From positions 36,708 to 100,707 of the forward strand of contig JACQDL010000001.1 of NCBI GenBank assembly GCA_016201065.1: a stretch of DNA of 64,000 bases, in the 5' to 3' direction. The translations under genes were made by a program, and so were the position numbers. How positions within the stretch are numbered: position 1 is the stretch's first letter; each line of letters begins with the position of its first letter. Below, piece after piece: positions 1-64,000 of this stretch. Origin of the DNA: Actinomycetota bacterium (lineage in GTDB: Bacteria; Actinomycetota; Actinomycetes; Mycobacteriales; JACQDL01). Under the pieces are notes generated by a model that saw nothing but the letters and a program-made list of their open reading frames with translations, ran no database searches and was not told where the DNA came from.

Positions 1-301
1 TGATGAAGTCGTCGGCGAACCCGACCAGGCCGAGACCGGCCATGAGCCAGACCGCGAGCAGCCCGGACACGCTGGGCTGGCTACGCGCCACGAGGTGCGC
101 GACGAAGTAGCCGGTCACCGTCGCGATGAGGATGACCGCACCGCCCATGGTCGGGGTGCCCCGCTTGGACAGGTGGGTCCGCGGCCCGTCCTCGCGGATC
201 TCCTGGCCGAACCCGCGTCGGCGGAACCCGCGGATCGCCAGCGGCGTGCTCAGGATCGAGGCCAGCAGCGCCACCACGGCGGCGATCAGGATCTGCCTCA
301 T
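1..301 (-). CDS. mraY: Phospho-N-acetylmuramoyl-pentapeptide transferase, 5' part (runs off window start)
   Basis: Manual translation from ATG at 301: [54 protein letters not shown] (K-G-TPTMGG motif). ATGA overlap with the murF stop. Confidence 0.95.
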
Positions 302-1680
302 GCACGTCCCTCCACGGCCACGTCGGCCACCAGTTCCAGCGCGACTCGTTCCAGGCCGGCCGAGCGCGATGCCTTCACGAGCACCACGTCACCGGCCCGC
401 AGCTCGGTGGCCAGCAGCTCCACCGCGGCGTCCGCGTCCGGAAGCCACACCACCTGGGTGGCCGAACCACCCGCACCGGCCACGATGCCCGTCGCGGCAT
501 CCCCGACCACGACCAGCCGGTCGACCCCCAGCCCGGCCGCGTACCGGCCGAGCGCGTGGTGCTCGACCTCCGCGTCCGGTCCAAGCTCGGCCATCGGCCC
601 GAGCACCGCCCACCGCCGGCCGGCGGCCATCGCGCGCAGCGCCGCCAGCGCGGCGCGCATCGAGTCCGGGTTGGCGTTGTAGGCGTCGTTCACGATCAAC
701 GCCCCGTCCGCCCGCTCGGTCACCTCCATCCGCCAGCGGCTTGCCGGCGTGGCCGCGGACAGCTCGGCGGCGATCTGGGGCACTGGCAGGCCCAGCTGCC
801 CGGCGACGGCGGCGGCGGCCAGCGAGTTGGGCACCTGGTGCAGGCCGTGCAGCCGGAGCCGGACCGGCGCGCTGCCGACCGGGGTGCGCAGGGTGTAGGA
901 GGGGCGACCGCGGTCGTCCAGCACGATGTCCGTGGCGGCCACGTCGGCATCCTGCCCGAACCACACCACCCGGGCCCGGGTCCGCGACGCCATCGCGACC
1001 ACCCGCGGATCGTCGGCGTTGAGCACCACGACCCCGTCCTCGGGCACCGCCTCGACCAGTTCACCCTTCGCCGCGGCGACCACCTCCTTGGAGCCGAACT
1101 CGCCCAGGTGCGCGCTCCCCACGTTGAGCACGACGGCGATCCGCGGCGGCGCGATCCGGCACAGCTGGGCAATGTGACCAAGCCCACGGGCGGAGTTCTC
1201 CAGTACCAGGTAGCGGGTGGCGGTCGACGCCCGCAGCACGGTGTAGGGGAGGCCGAGCTCGTTGTTGAACGAGCCGGGCGGTGCCACCGTCGGGCCGAGC
1301 CGGCCGAGCAGGCCGGCCAGCAGGTCCTTGGTCGAGGTCTTGCCGGCCGAGCCGGTCACCCCCACCACGGTGATGGCCGGCAGCGCCGTGAGCACGGCAC
1401 GGGCCAGCTCCGCGAGACCGGTGAGCACGTCCGGTACGACCACCGCCGGTACGCCGACGGGTCGGGTCGCCAGCACGCCCACGGCACCCGATGCGACCGC
1501 CGCGGCCGCGAAGTCGTGCCCGTCCACCCGGTCGCCGGGCAGCGCCACGAACAGCGCACCCGGACCGACCCGCCGGGAGTCGAACTCCACCCCGCCGGTC
1601 ACCAGCGCCGGCTGGTCGGCCGAGTCGTGCTGGGTGCCGCCGACCAGGCCGGCGATCTCGGCGAGGGTCAACGGGATCAT
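298..1680 (-). CDS. murF: UDP-MurNAc-tripeptide--D-Ala-D-Ala ligase
   Basis: [10 protein letters not shown] start with GGAG upstream; motifs [36 protein letters not shown]; dcw position. Confidence 0.96.
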
Positions 1681-1693
1681 CGGCACTCCATGG

Positions 1694-3232
1694 TCATCGG
1701 TGCTCCAGCAGGGCCTGCCGGAGCACCGCCCGGTCATCGAAGGGCCGCACCACCCCGGCGACGTCCTGCCCCTGCTCGTGTCCCTTGCCGGCAACGAGCA
1801 CGGTATCGCCAGCGGCGGCCCGCCGGACCGCTTCCGCGACCGCCTCCCGCCGATCCCCGATCTCGACCCACTCGGCGGCGGGCACCCGACGCACGCCGGC
1901 CGCCATCTCGGCGCGGATGCGTGCCGGCTCCTCCGAGCGTGGGTTGTCGTCGGTGACCACCACCAGGTCCGCCCCCCGCGCCGCCGCCTCCCCCATCAGC
2001 GGCCGCTTGCCACGGTCCCGATCCCCGCCGCATCCCAGCACGATGATCAACCGGCCGGCGGTGAGCGGCCGGAGCGTGGACAGCGCCGCGGCGACGGCGT
2101 CGGGCTTGTGCGCATAGTCGACGACGGCCAGGAACGGCTGGCCGACATCCACCCGCTCCATCCGTCCCGGCACCGCCACGTCTGCCAGCGCCTTCGCCGC
2201 CACCGCTGGGTCCACCCCGATCGCGGCCAGCACGGCGACCGCGAGCAGCGCGTTGGCCACGTTGTAGCGGCCGGGCAGGCGCATCGTCGCGGGCACGGAC
2301 AGCCCGCCCGGACCGTTGATCACGAACTGTGATCCGCTGCCCGCTGCCGTCACGATGTCGGCGGCCCGCCACCGGGCATCCGCCGCGCCGGCCGCGGAGA
2401 CGGTGCTGGTGTCCGGACCGACCAGCCGGAGCCCGTACGGATCGTCGACGTTGACCACCTCGTGCGCGCACCGTCCGTCGAAGAGGGTGGCCTTCGCCGC
2501 GAAGTACTCCGCCATGCCGGCGTGGAAGTCCAGATGATCCTGGGACAGGTTGGTGAACGCTCCCACGGCGAACCGGACACCGCCGACGCGGCCGAGCTCC
2601 AGCGCGTGGCTGGAGACCTCCATGGCGACTGCGGACACACCGCGCTCGCGCATCGCCGCGAAGGTTGCGTGCAGGTCGGTCGCCTCGGGCGTGGTCAGCG
2701 AGCTCGTCACCGCATGGCCGGCCATCCGGGTCTCGACCGTGCCGATCAGGCCGGTGGTATGCCCCGCCGCGGCGAGGCCGGCCTCCAGCAGGTAGGCGGT
2801 CGTGGTCTTGCCGGAGGTCCCGGTCACGCCGAGCACCAGGAGCGCCGCGGTGGGCTCGCCGTACACCCAGTCCGCGACCCGGCCGAGCAGCAGGCGCGGC
2901 TCGTCGACCACGAGTACCGGCAGCCGGGCCAGCTCGGCGAGCTCGCGGCCGGCCCGGTCGGTCAGCACCGCGACGGCACCGGCAGCGGCCGCCGGCCCGG
3001 CGAACCTGGCACCGTGGGTGCGGCCGCCCGGCAGCGCCACGTACAGGTCACCCGGCCGGACCAGGCCGGAGGCGTGGGTGATCCCGGTGACAGTGGTTGC
3101 CGGTGCGGCGACCGGCGGCAGCCCGAGCCACCCGGCGAGGTCGGCCAACGCGTGTGGACGCGGGCGGCTGGGCCGTGGCATGGCTGGGGGCGCGGGCACG
3201 GCTGGCAAGGCTACCGCTCGGCGACGTGGCAC
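1694..3232 (-). CDS. murE: UDP-MurNAc-dipeptide--diaminopimelate ligase (alternative start 3181)
   Basis: GVTGTSGKTTT, TTPEA, MEVSSH, FTNLSQDHLDFH, VDYAHKP, DNPR, AGKGHE. Confidence 0.96.
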   Translation of the reverse strand: MPRRRAVALPAVPAPPAMPRPSRPRPHALADLAGWLGLPPVAAPATTVTGITHASGLVRPGDLYVALPGGRTHGARFAGPAAAAGAVAVLTDRAGRELAELARLPVLVVDEPRLLLGRVADWVYGEPTAALLVLGVTGTSGKTTTAYLLEAGLAAAGHTTGLIGTVETRMAGHAVTSSLTTPEATDLHATFAAMRERGVSAVAMEVSSHALELGRVGGVRFAVGAFTNLSQDHLDFHAGMAEYFAAKATLFDGRCAHEVVNVDDPYGLRLVGPDTSTVSAAGAADARWRAADIVTAAGSGSQFVINGPGGLSVPATMRLPGRYNVANALLAVAVLAAIGVDPAVAAKALADVAVPGRMERVDVGQPFLAVVDYAHKPDAVAAALSTLRPLTAGRLIIVLGCGGDRDRGKRPLMGEAAARGADLVVVTDDNPRSEEPARIRAEMAAGVRRVPAAEWVEIGDRREAVAEAVRRAAAGDTVLVAGKGHEQGQDVAGVVRPFDDRAVLRQALLEHR

Positions 3233-3235
3233 GGT

Positions 3236-5380
3236 CTAGCCGGACAGCGTGAACGACGGTACGGGCGCGCCGGTCGGTGGGATCGCCCGCTGCTTGAGCC
3301 CGTAGGCCATGATCTGCCGGAACGTCGGCGCCGCGATCGCGCCGCCGTGCAGACCGGCCCGCGGGCTGTCGATCATCACGCCGACCACCAGCCGGGGATC
3401 ATCGGCCGGTGCCATCCCAGCGAAGGTCGCCCAGTAGTTGGTCTTGCTGTAGCAGCCGCAGCCGGGGTCCGGCTGCTGTGCGGTGCCGGTCTTGCCGGCA
3501 ACCAGGTAGCTGTCGATCGTGGCGCTGGGTGCCGTGCCGCCCTTGGCCTGCACGACCGCCTCGAGCATGTACCGCAGCGTCTTCGCCGTCTGCGGGCTGA
3601 TGACCTGGACCTCGGCCGGTGGCACCGGTTCGGAGCGCCCGCCGTCCGGCCCGACGACCGCCCGCACGATCCGGGGCTGGATCCGCAGCCCGTCGTTGGC
3701 CACGGCCTGGTACATGCCGGCCATCTGGAGGATCGTCATGCTCAGGCCCTGCCCGATCGGCAGGTTGCCGAACGTGCTTCCGGACCAGCGATCCAGGGAC
3801 GGAAGCAGGCCGCCGCTCTCGTTCGGCAGTTCGATGCCGGTCTTGCTGCCCAACCCGAACTTCCGCAGGTAGCGGTCGAAGGTCTGCGGACCGAGCCGCT
3901 GCGCAACCATCAGGGTGCCCACGTTGCTGGACTTCGCCACGACGCCGGTCGCGGTGTACCTGACCAGGCCGTGCGACCACGCGTCATGCACGATGCGGTC
4001 GGCGACCTTGATGCTGCCGGGTACCTCCAGCACGGTGCTCGGCCCGATCAACCCGGCCTCCAGGGCGGCGGCGAAGGTGACCATCTTGTTCACGCTGCCC
4101 GGCTCGAAGACGTCGGACACCGCCGGGTTGCCCAGCGGTGTGGACCGGGTGACGTCGCCGTCCTGTGCCTGCTGCGCGTCGAAGGTCGGCACGACGGCCA
4201 GCGCCAGCACCTCGCCGGTCCGCCGGTCCAGCACGACCGCCTGCCCGCCCTTCGCGCCGGACCGCTGCACGGCCCCGGCCAGCGCGGTCTGCGTGACGAA
4301 CTGCATGTCCTCATCGATGGTGAGCTGCACCGTCGAGCCGGGAACCGACTCGGTCTGGCGATGGACGGTGCCTGGGATCAACTGTCCGCCGCGCCCACCT
4401 TCGGCCACCACGACCCCGGAGCGGCCGGCGAGCTGCGTGTTGAACTCGTGCTCGATCCCGGCCAGACCGGTGCCGTCCCGACCGGCGAAGCCGACGAGGT
4501 TGGCGGCGACCGAGTGCGCCGGGTACAGCCGCCTCGTGTCGGACTGGCTGAAGATCCCGGCCAGGTGCGCGTCCTTGACCCGGCTGGCCTCCGCGGGGGT
4601 CAGGCCCCGGGCGAGCAGGACGTTGCGGGTACCGGTGCGGCTCAGCTCGGCACGCAGGGTGGCCTCGGGCATTGGGAGCAGCCCGGTGAGGGCATGCGCG
4701 GTCCGCGCGGGATCCTTCACCATCGTCGGGTCGGCCACGATGTCGCGCACCTCGACGCTGTAGGCCAGCACGTTGCCGTCCCGGTCGGTGATCTCACCGC
4801 GCAGCGAGGGCAGGTCGAAGGTGCGTAACCGCTGGTCCTGAGCGCGCTTGGCGAGCTGCTGGCCATCCACCCCCTGGAGCTGCACCAGCCGGCCGCCGAG
4901 CACCGCCAGCAACGCGGCCAACGCGGCGAACCCCGCGGTCAGCCGGCGCGCCGGGTTCGCCAGGCGGAGCGTTCGGCGGAGCGGACCGGGCCGCACCGGT
5001 CGACGGAGCGGCGCGGCCCCCACCCGTGCCGCGGTGGGCCGCCGGGAGCGGGCCGGCTCGGGTGCGGCACGCCGGGAGCCACCGTGGTCGAGGGCCAGGC
5101 GCGGGGCCACCGTCTGCCGGGCCCCGGCTCGGCCGGCACCCGGCGGGGAGGCACCTGCCGGCAACCGACGGATGGCGCTGGGCGCAGCGGTCGGAGTTGA
5201 TCGGGTCGTGGCAGCACGTCGTGGTCCGCCGCGCGGGGCGGCGGACGGGGCGGCGGACGGGGGCACCGCACCGCCCGCGGCCCCGCCCGCGCGGCGGGCG
5301 GCCGGCCGGACGGGTGGGGTGGTCGGCCGCCCGCGGACCGGCGCCGGTCGAGCTGGTTCGGGGGGGTGCCGCCGGCTCAT
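3236..5380 (-). CDS. ftsI: Class B penicillin-binding protein (septal transpeptidase) with long low-complexity N-terminal tail
   Basis: RGEITDRDG, EPGSVNK (SxxK), KSSN (SxN), GKTGTAQ (KTG); dcw position. Confidence 0.95.
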   Translation of the reverse strand: MSRRHPPEPARPAPVRGRPTTPPVRPAARRAGGAAGGAVPPSAAPSAAPRGGPRRAATTRSTPTAAPSAIRRLPAGASPPGAGRAGARQTVAPRLALDHGGSRRAAPEPARSRRPTAARVGAAPLRRPVRPGPLRRTLRLANPARRLTAGFAALAALLAVLGGRLVQLQGVDGQQLAKRAQDQRLRTFDLPSLRGEITDRDGNVLAYSVEVRDIVADPTMVKDPARTAHALTGLLPMPEATLRAELSRTGTRNVLLARGLTPAEASRVKDAHLAGIFSQSDTRRLYPAHSVAANLVGFAGRDGTGLAGIEHEFNTQLAGRSGVVVAEGGRGGQLIPGTVHRQTESVPGSTVQLTIDEDMQFVTQTALAGAVQRSGAKGGQAVVLDRRTGEVLALAVVPTFDAQQAQDGDVTRSTPLGNPAVSDVFEPGSVNKMVTFAAALEAGLIGPSTVLEVPGSIKVADRIVHDAWSHGLVRYTATGVVAKSSNVGTLMVAQRLGPQTFDRYLRKFGLGSKTGIELPNESGGLLPSLDRWSGSTFGNLPIGQGLSMTILQMAGMYQAVANDGLRIQPRIVRAVVGPDGGRSEPVPPAEVQVISPQTAKTLRYMLEAVVQAKGGTAPSATIDSYLVAGKTGTAQQPDPGCGCYSKTNYWATFAGMAPADDPRLVVGVMIDSPRAGLHGGAIAAPTFRQIMAYGLKQRAIPPTGAPVPSFTLSG

Positions 5381-6030
5381 CGATGCCCTCCGGCGCCGGA
5401 GTTCTGACCGCCCTGGGCACCCGTGGCGGGGGCCGGTGAGCCGATCACCTGACGCGAGCCGTCCGGGGCGAACACGATGAAGGCGGGGTCGCCGCTGGGC
5501 ACCATGCCGAGCCGGCGTGCCGCCTCAGCCAGTGCGGCCGGCGCCTGGAGCCCGTCGACCTGACGCCGCAGGTCCTGCTCCTGGAGACTCAGCCCGGTCA
5601 GTTGCTGCTGCAGTTCGCGCTGGCGGAAGGAGTCGGCCGCGAGTGCCCCGTTGAGCATCAGCATCAGCACGAGACCGACCCCGAGCAGCGCGAGCACGAG
5701 GATCGCGAACGGCGTGCGCGGCGCGACGACCGGTCGGGACCCGGTCCGGCGCACCGCAGGACGGGCCCGCGCCGTGCCCGTGCGCGCCGCCATGCCGGTG
5801 CGCGCCGCCGAGATGCGGGTCGCCGCGGCCCGCGCCGCGGTGGTCCGGACGCCGGCAGCCGCTGCGGTACCGGTACGGGCACCGGTACGGCCGGCCGTAC
5901 CGGCACGAGCGGTTCCGGCCCGCGATCCCGGCACGGGTCGGCCGGTGCCGGACGGCGTGCGCGACGACGCCGTGCGCGACGACGGCGTGCGCGACGACGC
6001 CGTCCGGTCCTTGCGCAGCGGGGAACTCAC
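5377..6030 (-). CDS. ftsL: FtsL-like cell division protein with R/T/A-rich N-terminal extension
   Basis: GTG at 6030 overlaps the rsmH stop (GTGA). Single TM segment ([20 protein letters not shown]) then coiled coil, ending in ...ARRLGMVP; lies between rsmH and ftsI. Confidence 0.75.
5951..6003. repeat. 15-bp tandem repeat x3.5 (GACG[G/C]CGTGCGCGAC) within the ftsL-like gene
   Basis: Units start at 5951, 5966, 5981, 5996; encodes [10 protein letters not shown] repeats. Confidence 0.9.
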
Positions 6031-6995
6031 CGCACGGCTCCGCCCGCGATCCGCTCGGCCGCGCGCAGCTTGGCCGACGCCGCCCGCGGGTTGGCCGCGA
6101 CCTCCTCGGCGCTCGGGGTCTCCGCACCACGGGTCAGCAGCGCCAACGTCGGCCCATGGCCGGGCAGCTCGACCGGCAGCCCGGCCGGCGTGTGGTCCTG
6201 CGCGCGCTCGGCGAGGACGCGCTTGACGATCCGGTCTTCCAGCGAGTGGTAGCTCAACACGACGATCCGTCCCCCGAGACGCAGCGCGTCGATCGCGCTC
6301 GACACCACCCCCGGCAGCGGGTCGAGCTCGCCGTTGACCTCGATCCGCAAAGCCTGGAAGGTGCGCTTGGCCGGATTGCCCCCGGTGCGCCGCGCAGCGG
6401 CCGGGATAGCGTCGCGCACCAGGCCGGCAAGCTCGATGCTGGAGGTGATCCGGTGACCGGTCCGCCGCTGCACCACGGCCCGGGCGATCCGGTCGGCGAA
6501 CCGTTCCTCGCCGTAGACCCGCAGCACCCTCGCCAGGTCGGCGGCGGAGTAGCCGTTGACCACATCGGCCGCGGTCGCACCCGAGGTCGGGTCCATCCGC
6601 ATGTCCAGCGGAGCGTCCCGAGCGTAGGAGAAGCCTCGATCGATCCGATCGAGCTGCATCGAGGAGACCCCGAGATCGAACAACACCGCGTCGACCGCGG
6701 GCAGCCCCAACCGGTCGAGGACCGCCGGTAGCTCGGTGTGGACCGCGTGCACGAGGTGACACCGGCCCGCGTGTCCGGCCAACCTGCGCCCGGCCTCGGC
6801 CAGCGCGCCCGGATCACGATCGAGCCCGACCACGGTGATCATGGGGTGTTCGGCCAGAAGTGCCTCGGCGTGGCCGCCGAGCCCCAGCGTCGCGTCGACC
6901 ACCACCGCCCGCCCGGACAGCGCCGGCCTCAGCAGCTCACGGACCCGGTCGAGAAACACCGGGACGTGACGGGCGCCGGCCGCGGGACTCGACAT
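6027..6995 (-). CDS. rsmH: 16S rRNA m4C1402 methyltransferase
   Basis: [67 protein letters not shown]. Confidence 0.96.
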
Positions 6996-7044
6996 CGCCA
7001 CCCCCAGCCCACTCGCCGCCACCCCAACCGCCCGTGCCGCCAGG

Positions 7045-7100
7045 TCCCCGCCCGCTTGATCACCTGGCGCCGGGGAAGGTGCGTCAGGGAATCTAAAGCG
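7045..7100 (-). ncRNA. mraW RNA motif (actinobacterial cis-regulatory hairpin upstream of rsmH/mraW); boundaries approximate
   Basis: Minus strand CCUGACGC-AC-CUUCCCC-G-GCGCCAGG: stem at 7063-7088 with the CUUCCCC loop (7072-7078) recalled as diagnostic of this motif, in the mraZ-rsmH spacer. Confidence 0.7.
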
Positions 7101-7231
7101 GGGGGAGACCTCGCCACACGGACCATCTGCCATGCCTGATCGGGTACCGCCGCCGAACGCGGCGCTCCGGACCGGTAGGGTGCCGGGCGGACGAACGCGG
7201 CCCACAAGATCACCTCTCACGACACGCCGGA

Positions 7232-7663
7232 TCAGAGGACCCCGGGCAGCACCTCCTCCTCCAACTCCGCGAACGCCTGCTCCCGGTCGGCCAGGTAGGA
7301 CTCCCAGGCCTGGCTGTCCCAGATCTCGATCCGGGTGTTGGCGCCGATCACCACGCAGTCGCGGCTCAGTTTGGCGTAGGTCCGCAGGCTGGGCGGGATG
7401 GTCACCCGCCCCTGCTTGTCGAGGAGCTCGTGCGAGGCGCTGGCGAAGAACACCCGGCTGTAGTCCCGCACCGCGCGGTGGGTGACCGGGGCCTGTGCGA
7501 GCGCCTCGGTGACCCGCCGGAACTCGTCCATCGGGAACGCAAAGAGGCACCGTTCCTGCCCCTTGGTGATCACAAGACCCTCCGCCAGATCGTCCCGGAA
7601 CTTCGCCGGTAGGACCAAGCGCCCCTTGTCGTCGAGCTTCGGTTCGTGGGTGCCGAGAAACAC
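7232..7663 (-). CDS. mraZ: Division/cell wall cluster transcriptional repressor MraZ
   Basis: GTG start with GGAGG; [16 protein letters not shown]...LDKQGRV...IEIWD; 143 aa. Confidence 0.96.
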
Positions 7664-7693
7664 GGCACCACCTCCGCTCAACCATGAACGCTC

Positions 7694-7737
7694 CCCCTAC
7701 GTTCCACTGCGCGCCACCATACCCCACTTCCCTCCAC
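7694..7737 (-). promoter_or_regulatory. MraZ-binding direct repeats (GTGG-N6 x4 plus one GGGG variant)
   Basis: CCAC on + at 7704, 7714, 7724, 7734 and CCCC at 7694: exact 10-bp phase directly upstream of mraZ. Confidence 0.85.
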
Positions 7738-7927
7738 GGTCAACGACGAAACACCGCCACCTCTCGCCCCAGGAGGCACGCCAGGAAACACGCTCTCGCG
7801 AGCGTCGAGCGCCCGTCCGCGGCCCCCCGGAGCGGCAGCGCCGCGACGTTTCCCCGCGAGATCGCCGCGACCCTTGACCCGGTACGGCAGACATGCGGCA
7901 TGGTGTACCTGGCGCGAGGAGGACTGA

Positions 7928-8962
7928 GTGGCGCTCCACAGCACGACCGCGGACGGCGGCCCGACCCTGGCTCGGGCGGGCGCCGCCACCGACCTCGCCG
8001 AGCTCCGGGACGTCAGCCACCGCATCGCGACCAACATCGAGCAGGTCATCGACGGCAAGTCGCAGGTGGTACGGCTGGCGATCGCGGTGCTGCTGGCCGA
8101 GGGGCACCTGCTCATCGAGGACGTGCCCGGGGTCGGCAAGACGAAGCTGGCCAAGGCGCTCGCCCGCTCGATCGACTGCACCGTGCGGCGGGTCCAGTTC
8201 ACTCCGGACCTGCTGCCCAGCGACGTCACCGGGGTGAGCGTCTACAACCAGGAAACCCGTGACTTCGAGTTCAAGCCGGGGCCGGTGTTCGCCAACCTGG
8301 TGGTCGGGGACGAGATCAACCGCGCCTCACCGAAGACCCAGTCGGCGCTGCTGGAGTCGATGGAGGAGCACCAGGTCACCGTCGACGGGGTGACCTACCC
8401 GCTGCACTCGCCGTTCATGGTGATCGCCACCCAGAACCCGATCGAGATGGAAGGCACCTATCCGCTACCGGAGTCCCAGCGGGACCGGTTCACCGCGCGG
8501 GTGTCAATGGGCTACCCGGAGCCGGCCGCCGAGATGAAGATGCTGGCCGACCACGCCGGTGCCGACCCGCTGGACAGCCTGCGCCCGGTGTCGACCGGGG
8601 TCGAGGTGCGCCGCCTCATCGACGCGGTCCGCGCCATCCACGTCTCGGATGGGGTACGCCGCTACGCCGTTGATCTTGTCAACGCCACCCGGCGCTCCCC
8701 CGAGCTCCGGCTCGGCGGTTCGCCCCGCGCCACCCTGCAGCTGCTCCGGGTGGCGAAGGCGCAGGCCGCCCTCGCCGGCCGGGAGTACGTGCTCCCCGAC
8801 GATCTCCAGCAGCTCGCCGTGGTCACCCTCGCCCACCGGATCCTCCCCACCGCTGAGGCACAGGTCGCCCGACGGACCACCGACCTGATCGTGGCCGATC
8901 TCCTGCGTCGCGTGCCGATCCCCCGCACCGCCGACGAACACCCGCTCGGATCACGGGGTTGA
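7928..8962 (+). CDS. MoxR-family AAA+ ATPase
   Basis: Walker [45 protein letters not shown]. Confidence 0.93.
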
Positions 8963-8963
8963 C

Positions 8964-10277
8964 GTGCGGGCCGCACTGTCGGCGCTGACCACGCGGGGCC
9001 GCTCACTGCTCGCCGCGGCGGTCTCGGCGGCCGGCTGTGCGGTGCTGCTCGGCGAGAAGGACCTGCTGCGGGTCGCCTGCTTCCTGGCCTGCCTCCCGCT
9101 CCTGGCCGCCGTCGCCACGGTCCGGACCCGGCTCCTGCTTCGCTGCACCCGCCAGGTCGTGCCGGCCCGGGTGCCGGTTGGCACGAGCGCGCAGGTGGTG
9201 CTGGCGCTGGAGAACGTCTCTCCGCTCCCCAGCGGCCTGCTCCTGCTGGAGGACGGGTTGACCCACGGCCTGGGTGGCCGGCACCGGTTCGTTCTCGATC
9301 ACCTCCGGCCCGGCCGGCCGCGTGAGGTGCGCTACCACGTCCGGTCGGACCTGCGTGGACGGTTCCGGGTCGGCCCGCTCCAGCTGCGGATGACCGACCC
9401 GTTCGGGCTGGTCGCGCTCAGCCGGGCGTTCACGGTGACCGACTGGCTGGTGGTGGTGCCAGAGGTCCAGCGGCTGGACGGCGCACCGACCGGTGGCGCC
9501 TGGCACGCGGGCGAGACCAACCGCTCCACCGGCCTGGTGGCGGCGCGCGGCGAGGACGAGGCGGGCACCCGCGAGTACCGGCGTGGCGACGACCTCCGCC
9601 GGGTGCACTGGCGGTCGACCGCCCGCGCCGGCACGCTCATGGTGCGCCGCGAGGAGCCGCCGCAGCACCACACCGCGACGTTGCTCCTGGACTGCCGGCG
9701 GCGGGCCCACGAGGGGCTGGGAGCGGGCTCCAGCCTGGAATGGGCGGTCAGCGCGGTGGCGAGCATCGGGACGCACCTCGGCCGGCTCGGGTACGCGCTC
9801 CGGCTGGTCACCGACGACGGCCCGACGCGCCCCGGCCTGAACCTCGCCGAGGGTGCCGTCCTGCTCGACCACCTCGCCGAGGTCGAGCTCTCCCCGCACC
9901 ACGGCATGGAGCGAGCCAGCGGTGCACTCCGTACGGTGATGGATGCCCGCGGTCCGGTGATCGCCATCCTCGGCGCGGTCGACCTCGCGGACGCCCACGC
10001 GCTGGCTGCGATCCGCCCCGCCGCCGGCGCCGGGCTGGCCGTGCTGGTGGACACCGCCTCGTGGCTGTCCGGCGCGGAGCCGGCCGAACGGGCCCGGACC
10101 GAACGGGCCCGGACCGACCAGGCCGCGCCCCGCGACCTGCTGACCCAGGCCGGCTGGCGGGTGGTCCCGGCTGGCCGCGACGCCCGGCTGGCCGAGGTCT
10201 GGTCGCAGGCTTGTTCGGGCACCGTGGCGGCTCCGGCAGCGGCCAACCGGGACACCTCGGCAGGGGCCGGGCCGTGA
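8964..10277 (+). CDS. DUF58 domain protein
   Basis: REYRRGDDLRRVHWRSTAR..LMVRREE motif; canonical MoxR-DUF58-transglutaminase trio. Confidence 0.9.
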   Translation: MRAALSALTTRGRSLLAAAVSAAGCAVLLGEKDLLRVACFLACLPLLAAVATVRTRLLLRCTRQVVPARVPVGTSAQVVLALENVSPLPSGLLLLEDGLTHGLGGRHRFVLDHLRPGRPREVRYHVRSDLRGRFRVGPLQLRMTDPFGLVALSRAFTVTDWLVVVPEVQRLDGAPTGGAWHAGETNRSTGLVAARGEDEAGTREYRRGDDLRRVHWRSTARAGTLMVRREEPPQHHTATLLLDCRRRAHEGLGAGSSLEWAVSAVASIGTHLGRLGYALRLVTDDGPTRPGLNLAEGAVLLDHLAEVELSPHHGMERASGALRTVMDARGPVIAILGAVDLADAHALAAIRPAAGAGLAVLVDTASWLSGAEPAERARTERARTDQAAPRDLLTQAGWRVVPAGRDARLAEVWSQACSGTVAAPAAANRDTSAGAGP

Positions 10278-12628
10278 ACCCGGACACCCGGGCCACGCTG
10301 GCCGCCGGAACCGCCACGGTGCTGGCGATCTCGCCGCTGGGCGCGCTGTTCAGCACGATCGGCTGGCTGGCGCCGGCGCTCGGTGCGGTCGCCGCGGTCA
10401 CCGGCGCGCACCTGCTCGCCCGGATGGTGCGGACCCCCCCGCTGCTCGTCCCGTCCGTCGGCGCCGTCGGGCTGCTGGCCTTCCTGACCTGGACCTTCGC
10501 CGGGGCCGGCAGCGTCGGCGGCGTGCTGCCGACGGCGCAGACGCTCCGCCTGCTCACGGCCGGCTTGCGGGCCGCCGGCGCGGACCTCGGCTCCTACGCC
10601 GCGCCCGCCCCGGCGACCCCCGGGCTGGTGCTGCTGGCCACCGCCATCGTGGGCTGGGTGGCGCTGTCGATGGACGCGATCGCGGTGACGATGCGCCGGC
10701 CGGCCGCCTGCGGCCTGGTCATCCTGCTGCTCTACGCCGTGCCCACCGCGATCCTCGCCGGCGCGGTGCCCTGGCCGTACTTCGCCCTCGGTGGCACCGG
10801 CTTCCTGCTGCTGCTCGCCGTCGACGAGCACGAGCGGCTGCTGCGCTGGAGCCGACCGGTGAGTGCGACCGACCCGTCCTGCTTCGGCGATCCGACGCCG
10901 TTCCGGTTCCGTGGCAGGAGGACCGGCGCCGTCGCGCTGGCGGCGGCCGTACTGTTCCCGGTGATCGTGCCCGGCCTGTCCTACCACGGTCTGGCCAGTC
11001 TCCGCGCCGGTGGCGGGTCGTCGGGAGGCGCGGGCGCGACGCTGGAACCGTTCTCACTGCTCCGGGGCATGCTGCTGCGTGGCGGAACGCCGGTGGAGAT
11101 GATGCGGCTCAGCAGCGACGTCGGCTCGGTGTCATACCTGCGCACCTTGGTGCTGGACCAGTACACCCGCGCGGGCTGGCAGATGTCCCAGCCGGTGGCC
11201 AACCAGGCCGCGACGATGCCGCTGTTCGGAGCGGGCTCCCGCGGCGGCCCGACCCTGGACGTCCACGTCACCGTCACCGGCTTCGCCGACCACTACCTCC
11301 CTACGCTGGCGGGCACCGTCGCCATTGACGGCCTGCCGCCCCGCGACCGCTGGCAGTACGACCGTGATCGAGAAATGATCTTCAGCGCGGCTGCGACCAC
11401 GGCCGGGAAGTCCTACGACCTCATCGCGATGCCACCAAACCCAACCGCGGACCAGTTGCTGGCCAGCGCGCAGCTCCCTGCCGACGCCGCGGTCAGGCAG
11501 GAGTGGGGCGCCGTCCCGCCGGACTTCTCACCCGCCGTGGCCGCGCAGGTAAGGCTGCTGACCAGCGGCCGGACGGCGCCGTACCAGCGGGCGCGCGCCA
11601 TCTACGACTACTTCGCCCCCAGCAACGGCTTCGAGTACTCCACCGCGACCAAGGACGGCAACACCGGGGACGACCTCGCCAACTTCCTGCAGCAGAAGCA
11701 GGGCTACTGCCAGCAGTACGCCGCCGCGATGGCGATCATGCTCCGGGTTGCCGGAGTGCCGGCCCGGGTGGTGATCGGTTTCACCCACCACGGCGTGCCC
11801 GCCAACGGCTACTGGTCGATCCTGAACACCGACGCCCACGCCTGGGCCGAGGCGTACTTCACCGGCATCGGCTGGATCCCGTTCGATCCCACTCCGCCCG
11901 ATCCGACGACACCCGGCCGCAGCCTTGGCCAGCCGTGGGCGCCGGCCAGCACCCCCCGCGTCTCGGTGGCACCCACGCCGGGCAGCACCAGCTCCCGCCC
12001 CGCGGGTCAGAGCCAGCCCACCAAGCAGCGGGACAACGCGGCGGATCCCGCCGTGAGCGTCACCGCGCGGCACGGCATCACCCCGACCCAGGTCGGCACC
12101 GGTCTCGCGATCATGCTGGTGCTGTTCGCCGTGGCGACGCCAGGGCTGGTCCGCACCGCCCAGCGGCGTAGGCGGCTGGCCACCGCGACCCGGGGCGATC
12201 CCGCGGCCGCGGCCCGGGCCGCGTGGGACGAGTTCACCGCGACGGCCGCTGACCTGGGCCTGGTACTGCGGCCGGCGGAGTCACCCAGGGCCACCGCGGC
12301 GCGGCTGGTCGACGAGGTCCCGCTGCACGGACCGCAGGCGGCCGGAATGCGGCTGCTGGCCATGGCCGAGGAACGGTGCAGGTACGCGCCGGACGCCCGC
12401 GTCGACGGGGACCTGCCCACCGCCGTTCGCGCGGTCCGGCGGGGCCTCCTCGCCGCCCGCGGCCGGCGTCACCGGCTGCGGGCCCGGGCCGCGCCGTCGG
12501 TGCTGCACACCGCCCGGGACGCGGTCGACCGGCGGCTGGGTGAGCTGCCGGCGCAGCTCGCGTCGCTCAGCGGTCGGGCCGGTCGGGCCGGCCGGACCGG
12601 CCGCCGGAGCCGCCATGCTCGCGGGTGA
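10274..12628 (+). CDS. Membrane transglutaminase-like protein (DUF3488/TgpA type)
   Basis: GTG overlaps the DUF58 stop; N-terminal TM helices; GYCQQYAAAM (Cys), HAWAEAYF (His), GWIPFDPTP (Asp). Confidence 0.9.
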   Translation: MNPDTRATLAAGTATVLAISPLGALFSTIGWLAPALGAVAAVTGAHLLARMVRTPPLLVPSVGAVGLLAFLTWTFAGAGSVGGVLPTAQTLRLLTAGLRAAGADLGSYAAPAPATPGLVLLATAIVGWVALSMDAIAVTMRRPAACGLVILLLYAVPTAILAGAVPWPYFALGGTGFLLLLAVDEHERLLRWSRPVSATDPSCFGDPTPFRFRGRRTGAVALAAAVLFPVIVPGLSYHGLASLRAGGGSSGGAGATLEPFSLLRGMLLRGGTPVEMMRLSSDVGSVSYLRTLVLDQYTRAGWQMSQPVANQAATMPLFGAGSRGGPTLDVHVTVTGFADHYLPTLAGTVAIDGLPPRDRWQYDRDREMIFSAAATTAGKSYDLIAMPPNPTADQLLASAQLPADAAVRQEWGAVPPDFSPAVAAQVRLLTSGRTAPYQRARAIYDYFAPSNGFEYSTATKDGNTGDDLANFLQQKQGYCQQYAAAMAIMLRVAGVPARVVIGFTHHGVPANGYWSILNTDAHAWAEAYFTGIGWIPFDPTPPDPTTPGRSLGQPWAPASTPRVSVAPTPGSTSSRPAGQSQPTKQRDNAADPAVSVTARHGITPTQVGTGLAIMLVLFAVATPGLVRTAQRRRRLATATRGDPAAAARAAWDEFTATAADLGLVLRPAESPRATAARLVDEVPLHGPQAAGMRLLAMAEERCRYAPDARVDGDLPTAVRAVRRGLLAARGRRHRLRARAAPSVLHTARDAVDRRLGELPAQLASLSGRAGRAGRTGRRSRHARG

Positions 12629-12846
12629 GACCGCGCACCGGACGGCCGGGCGGGTCCGGCCGGGCGGGTCGGCCACCGGATGCTCGGCTCCGCAGCCGCA
12701 CCCGGTCGCATCGAGAGTGCGCGCCCGCCTTTCCCGCCCGGCCGCAGGCTCGTATCCTGGAGTGGGCGACCGGGCCGCGGCCGCTGGCTGACTCATCATC
12801 CGCCGCGAGGACTACTCGCAGCGGGCGCATTGCGGGGAGGAGCGCC

Positions 12847-13230
12847 GTGCCGCTCTCTGAGCATGAGCAGCGCCTGCTCGAGCAGATCGAGCGAGCGCTG
12901 TACGCCGAGGACCCGAAGTTCGCCTCGACGGTGAGTTCTACGAACCTGCACACGCACGCCCGCCGGCAGATCGTGCGGGCCACGATCGGTTTCACGCTCG
13001 GCGTGGGCGCGCTGCTGGTCGGTGTCATGATCCCGTCGGTGCCGCTCGCGGTGGCCGGTTTCCTCTTGATGTTCGCCACCGTGGTGTACGCCGTGTCGCA
13101 GGGAAAGCGCATGTTCGGCAAGGCGGATCTGAAGGTCGTCAGCGAGCAGGGGAAACCGCGTAAGCGACACCGGCAGACTCTCTTGCGACGGATGGAGGAG
13201 CGTTTCCGGCGTCGCTTCGACGAGGACTGA
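12847..13230 (+). CDS. DUF3040 family membrane protein (Rv2169c-like)
   Basis: GGGGAGG SD; MPLSEHEQRLLEQIERALYAEDPKFA, two TM segments, MEERFRRRFDE C-terminus. Confidence 0.9.
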   Translation: MPLSEHEQRLLEQIERALYAEDPKFASTVSSTNLHTHARRQIVRATIGFTLGVGALLVGVMIPSVPLAVAGFLLMFATVVYAVSQGKRMFGKADLKVVSEQGKPRKRHRQTLLRRMEERFRRRFDED

Positions 13231-13262
13231 CCGGCGAGCAGCGGGCGCCCACCCGGCCACGG

Positions 13263-14537
13263 TCAACTCGGCAGGTCACCCGCGGCCGCGCCGCGTACCG
13301 GTCGCGACGCCGGCCGAGGGGGCACGAGAGCGGCCGGGCGGACCACCCCCGCCCCGAATCGGGTCACCGCACGGTCGACGGCTCGGTCCGCCTCCCGCCA
13401 GCCCGATTCCCGTGACCCCAGCGCGAGCTGCTCAGGGGTGCCCTGAGCAGCGCTCAGCCCCTCCACCCGGACACCCACCAGCCTGATCGGCGTCCGGCCA
13501 AGCCGCAGCGCCCCGTACAGCTGCCGGACGATCGAGTAGATCTCCTGCCCCGCATTGGTGGGCACGGCCGCGGTGCGGGATCGGGTGATCGTGGTGAAGT
13601 CAGCGAACCGAATCCGCACCGTGACGGTCCGCCCGAGCTGGCCGGCCGCCCGCAGCCGGGCCGCGGTCCGCTCCGCCAGCCGCAGCAGCTCACGATGGAT
13701 CAGCCGCGGGTCGTCGACGTCCACCTCAAAGGTCTCATCGGCTCCGATCGACTTCTCGACGCTCTCCGGCAACACGCCGCCGGCCTCCCGACCCCAGGCA
13801 AGCTCGTGCAGGTGCGCCGCGACCGTCCGGCCGACCGCCCCCCGGAGCACGGTCAGCGGGGCGTGGGCGACATCTCGCACGGTCCGCATTCCGAGCTGGC
13901 CGAGCCGATCGGCGGTACGCTCGCCGACCCCCCACAACGCGCCGATGGGAAGCGGGTGCAGGAACTCCAACACGCCGTCGCGGGGCACCACGAGCAGGCC
14001 GTCCGGCTTGCACCGGGTCGAGGCGAGCTTGGCCAGGAACTTCGTCGACGCCACGCCGACCGAACAGGTGATGCCGTACCGCTCGGTGACCCGGGACCGC
14101 ACGAGCTGCCCGATCGTGGCCGGGTTTCCCATCAACCGGACCGCGCCGGACACGTCGAGGAACGCCTCGTCCAGCGACCGCGGCTGCACCAGCGGTGTCA
14201 CCGACCGGAAGACATCCATCACGCCTCGCGAGATCTCGACGTAGTGCGGCAGATCCGGCGGGAGGACGACGGCCTGCGGACAGAGCTGGCGGGCCCGGCT
14301 CATCGGCATGGCGCTGCGCACGCCGTGGCCGCGCGCGGCGTAGCTGGCCGAGCTCACCACGCCGCGCGGACCGATGCCTCCGACGATCACGGCCTTGCCC
14401 GAGAGCTCCGGACGCCTGCGCACCTCGACGCTGGCGAAGAAGGCGTCCATGTCCACGTGCAGGATCGGACAGCCTGAATCATCGGCCGGCGTGCCGGCCG
14501 GGCCGATCCGGGGAAGCTGTCCGCTGCGCCCCACCAC
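13263..14537 (-). CDS. dinB: DNA polymerase IV (Y family)
   Basis: ILHVDMDAFFASVE, SLDEAFLD, CSVGV...K.LAK.AS..CKPDG, LWGVG. Confidence 0.95.
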   Translation of the reverse strand: MVGRSGQLPRIGPAGTPADDSGCPILHVDMDAFFASVEVRRRPELSGKAVIVGGIGPRGVVSSASYAARGHGVRSAMPMSRARQLCPQAVVLPPDLPHYVEISRGVMDVFRSVTPLVQPRSLDEAFLDVSGAVRLMGNPATIGQLVRSRVTERYGITCSVGVASTKFLAKLASTRCKPDGLLVVPRDGVLEFLHPLPIGALWGVGERTADRLGQLGMRTVRDVAHAPLTVLRGAVGRTVAAHLHELAWGREAGGVLPESVEKSIGADETFEVDVDDPRLIHRELLRLAERTAARLRAAGQLGRTVTVRIRFADFTTITRSRTAAVPTNAGQEIYSIVRQLYGALRLGRTPIRLVGVRVEGLSAAQGTPEQLALGSRESGWREADRAVDRAVTRFGAGVVRPAALVPPRPASRPVRGAAAGDLPS

Positions 14538-14549
14538 ACCCCCCCATGG

Positions 14550-15302
14550 TCAGGGCCGTCGGGCGAACGCGTGCAGCTGGGCGGCGATGTCACGGTAGGG
14601 CGGTGTCGCGGCGGCGGCGAGCTCCAGGTCGAGCAGCGCCTCCACGCCCCCCGGTACTCCCTCCAGCATCGCTCCGGGCACCAGGTCGGCGACCACCCGC
14701 ACCCCGTGCAGCCGCTCCACGACGAGGCCGCCGGCCTCCAGCAACCCGGTGAGGACCCCGGTGTCGAACCGGCGACGCACCGCATCGGCCGCACCGGACC
14801 GGCCGGCCGGGTCAGCAAACGCTCGGGCCGCCTCGGCGACGCGGCCGCTCAGAACCCGAGCCAACACGGTGGCAACCCGATTGGCCACCAGCACGCTCGC
14901 GCGGCCACCAGGGCGCAACAGCCGGGCGATCGTGGCGATGGTCTGACCGGGGTCCTCGACGACCTCAAGAATGCTGTGGCAGAGCACGAGATCGTACGAG
15001 GCGGCCTGGACGGCCTCCGCGATCCGGTCCGCGTCTCCCTGCACCGCGACCACCCGGCCGGCGACCCCGGCCTCGGCGGCCCTCCGCTGCAGGGTTGCGA
15101 GGGCGTCGGCGCTCGCGTCGACCACCGTGACGGTCAGCCCCATCTCCGCCAGAGGCACCGCGAACACACCGCTCCCGCCCCCGACGTCGAGCACGGCGAG
15201 CTCGGTGACCCCCAAGTCCCGGCGCCGCCGGAGCTCCGCCCGCAGCACGGACCACACCACGGCGGTGCGTGGCGACTCGTGGGACCGTGGGTCATCCGCC
15301 AC
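14550..15302 (-). CDS. Class I SAM-dependent methyltransferase
   Basis: VLDVGGGSG motif I, VTVVD, YDLVLCHSILE. Confidence 0.88.
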   Translation of the reverse strand: MADDPRSHESPRTAVVWSVLRAELRRRRDLGVTELAVLDVGGGSGVFAVPLAEMGLTVTVVDASADALATLQRRAAEAGVAGRVVAVQGDADRIAEAVQAASYDLVLCHSILEVVEDPGQTIATIARLLRPGGRASVLVANRVATVLARVLSGRVAEAARAFADPAGRSGAADAVRRRFDTGVLTGLLEAGGLVVERLHGVRVVADLVPGAMLEGVPGGVEALLDLELAAAATPPYRDIAAQLHAFARRP

Positions 15303-15401
15303 GACCGCCTCCTCTGCCGCTCACCGGGCCGCCTGAGGTCCACCGCCGACGGCGTGCGTAGCCTAGCCGCTGTCCCCGCGGCTCCCCAGGACGCTGACAC
15401 C

Positions 15402-15875
15402 TCATCCCGCGCGAGCGACCCGTCCCGAGGCCAGGCAGATCCTGAGAGTCGCCTCCACCACCGCGAGGAAGGCGTCGACATCCCGCACCAGGTCGTCGGC
15501 GTCCCGGCGGGTCACCGCAGCGGTCGAGCCGGCCTCGGCGGCGGCGCGCTTGGCCGAACCGGCGGCGAAGAAGGTGGCCCACTCGCCCAGCTCCGGCGCG
15601 ATGGAGGTCAACATCACCCAGGCGCTGGTCGGCCGCCGCCGGGTGGAGGAGGTCGCCGGCCTGGCCCGCGCGGCGAGCACGGCGGCCGCACCACGCAGCG
15701 CCGCGAGGTGGGCTGCGGCGTACCGGTCGGCCGGGCAGGTGTGCTCCCATGCCTCCTGGAGCGACCGGCGGGCCTGCGCCACCAGCTCCAGCGCCGGCCG
15801 CGACAGCCGGGTCGGCAACGCCACGTTGACCGGGCGGCCGGTGCGACCCGCCACGGTACGTCCTGGCAGCGGCAT
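15402..15875 (-). CDS. SAV_6107-family HEPN-domain protein
   Basis: GGAGG SD before ATG 15875; RYAAAHLAALRGAAAVLA...W..L..IAPEL.EWA.FFA.GSAKRAAAEAG...VT.RDADDL. Confidence 0.85.
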   Translation of the reverse strand: MPLPGRTVAGRTGRPVNVALPTRLSRPALELVAQARRSLQEAWEHTCPADRYAAAHLAALRGAAAVLAARARPATSSTRRRPTSAWVMLTSIAPELGEWATFFAAGSAKRAAAEAGSTAAVTRRDADDLVRDVDAFLAVVEATLRICLASGRVARAG

Positions 15876-15955
15876 CGCTGCTCCTCCCTGTCTGGACCGC
15901 GCTGGCGTGACGCCGGCGGTCTGGTCTGCCCGGCTGGCCCCTCGGGACAGCCGGA

Positions 15956-15971
15956 TCGAACGTACGTTCGA
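15956..15971. promoter_or_regulatory. LexA (SOS) box TCGAAC-GTAC-GTTCGA
   Basis: Perfect 16-bp palindrome matching the actinobacterial consensus TCGAAC-N4-GTTCGA, 80 bp upstream of the SAV_6107-MTase-dinB unit. Confidence 0.9.
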
Positions 15972-16214
15972 ATGAAGGAAATCTAACCCCGCCCACCGAC
16001 GATCGCGCAAGGGGCATCGGCGGGAACCCGGCGGGTCCGCGGCGGCCAGCCGGCGGTGCCGTGACCCGTCCGGCCGAGTCCTTGGCGTGGCATGCCGCCC
16101 AAGAGCTACTACGCTGCCGGTCGTGACCCGAGCCGCGACGCAGACCGCCACCGCAGGTGCCTGGCTGGCTGCCGGGCGCCGTGCCCGCCACCGCGTCGCT
16201 GACGGTGGTCCACC

Positions 16215-16787
16215 ATGAGGGTCGACCAGCGCACCCGCATCGTGCACTGGTCCCCGGCGCAGATGCGGCAGCGGGTGGACGAGGCGATGTCCGTCTACGA
16301 GAGCGCCATGGCCTACCCCGTCGGCACCGGCACCCAGCGGCGTGACCACGCCGTGGCGCACACCAGCCTGCCCGGCTACCGAGCCTCGGCGGCCCTGACC
16401 AGCGGTGACGAGCTCGCCGGGTTCGGCTATGGCTACCGCAGCCTGCCCGGCCAGTGGTGGCACGACCAGGTCCGCGCCGCGCTCGGGCCGGAGCTCGCCG
16501 CGGCCTGGCTACGCGACGGGTTCGAGCTCTGCGAGCTGCATGTGCGTCCCCGCTACCAGGGATACGGCACCGGCCGTCGCCTGCTGCTCGCCCTCGCCGG
16601 TGTGGTGCCGCAGCCCCGGATCCTGTTGTCCACCCCGGAAGGGCCCACCCGGGCCTGGCGGCTCTACCTGGACATGGGGTTTGTGGCACTGGCCCGCGGG
16701 CACCACTTCCCCGGGGACAACCGCCCGTTCGGGATCCTGGGCGCCCAGCTCCCGCTGTCCGTGACGCGGCCGGCGAGACAGGCATGA
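16215..16787 (+). CDS. GNAT-family N-acetyltransferase (Rv2170-like)
   Basis: GFGYGY...GQWWHDQV, FELCELHVRPRYQGYGTG, ARGHHFPGDNRPF. Confidence 0.85.
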   Translation: MRVDQRTRIVHWSPAQMRQRVDEAMSVYESAMAYPVGTGTQRRDHAVAHTSLPGYRASAALTSGDELAGFGYGYRSLPGQWWHDQVRAALGPELAAAWLRDGFELCELHVRPRYQGYGTGRRLLLALAGVVPQPRILLSTPEGPTRAWRLYLDMGFVALARGHHFPGDNRPFGILGAQLPLSVTRPARQA

Positions 16788-16937
16788 ACGCGGGGGACGC
16801 CGCGGCATCGAGCCGGCCGCCGCACGACAGCCGCGCCCAGCTCGCGCCGTTCATCCCGCACGGAATATTGTGCGATATCCGACAAAACATCGCACGCCCT
16901 GCCGGCGTCGATGCTTGATCCACTCGGGAGGAAACCC

Positions 16938-17357
16938 GTGATCTACCGCGTCGGTCGGGTCGTGGTCCTGGTCCGCGACTACGACGAGGCTGTCGAGTTC
17001 TACGCCCAGCTCGGCTTTCAGCGGCTCTTCGATGGCCGCGGCGACAATGGCTTCCGGTTCGTCCACATCGGGCTGCCTGACCAGAGCGGCGTGGGGCTGT
17101 GGCTGCTCCAGCCCGCCGACGAGGAACAGATCGCGCTGATCGGCCGGCAAACCGGCGGTCAGCCACTCATGGTCCTCTACACCGACGACCTGCACGGCGA
17201 GTACCTGCGGCTCGCCTCGCTCGGTGTGACATTCCGCGAGGACCCACGGGAGGAGCAGGACAGCTACGTCGCGCACTTCCGGGACGTCTACGGCAACGAG
17301 ATCGTCCTCGTCCAGGTGAAGGACGGCGACGCGGCGGGAGTCCCGAGCCTGCCGTGA
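16938..17357 (+). CDS. VOC/glyoxalase family protein
   Basis: GGGAGG SD then GTG; [21 protein letters not shown]...Y..L...[12 protein letters not shown]. Confidence 0.88.
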
Positions 17358-18559
17358 CCGATGACGTCTCCCGGCTGCTCGCCGAGCATCCGATCCTCGA
17401 CGGGCACAACGACCTGCCGTGGGCGATGCGCGACCACGCCGGCTACGACTTCGACCGGCTCGACCTCGCCGAGCATCAGCCGCGGCTGCATACCGACCTC
17501 CCCCGGCTGCGCCGGGGCGGTGTCGGTGCCCAGTACTGGTCGGTCTACGTGCCGTCCCGGTTGCAGGGCGCGGGCGCGGTCACGGCGACCCTCGACCAGG
17601 TCGACCACGTGCACCGGATGGTCGAGCGGTACCCCGACCAGCTCACCCTGGCCGGTACCGCCGCCGACGTCGACCGGGCGATCGCCGGGGGCACGATCGC
17701 CAGCCTGCTCGGCGCCGAGGGCGGCCACTCGATCGACTGCTCGCTCGGCGCGCTACGAATGCTGTACGCGCTGGGCGTGCGGTACCTCACCCTCACCCAC
17801 AACGACAACGTGCCGTGGGCGGACTCGGCCACCGACGAGCCCCGGGTGGGCGGGCTGTCGGCGTTCGGAGTCGAGGTCGTCCGCGAGATGAACCGGCTGG
17901 GCATGCTGGTGGACCTCTCCCATGTCGCCCCGGACACCATGCGGGCGGCGTTGCGGGTCACCGAGGCACCGGTGATGTTCTCGCACTCCTCGGCCCGGGC
18001 ACTCTGCGACCACCCCCGCAACGTCCACGACGACGTGCTCGCCACGCTGACCGGCAACGGCGGGATCTGCATGGTCACCTTCGTGCCGGCGTTCGTGTCC
18101 CAGCGCCGGGCCGGCTGGTACACCGAAGGCAGGCAGGCCGCGCAGCAGGCCGGCGTCGACGTCCGCGACCTGGAGCCGCTGTGGGCCTTCCTGAAGACCT
18201 GGGAGCTGACCAACCCGCCACCCGTGGTCACCGTCGCGGAGGTCGCCGACCATGTGGAACACGTCCGTGAGCTGGCCGGCGTCGACCAGGTCGGCCTGGG
18301 CGGCGACTTCGACGGGATGGACTCCACCCCGGTCGGGTTGGAGGACGTCAGCCGCTATCCCGAGCTGATCGCGACCCTGCGGGACCGCGGTTGGTCCACC
18401 ACCGAGCTCGGCAAGCTCACCAGCGGCAACGCGCTGCGGGTGTTGCGGGACGCCGAGGCGACGGCACGCGCCGCCCGGGCGACCCGCGGGCCGTCACTGG
18501 CGACCATCACCGCGCTCGACGGGCCGGTCGCGGCACGGCGGAGCGCGCCGAACCGCTAG
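17354..18559 (+). CDS. Membrane dipeptidase (peptidase M19)
   Basis: [38 protein letters not shown]. Confidence 0.93.
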
Positions 18560-19440
18560 CCGCGCGAGGACAGCCCCAGGTTGACCCACACCTCGCGGGT
18601 CGCGGTGGACCGGTTGAAGGTGATGAAATGGATCCCCGGCACACCCTCGGCCAGCAGCTGGCCGCACAGCGCGCTGGCCTGCTCGATGCCGAGCTGGCGG
18701 ACCGCCTCCGGCTGGTCGGCCAGCGCGGCGAACTGCTCGGCCAGCGCCGGCGGGAACGGCGCCCCGGACAGCTGCTCCGAGCGAGCGATCGTGCCCAGCC
18801 GGGTGACCGGCATGATTCCCGCGATGATCGGAATCTCGCACCCCGCCGCCCGGACCCGGTCACGCAGCCGTAGGTAGTCCTCCACCTGGAAGAACATCTG
18901 GGTGATCGCGAAGTCCGCGCCAGCGCGGCATTTTCGGATGAAGGCCTCGACATCGGTCGCCACACTCGGCGAGCGTGGATGCTTGAACGGGAACGCGGCG
19001 ACGCCGACGCAGAAGTCGCCACTGTCCCGGACGAGCCGCACAAGATCCTCGGCGTAGCTCAGCCCGTCCGGGTGCGCCACCCACTCCCCCGTCGGGTCGC
19101 CCGGCGGGTCGCCCAGCAGCGCGAGGATGTTGCTCACCCCGGCGCCCGCAAGCCGACCGATGATGGTGCGCAGCTCCCGCACCGAGTGGCCGACGGCGGT
19201 GATGTGCGCGACCGGCAGCAGGGTGGTGTCGGTCGCGATCCGCTCGGTGACCTCGACCGTGCGGTCGCGGGTGCTCCCGCCCGCACCGTAGGTCACGGAC
19301 ACGAACGACGGGCCCAGCGACTCCAGCTCACGAATCGTGCGCCACAGCGTCGCCTGCTCGGCGTCGTTCTTCGGTGGAAAGAACTCGAAGGAGAACGTCG
19401 GCCGGCCCGCAGCCAACCGGTCACGCACGGTAGAACCCAT
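18556..19440 (-). CDS. metF: 5,10-methylenetetrahydrofolate reductase
   Basis: [40 protein letters not shown]. Confidence 0.95.
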
Positions 19441-19531
19441 CTGGCAAGGGTAACGGCACGGGATGGTTCGCCTCGCCGGCGCAACGGCGGAGGGGGCTGA
19501 TCGGCCTTCGGGGAGGCAGCGGGATACTGCC

Positions 19532-20605
19532 GTGGTGACCTCTCTGCCGGCCCATGTCGCCGACCGGGTCGACCGGGTGCTACGGGAGTTCCTGGCCGGC
19601 CAGCGGGATCGGCTCGGGGCGATCGCCGCGGACATGGCACCGGTGGTGGACGCCGCGGTCGAGTTCCTGGCGGGGGGCAAGCGGCTGCGGCCGGCGTTCG
19701 CGTACTGGGGTTGGCGGGGGGCTGGCGGCGAGGAGTCCGGGCCGGCGGCCGACGCGATGGTCGCGGCGGCGAGCAGCCTGGAGCTGCTGCACGCCAGCGC
19801 CCTGCTGCATGACGACGTGATGGACGGCTCCGACACCCGGCGCGGTCGGCCCACGGCACACCGCCGGTTCGCGGCGCTGCACCGGGACTCCGGCTGGTCC
19901 GGCTCACCCGAGTCTTTCGGCGCGGCCGCCGCGATCCTGCTCGGTGACCTGTGCCTGATGTGGTCGACCGAGCTGCTGCACGGCTGCGGTCTGGATCACG
20001 CCGCCGTGCACCGGGGGCTGGCCGTCTACGACCGGATGTGCGGCGAGCTCATCGCCGGGCAGTACCTCGACGTGCTGGAGCAGGCGCGGGGTGCCGGCAC
20101 CGTCGAGGCCGCGCTCCGGGTGGCCCGCTACAAGACGGCGGCCTACACCGTGGAGCGTCCGCTGCACCTCGGCGCCCGGCTGGCCGGCGGTTCGGCCGAG
20201 CTGCTGGCCGCGTACTCCGGGTACGGCGCCGCGATCGGCGAGGCCTACCAGCTGCGCGACGACGTGCTCGGGGTGTACGGCGACCCGGCCCGCACCGGCA
20301 AGCCGGCCGGCGACGATCTGCGTGAGGGCAAGCGGACGGTCCTGGTCGCGCTCGCGGCCCTGCGCTCGCCGCCGGCCGACGCCGCTGAGCTGCACCGCCT
20401 GCTGGGCGACCCGGCACTGTCACCCGCTGGGGTAACCACCCTGCGCGAGCTGATCTCGGCCAGCGGCGCGCTGGCCGAGATGGAGATGATGATCACCGAA
20501 CGGGTCGGGCGCGGACTGGACGCGCTGGCGACCGGACCCGTCGAGCCCGCCGCCGCGCAGGCGCTGCGCGACCTCGCGGTCGCGGCGACGGCGAGGTCCG
20601 GCTGA
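19532..20605 (+). CDS. Polyprenyl (geranylgeranyl-type) diphosphate synthase, IdsA2-like (frame open from 19463)
   Basis: [30 protein letters not shown] (FARM), [12 protein letters not shown] (SARM), DDLREGK. Confidence 0.92.
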
Positions 20606-20635
20606 TGCGCCACGTCGCCGGCCAACGATCGGGTC

Positions 20636-22276
20636 ATGGTGCTCGACCCTGACGCCCCGGTCCCGGACCGCGGCACGGCGAATGCGGGGAGATCCGGCTC
20701 GACCCGGTACCGTGAGCCGTCGGGTCCGCCCGGAAACCTCGCACCGGGGGTGGAAAACGTGGTGTTCAGCGGGTCCGGGACGCAGCCCGGGGTCGGCGTA
20801 CCGATGGCCATGATCTCCAGGCGGCTCACCCTCGGCACGGACGGGCTGACCCGGCAGCGCGCGGTCGGGCTCGCCGGCTCGCTGCTGCTGGCCACCGGCG
20901 GGCTGCTCGCCGGGGCCTACCCCCAGCACCCGAAGGACTTCTCGGTCTCCCAGGTCCTTGAGCTCACCCAGCTCGCGACGATCTGCGCCTACGGCGGCCT
21001 GGTGTTGCTGGTCGTCGCGTGGATGCACCTGGGCCGGCTGGTCCGCGGCACCAGCCCAGCGGCCGCCCGGCCGACCCGCCGCGAGCTGCTGCTCACCGCG
21101 GCCGGCTGGGCCGCCCCGCTGATGCTCGCACCGCCGCTGTTCAGCAGGGACGTGTACAGCTACGCGGCGCAGGGTGCGATGGTGCTGCACGGCCTGGACC
21201 CGTACGCCTACGGCCCGGAGGCGCTCGACAGCGGGCTGCGCGACGACGTCGACCGGCTGTGGACGGCGACACCCGCGCCCTACGGCCCGGTGTTCCTGAC
21301 CCTGGCCGCGCGCACGGTGTGGCTGACCGGCGAGCGGACCGCTCCGGCGGTGTTCGGCCTGCGGGTGCTGGCACTGATGGGTGTGCTGCTCATCGTGCAC
21401 TTCCTCCCCCGGCTCGCCAACCACCTCGGGGTCGACCCGAACGCGGCATTGTGGCTCGGCGTGCTCAACCCGCTGGTTCTGGTGCATCTGGTGGCCGGCG
21501 CGCACAACGACGCGTTGCTGATCGGGCTGATGGTCGCCGGGCTCACCCTCGTACTCGACGGCCTGCCCGCGCTCGGGGTGATCCTGTGCGCGCTCGCCCT
21601 GCTGGTGAAGGCGCCGGCCGGGCTGGCGTTGGCGTTCTGCGTGCCGCTGTGGGGTCAGCAGCTCACCGGTCGGCTCCGGCTGACCCGGGCTGCGCTTCTC
21701 ACCAGCGCCACGGCGGCCGGCACCATCGCCGTGACGAGCGCGGCCTGCGGCCTCGGCTACGGCTGGCTGGGCGCCCTGCAGACGCCGGGCCAGGTGCGCA
21801 ACTGGCTGTCGGTCACCACCACGATGGGCCAGCTCACCGGACTCGTGGGCGGCTGGTTCGGCGCTGGCGACCACCTCGACGGCGCGATCGCCGCCTGGCG
21901 CGGTGCCGGCGGCCTGGTCGCCGTCGCGGTGTGCGCGGTACTGCTGCTGCGGTCCAGACAGATCGGACCGGTCGCCGCGCTGGGCACCGCGCTCATCGCG
22001 GTGGTGGCGCTCGGCCCCGTCGTCCAGCCGTGGTACCTGCTGTGGGGCTTCGTGCTGCTGGCCGCGGCGAGCCGGGACGAGAACGTGCGCTCCCTCGTCG
22101 CCGGCGCCTCGGCGGCGATGGCCATGGTGCTGATGCCCCGCGGTGGCGCGCTGGCAGCCAGGGACATCGTCGAGGCGATCCTGGTGGGCGGCGTCGTCGC
22201 GGGCGTGGCGGTGCTGGTCGAGCGGAGCGTGGCCAAGCGGCCGCGGGCCACCGTCCCGACCGCCACCCGGGCGTGA
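20636..22276 (+). CDS. Polyprenol-phosphomannose-dependent alpha-1,6-mannosyltransferase (MptA/MptB type), copy 1
   Basis: LFSRDVYSYAAQG, TPAPYGPVFL, LNPL...H...GAHNDAL, VVQPWY; multi-TM; syntenic with Rv2174. Confidence 0.85.
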   Translation: MVLDPDAPVPDRGTANAGRSGSTRYREPSGPPGNLAPGVENVVFSGSGTQPGVGVPMAMISRRLTLGTDGLTRQRAVGLAGSLLLATGGLLAGAYPQHPKDFSVSQVLELTQLATICAYGGLVLLVVAWMHLGRLVRGTSPAAARPTRRELLLTAAGWAAPLMLAPPLFSRDVYSYAAQGAMVLHGLDPYAYGPEALDSGLRDDVDRLWTATPAPYGPVFLTLAARTVWLTGERTAPAVFGLRVLALMGVLLIVHFLPRLANHLGVDPNAALWLGVLNPLVLVHLVAGAHNDALLIGLMVAGLTLVLDGLPALGVILCALALLVKAPAGLALAFCVPLWGQQLTGRLRLTRAALLTSATAAGTIAVTSAACGLGYGWLGALQTPGQVRNWLSVTTTMGQLTGLVGGWFGAGDHLDGAIAAWRGAGGLVAVAVCAVLLLRSRQIGPVAALGTALIAVVALGPVVQPWYLLWGFVLLAAASRDENVRSLVAGASAAMAMVLMPRGGALAARDIVEAILVGGVVAGVAVLVERSVAKRPRATVPTATRA

Positions 22277-23838
22277 CCGCGACGCGGGCCGTCGTGGCAG
22301 CTCTCCGCCGAGAACCCTCACTGCGGGGGGTGCGGCTCACCGGCCTGACCGGCTCGCTGCTGCTGGTGTTCGGCTCGCTGGGGGCGGGCGCCCTCCCCGC
22401 GTACGACCCGGTGGCCCAGATCCCGCTGATCTCGGTGCTCCGCCGCGGAGCCGGACCGACGGTGGCCCTGGGGCTGACCTACCTCGGCGCGGCGACCCTC
22501 ACCCTGGCCTGGCTGTACCTCGGCCGGGTGGTGCGCTCCGGGCCTTCCGGCGCCGGTACCGCGGTCCGCGACCTGCTCCGCATCGGCTGGTGGTGGGGCG
22601 GCCCACTGCTGGTCGCCGTTCCGCTGTTCAGCCGTGACCTGTACAGCTACGCGGCCCAGGCGCAGATCACCCATGCCGGCCTCGACCCGTACTCGGTGGG
22701 CCCGCTCTCGCTGCCCGGGCCGTTCCTGGACGAGGTGGAGCAGCTCTGGGTGAACACGCCGGCGCCGTACGGGCCGCTGTGGCTGACCCTCGGACGGATG
22801 GTCGCGATCGTCACCCGGGACCACGTCGTGCTCACCGTCCTGTCCATGCGCCTGATCGCCGCCGGCGGCGTGCTGCTCACCGCACGGTTCCTGCCCAGGC
22901 TTGCCACCGCCTGCGGCGGCGACCCGCGGCTCGCGGTGTGGCTCAGCCTGCTCAACCCGCTGCTGCTGATCCACTTCATCGGTGGGGGGCACAACGACGC
23001 GCTGATGCTGGGCCTGGTGGTCGCCGGCCTCACGGTGGCCATGGAGGTCACACCCGGGTCCGACCGTGCGCGGCGTCGGCTGGCTCTGGCCGTGGTGCTG
23101 TGCACCCTGGCAGTGCTGATCAAGGTGCCGGCCGCGCTCGCGGTCGGGTTCCTGGTACCGATCTGGGCGGCCCGGATCAGGGCCGAGCGCCCATGGCTCG
23201 CCGCGACGGTCCGGGTCACCGGACTCGCCGTGCTGACCTTCGTGCTGGCCACCCTCGCCACCGGGCTCGGGATCGGCTGGATGCGGCAGCTCAACGGCGC
23301 GGGTGAGGTGGTGAACTTCCTGTCGATCCCGACCGGCCTGGCGATGGCGTTCAACGCGCTGCGTGGCGTGACCCGACTGGTCGATCCGGGCAACGCGACG
23401 ATCGCCGCGTTCCGGCTCGGGGGGCAGGCCATCACGGCGGTCATCGGGATCGTCCTGTGGACGCGGTCCTACCGGCTGCACCCGGTCCGGGCGCTCGGCG
23501 TGGCCCTGCTGGTGCTCGTCATGCTCGGCCCGGTCGTCCAGCCGTGGTACCTGATGTGGCCGCTGACCCTGCTCGCCGTGGCGCCGCTGGGGCAGCGCGC
23601 CGTGCTCGGGCTCGCCTGGATGTGCGCCTGGTTGGTGCTGCTCGTCTCGCCGCAGGGCGCGGCGCTGCTGCTCAACTGGACGCCGGTGATCGTCGCCGGG
23701 CTGGCCGCGGCGGTGGCGACCGGAACTCTGCTGAACTCACCCCCGCCGCCAGCCACGGAGCTCGATCTGCCGGAGCCGGCCGCCGCCGTACCCGCCGCCA
23801 GCGAGCCAGCGGCGGCACCGCACCCCCGGGTGGGTTGA
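22273..23838 (+). CDS. MptA/MptB-type mannosyltransferase, copy 2
   Basis: GTGA overlap with copy 1; LFSRDLYSYAAQA, TPAPYGPLWL, GGGHNDALM, VVQPWY. Confidence 0.85.
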   Translation: MTATRAVVAALRREPSLRGVRLTGLTGSLLLVFGSLGAGALPAYDPVAQIPLISVLRRGAGPTVALGLTYLGAATLTLAWLYLGRVVRSGPSGAGTAVRDLLRIGWWWGGPLLVAVPLFSRDLYSYAAQAQITHAGLDPYSVGPLSLPGPFLDEVEQLWVNTPAPYGPLWLTLGRMVAIVTRDHVVLTVLSMRLIAAGGVLLTARFLPRLATACGGDPRLAVWLSLLNPLLLIHFIGGGHNDALMLGLVVAGLTVAMEVTPGSDRARRRLALAVVLCTLAVLIKVPAALAVGFLVPIWAARIRAERPWLAATVRVTGLAVLTFVLATLATGLGIGWMRQLNGAGEVVNFLSIPTGLAMAFNALRGVTRLVDPGNATIAAFRLGGQAITAVIGIVLWTRSYRLHPVRALGVALLVLVMLGPVVQPWYLMWPLTLLAVAPLGQRAVLGLAWMCAWLVLLVSPQGAALLLNWTPVIVAGLAAAVATGTLLNSPPPPATELDLPEPAAAVPAASEPAAAPHPRVG

Positions 23839-23844
23839 CCGACG
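23830..23844 (+). repeat. 15-bp direct repeat, left copy (GTGGGTTGACCGACG); includes the stop codon of mannosyltransferase copy 2
   Basis: Identical to 37105-37119; bases differ immediately on both sides. Confidence 0.85.
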
Positions 23845-23889
23845 ATGTCTTGGCCTGGCTGGACCGCATCGTGCGGCAGGACCCGAACA
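23835..23889 (+). pseudogene. 5' fragment of RelE/ParE-superfamily (HigB/Gp49-like) toxin interrupted by the IS605 element
   Basis: LTDDVLAWLDRIVRQDPN joins in frame with 36538+ (SHRRVVYAIEALAEAGPNLGRPLVD). Confidence 0.85.
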
Positions 23890-23924
23890 TTGACTTCTTC
23901 CCGGCCGTGAACGGCCGGGATTCC
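23890..23924 (-). mobile_element. IS605 right end: GR guide GAAT, hairpin CCCGGCCG-TTCA-CGGCCGGG, cleavage tetramer TCAA
   Basis: Minus strand GGAATCCCGGCCGTTCACGGCCGGGAAGAAGTCAA; same GAAT/TCAA pair as IS608. Confidence 0.9.
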
Positions 23925-23935
23925 TCCAGTGCCGC

Positions 23936-24652
23936 TCATGCGGCACCTCGGCGGGTTCCTGCTTCGCGGGCAACCGCCGGGACGGGTCCCGGTCTCACGT
24001 CGCCTCCGCAGGCGTTGCTGTCCGCCAGCCCGGCGGCCAGTCTGCGACCCTCGACCAGGATGTTCCTGGCCGCGTTCACGTCGCGGTCGTGCTCGGTGCC
24101 GCACACGCGACAGGTCCACGCCCTGACGTCGAGGGGTTTCGGCCCGTCCCGGCGCCCGCATGCCGAGCACTGTCGGCGACGACGGGAACCAGCGGCCGAC
24201 CTTGGCGCGGTTCGCCGGGCCTCTCTCCTTGCGTGCCAGCTGGCGTTGGAGCCGGGCGAGCTTGCGGGACTTGCGGCGCAGGTGGCTCGGGTTCGCCACG
24301 ATCTCCCCGCCGGAGGTGGAAACCAACCGGTCCAGACCGAGGTCGATCCCAACGTCGTTCAGGCTGGCAGGTAGTGGTCGGTCAGCGACCTCAACAACGA
24401 ACGAGGGCGAGCCAGTTCCGGTAGGCGCGTCGGGCGTCCTGGCATGCCTGCACCAGCGCGACCGAGGCGACCTCGCCCAGCCACACCCGTTCTCCGGTGA
24501 GCTTGGCGAGGGTCACGACGCGGCGTTGCACCTGCGTGTCGGAGATCTTCCCCCCCGGCCGCGTGGGCGTCCTGGCGGGTACGGAGCGCGTCGTTGAACA
24601 CCACTCGAGCACACCCGAACGTGCGGGCCAGCATCTCCCGCTGGTCGGGTAC
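23936..24652 (-). pseudogene. tnpB: TnpB (IS200/IS605 RNA-guided nuclease) remnant with internal deletions and frameshifts
   Basis: Fragments QREMLARTFGCARVVFND; KISDTQVQRRVVTLAK...ALVQACQDARRAYRNW; SFVVEV...VGIDLGL (RuvC-I); NRAKV|GRWFPSS; CSACG...WTCRVCGTEHDRDVNAARNI (Zn ribbon, RuvC-III). RuvC-II region is missing. Confidence 0.92.
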
Positions 24653-24830
24653 CCGCCGACCGTGCGCCTCTCCCGGCTGGTGAACTCCCCCAACGGCGTC
24701 TCCGCCAGCAGTTCCGGTTGCGCACCCACCGCGAGCACCTATGGTTGCCGTCGTACTTCGCTGTGTCTTGCGGCGGCACCCCCTGTCGATCATCGGGGAG
24801 AACGTGGAGCAGCAGCGACGGCCCGCCTGA
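24650..24830 (+). pseudogene. tnpA: C-terminal fragment of TnpA (Y1 HUH transposase)
   Basis: YPPTVRLSRLVNSPNGVS, then frameshift to HLWLPSYFAVSCGGTPLSIIGENVEQQRRPA*. The usual catalytic Tyr position reads AAC (Asn) at 24801-24803; the HUH half is deleted. Confidence 0.85.
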
Positions 24831-24840
24831 ACAGCACCGG

Positions 24841-24853
24841 CTACCCCGGCCCT
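24841..24853 (-). mobile_element. Inner half of the IS605 left-end hairpin (...CCCCGGCCCT)
   Basis: Completes the hairpin CCCGGCC-CTGAAC-GGCCGGG when joined to 36503+ through the shared CCCT. Confidence 0.75.
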
Positions 24854-24901
24854 AAACCGCAGCGTCCCTGGTCACCCACGCTGTTGTGGCGCTCGTTTCG
24901 C

Positions 24902-24948
24902 CCCGTAGCGGTGGGCGTGGACGGTCCCGCCACGCCCACCGCTACGGG
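24902..24948. terminator. 19-bp perfect inverted repeat, probable terminator downstream of the small HTH gene
   Basis: CCCGTAGCGGTGGGCGTGG (24902-24920), 9-nt loop, CCACGCCCACCGCTACGGG (24930-24948). Confidence 0.7.
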
Positions 24949-25022
24949 TTCACCCGCGACCCGAAGCCCTGCGGCGTCCGGGGCCCGGGGAGCCGCCGCC
25001 CACCCGGTGGGCTGGTCGGTCA

Positions 25023-25436
25023 CTACCGGTCCTGACCGGCGTCGCGACCAAGGCCAGGCCACGCCGCGACGTAGCTCGCATCCATCCCGGCCGGTGCCGA
25101 CCGAGATGGCTCACCGTCCGATGCGTCGCAGTGGGGGTGGGTGCACCACGCCACCCCCAGCAGTCCCGGTGGTATGCCCAACCCGTTGGCGATTCGTGCC
25201 AACACCGCCCGTGAGATCACCCGGCGACCGTTGACGATCGCGGACACCTCCGGTTGTTCGTGTCCGGTCAGCTCACCGATCGCACGCTGGCTGTATCCGT
25301 ACGCACCGAGCAGCCGATACACCGCCCCGACGTCCTGGGCGGTCAACGCCGACCGCATTACCGGCTCGCACCACACCCCGGGTGGTGGCTGGCCCGACGG
25401 CGCGAGTCGACGGGGTGCTCTGCCGGCGGGTGACAT
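25023..25436 (-). CDS. Stand-alone XRE-type HTH protein, paralogous to the N-terminus of the divergent regulator
   Basis: VWCEPVMRSALTAQDVGAVYRLL...SQRAIGELTG.EQPEVS.IVNGRRV...VLARIANGLGIP aligns by eye with residues ~14-90 of 25957-27321. Confidence 0.8.
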   Translation of the reverse strand: MSPAGRAPRRLAPSGQPPPGVWCEPVMRSALTAQDVGAVYRLLGAYGYSQRAIGELTGHEQPEVSAIVNGRRVISRAVLARIANGLGIPPGLLGVAWCTHPHCDASDGEPSRSAPAGMDASYVAAWPGLGRDAGQDR

Positions 25437-25444
25437 CCCTCGGA

Positions 25445-25672
25445 TCACGACACCACGCGCCCCTGGCCGTGCCCCGAGGCGGTGCGCAGCACCAACCGAA
25501 CTTCCCGCTGGGTCATCCGCAATCCACGGGCGATCCGCTCCGCTGGGCAGCCCTCCGCAGCCAGCCATGTGATCTGAGCGACGGCCTCCGGCGCGACGAC
25601 GATATTAGGAGATGTTCGAGATTTGGCCTGGCAGGGGTCGTGGGCCTGGGAACTTGCTGAACCGTGACGCAT
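25445..25672 (-). CDS. Small hypothetical protein (75 aa), possible HTH
   Basis: GGAGG SD before ATG 25672; AEGCPAERIARGLRMTQREVRLVL resembles a helix-turn-helix. Confidence 0.5.
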   Translation of the reverse strand: MRHGSASSQAHDPCQAKSRTSPNIVVAPEAVAQITWLAAEGCPAERIARGLRMTQREVRLVLRTASGHGQGRVVS

Positions 25673-25956
25673 ACCGTTTCCTCCCTGTGATCCGGTGGTC
25701 GGCGGCATCGCGGCGGACAGGGCGATACCCGAGGACCCGGCTCCGCCGCTCGGATCACCCGGTGGCGGGTGGAACTCCGGTGATCAGATTTCGCTGACAC
25801 ACCGCAGTGGGTAAGCCTCACTGCTAGTGCGCTTGAACGGTTGGTCGCGACGCCTAGTCGCGCTAGTCGCCTTGGCCTGTCGGGGATTCCGGACATGAGG
25901 GTGCGGCAGCTAGCCTGCTGGGACAGAATCGACCACCGGACGGCAGGCGGGATCAG

Positions 25957-27321
25957 ATGAACGTTGATCAGCACTCGACCGGCCAGGTCGCGCCGACGGT
26001 CTGGGAGCACCGTGAGATGCGGATGGCGTTGGCGTTCCGCGACCTGAAGGCCGTCTACGAACGCCTCCAGCGGGTGGGGGTGTCCCAGCGCCACATCGCT
26101 CGCCTGACCGGCCAGAGCCCGTCCGAGGTCTATGAGATCCTCAAGGGCCGCCGCGTCATGGCCCACGACGTGTTGGTGCGGGTCGCCGACGGATTGGGCA
26201 TCCCGCGCGGATACATGGGCCTCGCCTACGACGAATCAACGGAAATAGCCCTCGACCTGGCGACGGCGACGTGCTCTGGGAACGCCGACGAGCGGGACGA
26301 AGTCAGGCGGCTCCTCCGGCATGCCGCGAACGTCGCGATGGGTACTTCCGTTGAGGACGTCGCCCACTGGTGGCAACCCATCGACCGGCAGGTCGCGCCC
26401 GCGCCCACCGGCATCGGAATGCGCGACGTGGAGCACGTCGAGACGCTCACCGCCGCGATGCGTGCCCTGGACTACCGGTACGGCGGAGGAGCCTGCCGTG
26501 ACGCGGTAGCCGCCCACGTGCGGTGGACACAGCAACTCCTCACCGCATCCTGCGCCGACCGGACCCGTACCCGCCTGCATCGAGCGTTGGCAGACCTGCA
26601 CAATCTCGCGGGCTGGACCTCATTCGATGTCGGCATGTACTCCATTGCGCGAAAACATTTCGCACGCGCCCTCGAACAGGCCAAACACGCCGGAGATCTG
26701 TCGCTGGCCGCGAACGTGCTGTACCGCACGGGACGGCTCCACCTCCACCGTGGCATGCCCCGTGAGGCGCTGCGCTTCTTCCAGCTGGGGCAGATCACCG
26801 TCCAGGACAGTGGTTGCGGGCTGACGGTGGCGATGCTGTGCGCCAACGAAGGATGGGCCTACGCGTTGCTCGGCGACCGACCGCAGGTCCGGCGCTCGCT
26901 CGGGCGCGCCCGGGACGAGTTCACCCGCGCCGACCGCACCTCAGCTCCGGCCTGGGTGCGTTTCTTCGGCGATGCGGACCTGCACGCCTCCATTGGAGTG
27001 ACCTACTCCTCACAAACCAACGCGACCGCCAGTGAACTGACGCAGGCGATCGACCACATCAATCAGGCCATTGGGCTGCGGGGACCGGACATGACGCGCA
27101 GCCTGGTTTTCGAGCGGACCGCCCTCGCGGTGGCGCACCTGCGGGCCGGAAACCGGGACGTGGGGCTGGCGGTGGGACGCGAGGCGACCGCCTCCGGTGT
27201 TCGTTCGCTGCGCACCCTGGATCGGCTCGAACCGTTGCAGAGCATCGCCGCCACGCGCCACGGCGATACCGCCCTCGAGGATCTGGGGCACCAGATCGCG
27301 AGCTTGCGAGCGGCGTCGTGA
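25957..27321 (+). CDS. XRE-family transcriptional regulator with C-terminal TPR-like domain
   Basis: N-terminal HTH (VSQRHIARLTGQSPSEV), D..YGGG, LADLHNLAGW..FDVG, AWVRFF..ADL. Confidence 0.88.
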   Translation: MNVDQHSTGQVAPTVWEHREMRMALAFRDLKAVYERLQRVGVSQRHIARLTGQSPSEVYEILKGRRVMAHDVLVRVADGLGIPRGYMGLAYDESTEIALDLATATCSGNADERDEVRRLLRHAANVAMGTSVEDVAHWWQPIDRQVAPAPTGIGMRDVEHVETLTAAMRALDYRYGGGACRDAVAAHVRWTQQLLTASCADRTRTRLHRALADLHNLAGWTSFDVGMYSIARKHFARALEQAKHAGDLSLAANVLYRTGRLHLHRGMPREALRFFQLGQITVQDSGCGLTVAMLCANEGWAYALLGDRPQVRRSLGRARDEFTRADRTSAPAWVRFFGDADLHASIGVTYSSQTNATASELTQAIDHINQAIGLRGPDMTRSLVFERTALAVAHLRAGNRDVGLAVGREATASGVRSLRTLDRLEPLQSIAATRHGDTALEDLGHQIASLRAAS

Positions 27322-28238
27322 CCGGCGGCGCAGGCACCGCCGGTCACGCGACTTCCACCACGGTCCCCGACACGCTTCGGATCGCGCTCCACGACGTCTG
27401 CGCAACAGCGGGTCTCGACCCGACCGGAGCACAGTTGATCAAGTTCACCAACAACGCCGTGTTCGAACTGGCTGGAGCACCAGTGGTGATCCGTATCGCC
27501 GGGTCGCAGACGGCGCGCGACCGGGTCCCCACAGTGATCACAGTGGCACGCTGGCTCGCCGCGCACGACATGCCCAGCGTGCGGCTCGACCCTCGCGTGG
27601 ACCAACCGGTCCGGTCCGGAGGCCACCTGGCAACCCTGTGGCGACAGGTACCGAACATCGGCCCCGCCCCCACCGGCACCGACCTTGGGCGGATCCTTCG
27701 CCGCTACCACGCGCTGCCCCCGCCCGAGCAGCCGCTGCCCACCTGGCGTCCACTGCGGCCAATACGGCAGCGTCTCACCGAAACCGACATGCTCAGCGAC
27801 AGCGACCGCGAGTTCCTGGACGCGACGTGCGACGAGCTTGAAGACGCACTGAGCCGTCTGGATTGCCAACTCCCACCCGGACCGATCCACGGCGACCCTT
27901 TCCTCGGCAACCTGATACCCGGACCCGGCGGGCCGGTGATCTGCGATTTCGATTCTGCGGCCAACGGCCCACGGGAGTGGGATCTCACTCCCGTGGCCGT
28001 TGGTGGACTTCGGTTCCGCTACGTGGGCGAGGCGCCCACCCAACTCGCCCACGCCTACGGAACGGACCTGACCAGGTGGCCCGGCTTCACGGTGTTGCGA
28101 AAGCTTCGTGAATTGCAGCTCGTCACCAGTGTCGTGCCGGTCCTGCGACGCAACCCGGCGCTTACCGAACAGTGGCGCCATCGATTTACGACATTCCGCG
28201 ACCAGGATCACGCCGCGGTCTGGACCCCCTACCGGTAG
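27318..28238 (+). CDS. Aminoglycoside-phosphotransferase-like (APH/choline kinase fold) protein
   Basis: GTGA overlap; TNNAVF.L, IHGDPFLGN (Brenner motif), CDFD...GPREWDL. Confidence 0.88.
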   Translation: MTGGAGTAGHATSTTVPDTLRIALHDVCATAGLDPTGAQLIKFTNNAVFELAGAPVVIRIAGSQTARDRVPTVITVARWLAAHDMPSVRLDPRVDQPVRSGGHLATLWRQVPNIGPAPTGTDLGRILRRYHALPPPEQPLPTWRPLRPIRQRLTETDMLSDSDREFLDATCDELEDALSRLDCQLPPGPIHGDPFLGNLIPGPGGPVICDFDSAANGPREWDLTPVAVGGLRFRYVGEAPTQLAHAYGTDLTRWPGFTVLRKLRELQLVTSVVPVLRRNPALTEQWRHRFTTFRDQDHAAVWTPYR

Positions 28239-28320
28239 CCGGCGCTGACCCGCTGATCCAGACCATCGGCACCAACCCTCGGGCCGGCGCGGTCCGGGAA
28301 CCTCGAGATGGAGGACACCC

Positions 28321-28479
28321 ATGTCCAGCAGCACATTGCCGCAGCACCCGACCGTATGCACGGACGGGTTCGACCTGGACGTCACCGTGTTGGAGGTGGC
28401 TGATCCGGCCGGCCTGGTCAATGTGACCGACGACGGTTGCACCAGTACATGCGGAGCCTGTGTCACCAACATGGCCTGA
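28321..28479 (+). CDS. lanA: FxLD-family class I lanthipeptide precursor, 52 aa (not in the ORF track)
   Basis: GGAGG at 28310-28314; MSSSTLPQHPTVCTDGFDLDVTVLEVADPAGLVNVTDDGCTSTCGACVTNMA*; FDLD leader motif, Thr/Ser/Cys-rich core, directly upstream of lanB. Confidence 0.93.
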   Translation: MSSSTLPQHPTVCTDGFDLDVTVLEVADPAGLVNVTDDGCTSTCGACVTNMA

Positions 28480-28509
28480 TCGATCACCCGCCCACCGGTC
28501 GACGCGGTC

Positions 28510-31500
28510 GTGTCCGGTCTCCATCCGATACGTCTACCGGGCGTGAACCGGTCTGACCCGCCACGGGAGGTCGTCTTGCCGCCGTACGCTCGTCAGCCCG
28601 GGTACCGGGTCGCTGGTGCGGCACTCCTCCGCGCCACCGCCCACCCGATGCCGGAGGTCCCGCCGTGGCCGGACCTGGCCGACTCGACACCCGGGGCAGC
28701 CGCAGCCGGCGTGACCTGGCTTCGACAGGTCTGGGCGATCGACCACCTCGCCGACGCGATCGAGCACGCCAGCCCGGCGCTGGACCGGCAGGTACGGGCG
28801 CTGTGCGCCGCCGAGGTTCCCCCGGCTCGAAAGACCCGGCGTGCGGTGCTGTCGGTGGTGCGGTACCTGCACCGCATGACGGGGCGAGCCACGCCGTTCG
28901 GTTTGCTGGCGGGTGTCGCGTCGGCGAGTTTCGCGTCGCCCGCTCAGGTGCGGTGGGGTACCGACCACCGGCCTGTAGCCCGGGCCGCGGCGGAGTGGCT
29001 TGCCGGTGTGCTGGCGCGGTTGGAGGACTGCCCCGAACTTCTCGCCCGGCTGCCGGTGGTCGCCAACACCACACTGATGGTGCGTGGGGACCGGCTGGTC
29101 GTGCCGTATCAGCCGCAGGCCCGCGCCCGGGGGATCGGCGCGGTGGAGGTCTCGCTGCGGTACACCGCCGTCGTGCACGCCGTCATCGAAGCAGCCAGCA
29201 CACCGATCCAGATGGAGGATCTGGCCGCGACAATCCAGGCCGACCATCCGACGGCGCCCGGGGCGAAGATCACCGCGATGCTCACCGAACTGGTCCAGCG
29301 TGGTGCGCTGCTCACCAGCGTTCGCGCACCCAGCACCGAGCCGGACGCCTTGGGGCATCTTGTGGACCAGTTGGACGCGGTCGGCGCCCCCACCCTTGGC
29401 GCGGTCGGTGGGCTGGCCACGGCGGTGCGGGAGGTCCACTCAATGCTTGAGCGGCACAACCAGACGCCCGCCGCTGAGGGACGCCAGATCCGGGTAGCAG
29501 CCTCCACCCGGATGCGTGAGCTGGCGCCCACCACACGGCACCCCTTGGCGTTGGACCTTCGGCTCGACGGGACCTTCGTTCTTCCCGAGCAGGTCGCGCG
29601 GGAGGTCGAACACGCCGCGTGGGTGCTGACCCGGTTGAGCGCCTATCCGGTGGGGACGCCGACGTGGCGCGGCTACCACCAGCGGTTCTACGAACGGTTC
29701 GGTATCGGTTCGCTGGTTCCGCTGCGTGAGGTGATCGGCGACAGCGGCATCGGCTGGCCTGACGGCTACCCGGGTACGGTCGTACCAGAGCCCCGTTCGC
29801 CGATGTCGAGCCGGGACGAGACCCTGCTGGGGTTGGCCCAACGCGCCGCCCTCGACGGCCTCGACGAGGTTGTCGTGGATGAGCACCTGATCTCGGCGCT
29901 GCGGCTGGGGCCGACGCAGCACCGCCCACCGGCGCATCTGGAGATCGGTGTCCGGATACGTGCCACAAGCCACGCGGCCATGGCGTGCGGTGACTTCCTG
30001 ATCGAGGTGCTCAACGTCTCGCGTGCGGCTGGCGTGCTGACCGGACGGTTCCTCAGCGTCCTGGACCCCGAGGGCCGGACCGGCCTGGCGCGTACCCTCA
30101 CGGATCTGCCCGGTACCGACGGTGACACGGTGGCGGCACAGCTGTCGTTCCCGCCACTGGACCCCGCGACCGCGCACGTCACGCGGGCGATGCCGATCCT
30201 GCCCACCGTGGTCAGTCTTGCCGAGTACCGCACCGCTGACGAGCGGGTCTTGACCATCGACGATCTCGCGGTGGGCTGCGACGGCCACCGGATGTACCTG
30301 GCGGCGCCGGCCCGTGGACTGCGGGTGGAGGCCGCGGGTGCGCATGCGCTGAACCTCAAGACCCACACCCCGCCCCTCGCCCGGTTCCTGATCGAACTCA
30401 GCCGGGCGCAGTGCGCGCAGGTCACAGTGTTCTCCTGGGGCGCTGCCGGGTGCCTGCCGTTCCTGCCACGGTTGCGCTACGGCCGTACCGTCCTGTCCCC
30501 GGCGCGGTGGCGGCTGGAGGCATCCGACCTCCCGGCCCGCGGGGCGCCGTTGGTCGCCTGGGAGCGTGCCCTGACCGTGTGGCGGGCGCAGCGGCGGGTA
30601 CCGGGCCTGGTGTATCTGGCCGAAGGGGACCGGCTGCTGCCACTGGACCTGGACCGCTGCGGGCACCGTGTCCTGTTGCGCACCCACCTCGCCTCGACGC
30701 CGCACGCGGTGCTGATCGAAGCCCCCGGCGTTCACGACACCAACGACTGGTGCGGCGGGCGCGCCCACGAACTCATCGTTCCGGTCGTCGCCACCGAACC
30801 GGCATCGTGGCCGCCGCTGCCGACACCGACCGGCGCACGCGTCGTCGGCCGCGAGCACACCCACACGCCTGCCGTCTGCGGGGTCATGCTGGCCAGCCTG
30901 TACGGGGATGTCCACCGCCAGGACACCATCTTGTCCGGATACCTTCCCGCGCTGCTGGCCGAGTTCGACGAACCCGCCTGGTGGTACATCCGCTACCGCG
31001 ATCCCGACCACCACCTGCGGCTACGGTTCGCGTTGACCGACCCGGCGAGGTTCGGTGAGATGGCCCGCGCGGTCAGCACCTGGGCGGAGGAACTCAACCG
31101 GATCGGATTGGTGCGCGACCTGCGGTACCCGACATCCCATCCGGAGATCGGGCGCTGGGGATCGGGCCCGGCCTGGGCTGCCGCGGAGGAGGTGTTTCGC
31201 GCCGACTCCCGGGCCCTGCTGGTTCAGCTGGGCCAACTGTGCCACCCACACCGGCTGGCACTCACGGCCGCCCACACAGTCGCCATCACGATCGCGTTCA
31301 CCGGCAGCGCGACCGCCGGCATGCGGTGGCTGTTGGACCATGTGCCGGCCACCGCCCCGACGCCGGTGCCGCGGCCGGTCTTCGCCGAGGCTGTTCGCCT
31401 GGCTGATCCCCGCGGCGGTTGGGCGTGTCTGCGCGCCGCACCTGGTGGGGCGGCGATCCACGACGTGTGGCCGCCGCGCGAGACGGCTCTGGCCGCCTAC

Positions 31501-31683
31501 CGCCGCCACCTCGACGGCCCACACACCCAGGGCATCGCCGTCGATGACGTTCTCCGGTCCCTCCTGCACGCCAACTTCGTGCGCGCCAGCGGCATCGACT
31601 TCGACGGCGAAGCCACCGGGTTGTACCTGGCCCGTGCCGCGGCCCTCGCCTGGACGGCCCGCACGACAGGCCGTCAGCCATGA
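28510..31683 (+). CDS. lanB: Lanthipeptide dehydratase (glutamylation and elimination domains), 1057 aa
   Basis: YLHRMTGRATPFGLLAG, LPFLPRLRYG..VL.PARW, C-terminal WWYIRYRDPDHHLRLRF, YP...E..RWG. Confidence 0.94.
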   Translation: MSGLHPIRLPGVNRSDPPREVVLPPYARQPGYRVAGAALLRATAHPMPEVPPWPDLADSTPGAAAAGVTWLRQVWAIDHLADAIEHASPALDRQVRALCAAEVPPARKTRRAVLSVVRYLHRMTGRATPFGLLAGVASASFASPAQVRWGTDHRPVARAAAEWLAGVLARLEDCPELLARLPVVANTTLMVRGDRLVVPYQPQARARGIGAVEVSLRYTAVVHAVIEAASTPIQMEDLAATIQADHPTAPGAKITAMLTELVQRGALLTSVRAPSTEPDALGHLVDQLDAVGAPTLGAVGGLATAVREVHSMLERHNQTPAAEGRQIRVAASTRMRELAPTTRHPLALDLRLDGTFVLPEQVAREVEHAAWVLTRLSAYPVGTPTWRGYHQRFYERFGIGSLVPLREVIGDSGIGWPDGYPGTVVPEPRSPMSSRDETLLGLAQRAALDGLDEVVVDEHLISALRLGPTQHRPPAHLEIGVRIRATSHAAMACGDFLIEVLNVSRAAGVLTGRFLSVLDPEGRTGLARTLTDLPGTDGDTVAAQLSFPPLDPATAHVTRAMPILPTVVSLAEYRTADERVLTIDDLAVGCDGHRMYLAAPARGLRVEAAGAHALNLKTHTPPLARFLIELSRAQCAQVTVFSWGAAGCLPFLPRLRYGRTVLSPARWRLEASDLPARGAPLVAWERALTVWRAQRRVPGLVYLAEGDRLLPLDLDRCGHRVLLRTHLASTPHAVLIEAPGVHDTNDWCGGRAHELIVPVVATEPASWPPLPTPTGARVVGREHTHTPAVCGVMLASLYGDVHRQDTILSGYLPALLAEFDEPAWWYIRYRDPDHHLRLRFALTDPARFGEMARAVSTWAEELNRIGLVRDLRYPTSHPEIGRWGSGPAWAAAEEVFRADSRALLVQLGQLCHPHRLALTAAHTVAITIAFTGSATAGMRWLLDHVPATAPTPVPRPVFAEAVRLADPRGGWACLRAAPGGAAIHDVWPPRETALAAYRRHLDGPHTQGIAVDDVLRSLLHANFVRASGIDFDGEATGLYLARAAALAWTARTTGRQP

Positions 31684-32954
31684 CCAGCGAACACCTCGCC
31701 AGCGCCATGGCCGGCGCCGTCGCCGATCGACTGGCGCGCCCCGATACCGTGCCCACGCACCTGACCGAGGCGATCTGGTGGCGGCAATCCCTGGCGCATG
31801 GCGCGCCCGGAATCGCGCTGCTACACGTCGAGCGCGCCGCCGCCGGACTCGGACCATGGGAGCGGGCACACGACTGGCTCGCCTACACGGCGCGCGCCGC
31901 GCTCACCACCGGACCCGACAGTCACCTGTTCTACGGCGCCCCAGCCCTCGCCCACGTCCTCGCCTGCGCCGCCGCGCACCGGCCCGGCGCCTACACCCGG
32001 GCGCTGGCCCGCCTTGACCACGCCATTGCCGTCGACACCCACAACCGAGTCGGTGACGCCCACGCCCGCATGGACCGGGGCGAGCTGCCCGCCCTCGCCG
32101 ACTTCGACGTGATTCGAGGTCTCAGCGGTGTCGGCTCCCTGCTGCTGCGCCGCGACCCCCACGGCCTGGCGCTGCACGCCGTCCTCGACTACCTCGTCCG
32201 GCTCACCGAGCCCGTGAGGGGCGACGGGCAGGCCCTGCCCGGCTGGTGGACCACGTCGAGTCCCTCCGGGCGCGACAGCGGCCAGTTCCCCGGAGGCCAC
32301 GGCAACACTGGTGTGGCACACGGCATCGGTGGTGTGCTCGCCCTGCAGGCGCTCGCAACTCGACACGGCATCACCGTGGACGGCCAGCGGGAGGCCATGG
32401 GACGGATCTGCGCCTGGCTGGACCGGTGGCGCACCGACACCGGCGCGGGCCCAGTCTGGCCGTACTGGGTCAACCTCGCTCACCTGCGCGCCGGACACCA
32501 CGACACCACCGACCGGCAGCCACCGAGCTGGTGCTACGGCACCGCCGGCCTGGCCCGGGCCCAACAACTGGCCGCCATGGCCACCGGTGACACCCACCGC
32601 CAAGACTTCGCCGAACGCGCACTGGTCCAGGCCCTATCGGGTGTCGTTCAACGCTCCACCACGACGAATGCCTCCCTATGTCATGGCTACGCCGGGTTCG
32701 CCCACATCGCCAGTATCGTGGCGGCCGACGCCAGCACCGATGCCGCTGCGGCACTGCGGGCACTGACCCAAGACCTGCTGAACGCGCTCCAACCCGCCGA
32801 CGTCGATCCCGCCGAGACCGCCGCCCGCCTCGTTCGCGGCGACGACGGACCGGGATTCCTGGAAGGCGCCGCCGGGATCGCGCTGGCGGTCCTGGCTCCC
32901 AGCGCCGCGACCCGGCCCCAAACCGGCTGGGACACCTGCCTGCTCATCACCTGA
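31680..32954 (+). CDS. lanC: Lanthionine synthetase C (cyclase)
   Basis: FDVIRGLSG, GVAHGIGG, SWCYGTAG and LCHGYAG (Zn ligands Cys/Cys/His intact), FLEGAAG. Confidence 0.94.
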   Translation: MTSEHLASAMAGAVADRLARPDTVPTHLTEAIWWRQSLAHGAPGIALLHVERAAAGLGPWERAHDWLAYTARAALTTGPDSHLFYGAPALAHVLACAAAHRPGAYTRALARLDHAIAVDTHNRVGDAHARMDRGELPALADFDVIRGLSGVGSLLLRRDPHGLALHAVLDYLVRLTEPVRGDGQALPGWWTTSSPSGRDSGQFPGGHGNTGVAHGIGGVLALQALATRHGITVDGQREAMGRICAWLDRWRTDTGAGPVWPYWVNLAHLRAGHHDTTDRQPPSWCYGTAGLARAQQLAAMATGDTHRQDFAERALVQALSGVVQRSTTTNASLCHGYAGFAHIASIVAADASTDAAAALRALTQDLLNALQPADVDPAETAARLVRGDDGPGFLEGAAGIALAVLAPSAATRPQTGWDTCLLIT

Positions 32955-32985
32955 GCAACACCCCACCCCACCGTCTGCGAAGGAG

Positions 32986-35088
32986 ATGCCGCACCCGATG
33001 CCACCGACCCCCTGGCGCCAGTACAACGTCGAGTTTCCCGATCGGGCGACCGCGGCGTGGACCGCCGCGCACGACCTCCACCCGGCGTTGACCGCGGCAC
33101 AGGAGACCGGTGCGCTTCACGGGTGGTGGTTCGTGCGTAAACAACCCTGGAAGCTCCGATACCTACCCGACGACCCCGACTCCCGTGTGATCACCGAACT
33201 GTTGGACACGCTCACCACGCAGGGCCGGGTCGCCGGGTGGGCGGTGGGGACCTACGAACCCGAAACGCGGGCCTTCGGCGGTGACGCCGCGATGGACGTC
33301 GCCCACGCGCTGTTCCACCGCGACAGCCACCACATCCTGGCCCGCGCCGCGCAGGCCAACGGCGCGCTCCCGTGGCGGCGGGAGACCACGGTCCTGTTGT
33401 GCAGTGCCATGCTGCGCGCCGCGGGGTTGGACTGGTACGAGCAGGGCGACGTCTGGTCGAAAGTCGCCGCGTTGCGCCCCGACACACCCACGACCACCAC
33501 CACCGGACGAGCCACGGCACTGGTGGGGTCCATGCGGCAGCTCATGGCCACCGACACCCGCACCTTGTGCGCACCCGGTCGTGGTCCCCTCGCCGGCTGC
33601 GGCAGCTGGCTGGACGCCTTCGAGAGCACCGGGTACCAGCTGGCGGAGCTGGCACGGCACGGCGAGCTGACCCGGGGACTACGCGCCGTCCTCGCCCACC
33701 ACGTCATCTTCCACGCCAACCGCGCCGCGCTACCCGCAGCTGACCAGGCCACCCTGGCCGGGTTGGCGGTCGACGCCGTCTTCACCTCCACCGACGACCC
33801 CGTGTCGCCACTCACCGCGACACCACCACCCACTAAGGTGCCCGAAATGACCACTGTCCGTGACGACATCCCCGCCGCGTCCGCCGACCAACTGCGCCAC
33901 GATCTCACCACCCGGCTACATGGAATGAACGCCATTCGGACCCCCGCCATCGAAGCGGCCTTCCGGCGGACACCGCGACACCTGTTCCTTCCGGGTCTAC
34001 CGGTGGAGCAGGCATACGCCGACACCCCCATCTACACCAAGCAGGATGCCTGTGGCGCGTCGATCAGCGCGGCCTCCCAACCATGGATGGTCGCGGGCAT
34101 GCTCGAACAGCTCGACGCCCAACCCGGCGAGCGGATCATGGAAGTCGGTGCGGGCACGGGATACAACGCGGCGCTGCTCGCCGCGGTCGTCGGCGCGCCC
34201 GGTCACGTCACCACGATCGACGTCGACGACGACCTCGTCACCGCTGCCCGACAGCACTTGAGCGCCGCCGGCGTCGGCAACGTCGACGTCGTCCTCGGCG
34301 ATGGCGCGCTGGGGCATCCCGAAGGCGCCCCCTATGACCGGATCATCGCCACGGTGGGCGCCTACGAGACACCCACCGCGTGGCTGGAGCAGCTCGCACC
34401 CGGCGGGCGTCTGGTCGTTCCGGTCCGGCTGCGCGGCACCACCTCCCGCTCCATCGCCTTCGAGCGCGACACCCACGCCTGGGTCAGCCGGGGCTCCAAG
34501 CTGGCGGTCTTCATGCCGCTGCGCGGGATCGCCGACGACGCCCGGCGGATCGTCGCGCTCACCCCCGAGCAGGATGTGACACTGCAGGTCAACAAGGACC
34601 ATCTGGTTGACGACCCGGCCCTGGTGGGAGTGTTGGACACCACCCGGCATGAGGAATGGTCCGGTGTGCACCATCCACCCAACGTTCCGTTCGAGTGGAT
34701 GGAACTGTGGTTGTGCCTGCGCCTGGACAATCCCCTCATGCGCATGAACACCCAACCCTCGGCGGCCGACCGTGGCCAGGTCACCCCCATGTTCCCGTGG
34801 GGTTCCATGGCCACCACCCGAGACCATGACCTTGCCTACCTCACCATCCGACCAGCACCACCGGCCAGTGACGGCGGGAAGCTGTACGAGGTCGGCGTCA
34901 TCGGCCACGGACCCGACGGCAGCAGCCTCGCGCAGCGCGTCGCCGAGGAGATCCGGACCTGGGACGGCCAATTCCGTGGCCGTGGCGCCCGATTCGAAAT
35001 CCCCGACACGCCCACCACCAACGACCCGGCAGCCGGTCGATTCGTCCTGGACCGACCCCACCACCCCATCACCGTCATCTGGGAATGA
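32986..35088 (+). CDS. Fusion of a Lant_dehydr_C-like glutamyl-lyase domain and a PIMT-like O-methyltransferase (FxLD system)
   Basis: N-terminal WWFVRKQPWKLRY, YEPE...FGG..AMDVAHALFH.DS, HHVIFHANR. C-terminal AFRRTPRHLFLP, SAASQP, MEVGAGTGYNAA (SAM), YDRIIATVG, PGGRLVVP. Confidence 0.92.
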   Translation: MPHPMPPTPWRQYNVEFPDRATAAWTAAHDLHPALTAAQETGALHGWWFVRKQPWKLRYLPDDPDSRVITELLDTLTTQGRVAGWAVGTYEPETRAFGGDAAMDVAHALFHRDSHHILARAAQANGALPWRRETTVLLCSAMLRAAGLDWYEQGDVWSKVAALRPDTPTTTTTGRATALVGSMRQLMATDTRTLCAPGRGPLAGCGSWLDAFESTGYQLAELARHGELTRGLRAVLAHHVIFHANRAALPAADQATLAGLAVDAVFTSTDDPVSPLTATPPPTKVPEMTTVRDDIPAASADQLRHDLTTRLHGMNAIRTPAIEAAFRRTPRHLFLPGLPVEQAYADTPIYTKQDACGASISAASQPWMVAGMLEQLDAQPGERIMEVGAGTGYNAALLAAVVGAPGHVTTIDVDDDLVTAARQHLSAAGVGNVDVVLGDGALGHPEGAPYDRIIATVGAYETPTAWLEQLAPGGRLVVPVRLRGTTSRSIAFERDTHAWVSRGSKLAVFMPLRGIADDARRIVALTPEQDVTLQVNKDHLVDDPALVGVLDTTRHEEWSGVHHPPNVPFEWMELWLCLRLDNPLMRMNTQPSAADRGQVTPMFPWGSMATTRDHDLAYLTIRPAPPASDGGKLYEVGVIGHGPDGSSLAQRVAEEIRTWDGQFRGRGARFEIPDTPTTNDPAAGRFVLDRPHHPITVIWE

Positions 35089-35089
35089 C

Positions 35090-36217
35090 ATGCACCGCAC
35101 CGGGCCGATCGCCCGCCGCTTCCCCCTCGTGGCCCGCGCCCGCCCACCGTGCCCGCCGCTGGCAGACCGGGTCGACCGACTGCGCGCACTCGCCGACACA
35201 GCCGACCAGAACGACGACCTCGCCACCGCCTCCGCCGTCTTCAACCAGGCGGCGCTGCTCGCCTCGGACTGCGGTCTACCCGACCTGGCCAGGCAGTGGT
35301 GCCACCGGCACACCGGTGTCCACCTGCGGGCGCTGCCTGTGGACGCGCGGGCGGCCCGCCACGCCCTGGAACCCATCGTCAACCTCGCCCGCCTGCACAT
35401 CCGGGCAGGCCACGGCGACACCGCATTCCACCTCTTGGACTCCCTCTTCGAGGCGGTCGATGCCCGCACTGATGTCGTCATCGACGGTGTGTCGCTGCCC
35501 ATCACCCAGCTGACCCGGACAGCCACCGACCACCGAGAACTCCGCCAGTGGCTGTGGACCGTTCACCTCGCCGACGGCAGCCGCGCCCTCACCAGCATCG
35601 GCCGCTGGCAGGACGCCCACGAGCACCTGCACCGCCGACACGGCATCGGCACACGGATGCTCGACGGCCGCCAGGTTGCGGTCATCACCCACCTCACCGC
35701 GGACAACCACGCGCACGCCAAAGCACTGATCGACGGCACCGCAGCCGGCGAGCCCTGGGAGTCCGCCGTGACCAGATGCCTGGCCGCACTGTGCCACGCA
35801 GACGGTGACCACGCGACCCTCAACGACATCACCGCCATGCTGGAGGGCTACCGACCACTCCCCCCCACCCCCAGCCTGGCCGTGTTCCACGGCCGGTTGT
35901 GCCTGTCCGTCATCGACGCGGCCGGTGGCATCAGGCATCCCGGTGCACGCGACCTCGCCAACACGCTGATCCAGCAGACGCGGGCCTCCCGCGACGGGTA
36001 CCTCACACGCGACGTACTCGCCCACGACGGCTGCGTCACAATGCTCACCAACGACCAACGGCGCGACCTCGGTGAGATGCTCAAGGCCACCGCGCTGGGA
36101 CTCCGGGACATCCCCACGCAGCTGTACGCACGCCTCACGGCGGCATTGGACACCAGCGAAGCCGTGCTGGCGCGCACGTTGGCCGCGCGACCGCAGCGCA
36201 CCCGGTCTGTCAGGTAG
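35090..36217 (+). CDS. Conserved hypothetical protein coupled to the FxLD cluster (helical/TPR-like)
   Basis: ATG 1 nt after the methyltransferase stop; RFPLVARARPPC.PL..RV, AVFNQAALLASDCG.PDLA, LEP.VNLARL; 375 aa intact. Confidence 0.75.
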   Translation: MHRTGPIARRFPLVARARPPCPPLADRVDRLRALADTADQNDDLATASAVFNQAALLASDCGLPDLARQWCHRHTGVHLRALPVDARAARHALEPIVNLARLHIRAGHGDTAFHLLDSLFEAVDARTDVVIDGVSLPITQLTRTATDHRELRQWLWTVHLADGSRALTSIGRWQDAHEHLHRRHGIGTRMLDGRQVAVITHLTADNHAHAKALIDGTAAGEPWESAVTRCLAALCHADGDHATLNDITAMLEGYRPLPPTPSLAVFHGRLCLSVIDAAGGIRHPGARDLANTLIQQTRASRDGYLTRDVLAHDGCVTMLTNDQRRDLGEMLKATALGLRDIPTQLYARLTAALDTSEAVLARTLAARPQRTRSVR

Positions 36218-36273
36218 CGGCCGGCTGACGGTGGAGGGTCGTTCGCGTAGGTGGGCTCGGCCGCTGGGCTCAG

Positions 36274-36502
36274 CGGCAGCTGCCAGCGACCAGGAGCGGC
36301 CGTTGACGACGACATCCGCCCCACCAGCAGACCATCATCATCCGTCGGTTGCACGACGGCGACGAACAGGGACGGCAGCGCCGTGGCCTCCGGAACCCAC
36401 CGCAGGGCGAAGTGCCGGTAGGTCACCCGTGCCCAGGACAGGACCATGCTGTGGGGTCCCTCCCACTCCAGCCCCGCGCACGCCACCACGGGCCCGTCGA
36501 AA
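36274..36502 (-). pseudogene. NUDIX-type hydrolase internal fragment, cut at the cargo boundary
   Basis: FDGPVVACAGLEW...TYRHFALR...LLVGRMSSSTAAPGRWQLP stops just before where the Nudix box (GG..E) would be expected; no start. Confidence 0.65.
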
Positions 36503-36541
36503 CCCTGAACGGCCGGGCTTGCGCCAGCAAAGAAGGGGTCA
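36503..36541 (-). mobile_element. IS605 left end, outer half, plus target tetramer TGAC (36541-36538)
   Basis: Minus strand TGAC|CCCTTCTTTGCTGGCG-CAAG-CCCGGCCGTTCAGGG. CAAG predicts TGAC under the IS608 guide/target pairing rule. Confidence 0.85.
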
Positions 36542-36842
36542 CCGACGAGTCGTCTACGCCATCGAGGCCCTCGCCGAAGCAGGGCCCAACCTGGGCCGGC
36601 CGCTCGTAGACCGGGTCAAGGGCTCCACAGTGCACAGCTTCAAGGAACATCGACCTGGCTCGGCAGGCACCAGCGAGATCAGGGCCCTGTTCGTGTTCGA
36701 CCCCTGGCGTTCGGCGATCGTGCTGGTCGCCGGAGACAAGGCCGGCAACTGGAACGGCTGGTACCGCCAAGCCATCCCGCGCGCCGAGGAGCTGTAGGCG
36801 ATCTACCTGGAGGAACGAGCCCACGAGGAGAGTGCACCGTAG
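36538..36842 (+). pseudogene. 3' part of RelE/ParE-superfamily (HigB/Gp49-like) toxin, with a premature TAG at 36795
   Basis: HRRVVYAIEALAEAGPNLGRPLVDRVKGS...E.RPGSAGTSEIRALFVFDPWRSAIVLVAGDKAGNWNGWYRQAIPRAEEL*AIYLEERAHEESAP*. Confidence 0.88.
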
Positions 36843-37113
36843 GCGACACCCGCTGGTCGCAGATCCGCAACAAGCACATCGCCGCGGCCTGACTCAACGC
36901 GACATCGCGGCCGTCATGGGCGTCACCGTCGGCCGGGTCTCCCAGATCGAATCGGGCGACGTCTCCGGCATTGACGTCCTCGACCGCTACGTCACCGCCA
37001 TCGGCGGCCTGCTGGAGATCGTCGCCAACTTTGGCGACGAACAATTCAAGGGAGGACGTCGAGGGTGTCCAGGCCCCGTTGGGTGGCGGATCTGGTTCCT
37101 CACTGTGGGTTGA
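36839..37113 (+). pseudogene. HigA-like HTH antitoxin remnant (internal deletion, no clear start)
   Basis: DTRWSQIRNKHIAAA, then a frame change to RGLTQRDIAAVMGVTVGRVSQIESG...LDRYVTAIGGLLEIVANFGDE. Confidence 0.8.
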
Positions 37114-37119
37114 CCGACG
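37105..37119 (+). repeat. 15-bp direct repeat, right copy (GTGGGTTGACCGACG)
   Basis: Identical to 23830-23844. Confidence 0.85.
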
Positions 37120-37135
37120 GACGCGCACCCTCTAC

Positions 37136-37161
37136 CTTTGTTGAACGTTCGCTAAACAAAG
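37136..37161. promoter_or_regulatory. Imperfect palindrome, probable TetR autoregulatory operator
   Basis: CTTTGTT-GAACGTTCGCTA-AACAAAG, AT-rich, ends 7 bp before the TetR start. Confidence 0.6.
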
Positions 37162-37168
37162 GGGTACC

Positions 37169-37798
37169 GTGGGGCGCCGACCGACCTGGACCGAACCGGA
37201 TCTGCTCCGAGCGGTGATGGCGGTGTTTCGCCGCAGGGGCTTCGCCCGGACATCCATCCGCGACCTGGCGGAGGCGACGGGCCTGCATCCGGGCAGCCTG
37301 TACCAGGCGTACGGCAGCAAGGAAGGCTTGTTCGCGGCGGCGGTCACCACCTACAACGAGCTGGTGGTCGAGCACCGGGTGCGCACCCATCTCGACGAGG
37401 CCGAGCCGCCGCTGCGCGGAATCGACACGTTCTTCGCCTCGACCTTCGACGACGACGGCGACGACGACTCCGCTGCCGACGGACCCAACCCGGGGTGCCT
37501 GCTGACGAACACCGCTGTCGAGGCGCACCTGCTACCCGGCACCAGTCGCGACGGGGTCGCCGCGGGCCTGAACCTGATCGAGCAAGGGTTCCAGCGAGTG
37601 CTGGAGCGCGCCCGCCAGGCCGGGCAGATCAACCCCACCGCCGCGACCGACCAACTCGCCGCCCAGCTGCTTGCCCTCTACCAGGGCGTGCTGGTGTTGG
37701 TGCGGTTCGGCGCGCCCACGACGAAGCTCGCCGCCATCGTCGCCCACGCCGTTCCCGCGATCATCGCATCCGGCCACCACGCGGAAGGATCGACCTGA
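37169..37798 (+). CDS. TetR/AcrR-family regulator
   Basis: F.RRGFARTSIRDLAEATGLHPGSLYQAYGSKEGLF; GCLLTNTAVE. Confidence 0.92.
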   Translation: MGRRPTWTEPDLLRAVMAVFRRRGFARTSIRDLAEATGLHPGSLYQAYGSKEGLFAAAVTTYNELVVEHRVRTHLDEAEPPLRGIDTFFASTFDDDGDDDSAADGPNPGCLLTNTAVEAHLLPGTSRDGVAAGLNLIEQGFQRVLERARQAGQINPTAATDQLAAQLLALYQGVLVLVRFGAPTTKLAAIVAHAVPAIIASGHHAEGST

Positions 37799-37800
37799 CC

Positions 37801-38172
37801 ATGTACACCGAGATCTGGAGTGCCTACGCCAGCGCATGGTCGGCTCCCGAGCCACAGCGCCATGACCTGCTCGACCGGCACGTCTGCCCGGACGTCGCCT
37901 ACCGGGACCCGGCGACGGAGGTACGTGGCCGCGACGCGCTGTCGACCTACATGCACTCCTTCCAGCAGGGCTTTCCGGGGCACGAGTTCGCCATCGTGTC
38001 CGTCGAGTCCCACCACGGCCGGTCGCTGGCCCGCTGGGAGCTCCGGGACCACGCCGGTAGGCCGGTTCAGGCCGGCATCAGCCACGCCGTCCACGACGAG
38101 CAGCAGCGGCTCGCCGACGTCACCGGATTCTTCGCGGTCCCACCGCAGGCTGCCCCACCGGCGGACCGTTGA
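37801..38172 (+). CDS. SnoaL-like / NTF2 fold protein
   Basis: Y..AWS...[16 protein letters not shown]...FQQGFPG.EF; coupled to TetR. Confidence 0.8.
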
Positions 38173-38827
38173 CGGCCCCGACCAGCCGCTCCCGCAACGC
38201 GCGAGCGGCCGCCTCCGGATCGGTGGCCTCGGTGATCGCCCGGACCACCACGATCCGTCGGGCGCCGGCGGCCAGCACCGAGTCCAACCGTTGTTCGTCG
38301 ATGCCGCCGATGGCGAACCACGGCCGGCTGCCGGGCTCGGCCGGCGGAGCGATCCCGGCGACGTAGCGGACCAGATCCAGACCGGGCGCCGGCCGGCCGG
38401 GCTTGGTGGGCGTCGGCCAGCAGGGGCCGACCGAGAAGTAGTCCGTGCCCGCTTCGGTGGCGGCAGCCAGAGCCTGGTCCAGGTCGTGGCTGGAACGGCC
38501 GATCACCGGATCCGATCCGACGATCCGGCGCGCGCCGGACACTGGCAGGTCATCCTGGCCGAGGTGGAGCACCGGCGAACCGGACACCGCGGCGACGTCG
38601 GCGCGGTCGTTGACCGCCCACAGCGCGCCGTATCGTGCGGTGACCGCCGCGAACAGGTCGGCGTAGGCCAGCTCCGCGCGGGCCTCCAGCCCCTTCTGCC
38701 GCAGCTGCACGATGTCGACGCCGCCGCGTAGCGCGGCGTCCAGGAACTGCGCGAGATCCCCCTGCCGCTCCCGCGCGTCGGTGCACAGGTACAGCCGGGC
38801 CGAGGCCAGCCGGTCGCGCGCGTTCAT
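38120..38827 (-). CDS. thiE: Thiamine-phosphate synthase
   Basis: [47 protein letters not shown]. Confidence 0.95.
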
Positions 38828-38837
38828 CCCGGCGCCC

Positions 38838-39233
38838 TCAGAAGCCGAGGGCCTGGGCCCGCCGCTTGACCTCGGTGCTGCGTCCGGCCCGGATGGCCCG
38901 CATCGGCGTGCCCTCCAGCGAGGGGTCCTCGGTGAACAGCCAGCCGATCGCCTCGTCGTCGGAGTAGCCGGCGTCGGCGAGCACCGTCAGCAGCCCCGGC
39001 AGCCCCCGGACGATCTGCGGCTCCTCGACCATGAGGAAGTCGGCCGGCAGGCGGAGCACACCGTCCGGCCCGCGCACCGCCGCAAGGGAATGCTCGTGGA
39101 CCAGTTGGAGCACCCGCCGGTAGGTCAGCCCGAGCCGTTCGGCCGCGGTGGCGACCGGTATCCATTCCACCCTGTCGATCACCGGGACAGAGTGCCACGG
39201 AACCCGCGGCAGCCCAGATTCGGGGGTCACCAC
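38838..39233 (-). CDS. Rv2175c-family DNA-binding protein
   Basis: N-terminal [39 protein letters not shown]. Confidence 0.88.
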
Positions 39234-39278
39234 GCCGTGCCGTCGCGGGCATCCGCGGAGCGTGCGCAGCGGTCCCGC

Positions 39279-39875
39279 TCAACCGCCCGCGTTCTGGTGC
39301 TCGGCGAAGGAGAAGCTGCCGGCAAGGTCGTTGATCGTGACATCGAGCAGGAGCTGCTGGCGGCCGGTGGGGTGCGCCACGCACTGCACCGACTCCGGCG
39401 GGTCGACGACCAGCACCGCATGGTCCCCACAGTCGACCCGGACCGGCACGCCGGCCTTCTGCGACGCCTGCGCGACCAGCGCCTCCTCCAGCTTCTGCAC
39501 CGGCACGATGGCCTGGTCGTTGGCTGCGGTGTAGAGGCCGTTGTCGGCGCGCAGCACCCGAATCCGGACCGGCTCGCCCTCCACGGTGATCACGCAGAAC
39601 TCGGCCTTGTCCCTGATCAGCGCGAGCCGTTCCGGGCACGCGGCCGGGCCGACCACCAGCGGGGCAAGCGTGGCGGCGAGCTTCCGGTCGATGAACGCCG
39701 CCACATCGCCGCCGGCAACCGGAGGTGGCGGGGGCGGGGGGCCGGTGGTCTTGCGGGCGCAGCCACCCCCCGCGACGAGGACCGGCACGATGAGCAGCGT
39801 CGCGGCGACCCGCCACCGGGGGTGGGTCGGACCCGGCCACCCGGTGGCGAGCGGCATTCTGCGCAACACGGACAT
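39279..39875 (-). CDS. Secreted/membrane protein with two Cys-containing DUF4333-like repeats
   Basis: Hydrophobic segment, poly-Pro linker, CP...FC and VDCG...VQC motifs. Confidence 0.6.
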   Translation of the reverse strand: MSVLRRMPLATGWPGPTHPRWRVAATLLIVPVLVAGGGCARKTTGPPPPPPPVAGGDVAAFIDRKLAATLAPLVVGPAACPERLALIRDKAEFCVITVEGEPVRIRVLRADNGLYTAANDQAIVPVQKLEEALVAQASQKAGVPVRVDCGDHAVLVVDPPESVQCVAHPTGRQQLLLDVTINDLAGSFSFAEHQNAGG

Positions 39876-39902
39876 AACCTAGACCGGTCGGCGGCCCGGC
39901 CG

Positions 39903-40913
<1,011 letters not shown>

Positions 40914-40917
<4 letters not shown>

Positions 40918-42074
40918 GTTTCGGCCCGCGCATCGACCAGCCGGTCGAGGGTGAACGGCGCGGCGACGTCGGGCAGCACGCCCTCGACGAGATACCCGGC
41001 GACCGCGTCGGCGGTCACCGGTGCCAGCAGGATCCCGTTCCGGTGGTGCCCGGTGGCGTACACGAGCCCGGCCAGCGGGCCGGGGCCGAGGATCGGCGCG
41101 TTGTCCGGCGTTCCCGGCCGGAGCCCGGCGTCACACTCCGCGAGGGTCAGCTCGGTGACACCGGGCACGAGGTCGTGCGCGTCGCGCAGGAGCTGGTAGA
41201 CGCCGCCGGCGGTGACACCGGTGTCGAACCCCTGCTCCTCGGCGGTCGCGCCAACGACGACCTCCCCGTTCGCCCTTGGCACGAGGTAGACATGGCTGCC
41301 CCGGGTCGTGCCGCGCACGGTGCGGGCCAGCAGTCCCGGGTGTCCCGCCGGCAGCCGCAACCGCAGGATCTGCCCCTTGACCGGGCGGACCGGGGGCACC
41401 GCCCGATCGGGTAACCCAGCCACCTCCCCGGACCACGAGCCGGCGGCGAGCACGACCTGACCGGCAGCGAGCACCTCGTCGTCGTCGAGGCGGACACCGA
41501 CGACCCGGTCACCCAGCACCCGAAACTCGGTGACCCGGGCGCGCCACAGGGTGCCACCCGCCGCCTCCACCGCGGTGATCAAGGCCGCGGTCAGGGCCCT
41601 GTTGTCGACCTGATGGTCGCCGGCCACGAGCAGTCCCCCGGTGACCCCTGGCGCCAGCATCGGCTCCAGCGACCGGCACTCACGACCGGACAGCCACTGC
41701 GCGGCCAGCCCCAACGACGTCTGGAACGTGTGCAGCTCCCGCAGCGCCGCCCGGTCGTCGGCGTCCAGCGCGACGGCGAGCGTGCCGGTGGCGCGGTACT
41801 CCGTCGGGCGGCCGGTCACGGCCTCCAGCTCGTCGATGAAGGATGGGTAGCGGGCGGCCGAGGCAAGGCTGAGGGCGAGCAGCGGCTGCTCGCCGTACTG
41901 CACCTCGTTGACGGCTGCGAGCATCCCGCCGGCCACCCGGGACGCGCCAGCCCCCGGCCGGGGGTCGATGACCGCGACCCGCAGCCCGGCGGCGGCCGCA
42001 CGCCACCCCACCGACAGGCCGATCACCCCGCCCCCGACAATCACCACGTCATGGGCAACCCGCCGCGAACTCAT
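40914..42074 (-). CDS. thiO: Glycine oxidase
   Basis: GGGVIG, ASRVAGGML, PVKGQIL, GLRPGTPDNAP, ATGHHRNGILLAP. Confidence 0.95.
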
Positions 42075-42080
42075 CGCGCG

Positions 42081-42172
42081 GCCCTCCCTTCGCCGGCATG
42101 ACCCGGATCAGGTTCGACGGTCGGGGGCGGTCAGCCCCCCTCTCAGCCCGGTACCGCCGGGCTCCCGTGTCC
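42081..42172 (-). ncRNA. TPP riboswitch
   Basis: Minus strand GGGAGCCCGG...GGGCTGAGAGG...GACCGTCGAACCTGATCCGGGTCATGCCGGCGAAGGGA directly upstream of thiO. Confidence 0.95.
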
Positions 42173-42191
42173 GCGGCCCAGCGTAGACCAG

Positions 42192-42247
42192 CACCCCGGG
42201 GCCGGCCAGCACCCCCGAAGCCGGCTGGCACCCCCGAAGCCGGCTGG
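42192..42247. repeat. 19-bp tandem repeat (CACCCCCGAAGCCGGCTGG x2 plus a degenerate third copy) in the thiO/kinase divergent spacer
   Basis: Exact copies at 42210-42228 and 42229-42247; related copy at 42192-42209. Confidence 0.85.
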
Positions 42248-42263
42248 CGACCGTAAACTCGCC

Positions 42264-44258
42264 ATGGTGGACTCCACGCTGACCGATCCCCTGCTGGGTG
42301 CCGTGCTCGACGGTCGGTACCGGGTGGATGCCGTGCTGGCCCGCGGTGGGATGTCGATCGTGTACACCGGCACCGATCTGCGGCTGGAGCGTCCCGTCGC
42401 GGTGAAGGTGATGTCTCCGGCGCTGGCCGGCACCGGGGACTTCGCCGAGAAGTTCACCCGCGAGGCGCGCTCGGCGGCACGGTTGTCCCATCCGAACGTG
42501 GTCTCGGTCTACGACCAGGGCTCGGACCACGGCCACACGTTCCTGATCATGGAGCTGGTCCGCGGCCGGACCCTGCGCGACCTGCTGCGGCACGGTCCGG
42601 TCTCGCCCGCGCTGGCGGTCACCATCATGGAGTCGGTGCTCTCGGCGCTCGCGGCCGCCCACCGCGCTGGGCTCGTGCACCGCGACATCAAGCCCGAGAA
42701 CGTGCTGCTGTCGGTCGACGGGGCGGTCAAGGTCGCCGACTTCGGGCTGGCCAGGGCGGTGGCGCAGGCCAGCGCGAGCCAGACCGCGGTCGTGATGGGC
42801 ACCGTCGCCTACGTGGCGCCGGAGCAGGTCAGCCATGGCCTGGCGGACGCCCGCAGCGACGTGTACTCGGCCGGCATCCTCCTCTACGAGCTGCTGACCG
42901 GCGCACCGCCGTACCACGGCGACCACGCCGTGTCGGTCGCCTACCGGCACGTGCACGATGACGTGCCGCCGCCGTCGGCGACCGATCCCCGGATCCAGGC
43001 TCCGCTGGACCAGCTCACCGTGCGGGTGACCCGCCGCGACCCCTCGGCCAGGCCGGCCGACGCTGCGGCGTTCCTCGCCGAGCTCCGCGCGGCCAGGTCC
43101 GCGCTCGGCCTGCCCACCGTCGCGATCCCGACCAGCGGCGAGGTGGGCGCCGAGCCCGGCGCCACGATCCCGGCCACGCTCAGCCATCCGGCCGGCAGCC
43201 AGCCCACGAGCAGCCAGCCCACGAGCAGCCACCTCGGTGGCTTCCCGCTGCGGGGCTCACCCGACCGGCCGCACCCGACCGCCATGCTCCCGGCGGCCAT
43301 GCTCCCGGAGGCCCAGGCCGTTCCGCTGCTGCGACCCCTGACGGGTCCACCGCCGTACACCGAGCAGCAGCGGTACCGGCGCCGGCACCGGATCGGGCTG
43401 GCCGTGGTGCTCGCCGTCGGCCTGGTCGTCGGCAGCATCGGCTGGTGGTACGGCACCGGACGGTGGGCCACCGTGCCGGCCGTGGACGGGATGGCCCGGC
43501 AGAGCGCGGTCAACACGCTGGCCAAGGCGGGGCTGAAGGCGGCCATCGGCACCGCCGTCTACGACGACGGTCACCGGTCGGGAACGGTGGCCCGCACCGA
43601 CCCGCCGGCCGGGCACCAGGTGATCCTCGGCCACACGGTCACCCTGCACCTGTCGAAGGGACCCGCCCCGAGCACGGTGCCCGACGTCCGCGGCGATCGG
43701 CGCGCCGACGCGGTGGACGCCCTCGCCAGCCTCGGCCTCACGGTGCGGGTCACCCAGGTACCGGACAACTCGGTGTCGCCCGGGCGGGTCACGCGGACCT
43801 TCCCCGGGGCCGGCAGCCCGATCACCCCGAACATGTCGATCACCCTGTACCTGAGCACCGGACCGGGCCGGGTCCGCATCCCCGACGTCACCGGCCAGGA
43901 CCCGGACGCGGCCACGGCGACGCTCCGTGACGTCGGTCTCGTCGTCTCCGGGCAACAACAGCAGCAGAGCGACTCGGTGCCGGCCGGAAAGGTGGCCGGC
44001 ACCGACCCGGCAGCCGGCAAGAACGTCGACGCCGGCAGTTCGGTGCAGTTGCTGGTCAGCGCTGGCGCGACGTCGGTCACCGTCCCGCTGGTGATCGGCA
44101 TGTCGCGGACCGCGGCGGTCGAGCGGCTGAAGAAGGCGGGGTTCGCCGTCAACGTGACCGGCCTGCTCGGGCAGAAGCGCGGCACGGTCTTCTCCCAGGA
44201 TCCGCCTCCGTTCACCTCGGCACCGGCCGGATCGACGGTCACCATCGGGCTGATCTAG
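42264..44258 (+). CDS. Stk1/PknL-type Ser/Thr kinase with TM segment and PASTA domains
   Basis: ARGGMS.VY, VAVK, HRDIKPEN, DFG, APE; TM about aa 380-400; repeated VPDV.G PASTA units. Confidence 0.93.
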   Translation: MVDSTLTDPLLGAVLDGRYRVDAVLARGGMSIVYTGTDLRLERPVAVKVMSPALAGTGDFAEKFTREARSAARLSHPNVVSVYDQGSDHGHTFLIMELVRGRTLRDLLRHGPVSPALAVTIMESVLSALAAAHRAGLVHRDIKPENVLLSVDGAVKVADFGLARAVAQASASQTAVVMGTVAYVAPEQVSHGLADARSDVYSAGILLYELLTGAPPYHGDHAVSVAYRHVHDDVPPPSATDPRIQAPLDQLTVRVTRRDPSARPADAAAFLAELRAARSALGLPTVAIPTSGEVGAEPGATIPATLSHPAGSQPTSSQPTSSHLGGFPLRGSPDRPHPTAMLPAAMLPEAQAVPLLRPLTGPPPYTEQQRYRRRHRIGLAVVLAVGLVVGSIGWWYGTGRWATVPAVDGMARQSAVNTLAKAGLKAAIGTAVYDDGHRSGTVARTDPPAGHQVILGHTVTLHLSKGPAPSTVPDVRGDRRADAVDALASLGLTVRVTQVPDNSVSPGRVTRTFPGAGSPITPNMSITLYLSTGPGRVRIPDVTGQDPDAATATLRDVGLVVSGQQQQQSDSVPAGKVAGTDPAAGKNVDAGSSVQLLVSAGATSVTVPLVIGMSRTAAVERLKKAGFAVNVTGLLGQKRGTVFSQDPPPFTSAPAGSTVTIGLI

Positions 44259-45139
44259 TGCCGCTGCGCCCACTGATCGGTGCCCACGTGCCGGTCGCCG
44301 GCGGCCTGCTCCGCGGCGTGGAGTACGCCGATCGGGTCGGTGCCGAGGTCATCCAGATCTTCGCCGCGAACGCACGCCGGTGGGGCTGGCAGGACCCCGA
44401 CCCGGTGCAGGACGTGGCGTTCCAGGCTGGCACCGCGGACCGCGGCGTGCCGGTGTTCGTGCACGCGTCGTACCTGATCAATGTCGGCTCGGCGGACCCC
44501 GCGATCCGGCGGCGATCCCTCGCGGCGCTGACCCACGCGGTGGACCGCGCAGCCGACCTCGGCGCCCGGGGAGTGGTCGTGCACACCGGCTCCGCGGTCG
44601 GAGCCGCCCGCAACGGCCGGCGTGGTTGCCTGGTCAGCGGTCCGATCTCGACCCGGCTACGCGATCTCCTGCTGCCGGTGCTGGACCGTGGTGGCGCGCT
44701 CGGGCTGCGGCTGCTCGTGGAGCCCACCGCGGGAGGCGGCACGTCGCTGGCGTCCCGGGTCGAGCATCTCGGCCCGTACTTCGACGCGCTGGACCGGCAC
44801 CCGGCGCTCGGCGTCTGCCTGGACACCTGCCACCTCTGGGCCGCCGGGCACGATCTCGCGGCCGACGGCGGCCTCGCCGCCACGCTGGACGCGCTGGTCG
44901 AGGCGGTCGGCCCGGACCGGGTCGGGCTGGTGCACGCCAACGGGTCCCGGGATGGGCTCGGTTCGGGCCGGGACCGGCACGAGTCCCTGGCGGCCGGGAT
45001 GCTGGACACCAGCGCGTTCCGCCAGCTCCTCGCGAACGACGCGTTGCGGGAGGTACCCGTCGTAGTCGAGACCGCGACCGAGGGGCACCGGGCCGACATC
45101 GCGCTGTTGAAGGGCCTCCGGGACGGGCTGGCCGGCTAG
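44258..45139 (+). CDS. nfo: Deoxyribonuclease IV (AP endonuclease)
   Basis: IGAHV, VHASYLIN, VVHTGS, EPTAG, CLDTCH, H.N.S......RDRH, ET. Confidence 0.88.
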   Translation: MPLRPLIGAHVPVAGGLLRGVEYADRVGAEVIQIFAANARRWGWQDPDPVQDVAFQAGTADRGVPVFVHASYLINVGSADPAIRRRSLAALTHAVDRAADLGARGVVVHTGSAVGAARNGRRGCLVSGPISTRLRDLLLPVLDRGGALGLRLLVEPTAGGGTSLASRVEHLGPYFDALDRHPALGVCLDTCHLWAAGHDLAADGGLAATLDALVEAVGPDRVGLVHANGSRDGLGSGRDRHESLAAGMLDTSAFRQLLANDALREVPVVVETATEGHRADIALLKGLRDGLAG

Positions 45140-45149
45140 TCTGCGCTGC

Positions 45150-45356
45150 GTGACCAGGCAGGCGGCCAGCGAGCTCGCGGTGTGGGCGTCGGCCAGCGGG
45201 CTGCACGTGGCCGGGGCGCTGGTGGCCTTCGTCGCCTCCTTCGTGTCGGCCGGGCTGGCCCGCCGCAGCCGGGCCGAACCGGCGGCGCTGGCCTTGCTGC
45301 TCACCGCGGTCGCCCTGTTCGCCGCCGCGACCTACCTCACCCTCGGGGCAGGATGA
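45150..45356 (+). CDS. Small hypothetical membrane protein
   Basis: 68 aa with two hydrophobic segments; fills the nfo-aroF gap. Confidence 0.45.
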   Translation: MTRQAASELAVWASASGLHVAGALVAFVASFVSAGLARRSRAEPAALALLLTAVALFAAATYLTLGAG

Positions 45357-45445
45357 ACCCGTGGGAGGTGCGCCACCGGGTCGGCCCGGGGCGCCCGCCG
45401 GTGGTCGGTTACGCTTCGGCCGCCAGAACCCACCGCATCACGCCT

Positions 45446-45469
45446 GCCCCGGGCCATCAGGTCCGGGGC
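45446..45469 (+). promoter_or_regulatory. GC-rich hairpin 23 nt upstream of the type I DAHP synthase
   Basis: GCCCCGGGCC-ATCA-GGTCCGGGGC: 10-bp stem with one G-U pair. Confidence 0.4.
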
Positions 45470-45492
45470 TCCGTCGTCGTCTGGAGAGACTG

Positions 45493-46524
45493 ATGGTCAT
45501 CGTGATGGCTGCCGGCGCCACCGACGCGGAGCTGGCCGAGATGATCGGCCAGGTGGAGGCCGCCGGCGGCGCCGCGTTCGTCTCCCGCGGGGTCTCCCGC
45601 ACGATCGTCGGCGTGATCGGGCACGAGGACGTGCTGGAATCGCTCGACCTGGGCACCCTGCCGTCGGTCAGCGAGGTGGTCCGGATCACCGCGCCGTACA
45701 AGCTGGTCAGCCAGGAGCACCACGCCGGCACGTCGACGGTCACCGTCGGTGGCGTCCCGATCGGGCCGGACACCTTCACCCTGATCGCCGGGCCGTGCGC
45801 GGTGGAGACCCCCGAGCAGACCCTCGCGGCCGCGCTGATGGCCAAGAAGGCGGGCGCCACGCTCCTGCGTGGGGGTGCCTACAAGCCGAGGACCTCCCCC
45901 TACGCGTTCCAGGGGCTCGGGCTGGCGGGGCTGCGGATCCTCGCCGACGTACGCGCGGAGTCCGGCCTGCCGGTCGTCACCGAGATCGTCGACCCGGCCG
46001 ACATCGACGTCGTGTGCGAGTACGCCGACATGCTCCAGGTCGGCACCCGCAACATGCAGAACTTCCCGCTGCTCCAGGCGGTCGGGTCGGCCGGCAAGCC
46101 GGTCCTGCTCAAGCGCGGCCTCGCCGCGACGTACGAGGAGTGGCTGATGGCCGCCGAGTACGTGGCGCAGCGCGGCAACCTCGACATCGTGCTGTGCGAG
46201 CGGGGCATCCGGACCTTCGAACCGGACACCCGAAACACGTTGGATGTGTCAGCAGTGCCGATGGTCCACCGGATGTCGCACCTGCCGATCATCGTCGACC
46301 CGTCGCACGCGGCCGGCCGGCGTGACCTCGTGGTCCCGCTGGCCCGGGCCGGGATCGCGGCCGGCGCGGACGGGATCATGGTCGACGTGCACCCGCAGCC
46401 GGAGGCGGCGCTGTGCGACGGCGGCCAGGCGCTGCACGACGCCACCCTCGCCGAGCTCGCTGAGGCGGTGGCCACACTCCCCGCGTTGCTGGGCCGGCGC
46501 TCCGCGGTCCGGATGCTGCCCTGA
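45493..46524 (+). CDS. aroF: DAHP synthase type I-beta with N-terminal regulatory domain
   Basis: MVIVM...GVSRTIVGVIG; IAGPCAVE, RGGAYKPRTSPYAFQG, LLKRG, LCERGIRTFE, DPSH. Confidence 0.92.
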   Translation: MVIVMAAGATDAELAEMIGQVEAAGGAAFVSRGVSRTIVGVIGHEDVLESLDLGTLPSVSEVVRITAPYKLVSQEHHAGTSTVTVGGVPIGPDTFTLIAGPCAVETPEQTLAAALMAKKAGATLLRGGAYKPRTSPYAFQGLGLAGLRILADVRAESGLPVVTEIVDPADIDVVCEYADMLQVGTRNMQNFPLLQAVGSAGKPVLLKRGLAATYEEWLMAAEYVAQRGNLDIVLCERGIRTFEPDTRNTLDVSAVPMVHRMSHLPIIVDPSHAAGRRDLVVPLARAGIAAGADGIMVDVHPQPEAALCDGGQALHDATLAELAEAVATLPALLGRRSAVRMLP

Positions 46525-46528
46525 CCGG

Positions 46529-47486
46529 TCAGGCTGCCCGCGATCCGGCCATCCGGTCGAGCCGGGCAGGACCATCGAGCCGGGCAGCACCATCGAGCCC
46601 GACGAGGTCGGAGAAACGGACCAACCGGAATCCGCGGGTCCGCAGCCCCGCCACGATCCTCGGCAACGCCACCGCCGTCATCGGTGCGGTACCCGCCGAG
46701 ATGTGCATGACCACGATCGAGCCGTCGCGCACCGCCGCGAGCGTATGCGCGACGATGGCGTCCGGGTCCCGCCCGAACGCGTCCCCGCTGGCCACGTCGA
46801 AGCCGGCGACCGTCAACCGCAGCGGCGCCAGGGCCGCCCGCGCCCGGTCGTCGTAGCAGCCGCCGGGAAACCGGAAGTACGGCGTCAGCCGTGGCACCAG
46901 CTGCTGCAGCACGGCAGCGGCCCGGACCACGTCGGCCCGCATCCCGGACCACGGCAGCGGGCTGAGCGTGTAGCAGCGCGGGGTGAACGCCCCGTGCGCG
47001 AAGGAGTGGTTGCCCACCTCGAACATCGGGTCGGCGGCGATCCGCCGGACCTCCGTGGGGTACCGCTGCGCCCACATGCCGGTGAGGAAGAACGAGGCGG
47101 GCACCCGCAGCCGGACCAGCTCGTCGATCACGGCCGGGTTGGCGTAGGACGCCACCGCGCCGGTGTCGAGCCGGTGCCACATGACGGGTGTCATGTCGCC
47201 ATCAAAGGTCAACGCGACGAGCGGGCGATCCCGCGGCCCGTGCGCGACCACCGCCGGCAGGCCGCGGGAGTCCGGTGGCAGCCTCGGAGCACCGGCCGGC
47301 GCCGCCCCCGCGGGCACGCTGGTGCCCGTCGGGCTGGGCCCGGCTGGCGTGCCGGCCGGCGTGCCGGCTGCGGTCGCCGCGCCCGGCCGGTCCGCGGCGG
47401 CATGGCGCCAGTCCGGCGCCCGGGCCAGCGTGACCAGGCTCGCAGCGGCCGCCACCGCGACCGCCACCACCAGCCCGCGGCGATGC

Positions 47487-47497
<11 letters not shown>
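46529..47497 (-). CDS. Secreted polysaccharide deacetylase (NodB domain)
   Basis: Signal-like N-terminus; [31 protein letters not shown]. Confidence 0.88.
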
Positions 47498-50923
<3,426 letters not shown>

Positions 50924-51037
50924 GGCCACGTCTCCCTTGTGGTTTCGTCAGCTAGGTCGCTACAGGTGTCACCAGCCACGCTAGCGGCCTTTCGGCGCCC
51001 CCCCGCCAGCGACCCGCGACGGCGTACCGGTGTCGGA

Positions 51038-51541
51038 TCAGCCGCTGGCGAGGTCGGCGTGGGCCGCCTCGATGGCTCGCCACCGCGCCAGGTTGTGCCG
51101 GGCATCGGCCAGCGCGTCGTGCTGATCGGCTGGAGCCGGTGGCAGCGCCATCCGGCCCGCGTCCTCCCAGCGCTGGCGCAGCTCGTGGGTGAACCGGGGG
51201 ATCACCCGTGGCAGCGCCGGCATGGCGCCCCAGAGCTGGCACAGCGCGACGTGGTCGTAGGCGGAGTACCAGGCCCACAGCTCGATCCCCTCGCCGGGCT
51301 CGGTGAGGAACGCAAGCAGGTCGGCGCGGATCTGCCTGCGGCTCCGCCATGCCGGGTCGCCGGGGCTGGGCAGCTTGTCCAGCACATGGCGGCGCACCCA
51401 GGGGATCGCCCTGGTGGGATCGAAGTCGGTCGACACGGCGTAGAACTCCCGACCCGCCTCGTCCACCACACCGATGGAGACGAGGTCCACGGTCACCCCG
51501 TCCTCGATGAACTCGCAGTCGTAGAAATATCTGCGTGGCAC
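51038..51541 (-). CDS. DEDDh 3'-5' exoribonuclease (Rv2179c / RNase AS family)
   Basis: RYFYDCEFIEDG, WAWYSAYDHV, HDALADARH. Confidence 0.92.
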   Translation of the reverse strand: MPRRYFYDCEFIEDGVTVDLVSIGVVDEAGREFYAVSTDFDPTRAIPWVRRHVLDKLPSPGDPAWRSRRQIRADLLAFLTEPGEGIELWAWYSAYDHVALCQLWGAMPALPRVIPRFTHELRQRWEDAGRMALPPAPADQHDALADARHNLARWRAIEAAHADLASG

Positions 51542-51591
51542 CCGGCTACCCTACGGGTACGGCCGAGCGCGTGGAGGTGACGACGGGGCAG

Positions 51592-52359
51592 TCAGCCAAC
51601 CTGGCTCGCCGGCGAACGCTCGGCGGTCGCCGCGGCGTGCACCCCGGCCCGCTCGGTGGCCTCCTCCAGCGAGCGGCCCCGCGCCAGCGCGGTCTTCACC
51701 TTCGCGGCGTAGACGTCGACGTACTCCTGGCCCGACAGCGACATCAGCTCATACATGATCTCGTCGGTGACCGAACGCTCGACGAACCGGTCGCCCGCCA
51801 TTCCCTCGTACCGCGAGAAGTCCAGCGGCCGGCCGAACCGGATCGTGATGCGGCCACCGAACTTCGGCAGGAGCTTCCCGGGCGGCTGCACCGTGTCGCT
51901 CCCGATCATGGCCACCGGGATCACCGGGGCACCCGACTCCAGCGCCATCCGCGCCACGCCGGTCTTCCCCCGGTAGAGCCGGCCGTCCGGTGACCGGGTG
52001 CCTTCCGGGTAGATGCCGAGCAGCTTGCCCTGCTGGAGCACCCGCTTTCCGGTCTCCAGCGCGTCCCTGGCCGCCGACCCGCTGGTCCGGTCGATCGCGA
52101 CCTGGCCGGCCGAGCTGAAGAACCACCGGCTGAGGACACCCTTCGGGCCGGTCCCGGTGAAGTACTCGGCCTTGGCGAGGAAGGTCATCCGGCGGTGGAC
52201 CCGCAATGGGGTGAAGAAGCTGTCCGAGAACGAGAGGTGATTTCCGGCCAGGATGGCCGCCCCGGATCTCGGGATGTGCTCCTCGCCCTCGACCGTGATC
52301 CGGAACAGGAGTCGCAGCCACGGCCCGATCAGGAGGTGCTTGAAGATCCAGTACCACAT
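51592..52359 (-). CDS. plsC: 1-acyl-sn-glycerol-3-phosphate acyltransferase
   Basis: NHLSFSD (HX4D), FLAKAEYF, YPEGTRS. Confidence 0.92.
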   Translation of the reverse strand: MWYWIFKHLLIGPWLRLLFRITVEGEEHIPRSGAAILAGNHLSFSDSFFTPLRVHRRMTFLAKAEYFTGTGPKGVLSRWFFSSAGQVAIDRTSGSAARDALETGKRVLQQGKLLGIYPEGTRSPDGRLYRGKTGVARMALESGAPVIPVAMIGSDTVQPPGKLLPKFGGRITIRFGRPLDFSRYEGMAGDRFVERSVTDEIMYELMSLSGQEYVDVYAAKVKTALARGRSLEEATERAGVHAAATAERSPASQVG

Positions 52360-52558
52360 GCCGTCCTGCCTCCCTCACCACCTGATCACGAAGACTACGG
52401 ACCGACACCTCCGCGACACAACGACCCCACGACGCGACCACCTCGACGTGGACCGACGGTCCGCCCATCCGGAAGGCGCGGGCCACCCGACGAAGAAGCA
52501 GATAACGCCTCGGCGGTGGGGCTCGTCGGGTGGGCCTCTGGCGTGCAACGATGCAGCG

Positions 52559-53377
52559 GTGTCGATTCTGGCCGGGGCTGAACCATTCCACACCGATGGT
52601 GGCGAAGTCGGTGCCGTGCTGTGCCATGGGTTCACCGGTAGCCCGAACAGTATGCGCCCGTGGGCGCGCTACCTGGCGGATCGGGGGTACTCCGTACGGC
52701 TCCCCCGGCTGCCCGGTCACGGCACCCGCTGGCAGGACGCGAACCTGACCCGGTGGCCGGACTGGTACGGGGAGGTCGAACGGGCCTTCGACGAACTCGC
52801 CGGACGGTGCCGGACGGTGTTCGTCTGCGGGTTGTCCATGGGCGGCACCCTGGCCCTGCGGCTCGCCGAGACGCGCGGCGACGCGGTCGCCGGTATGGTA
52901 CTGGTCAATCCGTCGGTAACGTCCGAGCGGTTCGCCGCGAAGTACCTGCTGCCTCTGCTGGGGCGGGTGCTCCCAGCGTGGACCTCGATCGGCAATGACA
53001 TCAAGCAGCCGGGGGTCGATGAGGTGGCCTACGGGAAGGTCCCGCTCAAGGCGGCGCTGTCGCTGCGTGAGCTGTGGACGGTCACCCGGGCCGACCTGCC
53101 CAGGATCGGCCAACCGCTGCTGCTGTTCCGCAGCCGCGTCGACCACGTGGTGGAACCGGTCAACGCGAGCATCGTGCGGGCCGAGGTGGCCAGCACCGAT
53201 GTCACCGAGCGCGTGCTGGAGAACAGCTACCACGTCGCGACCCTGGACAACGACGCGCCGGAGATCTTCCTCGGCAGCGTGGAGTGGATGCGCGGGCACA
53301 GTCCCGCGCGGTCCGACCCGGACAATGCCTCCGGGCCAGCGAACCTGACCCCATCCGACCCGGCGACGAAGGGGTGA
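52559..53377 (+). CDS. Alpha/beta hydrolase (carboxylesterase/monoacylglycerol lipase type)
   Basis: CHGFTGSP, PRLPGHGT, GLSMGG nucleophile elbow, DHVV, SYHVATLD. Confidence 0.92.
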   Translation: MSILAGAEPFHTDGGEVGAVLCHGFTGSPNSMRPWARYLADRGYSVRLPRLPGHGTRWQDANLTRWPDWYGEVERAFDELAGRCRTVFVCGLSMGGTLALRLAETRGDAVAGMVLVNPSVTSERFAAKYLLPLLGRVLPAWTSIGNDIKQPGVDEVAYGKVPLKAALSLRELWTVTRADLPRIGQPLLLFRSRVDHVVEPVNASIVRAEVASTDVTERVLENSYHVATLDNDAPEIFLGSVEWMRGHSPARSDPDNASGPANLTPSDPATKG

Positions 53378-54495
53378 CGATGCAGAGCGAACCGTACGGC
53401 GAGCAGTCCGGATCCCCGCGTCGAGGACGGCGTGACAACGGGCTTGACGCCGAACGGTTCATCCCGCTGCTGGACGTCGATCCCCGGATCGGCGAGCACC
53501 TGCTCGACGTGCTCAGACTTGCCGGCATCCCGGCCTACCTCGAGCCGGCGATGGACATCGAGCCGTACACCCGGGCCGTGTCGCTGCCGAGCCCACCCAC
53601 GGATCGGCTCTGGGTCGACCGGGAACGCCGGCACACCGCGCACGAGATCGTGTCCGCGGAGGCGACGGCCGGGCTACGGCCGACCCCGCATGAGGACACC
53701 GCGTCGCGTGGCCTCGCCGACCCTGCGGAGGAATGGGCCTGGCGAGAGATCGTCGCGCGGTACGACCGCGACTCGACGGCGATGGCGGTGCCGCCCTGGC
53801 CGGTGGCCGAGGACATCGACGGGCCATCCGGGCGCCGGCCGGGCACCCGTCCCGCGGACCCCGATCCGGCTGCCGGTCCGGCCGCCGGTCCGGCCGAGGC
53901 GACCCCCGTCGACCCTGGCGCCGACCGCGCCGCCGACACCGTCCACCCTCCGGGGACCGGAGGCACGGCCGGGGGCGAGGACGCCCTCAGCGCCGATCCG
54001 CCGTCCGGGACCGGCCAGCATCCCGGGACCGGCCAGCATCCCGGGACCGGCCGGGACAGCGCGCAAACCGACGCCGGTCCCACCGAACACCAACGGACAG
54101 CACCCGCCGGCGACCGGCCAGCCATCGACTGGCGCCCGGCGACCGACCGACCCGACCGACCCTCCCGGCGCGGCGGAACGCGGCGGGCCAGCAACCGGCC
54201 GGCCCGGAGCCGCGGCCGGCATGCGGCCGGGCCGGGCCGGCCGAGCAGCTCCGACGAGGAGCACTTCGTACCACCCGTCCCGCCGCCGGTGCCGCGGCCG
54301 TCCAGACCGGCCGCGATGGCGATCTTCCTCATCGCGCTGGGAACGCTGCTCGTGCTGTGGCCCAACCTGCTCGGGTTCGGGTTGGAGAGTGGCCTCGCCC
54401 TCGGCGTGCTGGCCCTGCTCAGTGCCGGCGGCCTGCTGGTGCTCCGGCTGCGCGAGGACCGGTTCGACGATCCCGACGACGGCGCCGTCCTCTAG
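53374..54495 (+). CDS. Membrane-anchored protein, SCO2124-like (DUF308-type C-terminus), long low-complexity linker
   Basis: GRRDNGLDA..F.PL.DVDPRIGEHLLDVL; C-terminal EEHFVPP.PPP, two TM segments, DDPDDGAVL. Confidence 0.7.
   Translation: MTMQSEPYGEQSGSPRRGRRDNGLDAERFIPLLDVDPRIGEHLLDVLRLAGIPAYLEPAMDIEPYTRAVSLPSPPTDRLWVDRERRHTAHEIVSAEATAGLRPTPHEDTASRGLADPAEEWAWREIVARYDRDSTAMAVPPWPVAEDIDGPSGRRPGTRPADPDPAAGPAAGPAEATPVDPGADRAADTVHPPGTGGTAGGEDALSADPPSGTGQHPGTGQHPGTGRDSAQTDAGPTEHQRTAPAGDRPAIDWRPATDRPDRPSRRGGTRRASNRPARSRGRHAAGPGRPSSSDEEHFVPPVPPPVPRPSRPAAMAIFLIALGTLLVLWPNLLGFGLESGLALGVLALLSAGGLLVLRLREDRFDDPDDGAVL
54478..54495 (+). repeat. Direct repeat, left copy GACGGCGCCGTCCTCTAG (3' end of the host gene incl. 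TAG)
   Basis: Matches 55204-55220 with a 1-nt indel; 11-bp exact core CCGTCCTCTAG. Confidence 0.8.
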
Positions 54496-54564
54496 CGAGG
54501 ATCACCGCCTGCACCGTCAGGGTATGGTCAGCGAACTCACACTCCTCCCCCCACAGGTCGGTCG

Positions 54565-55104
54565 TCAACCGCAGGTACCCCTCCAGGATGCGGTCGATGC
54601 CTGATCTTGCCATCCGTCCAGGGAGACGCGAGCGCCGTGCGACAGGTAGCCGGTCAGGGCGCTTCGGGTGGTGGGGACAAAATTCTCCGGGATGGCGGTG
54701 GTGTCGATCCAGCTGACCTGGGCGTGCTTGGTGGGTTCGGCGTTGAGGAGTTCCCCGGTCCAGGTGTGGGCGGCGAAGACGACGGTGAGAAATCCGTTGG
54801 GTGCTTCGACGCCACGGGCTCCGTGGATGACGTGGGCGAGCTCAAGGGTGTGGGCGTCGACCGTGAGGCCGGTTTCCTCACGCAGTTCCCGCACGGCTGT
54901 GTCCGTGACCGGTTCTGCGGGCTGGTTCTTGCCTACCGGCAGGTCCCACATGCCCTGGGCGAACTTGGCGTTGGGGCCGCGTTGCAGCAGCACGACGCGG
55001 TTGGTGTCGAGGTCATGGACGATCACGGCGGCGACGAGCAGGGTCATGGCGTCCAGTGCCGGCGGCAAAGGGCGGGGCTCGTCGGCGGTGAGCGGCTGGG
55101 CCAC
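54565..55104 (-). CDS. NUDIX hydrolase inside a repeat-flanked insert
   Basis: WDLPVGK...EPVTDTAVRELREETGL (Nudix box). Confidence 0.88.
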   Translation of the reverse strand: MAQPLTADEPRPLPPALDAMTLLVAAVIVHDLDTNRVVLLQRGPNAKFAQGMWDLPVGKNQPAEPVTDTAVRELREETGLTVDAHTLELAHVIHGARGVEAPNGFLTVVFAAHTWTGELLNAEPTKHAQVSWIDTTAIPENFVPTTRSALTGYLSHGARVSLDGWQDQASTASWRGTCG

Positions 55105-55137
55105 CGTGATGCCCTCCTGGACTCGATTGCGGGTGGG

Positions 55138-55209
55138 TCATGCGAGTGCGTCCTGGGCGCGCCGGTCGAGATCGGCGGCACCGGGGACACCTCGCCTACG
55201 GTAGACGGC
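55138..55209 (-). pseudogene. C-terminal fragment, probably of an XRE/TPR regulator
   Basis: YRRRGVPGAADLDRRAQDALA*, truncated at the direct repeat; family assignment by resemblance only. Confidence 0.45.
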
Positions 55210-55220
55210 CCGTCCTCTAG
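55204..55220 (+). repeat. Direct repeat, right copy GACGGCCCGTCCTCTAG
   Basis: Partner of 54478-54495. Confidence 0.8.
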
Positions 55221-55290
55221 GCTCGGAGCAACACCAGCGGCGGCCGTCCGCTTCGCCTGGGCACACCGCTGTGACCGGCCGGAGGTTCCT

Positions 55291-56520
55291 GTGCAGCACA
55301 CCGAGATCGTCGAGATCCGCGGACACATCATGGACACCGGGGTGCTCGCCCGGGTGCTCGACGACGTCCTCGAGTACGACGGCAACTACACGATCGTCCA
55401 GCTCGATCTCGGCCGGCACCACCACGATGAGTCCTACGCCCGGATCGAGATCGGTGCGGAGGACTCCACGGTGCTGCAACGCATCGTGATGCGGTTACAG
55501 ATCCACGGGGTCAACCTGGTGGACCCTGGCATCGCGACGGTGCGGCCGGCCGAGCGGGACGGCGTCTTCCCCGACGACTTCTACTCCACCACCAACCTGG
55601 ACACCCGGGTGCGCGTCGACGGGCGGTGGCTCACCGTCCAGCAGCCGGAGATGGACTGCGGGCTGCTGGTCCGGGATGGCACGGTCCGCACCATCCCGGT
55701 GTCGGATGTCCGGGCCGGCGACCCGATCGTGTGCGGCGCGTCCGGGGTCCGGGTGGTGCTGTCGGAGCCCACCGAAGAGGCCGGCGGCTTCGGCTTCATG
55801 TCCTCGGAGGTGTCCAGCGAGAAGCCGCAGGCCCTCCAGGTCCACCTGATCGCCGAGCAGATGCGCCAGGTCCGCCAGGCGGGGCGGCGGATACTGTGGG
55901 TCGGCGGTCCGGCGATCGTGCACACCGGTGCCGCGCCGGCGATGACCGCGCTGGTCCGGGCTGGGTACGTCGATGTGCTCTTCGCCGGCAACGCGCTGGC
56001 CACCCACGACATCGAGTCGGCGCTGTTCGGGACCTCGCTGGGGATGGACCTGGCGGGCGGGCGTGGGGTGCCGCACGGCCACGAGCACCACATCCGGGCG
56101 ATCAACACGATCCGGCGGTGCGGCTCGATCGCGGTCGCGGTCAAGGACGGCGTGCTCACCGGCGGGATCATGCACGCCCTGGTCGAGACCGGCAAGGACT
56201 TCGTGCTCGTCGGGTCGGTCCGCGACGACGGACCGCTACCCGACGTGTACACCGACGTCATCGAGGGGCAGCGGGCCATGCGGGCCCAGCTCGGCGGCGT
56301 GGGCTTCTGCATCGTCGTGGCCACCATGCTGCACGGGATCGCCACCGGGAACATCCTGCCGGCCGCGATCCCGCTGGTCTGCGTGGACATCAACCCGGCG
56401 ACGGTCACCAAGCTGGCGGACCGTGGCTCGGCGCACGCGACCGGGATCGTCACCGACATCGGCCTGTTCTTCGAACAGCTCGCCCGCGAGCTGGTGCCGT
56501 CCTACGGGCACGCCGGATAG
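55291..56520 (+). CDS. TIGR00300-family protein (LOR/SDH N-domain; putative ornithine cyclodeaminase)
   Basis: GGAGG SD; GHIMDTG, DGVFPDDFYSTTN, EMDC, FGFMSSEVSSEK, GNALATHDIE, GSVRDDGPLPD, VDINP.TVTKLADRGS. Confidence 0.85.
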   Translation: MQHTEIVEIRGHIMDTGVLARVLDDVLEYDGNYTIVQLDLGRHHHDESYARIEIGAEDSTVLQRIVMRLQIHGVNLVDPGIATVRPAERDGVFPDDFYSTTNLDTRVRVDGRWLTVQQPEMDCGLLVRDGTVRTIPVSDVRAGDPIVCGASGVRVVLSEPTEEAGGFGFMSSEVSSEKPQALQVHLIAEQMRQVRQAGRRILWVGGPAIVHTGAAPAMTALVRAGYVDVLFAGNALATHDIESALFGTSLGMDLAGGRGVPHGHEHHIRAINTIRRCGSIAVAVKDGVLTGGIMHALVETGKDFVLVGSVRDDGPLPDVYTDVIEGQRAMRAQLGGVGFCIVVATMLHGIATGNILPAAIPLVCVDINPATVTKLADRGSAHATGIVTDIGLFFEQLARELVPSYGHAG

Positions 56521-56557
56521 CCCACGGACCACCAACCCCCGTCGGCGGCCGGACACC

Positions 56558-57514
56558 TCACGGCGGTAGCGGCTGCCGGCGGCGGGCCAGGTCGGCCGCA
56601 CCCACCAGCCCGGCGTTCGGGCCGAGCTGGGCCAGCACGATCCGCGCCGCCGGCCGGAACCCGCGGCCGGTGAGGTTCTGGGTGAACTCCTCCGTCGCCG
56701 GACCGAGCAGCAGATCACCAGCGGTGACCACACCGCCACCGATCACCACGACGTTCGGGTCGAGCACGGCCGCCAGGTTGGCGATGCCGCGCCCCAGCCA
56801 TCGCCCCATCTCGGTGAAGATCTCCACCGCGGCCGGGTCACCCTCCCGGGCGGCGGCGGTCACGTGCTCCCCGCTGATCTGCACCGGAAGTCCCCCGGCC
56901 AGCTCAAGGATCCGGTACGCCGCCAGCGGGGACACCTCGGCGAGCTCGCGGGCGTCCCGGGCGAGCGCCCGACCGGAGGCGTACATCTCCCAGCAGCCGC
57001 GGTTGCCGCAGGCGCACCGTCGGCCGGCCGGCACGACACACATGTGCCCGTACTCCGCGGCCACCCCGTGCGCCCCGCGGAACAGGACACCCGACACGAC
57101 CAGGCCACCGCCGATCCCGGTGCCGAGGGTGACGCAGCAGACCACCCGCTCGTCGCGGGCCGCGCCGTACCGGTACTCCGCCCACGCCGCGGCGTTGGCG
57201 TCGTTCTCCACCACGACGGGCAACCCGATCCGGCCGGCGAGCGCGTCCCGCAGCGGCTCGTTGCGCCACGCCAGATGCGGCGAGAACAGCACGGTTGCGT
57301 GGTCCGTGCCGATCCATCCCGCCGCACCGACACCGACCGCGACCGTGTCGTACCGGCCGGCCAACTCCGTCACCACCTCGCAGATGGTGTCCTCGGTGCG
57401 CGCCACGTCATGCCCCGGCGTCAGCCGGCGGATCTCCTCCAGCACCGCACCGGACTCGTCGACCACCCCGGCAAGAACCTTGGTGCCGCCGATGTCCACG
57501 CCGATGGCGAGCAC
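56558..57514 (-). CDS. glk: ROK-family glucokinase
   Basis: IGVDIGGTK, ENDANAAAWAE, TLGTGIGGG, EYGH, C.CGNRGCWE.YASG. Confidence 0.93.
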   Translation of the reverse strand: MLAIGVDIGGTKVLAGVVDESGAVLEEIRRLTPGHDVARTEDTICEVVTELAGRYDTVAVGVGAAGWIGTDHATVLFSPHLAWRNEPLRDALAGRIGLPVVVENDANAAAWAEYRYGAARDERVVCCVTLGTGIGGGLVVSGVLFRGAHGVAAEYGHMCVVPAGRRCACGNRGCWEMYASGRALARDARELAEVSPLAAYRILELAGGLPVQISGEHVTAAAREGDPAAVEIFTEMGRWLGRGIANLAAVLDPNVVVIGGGVVTAGDLLLGPATEEFTQNLTGRGFRPAARIVLAQLGPNAGLVGAADLARRRQPLPP

Positions 57515-57566
57515 GGCGCGCCTCCTTCCGCTACCGCCGCCGACCCGCCGCCGGCGCGCCACCCGG

Positions 57567-57908
57567 CTACTCCAGATCGATGCGCTGCACGCCGGGTCGG
57601 CCCGGCTCGGGAGTAGCCGCCGGCGCCGGTGCCGGCTCCAGGACCGCCCGCAACGCCTCCCACAGCGCCGTGCCCACCTCGGCGATCCTGCCGGCGATCT
57701 CAGGACGGTCGCCCCGCACCACCGCGATCGCCTGGCACAACGGGCAGTACCGGCATTCGTCCGACGCCCCGAACCCGCTGAGCGCATCGGCGGGACCGGG
57801 TCCGCCGGACCGCTGGGCAGCCAGCCACTCCCGGGCCGCCCGGAGCAGGCTGAGCGCCTCGGCGGCAAGATCTGCCGGGCCGGAGCCGTCCCGTGCCGGC
57901 CCCGTCAT
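57567..57908 (-). CDS. SCO2127/Rv2183c-like hypothetical protein
   Basis: ATGA overlap with the ArsA stop; ECRYCPLCQ, VQRIDLE C-terminus; sits between ArsA and glk as in Streptomyces. Confidence 0.75.
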   Translation of the reverse strand: MTGPARDGSGPADLAAEALSLLRAAREWLAAQRSGGPGPADALSGFGASDECRYCPLCQAIAVVRGDRPEIAGRIAEVGTALWEALRAVLEPAPAPAATPEPGRPGVQRIDLE

Positions 57909-59086
57909 CGGGCCGGCCACCGCACCGGGTCGGGGCGGAACCGGACCGCCAGCCACCCGTCCGAGAGCCGCGCGCCGGTCGCCTCGCAGCGGCGCAGCAC
58001 GCTCGGCAGGGTCACCATGCGGCGCCGCCCGGCCACGGTGACGACCAGGTCGTCGCCGTGCCGCCCCACCTCGACGTCAGCCCGGTCGGCCAGCGGCAGC
58101 CCCAGCTCCAGCACGAACTCCGCGCCGTCCCGCACCACCCGGATGAGGTCGGTGGGCAGCGACACCGCCAGCGGGTCTTCGGTGCCGTAGAGCTCCTCGG
58201 CAAACGCCCCCAGCGCGGCGAACCCGATCGGCTCGGCGGGCCGGTAGCTGGCCCGCCGGAGCGGCAACCCGGCAAAGGACTCGGTGGCCTCGGCGAGCTG
58301 GTCGGCCTGGGCCCGCGCCCACCCGGACCGCCAGGGGTCGGCGCCGTCCGCCGGAATGATCCGGTTGGCCAGCACCGCGTCAACCTGGTAGCCGTAGAGC
58401 GCCAGGGCGGTGAGCGCACGGCGGGACTCGGCGAGTACCACCGACTCCGGGGTGAGCACCAGCCGCACGCTGGTCAGGGTCGGGTCGACGAGCAACCCCT
58501 GGACGTCCGCCAGCTCCCGGTGCAGCGCGCCGATGGCGTCCAGCACGCCGTCGTCGGGCACCGCGGCGGCGCCGACCCGGGACCACCGCAAGCCGCGCAG
58601 CACCCGCCGGTGGGTCGGGAAGATCCGCTCCATGTACCACGACAACGCGTCGGGAAGGGCAAGAAGCCGCAGCGTCTCGGCGGTCGGGGCACAGTCCACG
58701 ATCAGCGCGTCCCACCGGTCGCTGGCGGCCTGGTCGCGCAGCTCCAGCAGGGCGAGGACCTCCTCGGCCCCGGGCAGCACGGACAGCTCCTCGGCGTGTG
58801 GCGGGTCGACCCGGCCCTTGGCGAACAGCTCCGCGAGGTAACGCTGGATCTGCCCCCACTGCTGCTCCAGCCGGCGCTGGGTGTCGACCTGCATCGCATA
58901 CAGACCGGGATCGATCTCGGCCGGCTCGGGACCGAGCGGAACTGCGAGAGCGTCGCCGAGGGAGTGCGCGGGGTCGCTGGAGAGCACCAGCGTCTTGTGC
59001 CCGCGGGCGGCGGCGAGCACGGCGGTCGCCGCGGCGGCGGTGGTCTTGCCGACGCCTCCCTTGCCGGTGAACAGCAACACGCGCAC
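57905..59086 (-). CDS. ArsA/Get3-family ATPase (Rv2184c-like)
   Basis: FTGKGGVGKTT, SSDPAHSL, VDCAPT.ETLRLL, C-terminal HSP20-like domain. Confidence 0.92.
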   Translation of the reverse strand: MRVLLFTGKGGVGKTTAAAATAVLAAARGHKTLVLSSDPAHSLGDALAVPLGPEPAEIDPGLYAMQVDTQRRLEQQWGQIQRYLAELFAKGRVDPPHAEELSVLPGAEEVLALLELRDQAASDRWDALIVDCAPTAETLRLLALPDALSWYMERIFPTHRRVLRGLRWSRVGAAAVPDDGVLDAIGALHRELADVQGLLVDPTLTSVRLVLTPESVVLAESRRALTALALYGYQVDAVLANRIIPADGADPWRSGWARAQADQLAEATESFAGLPLRRASYRPAEPIGFAALGAFAEELYGTEDPLAVSLPTDLIRVVRDGAEFVLELGLPLADRADVEVGRHGDDLVVTVAGRRRMVTLPSVLRRCEATGARLSDGWLAVRFRPDPVRWPAR

Positions 59087-59153
59087 GCCGGCAGCCTAGG
59101 CCATCGACCGGCGGTCGGCGGCCATCGACCAGCGGCAGTGGAGCGGGCCAGGG

Positions 59154-59585
59154 TTACCGCTCGACCCGGCGCTTGAGCTCCTTCAGCGCCGCATCCATGA
59201 TCACCTTCTCGGCCTTCCGCTTGAACAGCCCGAGCATCGGGATCGTCAGCTCGACCGACAACGTGTAGGTCACGGTCGTGGTGTCCCCGTCCGGATCCAG
59301 CCGGTACTCCCCGACCTGCGACCTCTGCATCTGGCCCCGCACCAGCGCCCAGGTGACCCGGTCGGCACCGTGCCACTGGTACTCCAGGACGTAGTCGTCC
59401 TTGACGACCCCGGCGTCGAGAACGAAGCGGACCTGCTGCGGTCGGCCGTCCGGATATCGCTGGATGACCTCGCACTGCTTGACCGCGCCAACCCACTCCG
59501 GGTACTTGGGAAAGTCAGCGATCACCGCCATGATTGCGGCCGGCGGGGCGTGAACGACGATGGACTGCGTCGAGCGGTCGGCCAT
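59154..59585 (-). CDS. SRPBCC/START-domain protein (Rv2185c-like)
   Basis: IADF..YPEW, VRF.LDAGVVKD.Y.L.Y.W, AEKVI.D.ALKELKRRVE. Confidence 0.9.
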   Translation of the reverse strand: MADRSTQSIVVHAPPAAIMAVIADFPKYPEWVGAVKQCEVIQRYPDGRPQQVRFVLDAGVVKDDYVLEYQWHGADRVTWALVRGQMQRSQVGEYRLDPDGDTTTVTYTLSVELTIPMLGLFKRKAEKVIMDAALKELKRRVER

Positions 59586-59627
59586 GGCGGGAAGGCTACC
59601 CGGTGGCCGGGACGATCCGGGAGCCAC

Positions 59628-60392
59628 TCACCACTCCAGCGGGTAGGGGCGGCCGTCGGCCGCGAAATGCCCGACGTTGACGCACTCGGTGCGGCCGATC
59701 CGCATCCTGGCCTGCAACGGCTGGTGCACGTGCCCGTAGAGGACATACCTCGGCCGGTGCGTGGCGATGGTCGCCAGGATCGCCTCGCTGCCCCGCTCGA
59801 AGCGGCGGGCCACCACGTCATAGGTGAGCTCCGGTACGGCCGGTGGGATGTGGGTGCACAGCACGTCGACCGGTCCGAGCTCGGCCAGCTTCGCGGCGTA
59901 CTCCTCCTCCGGGATCTCGTACGGCGTTCGCATCGGGGTGGGCAGCCCGCCCCCGACGAACCCGAACCGCCAGCCGCCAAGATCGACGGCCTGCCCGTCC
60001 AGCACGTGAATCCCGTCCCGGCTGAACTCCGGCCACAGCGCTGGCAGGTCGACGTTGCCGTAGGTGAGGTACGTCGGCGTGGGCAGGGCACCGAACAGGG
60101 CGGCGTACTGGGTACGGACGACCCGCTGGATGTGCGCGCGGGGGTCGGGCAGCGTCGCCCACAGCGACCGGGTGAGCGCCCGCGCCTCGTCGAACCGGCG
60201 CTCGGTCCGCAGCGCGATGTAGCGCCCCACCTGCTCGGGGCCGAACAGCTCGCCGAGGATCCCCCGCCCGTGGTCGGCATAGTCGATGAAGAGCAGCAGG
60301 TCCCCCAGACAGATCAGGGCGTCCGCTCCCGCACCGGCCCGCGCCAGGTCCGCGACGTTGCCATGGACGTCGGAGACGACATGCGCCCGCAC
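59628..60392 (-). CDS. Metallophosphoesterase
   Basis: SDVHGN, LGD, YGNVD, THIPP, GHVH. Confidence 0.9.
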   Translation of the reverse strand: MRAHVVSDVHGNVADLARAGAGADALICLGDLLLFIDYADHGRGILGELFGPEQVGRYIALRTERRFDEARALTRSLWATLPDPRAHIQRVVRTQYAALFGALPTPTYLTYGNVDLPALWPEFSRDGIHVLDGQAVDLGGWRFGFVGGGLPTPMRTPYEIPEEEYAAKLAELGPVDVLCTHIPPAVPELTYDVVARRFERGSEAILATIATHRPRYVLYGHVHQPLQARMRIGRTECVNVGHFAADGRPYPLEW

Positions 60393-60398
60393 CCGCGA

Positions 60399-60842
60399 TC
60401 AGACCCCGTCCGTGTCCGGCGACCGGGGCTCGCCGGCCGGCCGGCCCTCCTCGACCTCGTCCTTCAAAGACCAGAAGATCCGCTTCGTCCGGCGCTGCCA
60501 ACCGTGGATCTCACGGACCGCCCGCCGACTCGGGAACGCCGGGCGGGTGGACTGGCTGGCCCTGAGGAAGTCGGCCCTGAGGAAGTAGTGCACTATCACC
60601 CCGTCCCCGAACGGCTCCAGCCAGACCTCCATACTCCCCGACAGGCTGCTCCCAGACAGGGCCCCGGCCACGTTCCACCGGATGCCTCGCTCCGCCCGGT
60701 CCTCGAAGACCGACAGCCGCAGATCCGGCCACCACCGCCGCCAGCGGTCGACCTCGTGGATGATCGAGGCGAGGGTGCCCGGATCGGCCACGACGAACGT
60801 CTCGTCGACGAGGTCGAGTTGCGGGATGTCGAGTTGCGGCAC
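60399..60842 (-). CDS. Polyketide cyclase/dehydrase-like protein (Rv2186c-like)
   Basis: DETFVVA, WRRWWPDL.L.V.EDR.E.GIRW.V.G.L.GSMEVWLE. Confidence 0.85.
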   Translation of the reverse strand: MPQLDIPQLDLVDETFVVADPGTLASIIHEVDRWRRWWPDLRLSVFEDRAERGIRWNVAGALSGSSLSGSMEVWLEPFGDGVIVHYFLRADFLRASQSTRPAFPSRRAVREIHGWQRRTKRIFWSLKDEVEEGRPAGEPRSPDTDGV

Positions 60843-60969
60843 GCGCCCAACGTAGGGCAACACGGCGAGAGACGGCGCGGCGGAACCGCGTTCGGGATTC
60901 CCCAGGGCGGCCGGGCACGCTACGTTTCTGGCCACCCCCGTTACCGGCGAGGCACGAGGAGATGTCGCG

Positions 60970-62781
60970 GTGCGCGAGTTCACGGTCCCCCCCACCGAGA
61001 CCATCGCCGACGAGGCGAACCTGACCGACATGGTCGTCGACCACGCCACGCAGCGACCGGACCATGTGCTCTTCAGCCGGCCGACCGGTGACACCTGGTC
61101 GGCGGTAACCGCACGGCAGTTCGCCGCCGAGGTCACCGCGGTGGCCAAGGGGCTGGTCGCGGCCGGTGTGCATGCCGGGGACCGGGTCGCTCTGGCCTCG
61201 CGTACCCGGTACGAGTGGACCCTGGTCGACTACGCCATCTGGACGGCGGGGGCGGTCACCGTCCCGATCTATCCGACCTCCAGCGCCGAGCAGGTGCGGT
61301 GGATCCTGTCCGACTCGGGAGCGGTCTGCTGTGTCCTGGAGACCACCGAACATGCCGCGACCGTCGAGACGATGCGGGACGATCTGCCCGCGCTGACCCG
61401 GGTCTGGCAGATCGAGGATGGCGCGATCGCGGCGCTGACCGCCGAGGGTGCCGCGGTGAGCGACGAGGAGATCGCCGGCCGGCGGTCCGCGGTCCGGGCC
61501 GACGACCCGGCGACGATCATCTACACCAGCGGCACGACCGGCCGCCCCAAGGGGTGCCTGCTCACCCACCGCAACCTGCTCTTCGGCACCGTGACGGCGA
61601 CCGGCACCCTCGATGAGATCTTCCGCGACGACGCGTCGACCCTGCTGTTCCTGCCGCTGGCGCACGTGCTCGCCCGGCAGCTGCAGTGCGGCACGATCTA
61701 CCGTGGCGTCCGTCTCGGCCACGCGCCCGACGTGAAGAACCTCCTCGCCGACCTCGCCGCGTTCCGGCCGACGTTCATCCTCGCCGTGCCCCGGGTGTTC
61801 GAGCGGGTCTACAACGGCGCGAAACAGAAGGCGCACGCCGACGGCAAGGGCGCGATCTTCGATCTGGCCGAGCGGGTCGCCATCGGCTACAGCCGGAGCC
61901 TGGACCGTGGCGGCCCAGGTCTGCTGCTCCGCGCCGAGCACGCCCTCTTCGATCGGCTGGTGTACCGCAAGCTGCGAGCAGTGCTGGGCGGCTCCTGCAC
62001 GGCCGCGATCTCCGGTGGCGCACCGCTGGGTGAGCGGCTGGCGCACTTCTTCCGCGGCATCGGCGTGCTGGTCTTCGAGGGGTACGGGTTGACGGAGACC
62101 ACTTCCGCGACGACGGGGAACCCGCAGCGTGCGCAGCGGCTCGGCACGGTCGGCAGGCCGATCCCGGGGACCACGATCCGGATCGGCGAGGACGGTGAGG
62201 TGCTCGCGCGCGGTGACAACGTCTTCACCCGGTACTGGAACAACGCCGAAGCCACCCGGGAGGCTCTCGACGCCGACGGTTGGTTGCACACCGGCGACAT
62301 CGGGGAGCTCGACTCCGACGGGTTCCTCCGGATCACCGGGCGGAAGAAGGAGCTGATCGTCACCGCGAGCGGCAAGAACGTCGCGCCGGCGGTCCTGGAG
62401 GACCGGCTGCGGGCACACTGGCTGGTCAGCCAGGTGATGGTGGTCGGTGACCGCCGCCCGTTCGTCGGCGCGCTGGTGACGATCGACCCGGAGGCGTGGC
62501 CGGCGTGGAAGGCACAGCACGGCAAGCCGGCCGAGGCGACCCTCGCCGAGCTGCGGCAGGACCCTGCCCTGCTCGCCGAGGTGCAGGCAGCCGTCAACAG
62601 CGCGAACGAGGCGGTCTCGCAGGCCGAGTCGATCCGGAAGTTCCGGATCCTGGACCGCGACTTCACCGAGGCCACCGGGGAGCTCACGCCGAGCCTGAAG
62701 CTCAAGCGACACGTGGTGCTCAAGGAGTTCGCCGACGATGTCGAGGCGATCTACCAGAAGGACCCGGCAGCGGCCGGCTGA
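60970..62781 (+). CDS. Long-chain fatty-acid--CoA ligase (FadD15-like)
   Basis: YTSGTTGRPKG, FLPLAH, EGYGLTET, TGD, GRKKELIV, TPSLKLKR. Confidence 0.94.
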   Translation: MREFTVPPTETIADEANLTDMVVDHATQRPDHVLFSRPTGDTWSAVTARQFAAEVTAVAKGLVAAGVHAGDRVALASRTRYEWTLVDYAIWTAGAVTVPIYPTSSAEQVRWILSDSGAVCCVLETTEHAATVETMRDDLPALTRVWQIEDGAIAALTAEGAAVSDEEIAGRRSAVRADDPATIIYTSGTTGRPKGCLLTHRNLLFGTVTATGTLDEIFRDDASTLLFLPLAHVLARQLQCGTIYRGVRLGHAPDVKNLLADLAAFRPTFILAVPRVFERVYNGAKQKAHADGKGAIFDLAERVAIGYSRSLDRGGPGLLLRAEHALFDRLVYRKLRAVLGGSCTAAISGGAPLGERLAHFFRGIGVLVFEGYGLTETTSATTGNPQRAQRLGTVGRPIPGTTIRIGEDGEVLARGDNVFTRYWNNAEATREALDADGWLHTGDIGELDSDGFLRITGRKKELIVTASGKNVAPAVLEDRLRAHWLVSQVMVVGDRRPFVGALVTIDPEAWPAWKAQHGKPAEATLAELRQDPALLAEVQAAVNSANEAVSQAESIRKFRILDRDFTEATGELTPSLKLKRHVVLKEFADDVEAIYQKDPAAAG

Positions 62782-62866
62782 GCAGGATTCGGGGGCTGAC
62801 CCCATCGCCGCCGGCCCCGGCCCAGGCTATGGTCGAACGACCGGGCCGAACGGGAGGGGTGGGTCG

Positions 62867-63040
62867 ATGCGCTGGATCCTCGCGCTGCTGGCGATCGTTG
62901 TCACACTGAGCGTGCTGTCGCTCGTCGTCACGGTGCTGAAGTGGTTGATCATCATCGCCGTCGTGGTCGCCGCGGTGGGCGCCATCGGCGCGGTTGTCGG
63001 TGTGATCACCGGCAAGGGCCGGCCCCGGCTGCCCCGCTGA
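62867..63040 (+). CDS. Small hydrophobic membrane protein (57 aa)
   Basis: GGGAGG upstream; two hydrophobic stretches and a basic tail. Confidence 0.55.
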   Translation: MRWILALLAIVVTLSVLSLVVTVLKWLIIIAVVVAAVGAIGAVVGVITGKGRPRLPR

Positions 63041-63136
63041 CCGCGACGGTCCGCTACCGGCTCGGGCTGCTGGTTGCGGCCGTCGGCGGGAGGTTGGTGC
63101 GACGCGGGTCAAGCGACAGCTCGCGGTCGTCGTAGT

Positions 63137-63448
63137 TCATGGCTCGACCGTCAACACGAGGGCGTTGGCATGGGCCTCAAGTCGACGCAACATGTGGCTC
63201 CTAAGCAGCGGATGCCGCGAGACATGATCTAGTGAGAGTACGACAACGTAATGTGCATCGGCGCGTTGAAGTTCTTCGGTCAGTTCCTCGAAAGCGGCGT
63301 GCGAGCCCGACTGGTGCTCGTAGAAGGTGGTGGCGTAGCAGTAGCCCTCGGTGTCGGCGAAGCTCCGCAGGGCGCCTTCGGTTTGGTTGATTTCGTCATC
63401 TTGGGCTTCGTCTGCTACTCGCACGTAGCCGTACATCAGGGGCTTCAC
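63137..63448 (-). CDS. Small resolvase-N-terminal-like protein lacking the catalytic Ser (alternative start 63493)
   Basis: MYGYVRVA (cf. YxRVS), F.E..SGS...F.EL, VVVLSLDH (cf. V..LDRL); GGAGG SD; visibly lower GC. Confidence 0.65.
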   Translation of the reverse strand: MKPLMYGYVRVADEAQDDEINQTEGALRSFADTEGYCYATTFYEHQSGSHAAFEELTEELQRADAHYVVVLSLDHVSRHPLLRSHMLRRLEAHANALVLTVEP

Positions 63449-63578
63449 GGTCCACCTCCGTACACTGGAAGACCAGACCGGCGACGGGTTCATACCTCCC
63501 AGGCGTCCAGGCGTCGCCGGTCCGGTCCGTCTGAGGGCGCGTCAGGGCGCGAGTTGAGCTCAGGCGAGGACCGGCTCG

Positions 63579-64000
63579 CTACTCGTTGCCGTGGGCGAAG
63601 AAGCTGGTCAGCCGGTCGCGGATGAAAGCCGCGGACTGCTCTGGGGGCTGCCTGTTGCAGTCCACGCGCAGCACGTCGAAGCCTGCCTGTATCAGTCGCT
63701 CGGTGGCCTGCCGGTAGAAGCGAACCTCGGCGTGACTGCTGCCCGGCGAATGCTGGAAGCGGTTGTGCGGGCCACGTTCGGTCAGTCGCTGGGCGATGAC
63801 CTCTGGATCGGCTTCGAGGATCACGGCCAGGTCGGGTCGGTCGGCCTCTGCGTTGATCTGCCAGAGGAACGCTGGGTCGATACCGTCAAAGCGCTGCACG
63901 ACCAGGCCAGACGGGACGTACCGGTCGGATATGACAGTCCGGCCGGCCTCGGTGTGCGGTCGGACTTCCGCCTCGACGTGGTGATAGCGGTCAGCCGCAT
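63579..64000 (-). CDS. Thymidylate-kinase-like protein, 3' part (runs off window end)
   Basis: AADRYHH, VISDRYVPS..V.Q, PDLAVIL.ADPE...RL..RG. Confidence 0.85.
   Translation of the reverse strand, partial: AADRYHHVEAEVRPHTEAGRTVISDRYVPSGLVVQRFDGIDPAFLWQINAEADRPDLAVILEADPEVIAQRLTERGPHNRFQHSPGSSHAEVRFYRQATERLIQAGFDVLRVDCNRQPPEQSAAFIRDRLTSFFAHGNE

What the first reader, a model, noticed from the sequence alone, without database searches (positions are those of the whole stretch)
30979..33850. Two different glutamate-elimination domains in one cluster: possible mixed methyllanthionine stereochemistry
Seen: the LanB C-terminal domain has WWYIRYRDPDHHLRLRF, while the extra domain fused to the methyltransferase has WWFVRKQPWKLRY (Tyr replaced by Lys, His missing). 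Known (recalled): SptBb- and CoiSA-type lyases with such changes do syn-elimination to give E-Dhb and D-allo-L-methyllanthionine, whereas NisB-like domains do anti-elimination. Inference: different Thr residues are routed to different lyases, giving several ring diastereomers.
Basis: partly seen in the sequence, partly recalled or inferred. Interest (0 to 1): 0.65.

Follow-up and report, generated by a model that had tools for sequence, protein, structure and literature searches.

The report
Coi-type lanthipeptide cluster, two lyases

Summary
The LanB gene (28510-31683) ends in a canonical elimination domain. The next-but-one gene (32986-35088) fuses a second, divergent elimination domain to a protein-isoaspartate-type O-methyltransferase. 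The two domains share about 27% identity.

The fused domain carries the published marks of a syn-glutamyl lyase. It has Lys52 where LanB has Tyr829 (Lys in 74 of 74 orthologues) and Ala96 where LanB has the catalytic Arg882. It has Ile241 or His243, depending on the alignment, where LanB has the catalytic His1020.

The surrounding genes match the coi cluster of Streptomyces coelicolor gene for gene: FxLD precursor, LanB, LanC, lyase-methyltransferase fusion and a CoiH-like protein. Identity to a recovered coi orthologue is 45-52% for the enzymes.

For coi, Sarksian and van der Donk (2022) showed that CoiB and CoiSA act on different threonines and yield LL-, DL- and D-allo-L-methyllanthionine in one peptide.

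The same layout occurs in at least 582 species-level genomes.

There are two small differences. The C-terminal ring motif is one residue shorter than in CoiA1 (CxxC instead of CxxxC), which is common in the family. The first carboxylate-binding Arg is Lys.

Stereochemistry in this organism is inferred, not shown. Interest is low.

The parts
28321..28479 (+). Precursor peptide (52 aa) with an FDLD leader motif. Core is ...LVNVT36DDGC40TST43C44GAC47VT49NMA.
   Evidence: ORF. NCBIfam TIGR04363 'FxLD family lanthipeptide' scores 40.2 bits against a cut-off of 30. Homologous precursors sit in the same position in the related loci.
28510..31683 (+). Full-length class I dehydratase LanB (1057 aa): N-terminal glutamylation domain plus C-terminal elimination domain.
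   Evidence: Pfam Lant_dehydr_N E 4e-209 and Lant_dehydr_C E 6e-31. It is 48% identical to the CoiB orthologue in L087.
30895..31638 (+). Canonical (anti-type) glutamyl-lyase domain of LanB. It holds Tyr829, Arg837, Arg839, Glu879, Arg882 and His1020.
   Evidence: Aligned to NisB and 9g04. All five catalytic or binding residues are invariant in 70 partner LanBs. His1020 matches CoiB His994.
31680..32954 (+). LanC cyclase (424 aa). Its start overlaps the LanB stop (ATGA).
   Evidence: Pfam LANC_like E 1.5e-43. It is 52% identical to the CoiC orthologue. The overlap is seen.
32986..35088 (+). CoiSA-like fusion protein (700 aa). The true start may be Met5 at 32998, which sits better behind the GGAG and matches the CoiSA start.
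   Evidence: 49% identity over the full length to the CoiSA orthologue. Pfam and NCBIfam hits. Upstream sequence.
33013..33768 (+). Divergent (syn-type) glutamyl-lyase domain. It holds Lys52, Lys56, Arg58, Glu93, Ala96, Ile241 and His243.
   Evidence: PF14028 E 8e-21. Residue conservation across 74 orthologues. Mapping to NisB and MibB, and to LanB.
33883..35082 (+). FxLD-system O-methyltransferase domain (PIMT type) with its C-terminal extension.
   Evidence: TIGR04364 scores 446 bits against a cut-off of 320 over residues 300-699. The SAM motif EVGAGTGY is present.
35090..36217 (+). CoiH/LphF-like protein (375 aa). It starts 1 nt after the fusion gene's stop.
   Evidence: No Pfam or NCBIfam hit. 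It is 45% identical to the CoiH orthologue. It is present directly downstream in 79 of the 80 related loci.
25957..28238 (+). Upstream NsdA-family HTH/TPR regulator (25957-27321) and APH-family kinase (27318-28238). They are co-directional with the cluster. Whether they belong to it is uncertain.
   Evidence: NF053720 scores 269 bits and Pfam APH E 1e-18. Homologues at 36-40% identity lie next to three Micromonospora loci but on the opposite strand.

Best explanation
The region is an intact class I lanthipeptide cluster of the coi / FxLD / 'lanthivirin' (lanthiphage) family.

Shown by sequence: LanB carries a complete NisB-type elimination domain (Arg-x-Arg, Glu, Arg, His). The gene after LanC fuses a second, distantly related elimination domain to a PIMT-type O-methyltransferase. 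That second domain has Lys in place of the Tyr and Ala in place of the catalytic Arg.

Inferred from the characterised coi system:
- The LanB N-terminal domain glutamylates the core Thr residues.
- The LanB lyase removes glutamate by anti-elimination at Thr36 and Thr43, giving Z-Dhb.
- The fused lyase acts by syn-elimination at the C-terminal Thr49, giving E-Dhb.
- LanC then closes Thr36-Cys40, Thr43-Cys47 and Cys44-Thr49. This yields rings of different stereochemistry, including D-allo-L-MeLan at the last one.
- The methyltransferase domain modifies the second Asp (Asp38) of ring A towards aspartimide or isoAsp.
- The CoiH-like protein oxidises the ring A thioether to a sulfoxide.

The likely biological role, by family membership, is intracellular anti-phage defence.
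For: - Domain calls: PF04738, PF14028, PF05147 and PF14028+PF01135. TIGR04363 and TIGR04364 score above their curated cut-offs.
- Gene order A-B-C-[GL::MT]-H is shared with essentially all of the 80 best loci out of 582 confirmed genomes.
- A coi orthologue was recovered through the published CoiA1 leader (97% identical). It reproduces the published residue numbers: CoiSA K46, R51, R53 and E89, and CoiB H994.
- The window proteins are 45-52% identical to that orthologue's enzymes.
- Lys52 is invariant in 74 of 74 orthologues. Position 96 is Ala, Thr or Val in 74 of 74 and never Arg.
- A profile alignment to NisB and MibB places Glu93 at NisB E823 and Ala96 at R826.
- Experimental basis in the homologue: CoiSA(ED) K46A accumulates glutamylated peptide. 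CoiB alone stalls at one dehydration. mCoiA1 carries LL-, DL- and D-allo-L-MeLan, assigned to Thr43, Thr50 and Thr57 (PMC9011353, PMC9486935).
- CoiH forms a sulfoxide (bioRxiv 10.64898/2026.08.26.747419).
- Anti-phage activity of the family is reported in bioRxiv 10.1101/2024.06.26.600839.
Against: - Nothing here was measured for this peptide. Identity to the characterised enzymes is only about 49%.
- The C-terminal motif is TCGACVT (CxxC), one residue shorter than CoiA1's CxxxC. Ring sizes differ, so regioselectivity and stereochemistry could differ.
- The first carboxylate-binding Arg is Lys56 here, seen in 3 of 74 orthologues.
- Whether the fused domain truly lacks a His at the catalytic column is alignment-dependent.
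- SptBb itself could not be retrieved for direct alignment.
- Expression in this organism is unknown.
Confidence: 0.8

Rival explanations
1. The fused PF14028 domain is catalytically dead. It serves only as a peptide-docking module that brings the methyltransferase to the (glutamylated or dehydrated) precursor. All eliminations are done by LanB, and only the usual Z-Dhb-derived stereoisomers form.
For: The domain lacks the canonical catalytic Arg (Ala96) and, in one alignment, the His (Ile241). Elimination-domain-like folds do serve as recognition modules in some RiPP systems (general knowledge).
Against: Lys52, Arg58, Glu93 and many other residues are invariant across 74 orthologues from many genera. 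In the homologue CoiSA, K46A causes glutamylated intermediates to accumulate, and the isolated domain eliminates at all three Thr (PMC9011353, PMC9486935).
Confidence: 0.07
2. Both lyases are active but redundant, or the fused lyase does all eliminations in this CxxC-type peptide. The product would then have a uniform or differently distributed stereochemistry from mCoiA1.
For: CoiSA(ED) can eliminate at all three positions when the CoiB lyase is inactivated. The window core has a one-residue-shorter C-terminal ring system than CoiA1.
Against: In coi the all-E-Dhb peptide is not cyclised by CoiC. The LanB lyase residues are strictly conserved in 70 partner LanBs, which argues that both domains are under selection.
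Confidence: 0.08
3. The cluster is a recently acquired, unexpressed passenger with no function in this host.
For: There is a G+C dip at about 24-38 kb, 0.68-0.73 against 0.74 in the flanks. None of 40 related genomes has the fusion gene. The nearest orthologues are in Streptosporangium at 69% identity.
Against: All five genes are intact, tightly spaced or overlapping. There are no internal stops.
Confidence: 0.05

Closest known systems
coi cluster of Streptomyces coelicolor A3(2) (CoiA1-3, CoiB, CoiC, CoiSA, CoiH), also called lanthiphage_Sco or lanthivirin
   Same: The gene order and domain architecture are the same. This includes the N-terminal syn-type lyase fused to the FxLD methyltransferase and the CoiH-like gene directly downstream. 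The FxLD leader and the T-D-D-G-C first ring are shared. The diagnostic Lys and the Arg-to-Ala change are shared. There is no protease or transporter gene in the cluster.
   Different: The window has one precursor gene, not three. Enzyme identity is 45-52%. The C-terminal core motif is CxxC rather than CxxxC, so the two interlocked rings are each one residue smaller. Lys56 stands in place of CoiSA Arg51, with a one-residue shorter loop. The host has a small (3.65 Mb) non-Streptomyces genome. An NsdA-type regulator and an APH kinase lie upstream, not a conservon.
olv cluster of Streptomyces olivaceus (OlvA, OlvB, OlvC, OlvSA)
   Same: It has an FxLD-type precursor, a full-length LanB, LanC and a PIMT-type methyltransferase that converts the ring A Asp to isoAsp.
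   Different: OlvSA has no fused lyase domain and the cluster has no CoiH. Its product has no D-allo-L-MeLan (PMC9486935). The window clearly belongs to the coi branch, not the olv branch.
SapT cluster split dehydratase SptBa/SptBb
   Same: By the literature, SptBb has the same kind of divergent lyase: a conserved Lys, no catalytic His or Arg, and syn-elimination to E-Dhb (PMC9011353, PMC9890492).
   Different: SptBb is a stand-alone protein and the only lyase in its pathway. It is not fused to a methyltransferase and is not paired with a full-length LanB. It was not aligned here because its sequence could not be retrieved.
NisB / MibB elimination domains (PDB 4WD9, 6M7Y, 5EHK)
   Same: The window's LanB C-terminal domain shares their Arg-x-Arg, Glu, Arg and His set.
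   Different: The fused domain differs from them at the Tyr, at the Arg826 position and probably at the His961 position.

Membership tests
coi / FxLD / lanthivirin class I lanthipeptide cluster | FxLD-leader precursor with a T-x-D-x-C first ring motif | tested here: met
   FDLD lies at residues 17-20 and T36-D-D-G-C40 follows. TIGR04363 scores 40.2 bits against a cut-off of 30.
coi / FxLD / lanthivirin class I lanthipeptide cluster | Full-length LanB and LanC | tested here: met
   PF04738 E 4e-209, PF14028 E 6e-31 and PF05147 E 1.5e-43.
coi / FxLD / lanthivirin class I lanthipeptide cluster | FxLD-system PIMT-type O-methyltransferase | tested here: met
   TIGR04364 (equivalog domain) scores 446 bits against a cut-off of 320.
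coi / FxLD / lanthivirin class I lanthipeptide cluster | Second PF14028 domain fused N-terminally to the methyltransferase (CoiSA / LphDE architecture) | tested here: met
   PF14028 covers residues 10-261 and PCMT covers 306-511 in one ORF. The protein is 49% identical end to end to the CoiSA orthologue.
coi / FxLD / lanthivirin class I lanthipeptide cluster | CoiH / LphF gene directly downstream | tested here: met
   The 375-aa ORF at 35090-36217 is 45% identical to the CoiH orthologue. A homologue follows the fusion gene in 79 of 80 loci.
coi / FxLD / lanthivirin class I lanthipeptide cluster | Confers anti-phage defence | not testable with these tools
   This is known only from experiments on other members (bioRxiv 10.1101/2024.06.26.600839).
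syn-glutamyl lyase (CoiSA(ED) / SptBb type) | Conserved Lys at the column of the NisB/LanB Tyr (CoiSA K46) | tested here: met
   Lys52 aligns with LanB Tyr829 and with the MibB Tyr. It is Lys in 74 of 74 orthologues. The CoiSA orthologue has K46 in the same column.
syn-glutamyl lyase (CoiSA(ED) / SptBb type) | Catalytic Arg (NisB R826) replaced by a non-basic residue | tested here: met
   Ala96 aligns with LanB Arg882 and with the NisB ERYGG Arg. The family has A in 66, T in 6 and V in 2.
syn-glutamyl lyase (CoiSA(ED) / SptBb type) | No His at the column of the catalytic base (NisB H961 / CoiB H994) | tested here: inconclusive
   A gapless L-INS-i alignment of 144 sequences puts Ile241 there. 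hhalign and a 4-sequence MAFFT alignment put His243 there using a 3-residue gap. The CoiSA orthologue has the same FH(F/A)NR motif, and the papers state that CoiSA lacks the His.
syn-glutamyl lyase (CoiSA(ED) / SptBb type) | Retained gamma-carboxylate-binding basic pair (NisB R784/R786; CoiSA R51/R53) | tested here: met
   The window has Lys56 and Arg58. Arg58 is invariant. Position 56 is R in 50, P in 21 and K in 3. This variability fits the mild R51A phenotype reported for CoiSA.
syn-glutamyl lyase (CoiSA(ED) / SptBb type) | Produces E-Dhb and hence D-allo-L-MeLan | not testable with these tools
   This needs NMR or chiral GC-MS and Marfey analysis of the product.
canonical anti-glutamyl lyase (NisB type), for the LanB C-terminal domain | Arg-x-Arg, Glu, Arg and His catalytic set | tested here: met
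   R837, R839, E879, R882 and H1020 are present. Each is invariant in 70 partner LanBs.

The most novel reading that the evidence does not exclude
The CxxC-type core (TCGACVT) makes the two interlocked C-terminal rings one residue smaller than in CoiA1, the only stereochemically solved member of the family. This variant, which is common among the relatives seen here, might be cyclised with a different facial selectivity on the E-Dhb. That could give a ring stereochemistry pattern not yet seen, for example the still unobserved L-allo-L-MeLan, or a different division of labour between the two lyases.
Probability: 0.07. Interest if true: 0.5.

Novelty: new member of a known kind. Interest (0 to 1): 0.15.

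Why it matters
It matters little beyond annotation. The family is large: more than 2000 clusters in the literature and at least 582 species-level genomes here.

The value is a confident functional annotation of five genes, two of which have no informative Pfam name: the precursor and the CoiH-like protein. The cluster can also be flagged as a probable horizontally acquired anti-phage lanthipeptide system in a small-genome actinobacterium.

The CxxC core variant and the unresolved His question are modest leads for people who work on syn-lyases.

Tried and rejected
- A single-sequence search of the fused lyase domain against PDB sequences found nothing. Only a 32-sequence profile reached MibB, NisB and 9g04, and only over the N-terminal half. 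The His region could therefore not be mapped onto a solved structure.
- A search of the SapT paper's supplement for the SptBb and CoiSA sequences returned nothing. SptBb was never aligned directly.
- S. coelicolor's own record could not be named. I recovered an unnamed Streptomyces genome instead. Its CoiA1 leader is 97% identical to the published one, and its residue numbering reproduces the papers.
- I considered that the fused domain might be a recent duplicate of the LanB C-terminus. I rejected this because the two share only about 27% identity over 100 residues.
- I considered an olv-type assignment. I rejected it because OlvSA has no lyase domain and olv has no CoiH.
- I did not run structure prediction. 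The tools return no coordinates, so it could not settle the His alignment, and Pfam and NCBIfam already establish the fold.
- The host organism could not be named.
Full report
**What is in the window**

On the + strand between 25.9 and 36.2 kb lies a compact operon-like set of genes:
- an NsdA-family HTH/TPR regulator (25957-27321);
- an APH-family kinase (27318-28238);
- a 52-aa ORF (28321-28479);
- a 1057-aa LanB (28510-31683);
- a 424-aa LanC (31680-32954, start overlapping the LanB stop);
- a 700-aa protein (32986-35088);
- a 375-aa protein that starts one base after the previous stop (35090-36217).

Pfam gives these hits:

| Protein | Pfam hit | E-value |
|---|---|---|
| LanB | Lant_dehydr_N | 4e-209 |
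| LanB | Lant_dehydr_C | 6e-31 |
| LanC | LANC_like | 1.5e-43 |
| 700-aa protein, residues 10-261 | Lant_dehydr_C | 8e-21 |
| 700-aa protein, residues 306-511 | PCMT | 2e-43 |

NCBIfam names the small ORF an 'FxLD family lanthipeptide' (TIGR04363, 40 bits, cut-off 30). It names the C-terminal 400 residues of the fusion 'methyltransferase, FxLD system' (TIGR04364, 446 bits, cut-off 320). These are the only two PF14028 domains in the assembly, which is 3.65 Mb and 97.8% complete.

**The observation**

LanB residues 824-840 are nt 30979-31029, and fusion residues 47-59 are nt 33124-33162. The two elimination domains are distant paralogues, about 27% identical over 100 residues. hhalign gives 96.5% probability for the profile match.

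I built alignments of 74 fused-domain orthologues and 70 partner LanB C-terminal domains from related loci. I then aligned the two sets to each other and to NisB, MibB and 9g04. The residue map is:

| LanB residue | Fused-domain residue | Conservation in 74 fused orthologues |
|---|---|---|
| Tyr829 | Lys52 | K in 74 |
| Arg837 | Lys56 | R in 50, P in 21, K in 3 |
| Arg839 | Arg58 | R in 74 |
| Glu879 | Glu93 | E in 74 |
| Arg882 | Ala96 | A in 66, T in 6, V in 2 |
| His1020 | Ile241 or His243 | alignment-dependent, see below |

Ile241 comes from a gapless L-INS-i alignment anchored on the conserved VL...NR residues. His243 comes from hhalign and a four-sequence MAFFT alignment, both of which insert a 3-residue gap.

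In the partner LanBs, R837, R839, E879, R882 and H1020 are invariant. So the LanB domain is a complete NisB-type lyase.

The 'His missing' refers to His835 inside the motif, which is not the catalytic base.

**Comparison with the characterised system**

The literature search led to four papers:
- PMC9011353, on SapT, which first described SptBb and CoiSA(ED);
- PMC9486935, 'Divergent evolution of lanthipeptide stereochemistry';
- PMC9890492, on syn-elimination;
- a 2026 preprint on CoiH (10.64898/2026.08.26.747419).

They show the following for the coi cluster of S. coelicolor:
- CoiB is a canonical anti-lyase. CoiSA carries an N-terminal syn-lyase fused to the methyltransferase.
- CoiSA(ED) K46A accumulates glutamylated peptide.
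- CoiB alone stalls at one dehydration.
- With the CoiB lyase inactivated (H994A), CoiSA(ED) dehydrates all three Thr, but CoiC cannot cyclise the product.
- The product carries LL-MeLan (Thr43), DL-MeLan (Thr50) and D-allo-L-MeLan (Thr57).
- CoiH oxidises the ring A thioether to a sulfoxide.

The family of more than 2000 clusters protects Streptomyces against phages (10.1101/2024.06.26.600839).

To compare directly, I searched 400 Streptomyces genomes with the published CoiA1 leader. This recovered an orthologous locus at 97% identity, which I fetched as L087. Its genes reproduce the published numbering exactly: K46, R51, R53 and E89 in the fusion protein, and His994 in SLLHAHHIR of the LanB. 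It is a valid stand-in for coi.

The window proteins compare to it as follows:

| Window protein | Identity to L087 orthologue |
|---|---|
| LanB | 48% |
| LanC | 52% |
| Fusion, over all 700 residues | 49% |
| CoiH-like | 45% |
| Precursor | 45-59% |

Window Lys52, Arg58, Glu93 and Ala96 fall in the columns of CoiSA K46, R53, E89 and A92. The CoiSA orthologue also has the FH(F)NR motif. The His243 ambiguity is therefore a property of the whole family, not of this window. The authors' statement that CoiSA lacks the His corresponds to the gapless alignment.

**How common it is**

The best are in Streptosporangium (69%), followed by Nonomuraea, Actinomadura, Micromonospora, Kitasatospora and Streptomyces.

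In the 80 loci kept, the order precursor-LanB-LanC-fusion-CoiH-like is essentially universal wherever the contig allows it to be seen.

**The peptide**

The core is ...VT36DDGC40TST43C44GAC47VT49NMA. By position this matches CoiA1's Thr/Cys pattern, except that the last Cys-to-Cys spacing is CxxC rather than CxxxC (CoiA1 orthologue...LTDDGCKPSCQGSCATNVA). The CxxC form is the common one among the 80 nearest loci. The CxxxC form appears in Frankia and Actinomadura relatives and in coi.

By homology I predict these rings:
- Thr36-Cys40, containing the double Asp that the methyltransferase targets;
- Thr43-Cys47;
- Cys44-Thr49, with Thr49 as the substrate of the fused syn-lyase.

This assignment is inference.

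**Verdict**

What is specific to this window:
- a single precursor gene;
- Lys at the first carboxylate-binding position;
- the CxxC core;
- a probable horizontal origin, indicated by a G+C dip at 24-38 kb, no fusion gene in 40 related genomes, and nearest orthologues in a different lineage.

None of this changes the mechanism. I rate it a new member of a known kind, of low interest.

**Limits**
- No SptBb sequence was available.
- No solved syn-lyase structure turned up by sequence search of the PDB.
- The catalytic-His column is unresolved.
- All chemistry is inferred.

Noticed in passing
window 24000-38000: G+C is 0.68-0.73 across the cluster against about 0.74 in the flanks. None of 40 related genomes (same family or order) carries the lyase-methyltransferase fusion, and some have the two domains as separate genes. 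The nearest orthologues (69%) are in Streptosporangium. This suggests horizontal acquisition. Earlier first-reader notes propose an IS605-type mobile context, which I did not test.
   Followed up: partly
window 25957-28238; L009, L010, L016 upstream regions: An NsdA-family HTH/TPR regulator and an APH-family kinase sit directly upstream and co-directional with the precursor. Homologues at 40% and 36-37% identity lie next to three Micromonospora coi-type loci, but on the opposite strand. This may be a recurrent regulatory or kinase module attached to some family members.
   Followed up: partly
window 36072-37113: Just downstream of the cluster lies a Gp49/HigB-like toxin domain (PF05973, E 8e-14). 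It occupies only the last ~85 residues of a long ORF. A 93-aa HTH protein follows, giving a toxin-antitoxin-like pair. A TetR regulator is at 37169-37798.
   Followed up: no
window 25023-25568 (- strand): An HTH_31/HTH_3 protein of 181 aa is divergently oriented to the NsdA-like regulator.
   Followed up: no
window 32986-33000: The annotated ATG at 32986 directly abuts the GGAG. Met5 (ATG at 32998) has better spacing and corresponds to the CoiSA start. Residue numbers of the fusion protein may therefore be 4 too high.
   Followed up: partly
window 33697-33714; all 74 orthologues: The syn-lyase family has a conserved His cluster: H238 in 74/74, H239 in 65/74 and H243 in 69/74, in the motif AHHxIFHxNR. 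It sits on the segment that holds the catalytic His in canonical lyases. Its role has not been discussed in the papers I read.
   Followed up: partly
L001-L003 (2957-3508), L048 (1647-2225): Streptosporangium and Frankia loci carry two tandem precursor genes with different cores (for example ...STTDGGCGSTCGSSCVSST and ...MTDDGCTSTCGACVTNAP). The window has one.
   Followed up: no
window 28357-28359: The leader peptide contains a Cys (Cys13, TVCTDGFDLD) just before the FDLD motif. This is not seen in the related leaders I listed.
   Followed up: no
70 partner LanB domains: In the LanBs that accompany fused syn-lyases, the 'Tyr' column opposite the diagnostic Lys is mostly Phe (49 F, 19 Y). Tyr itself is therefore not required in the anti-lyase partner.
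   Followed up: no
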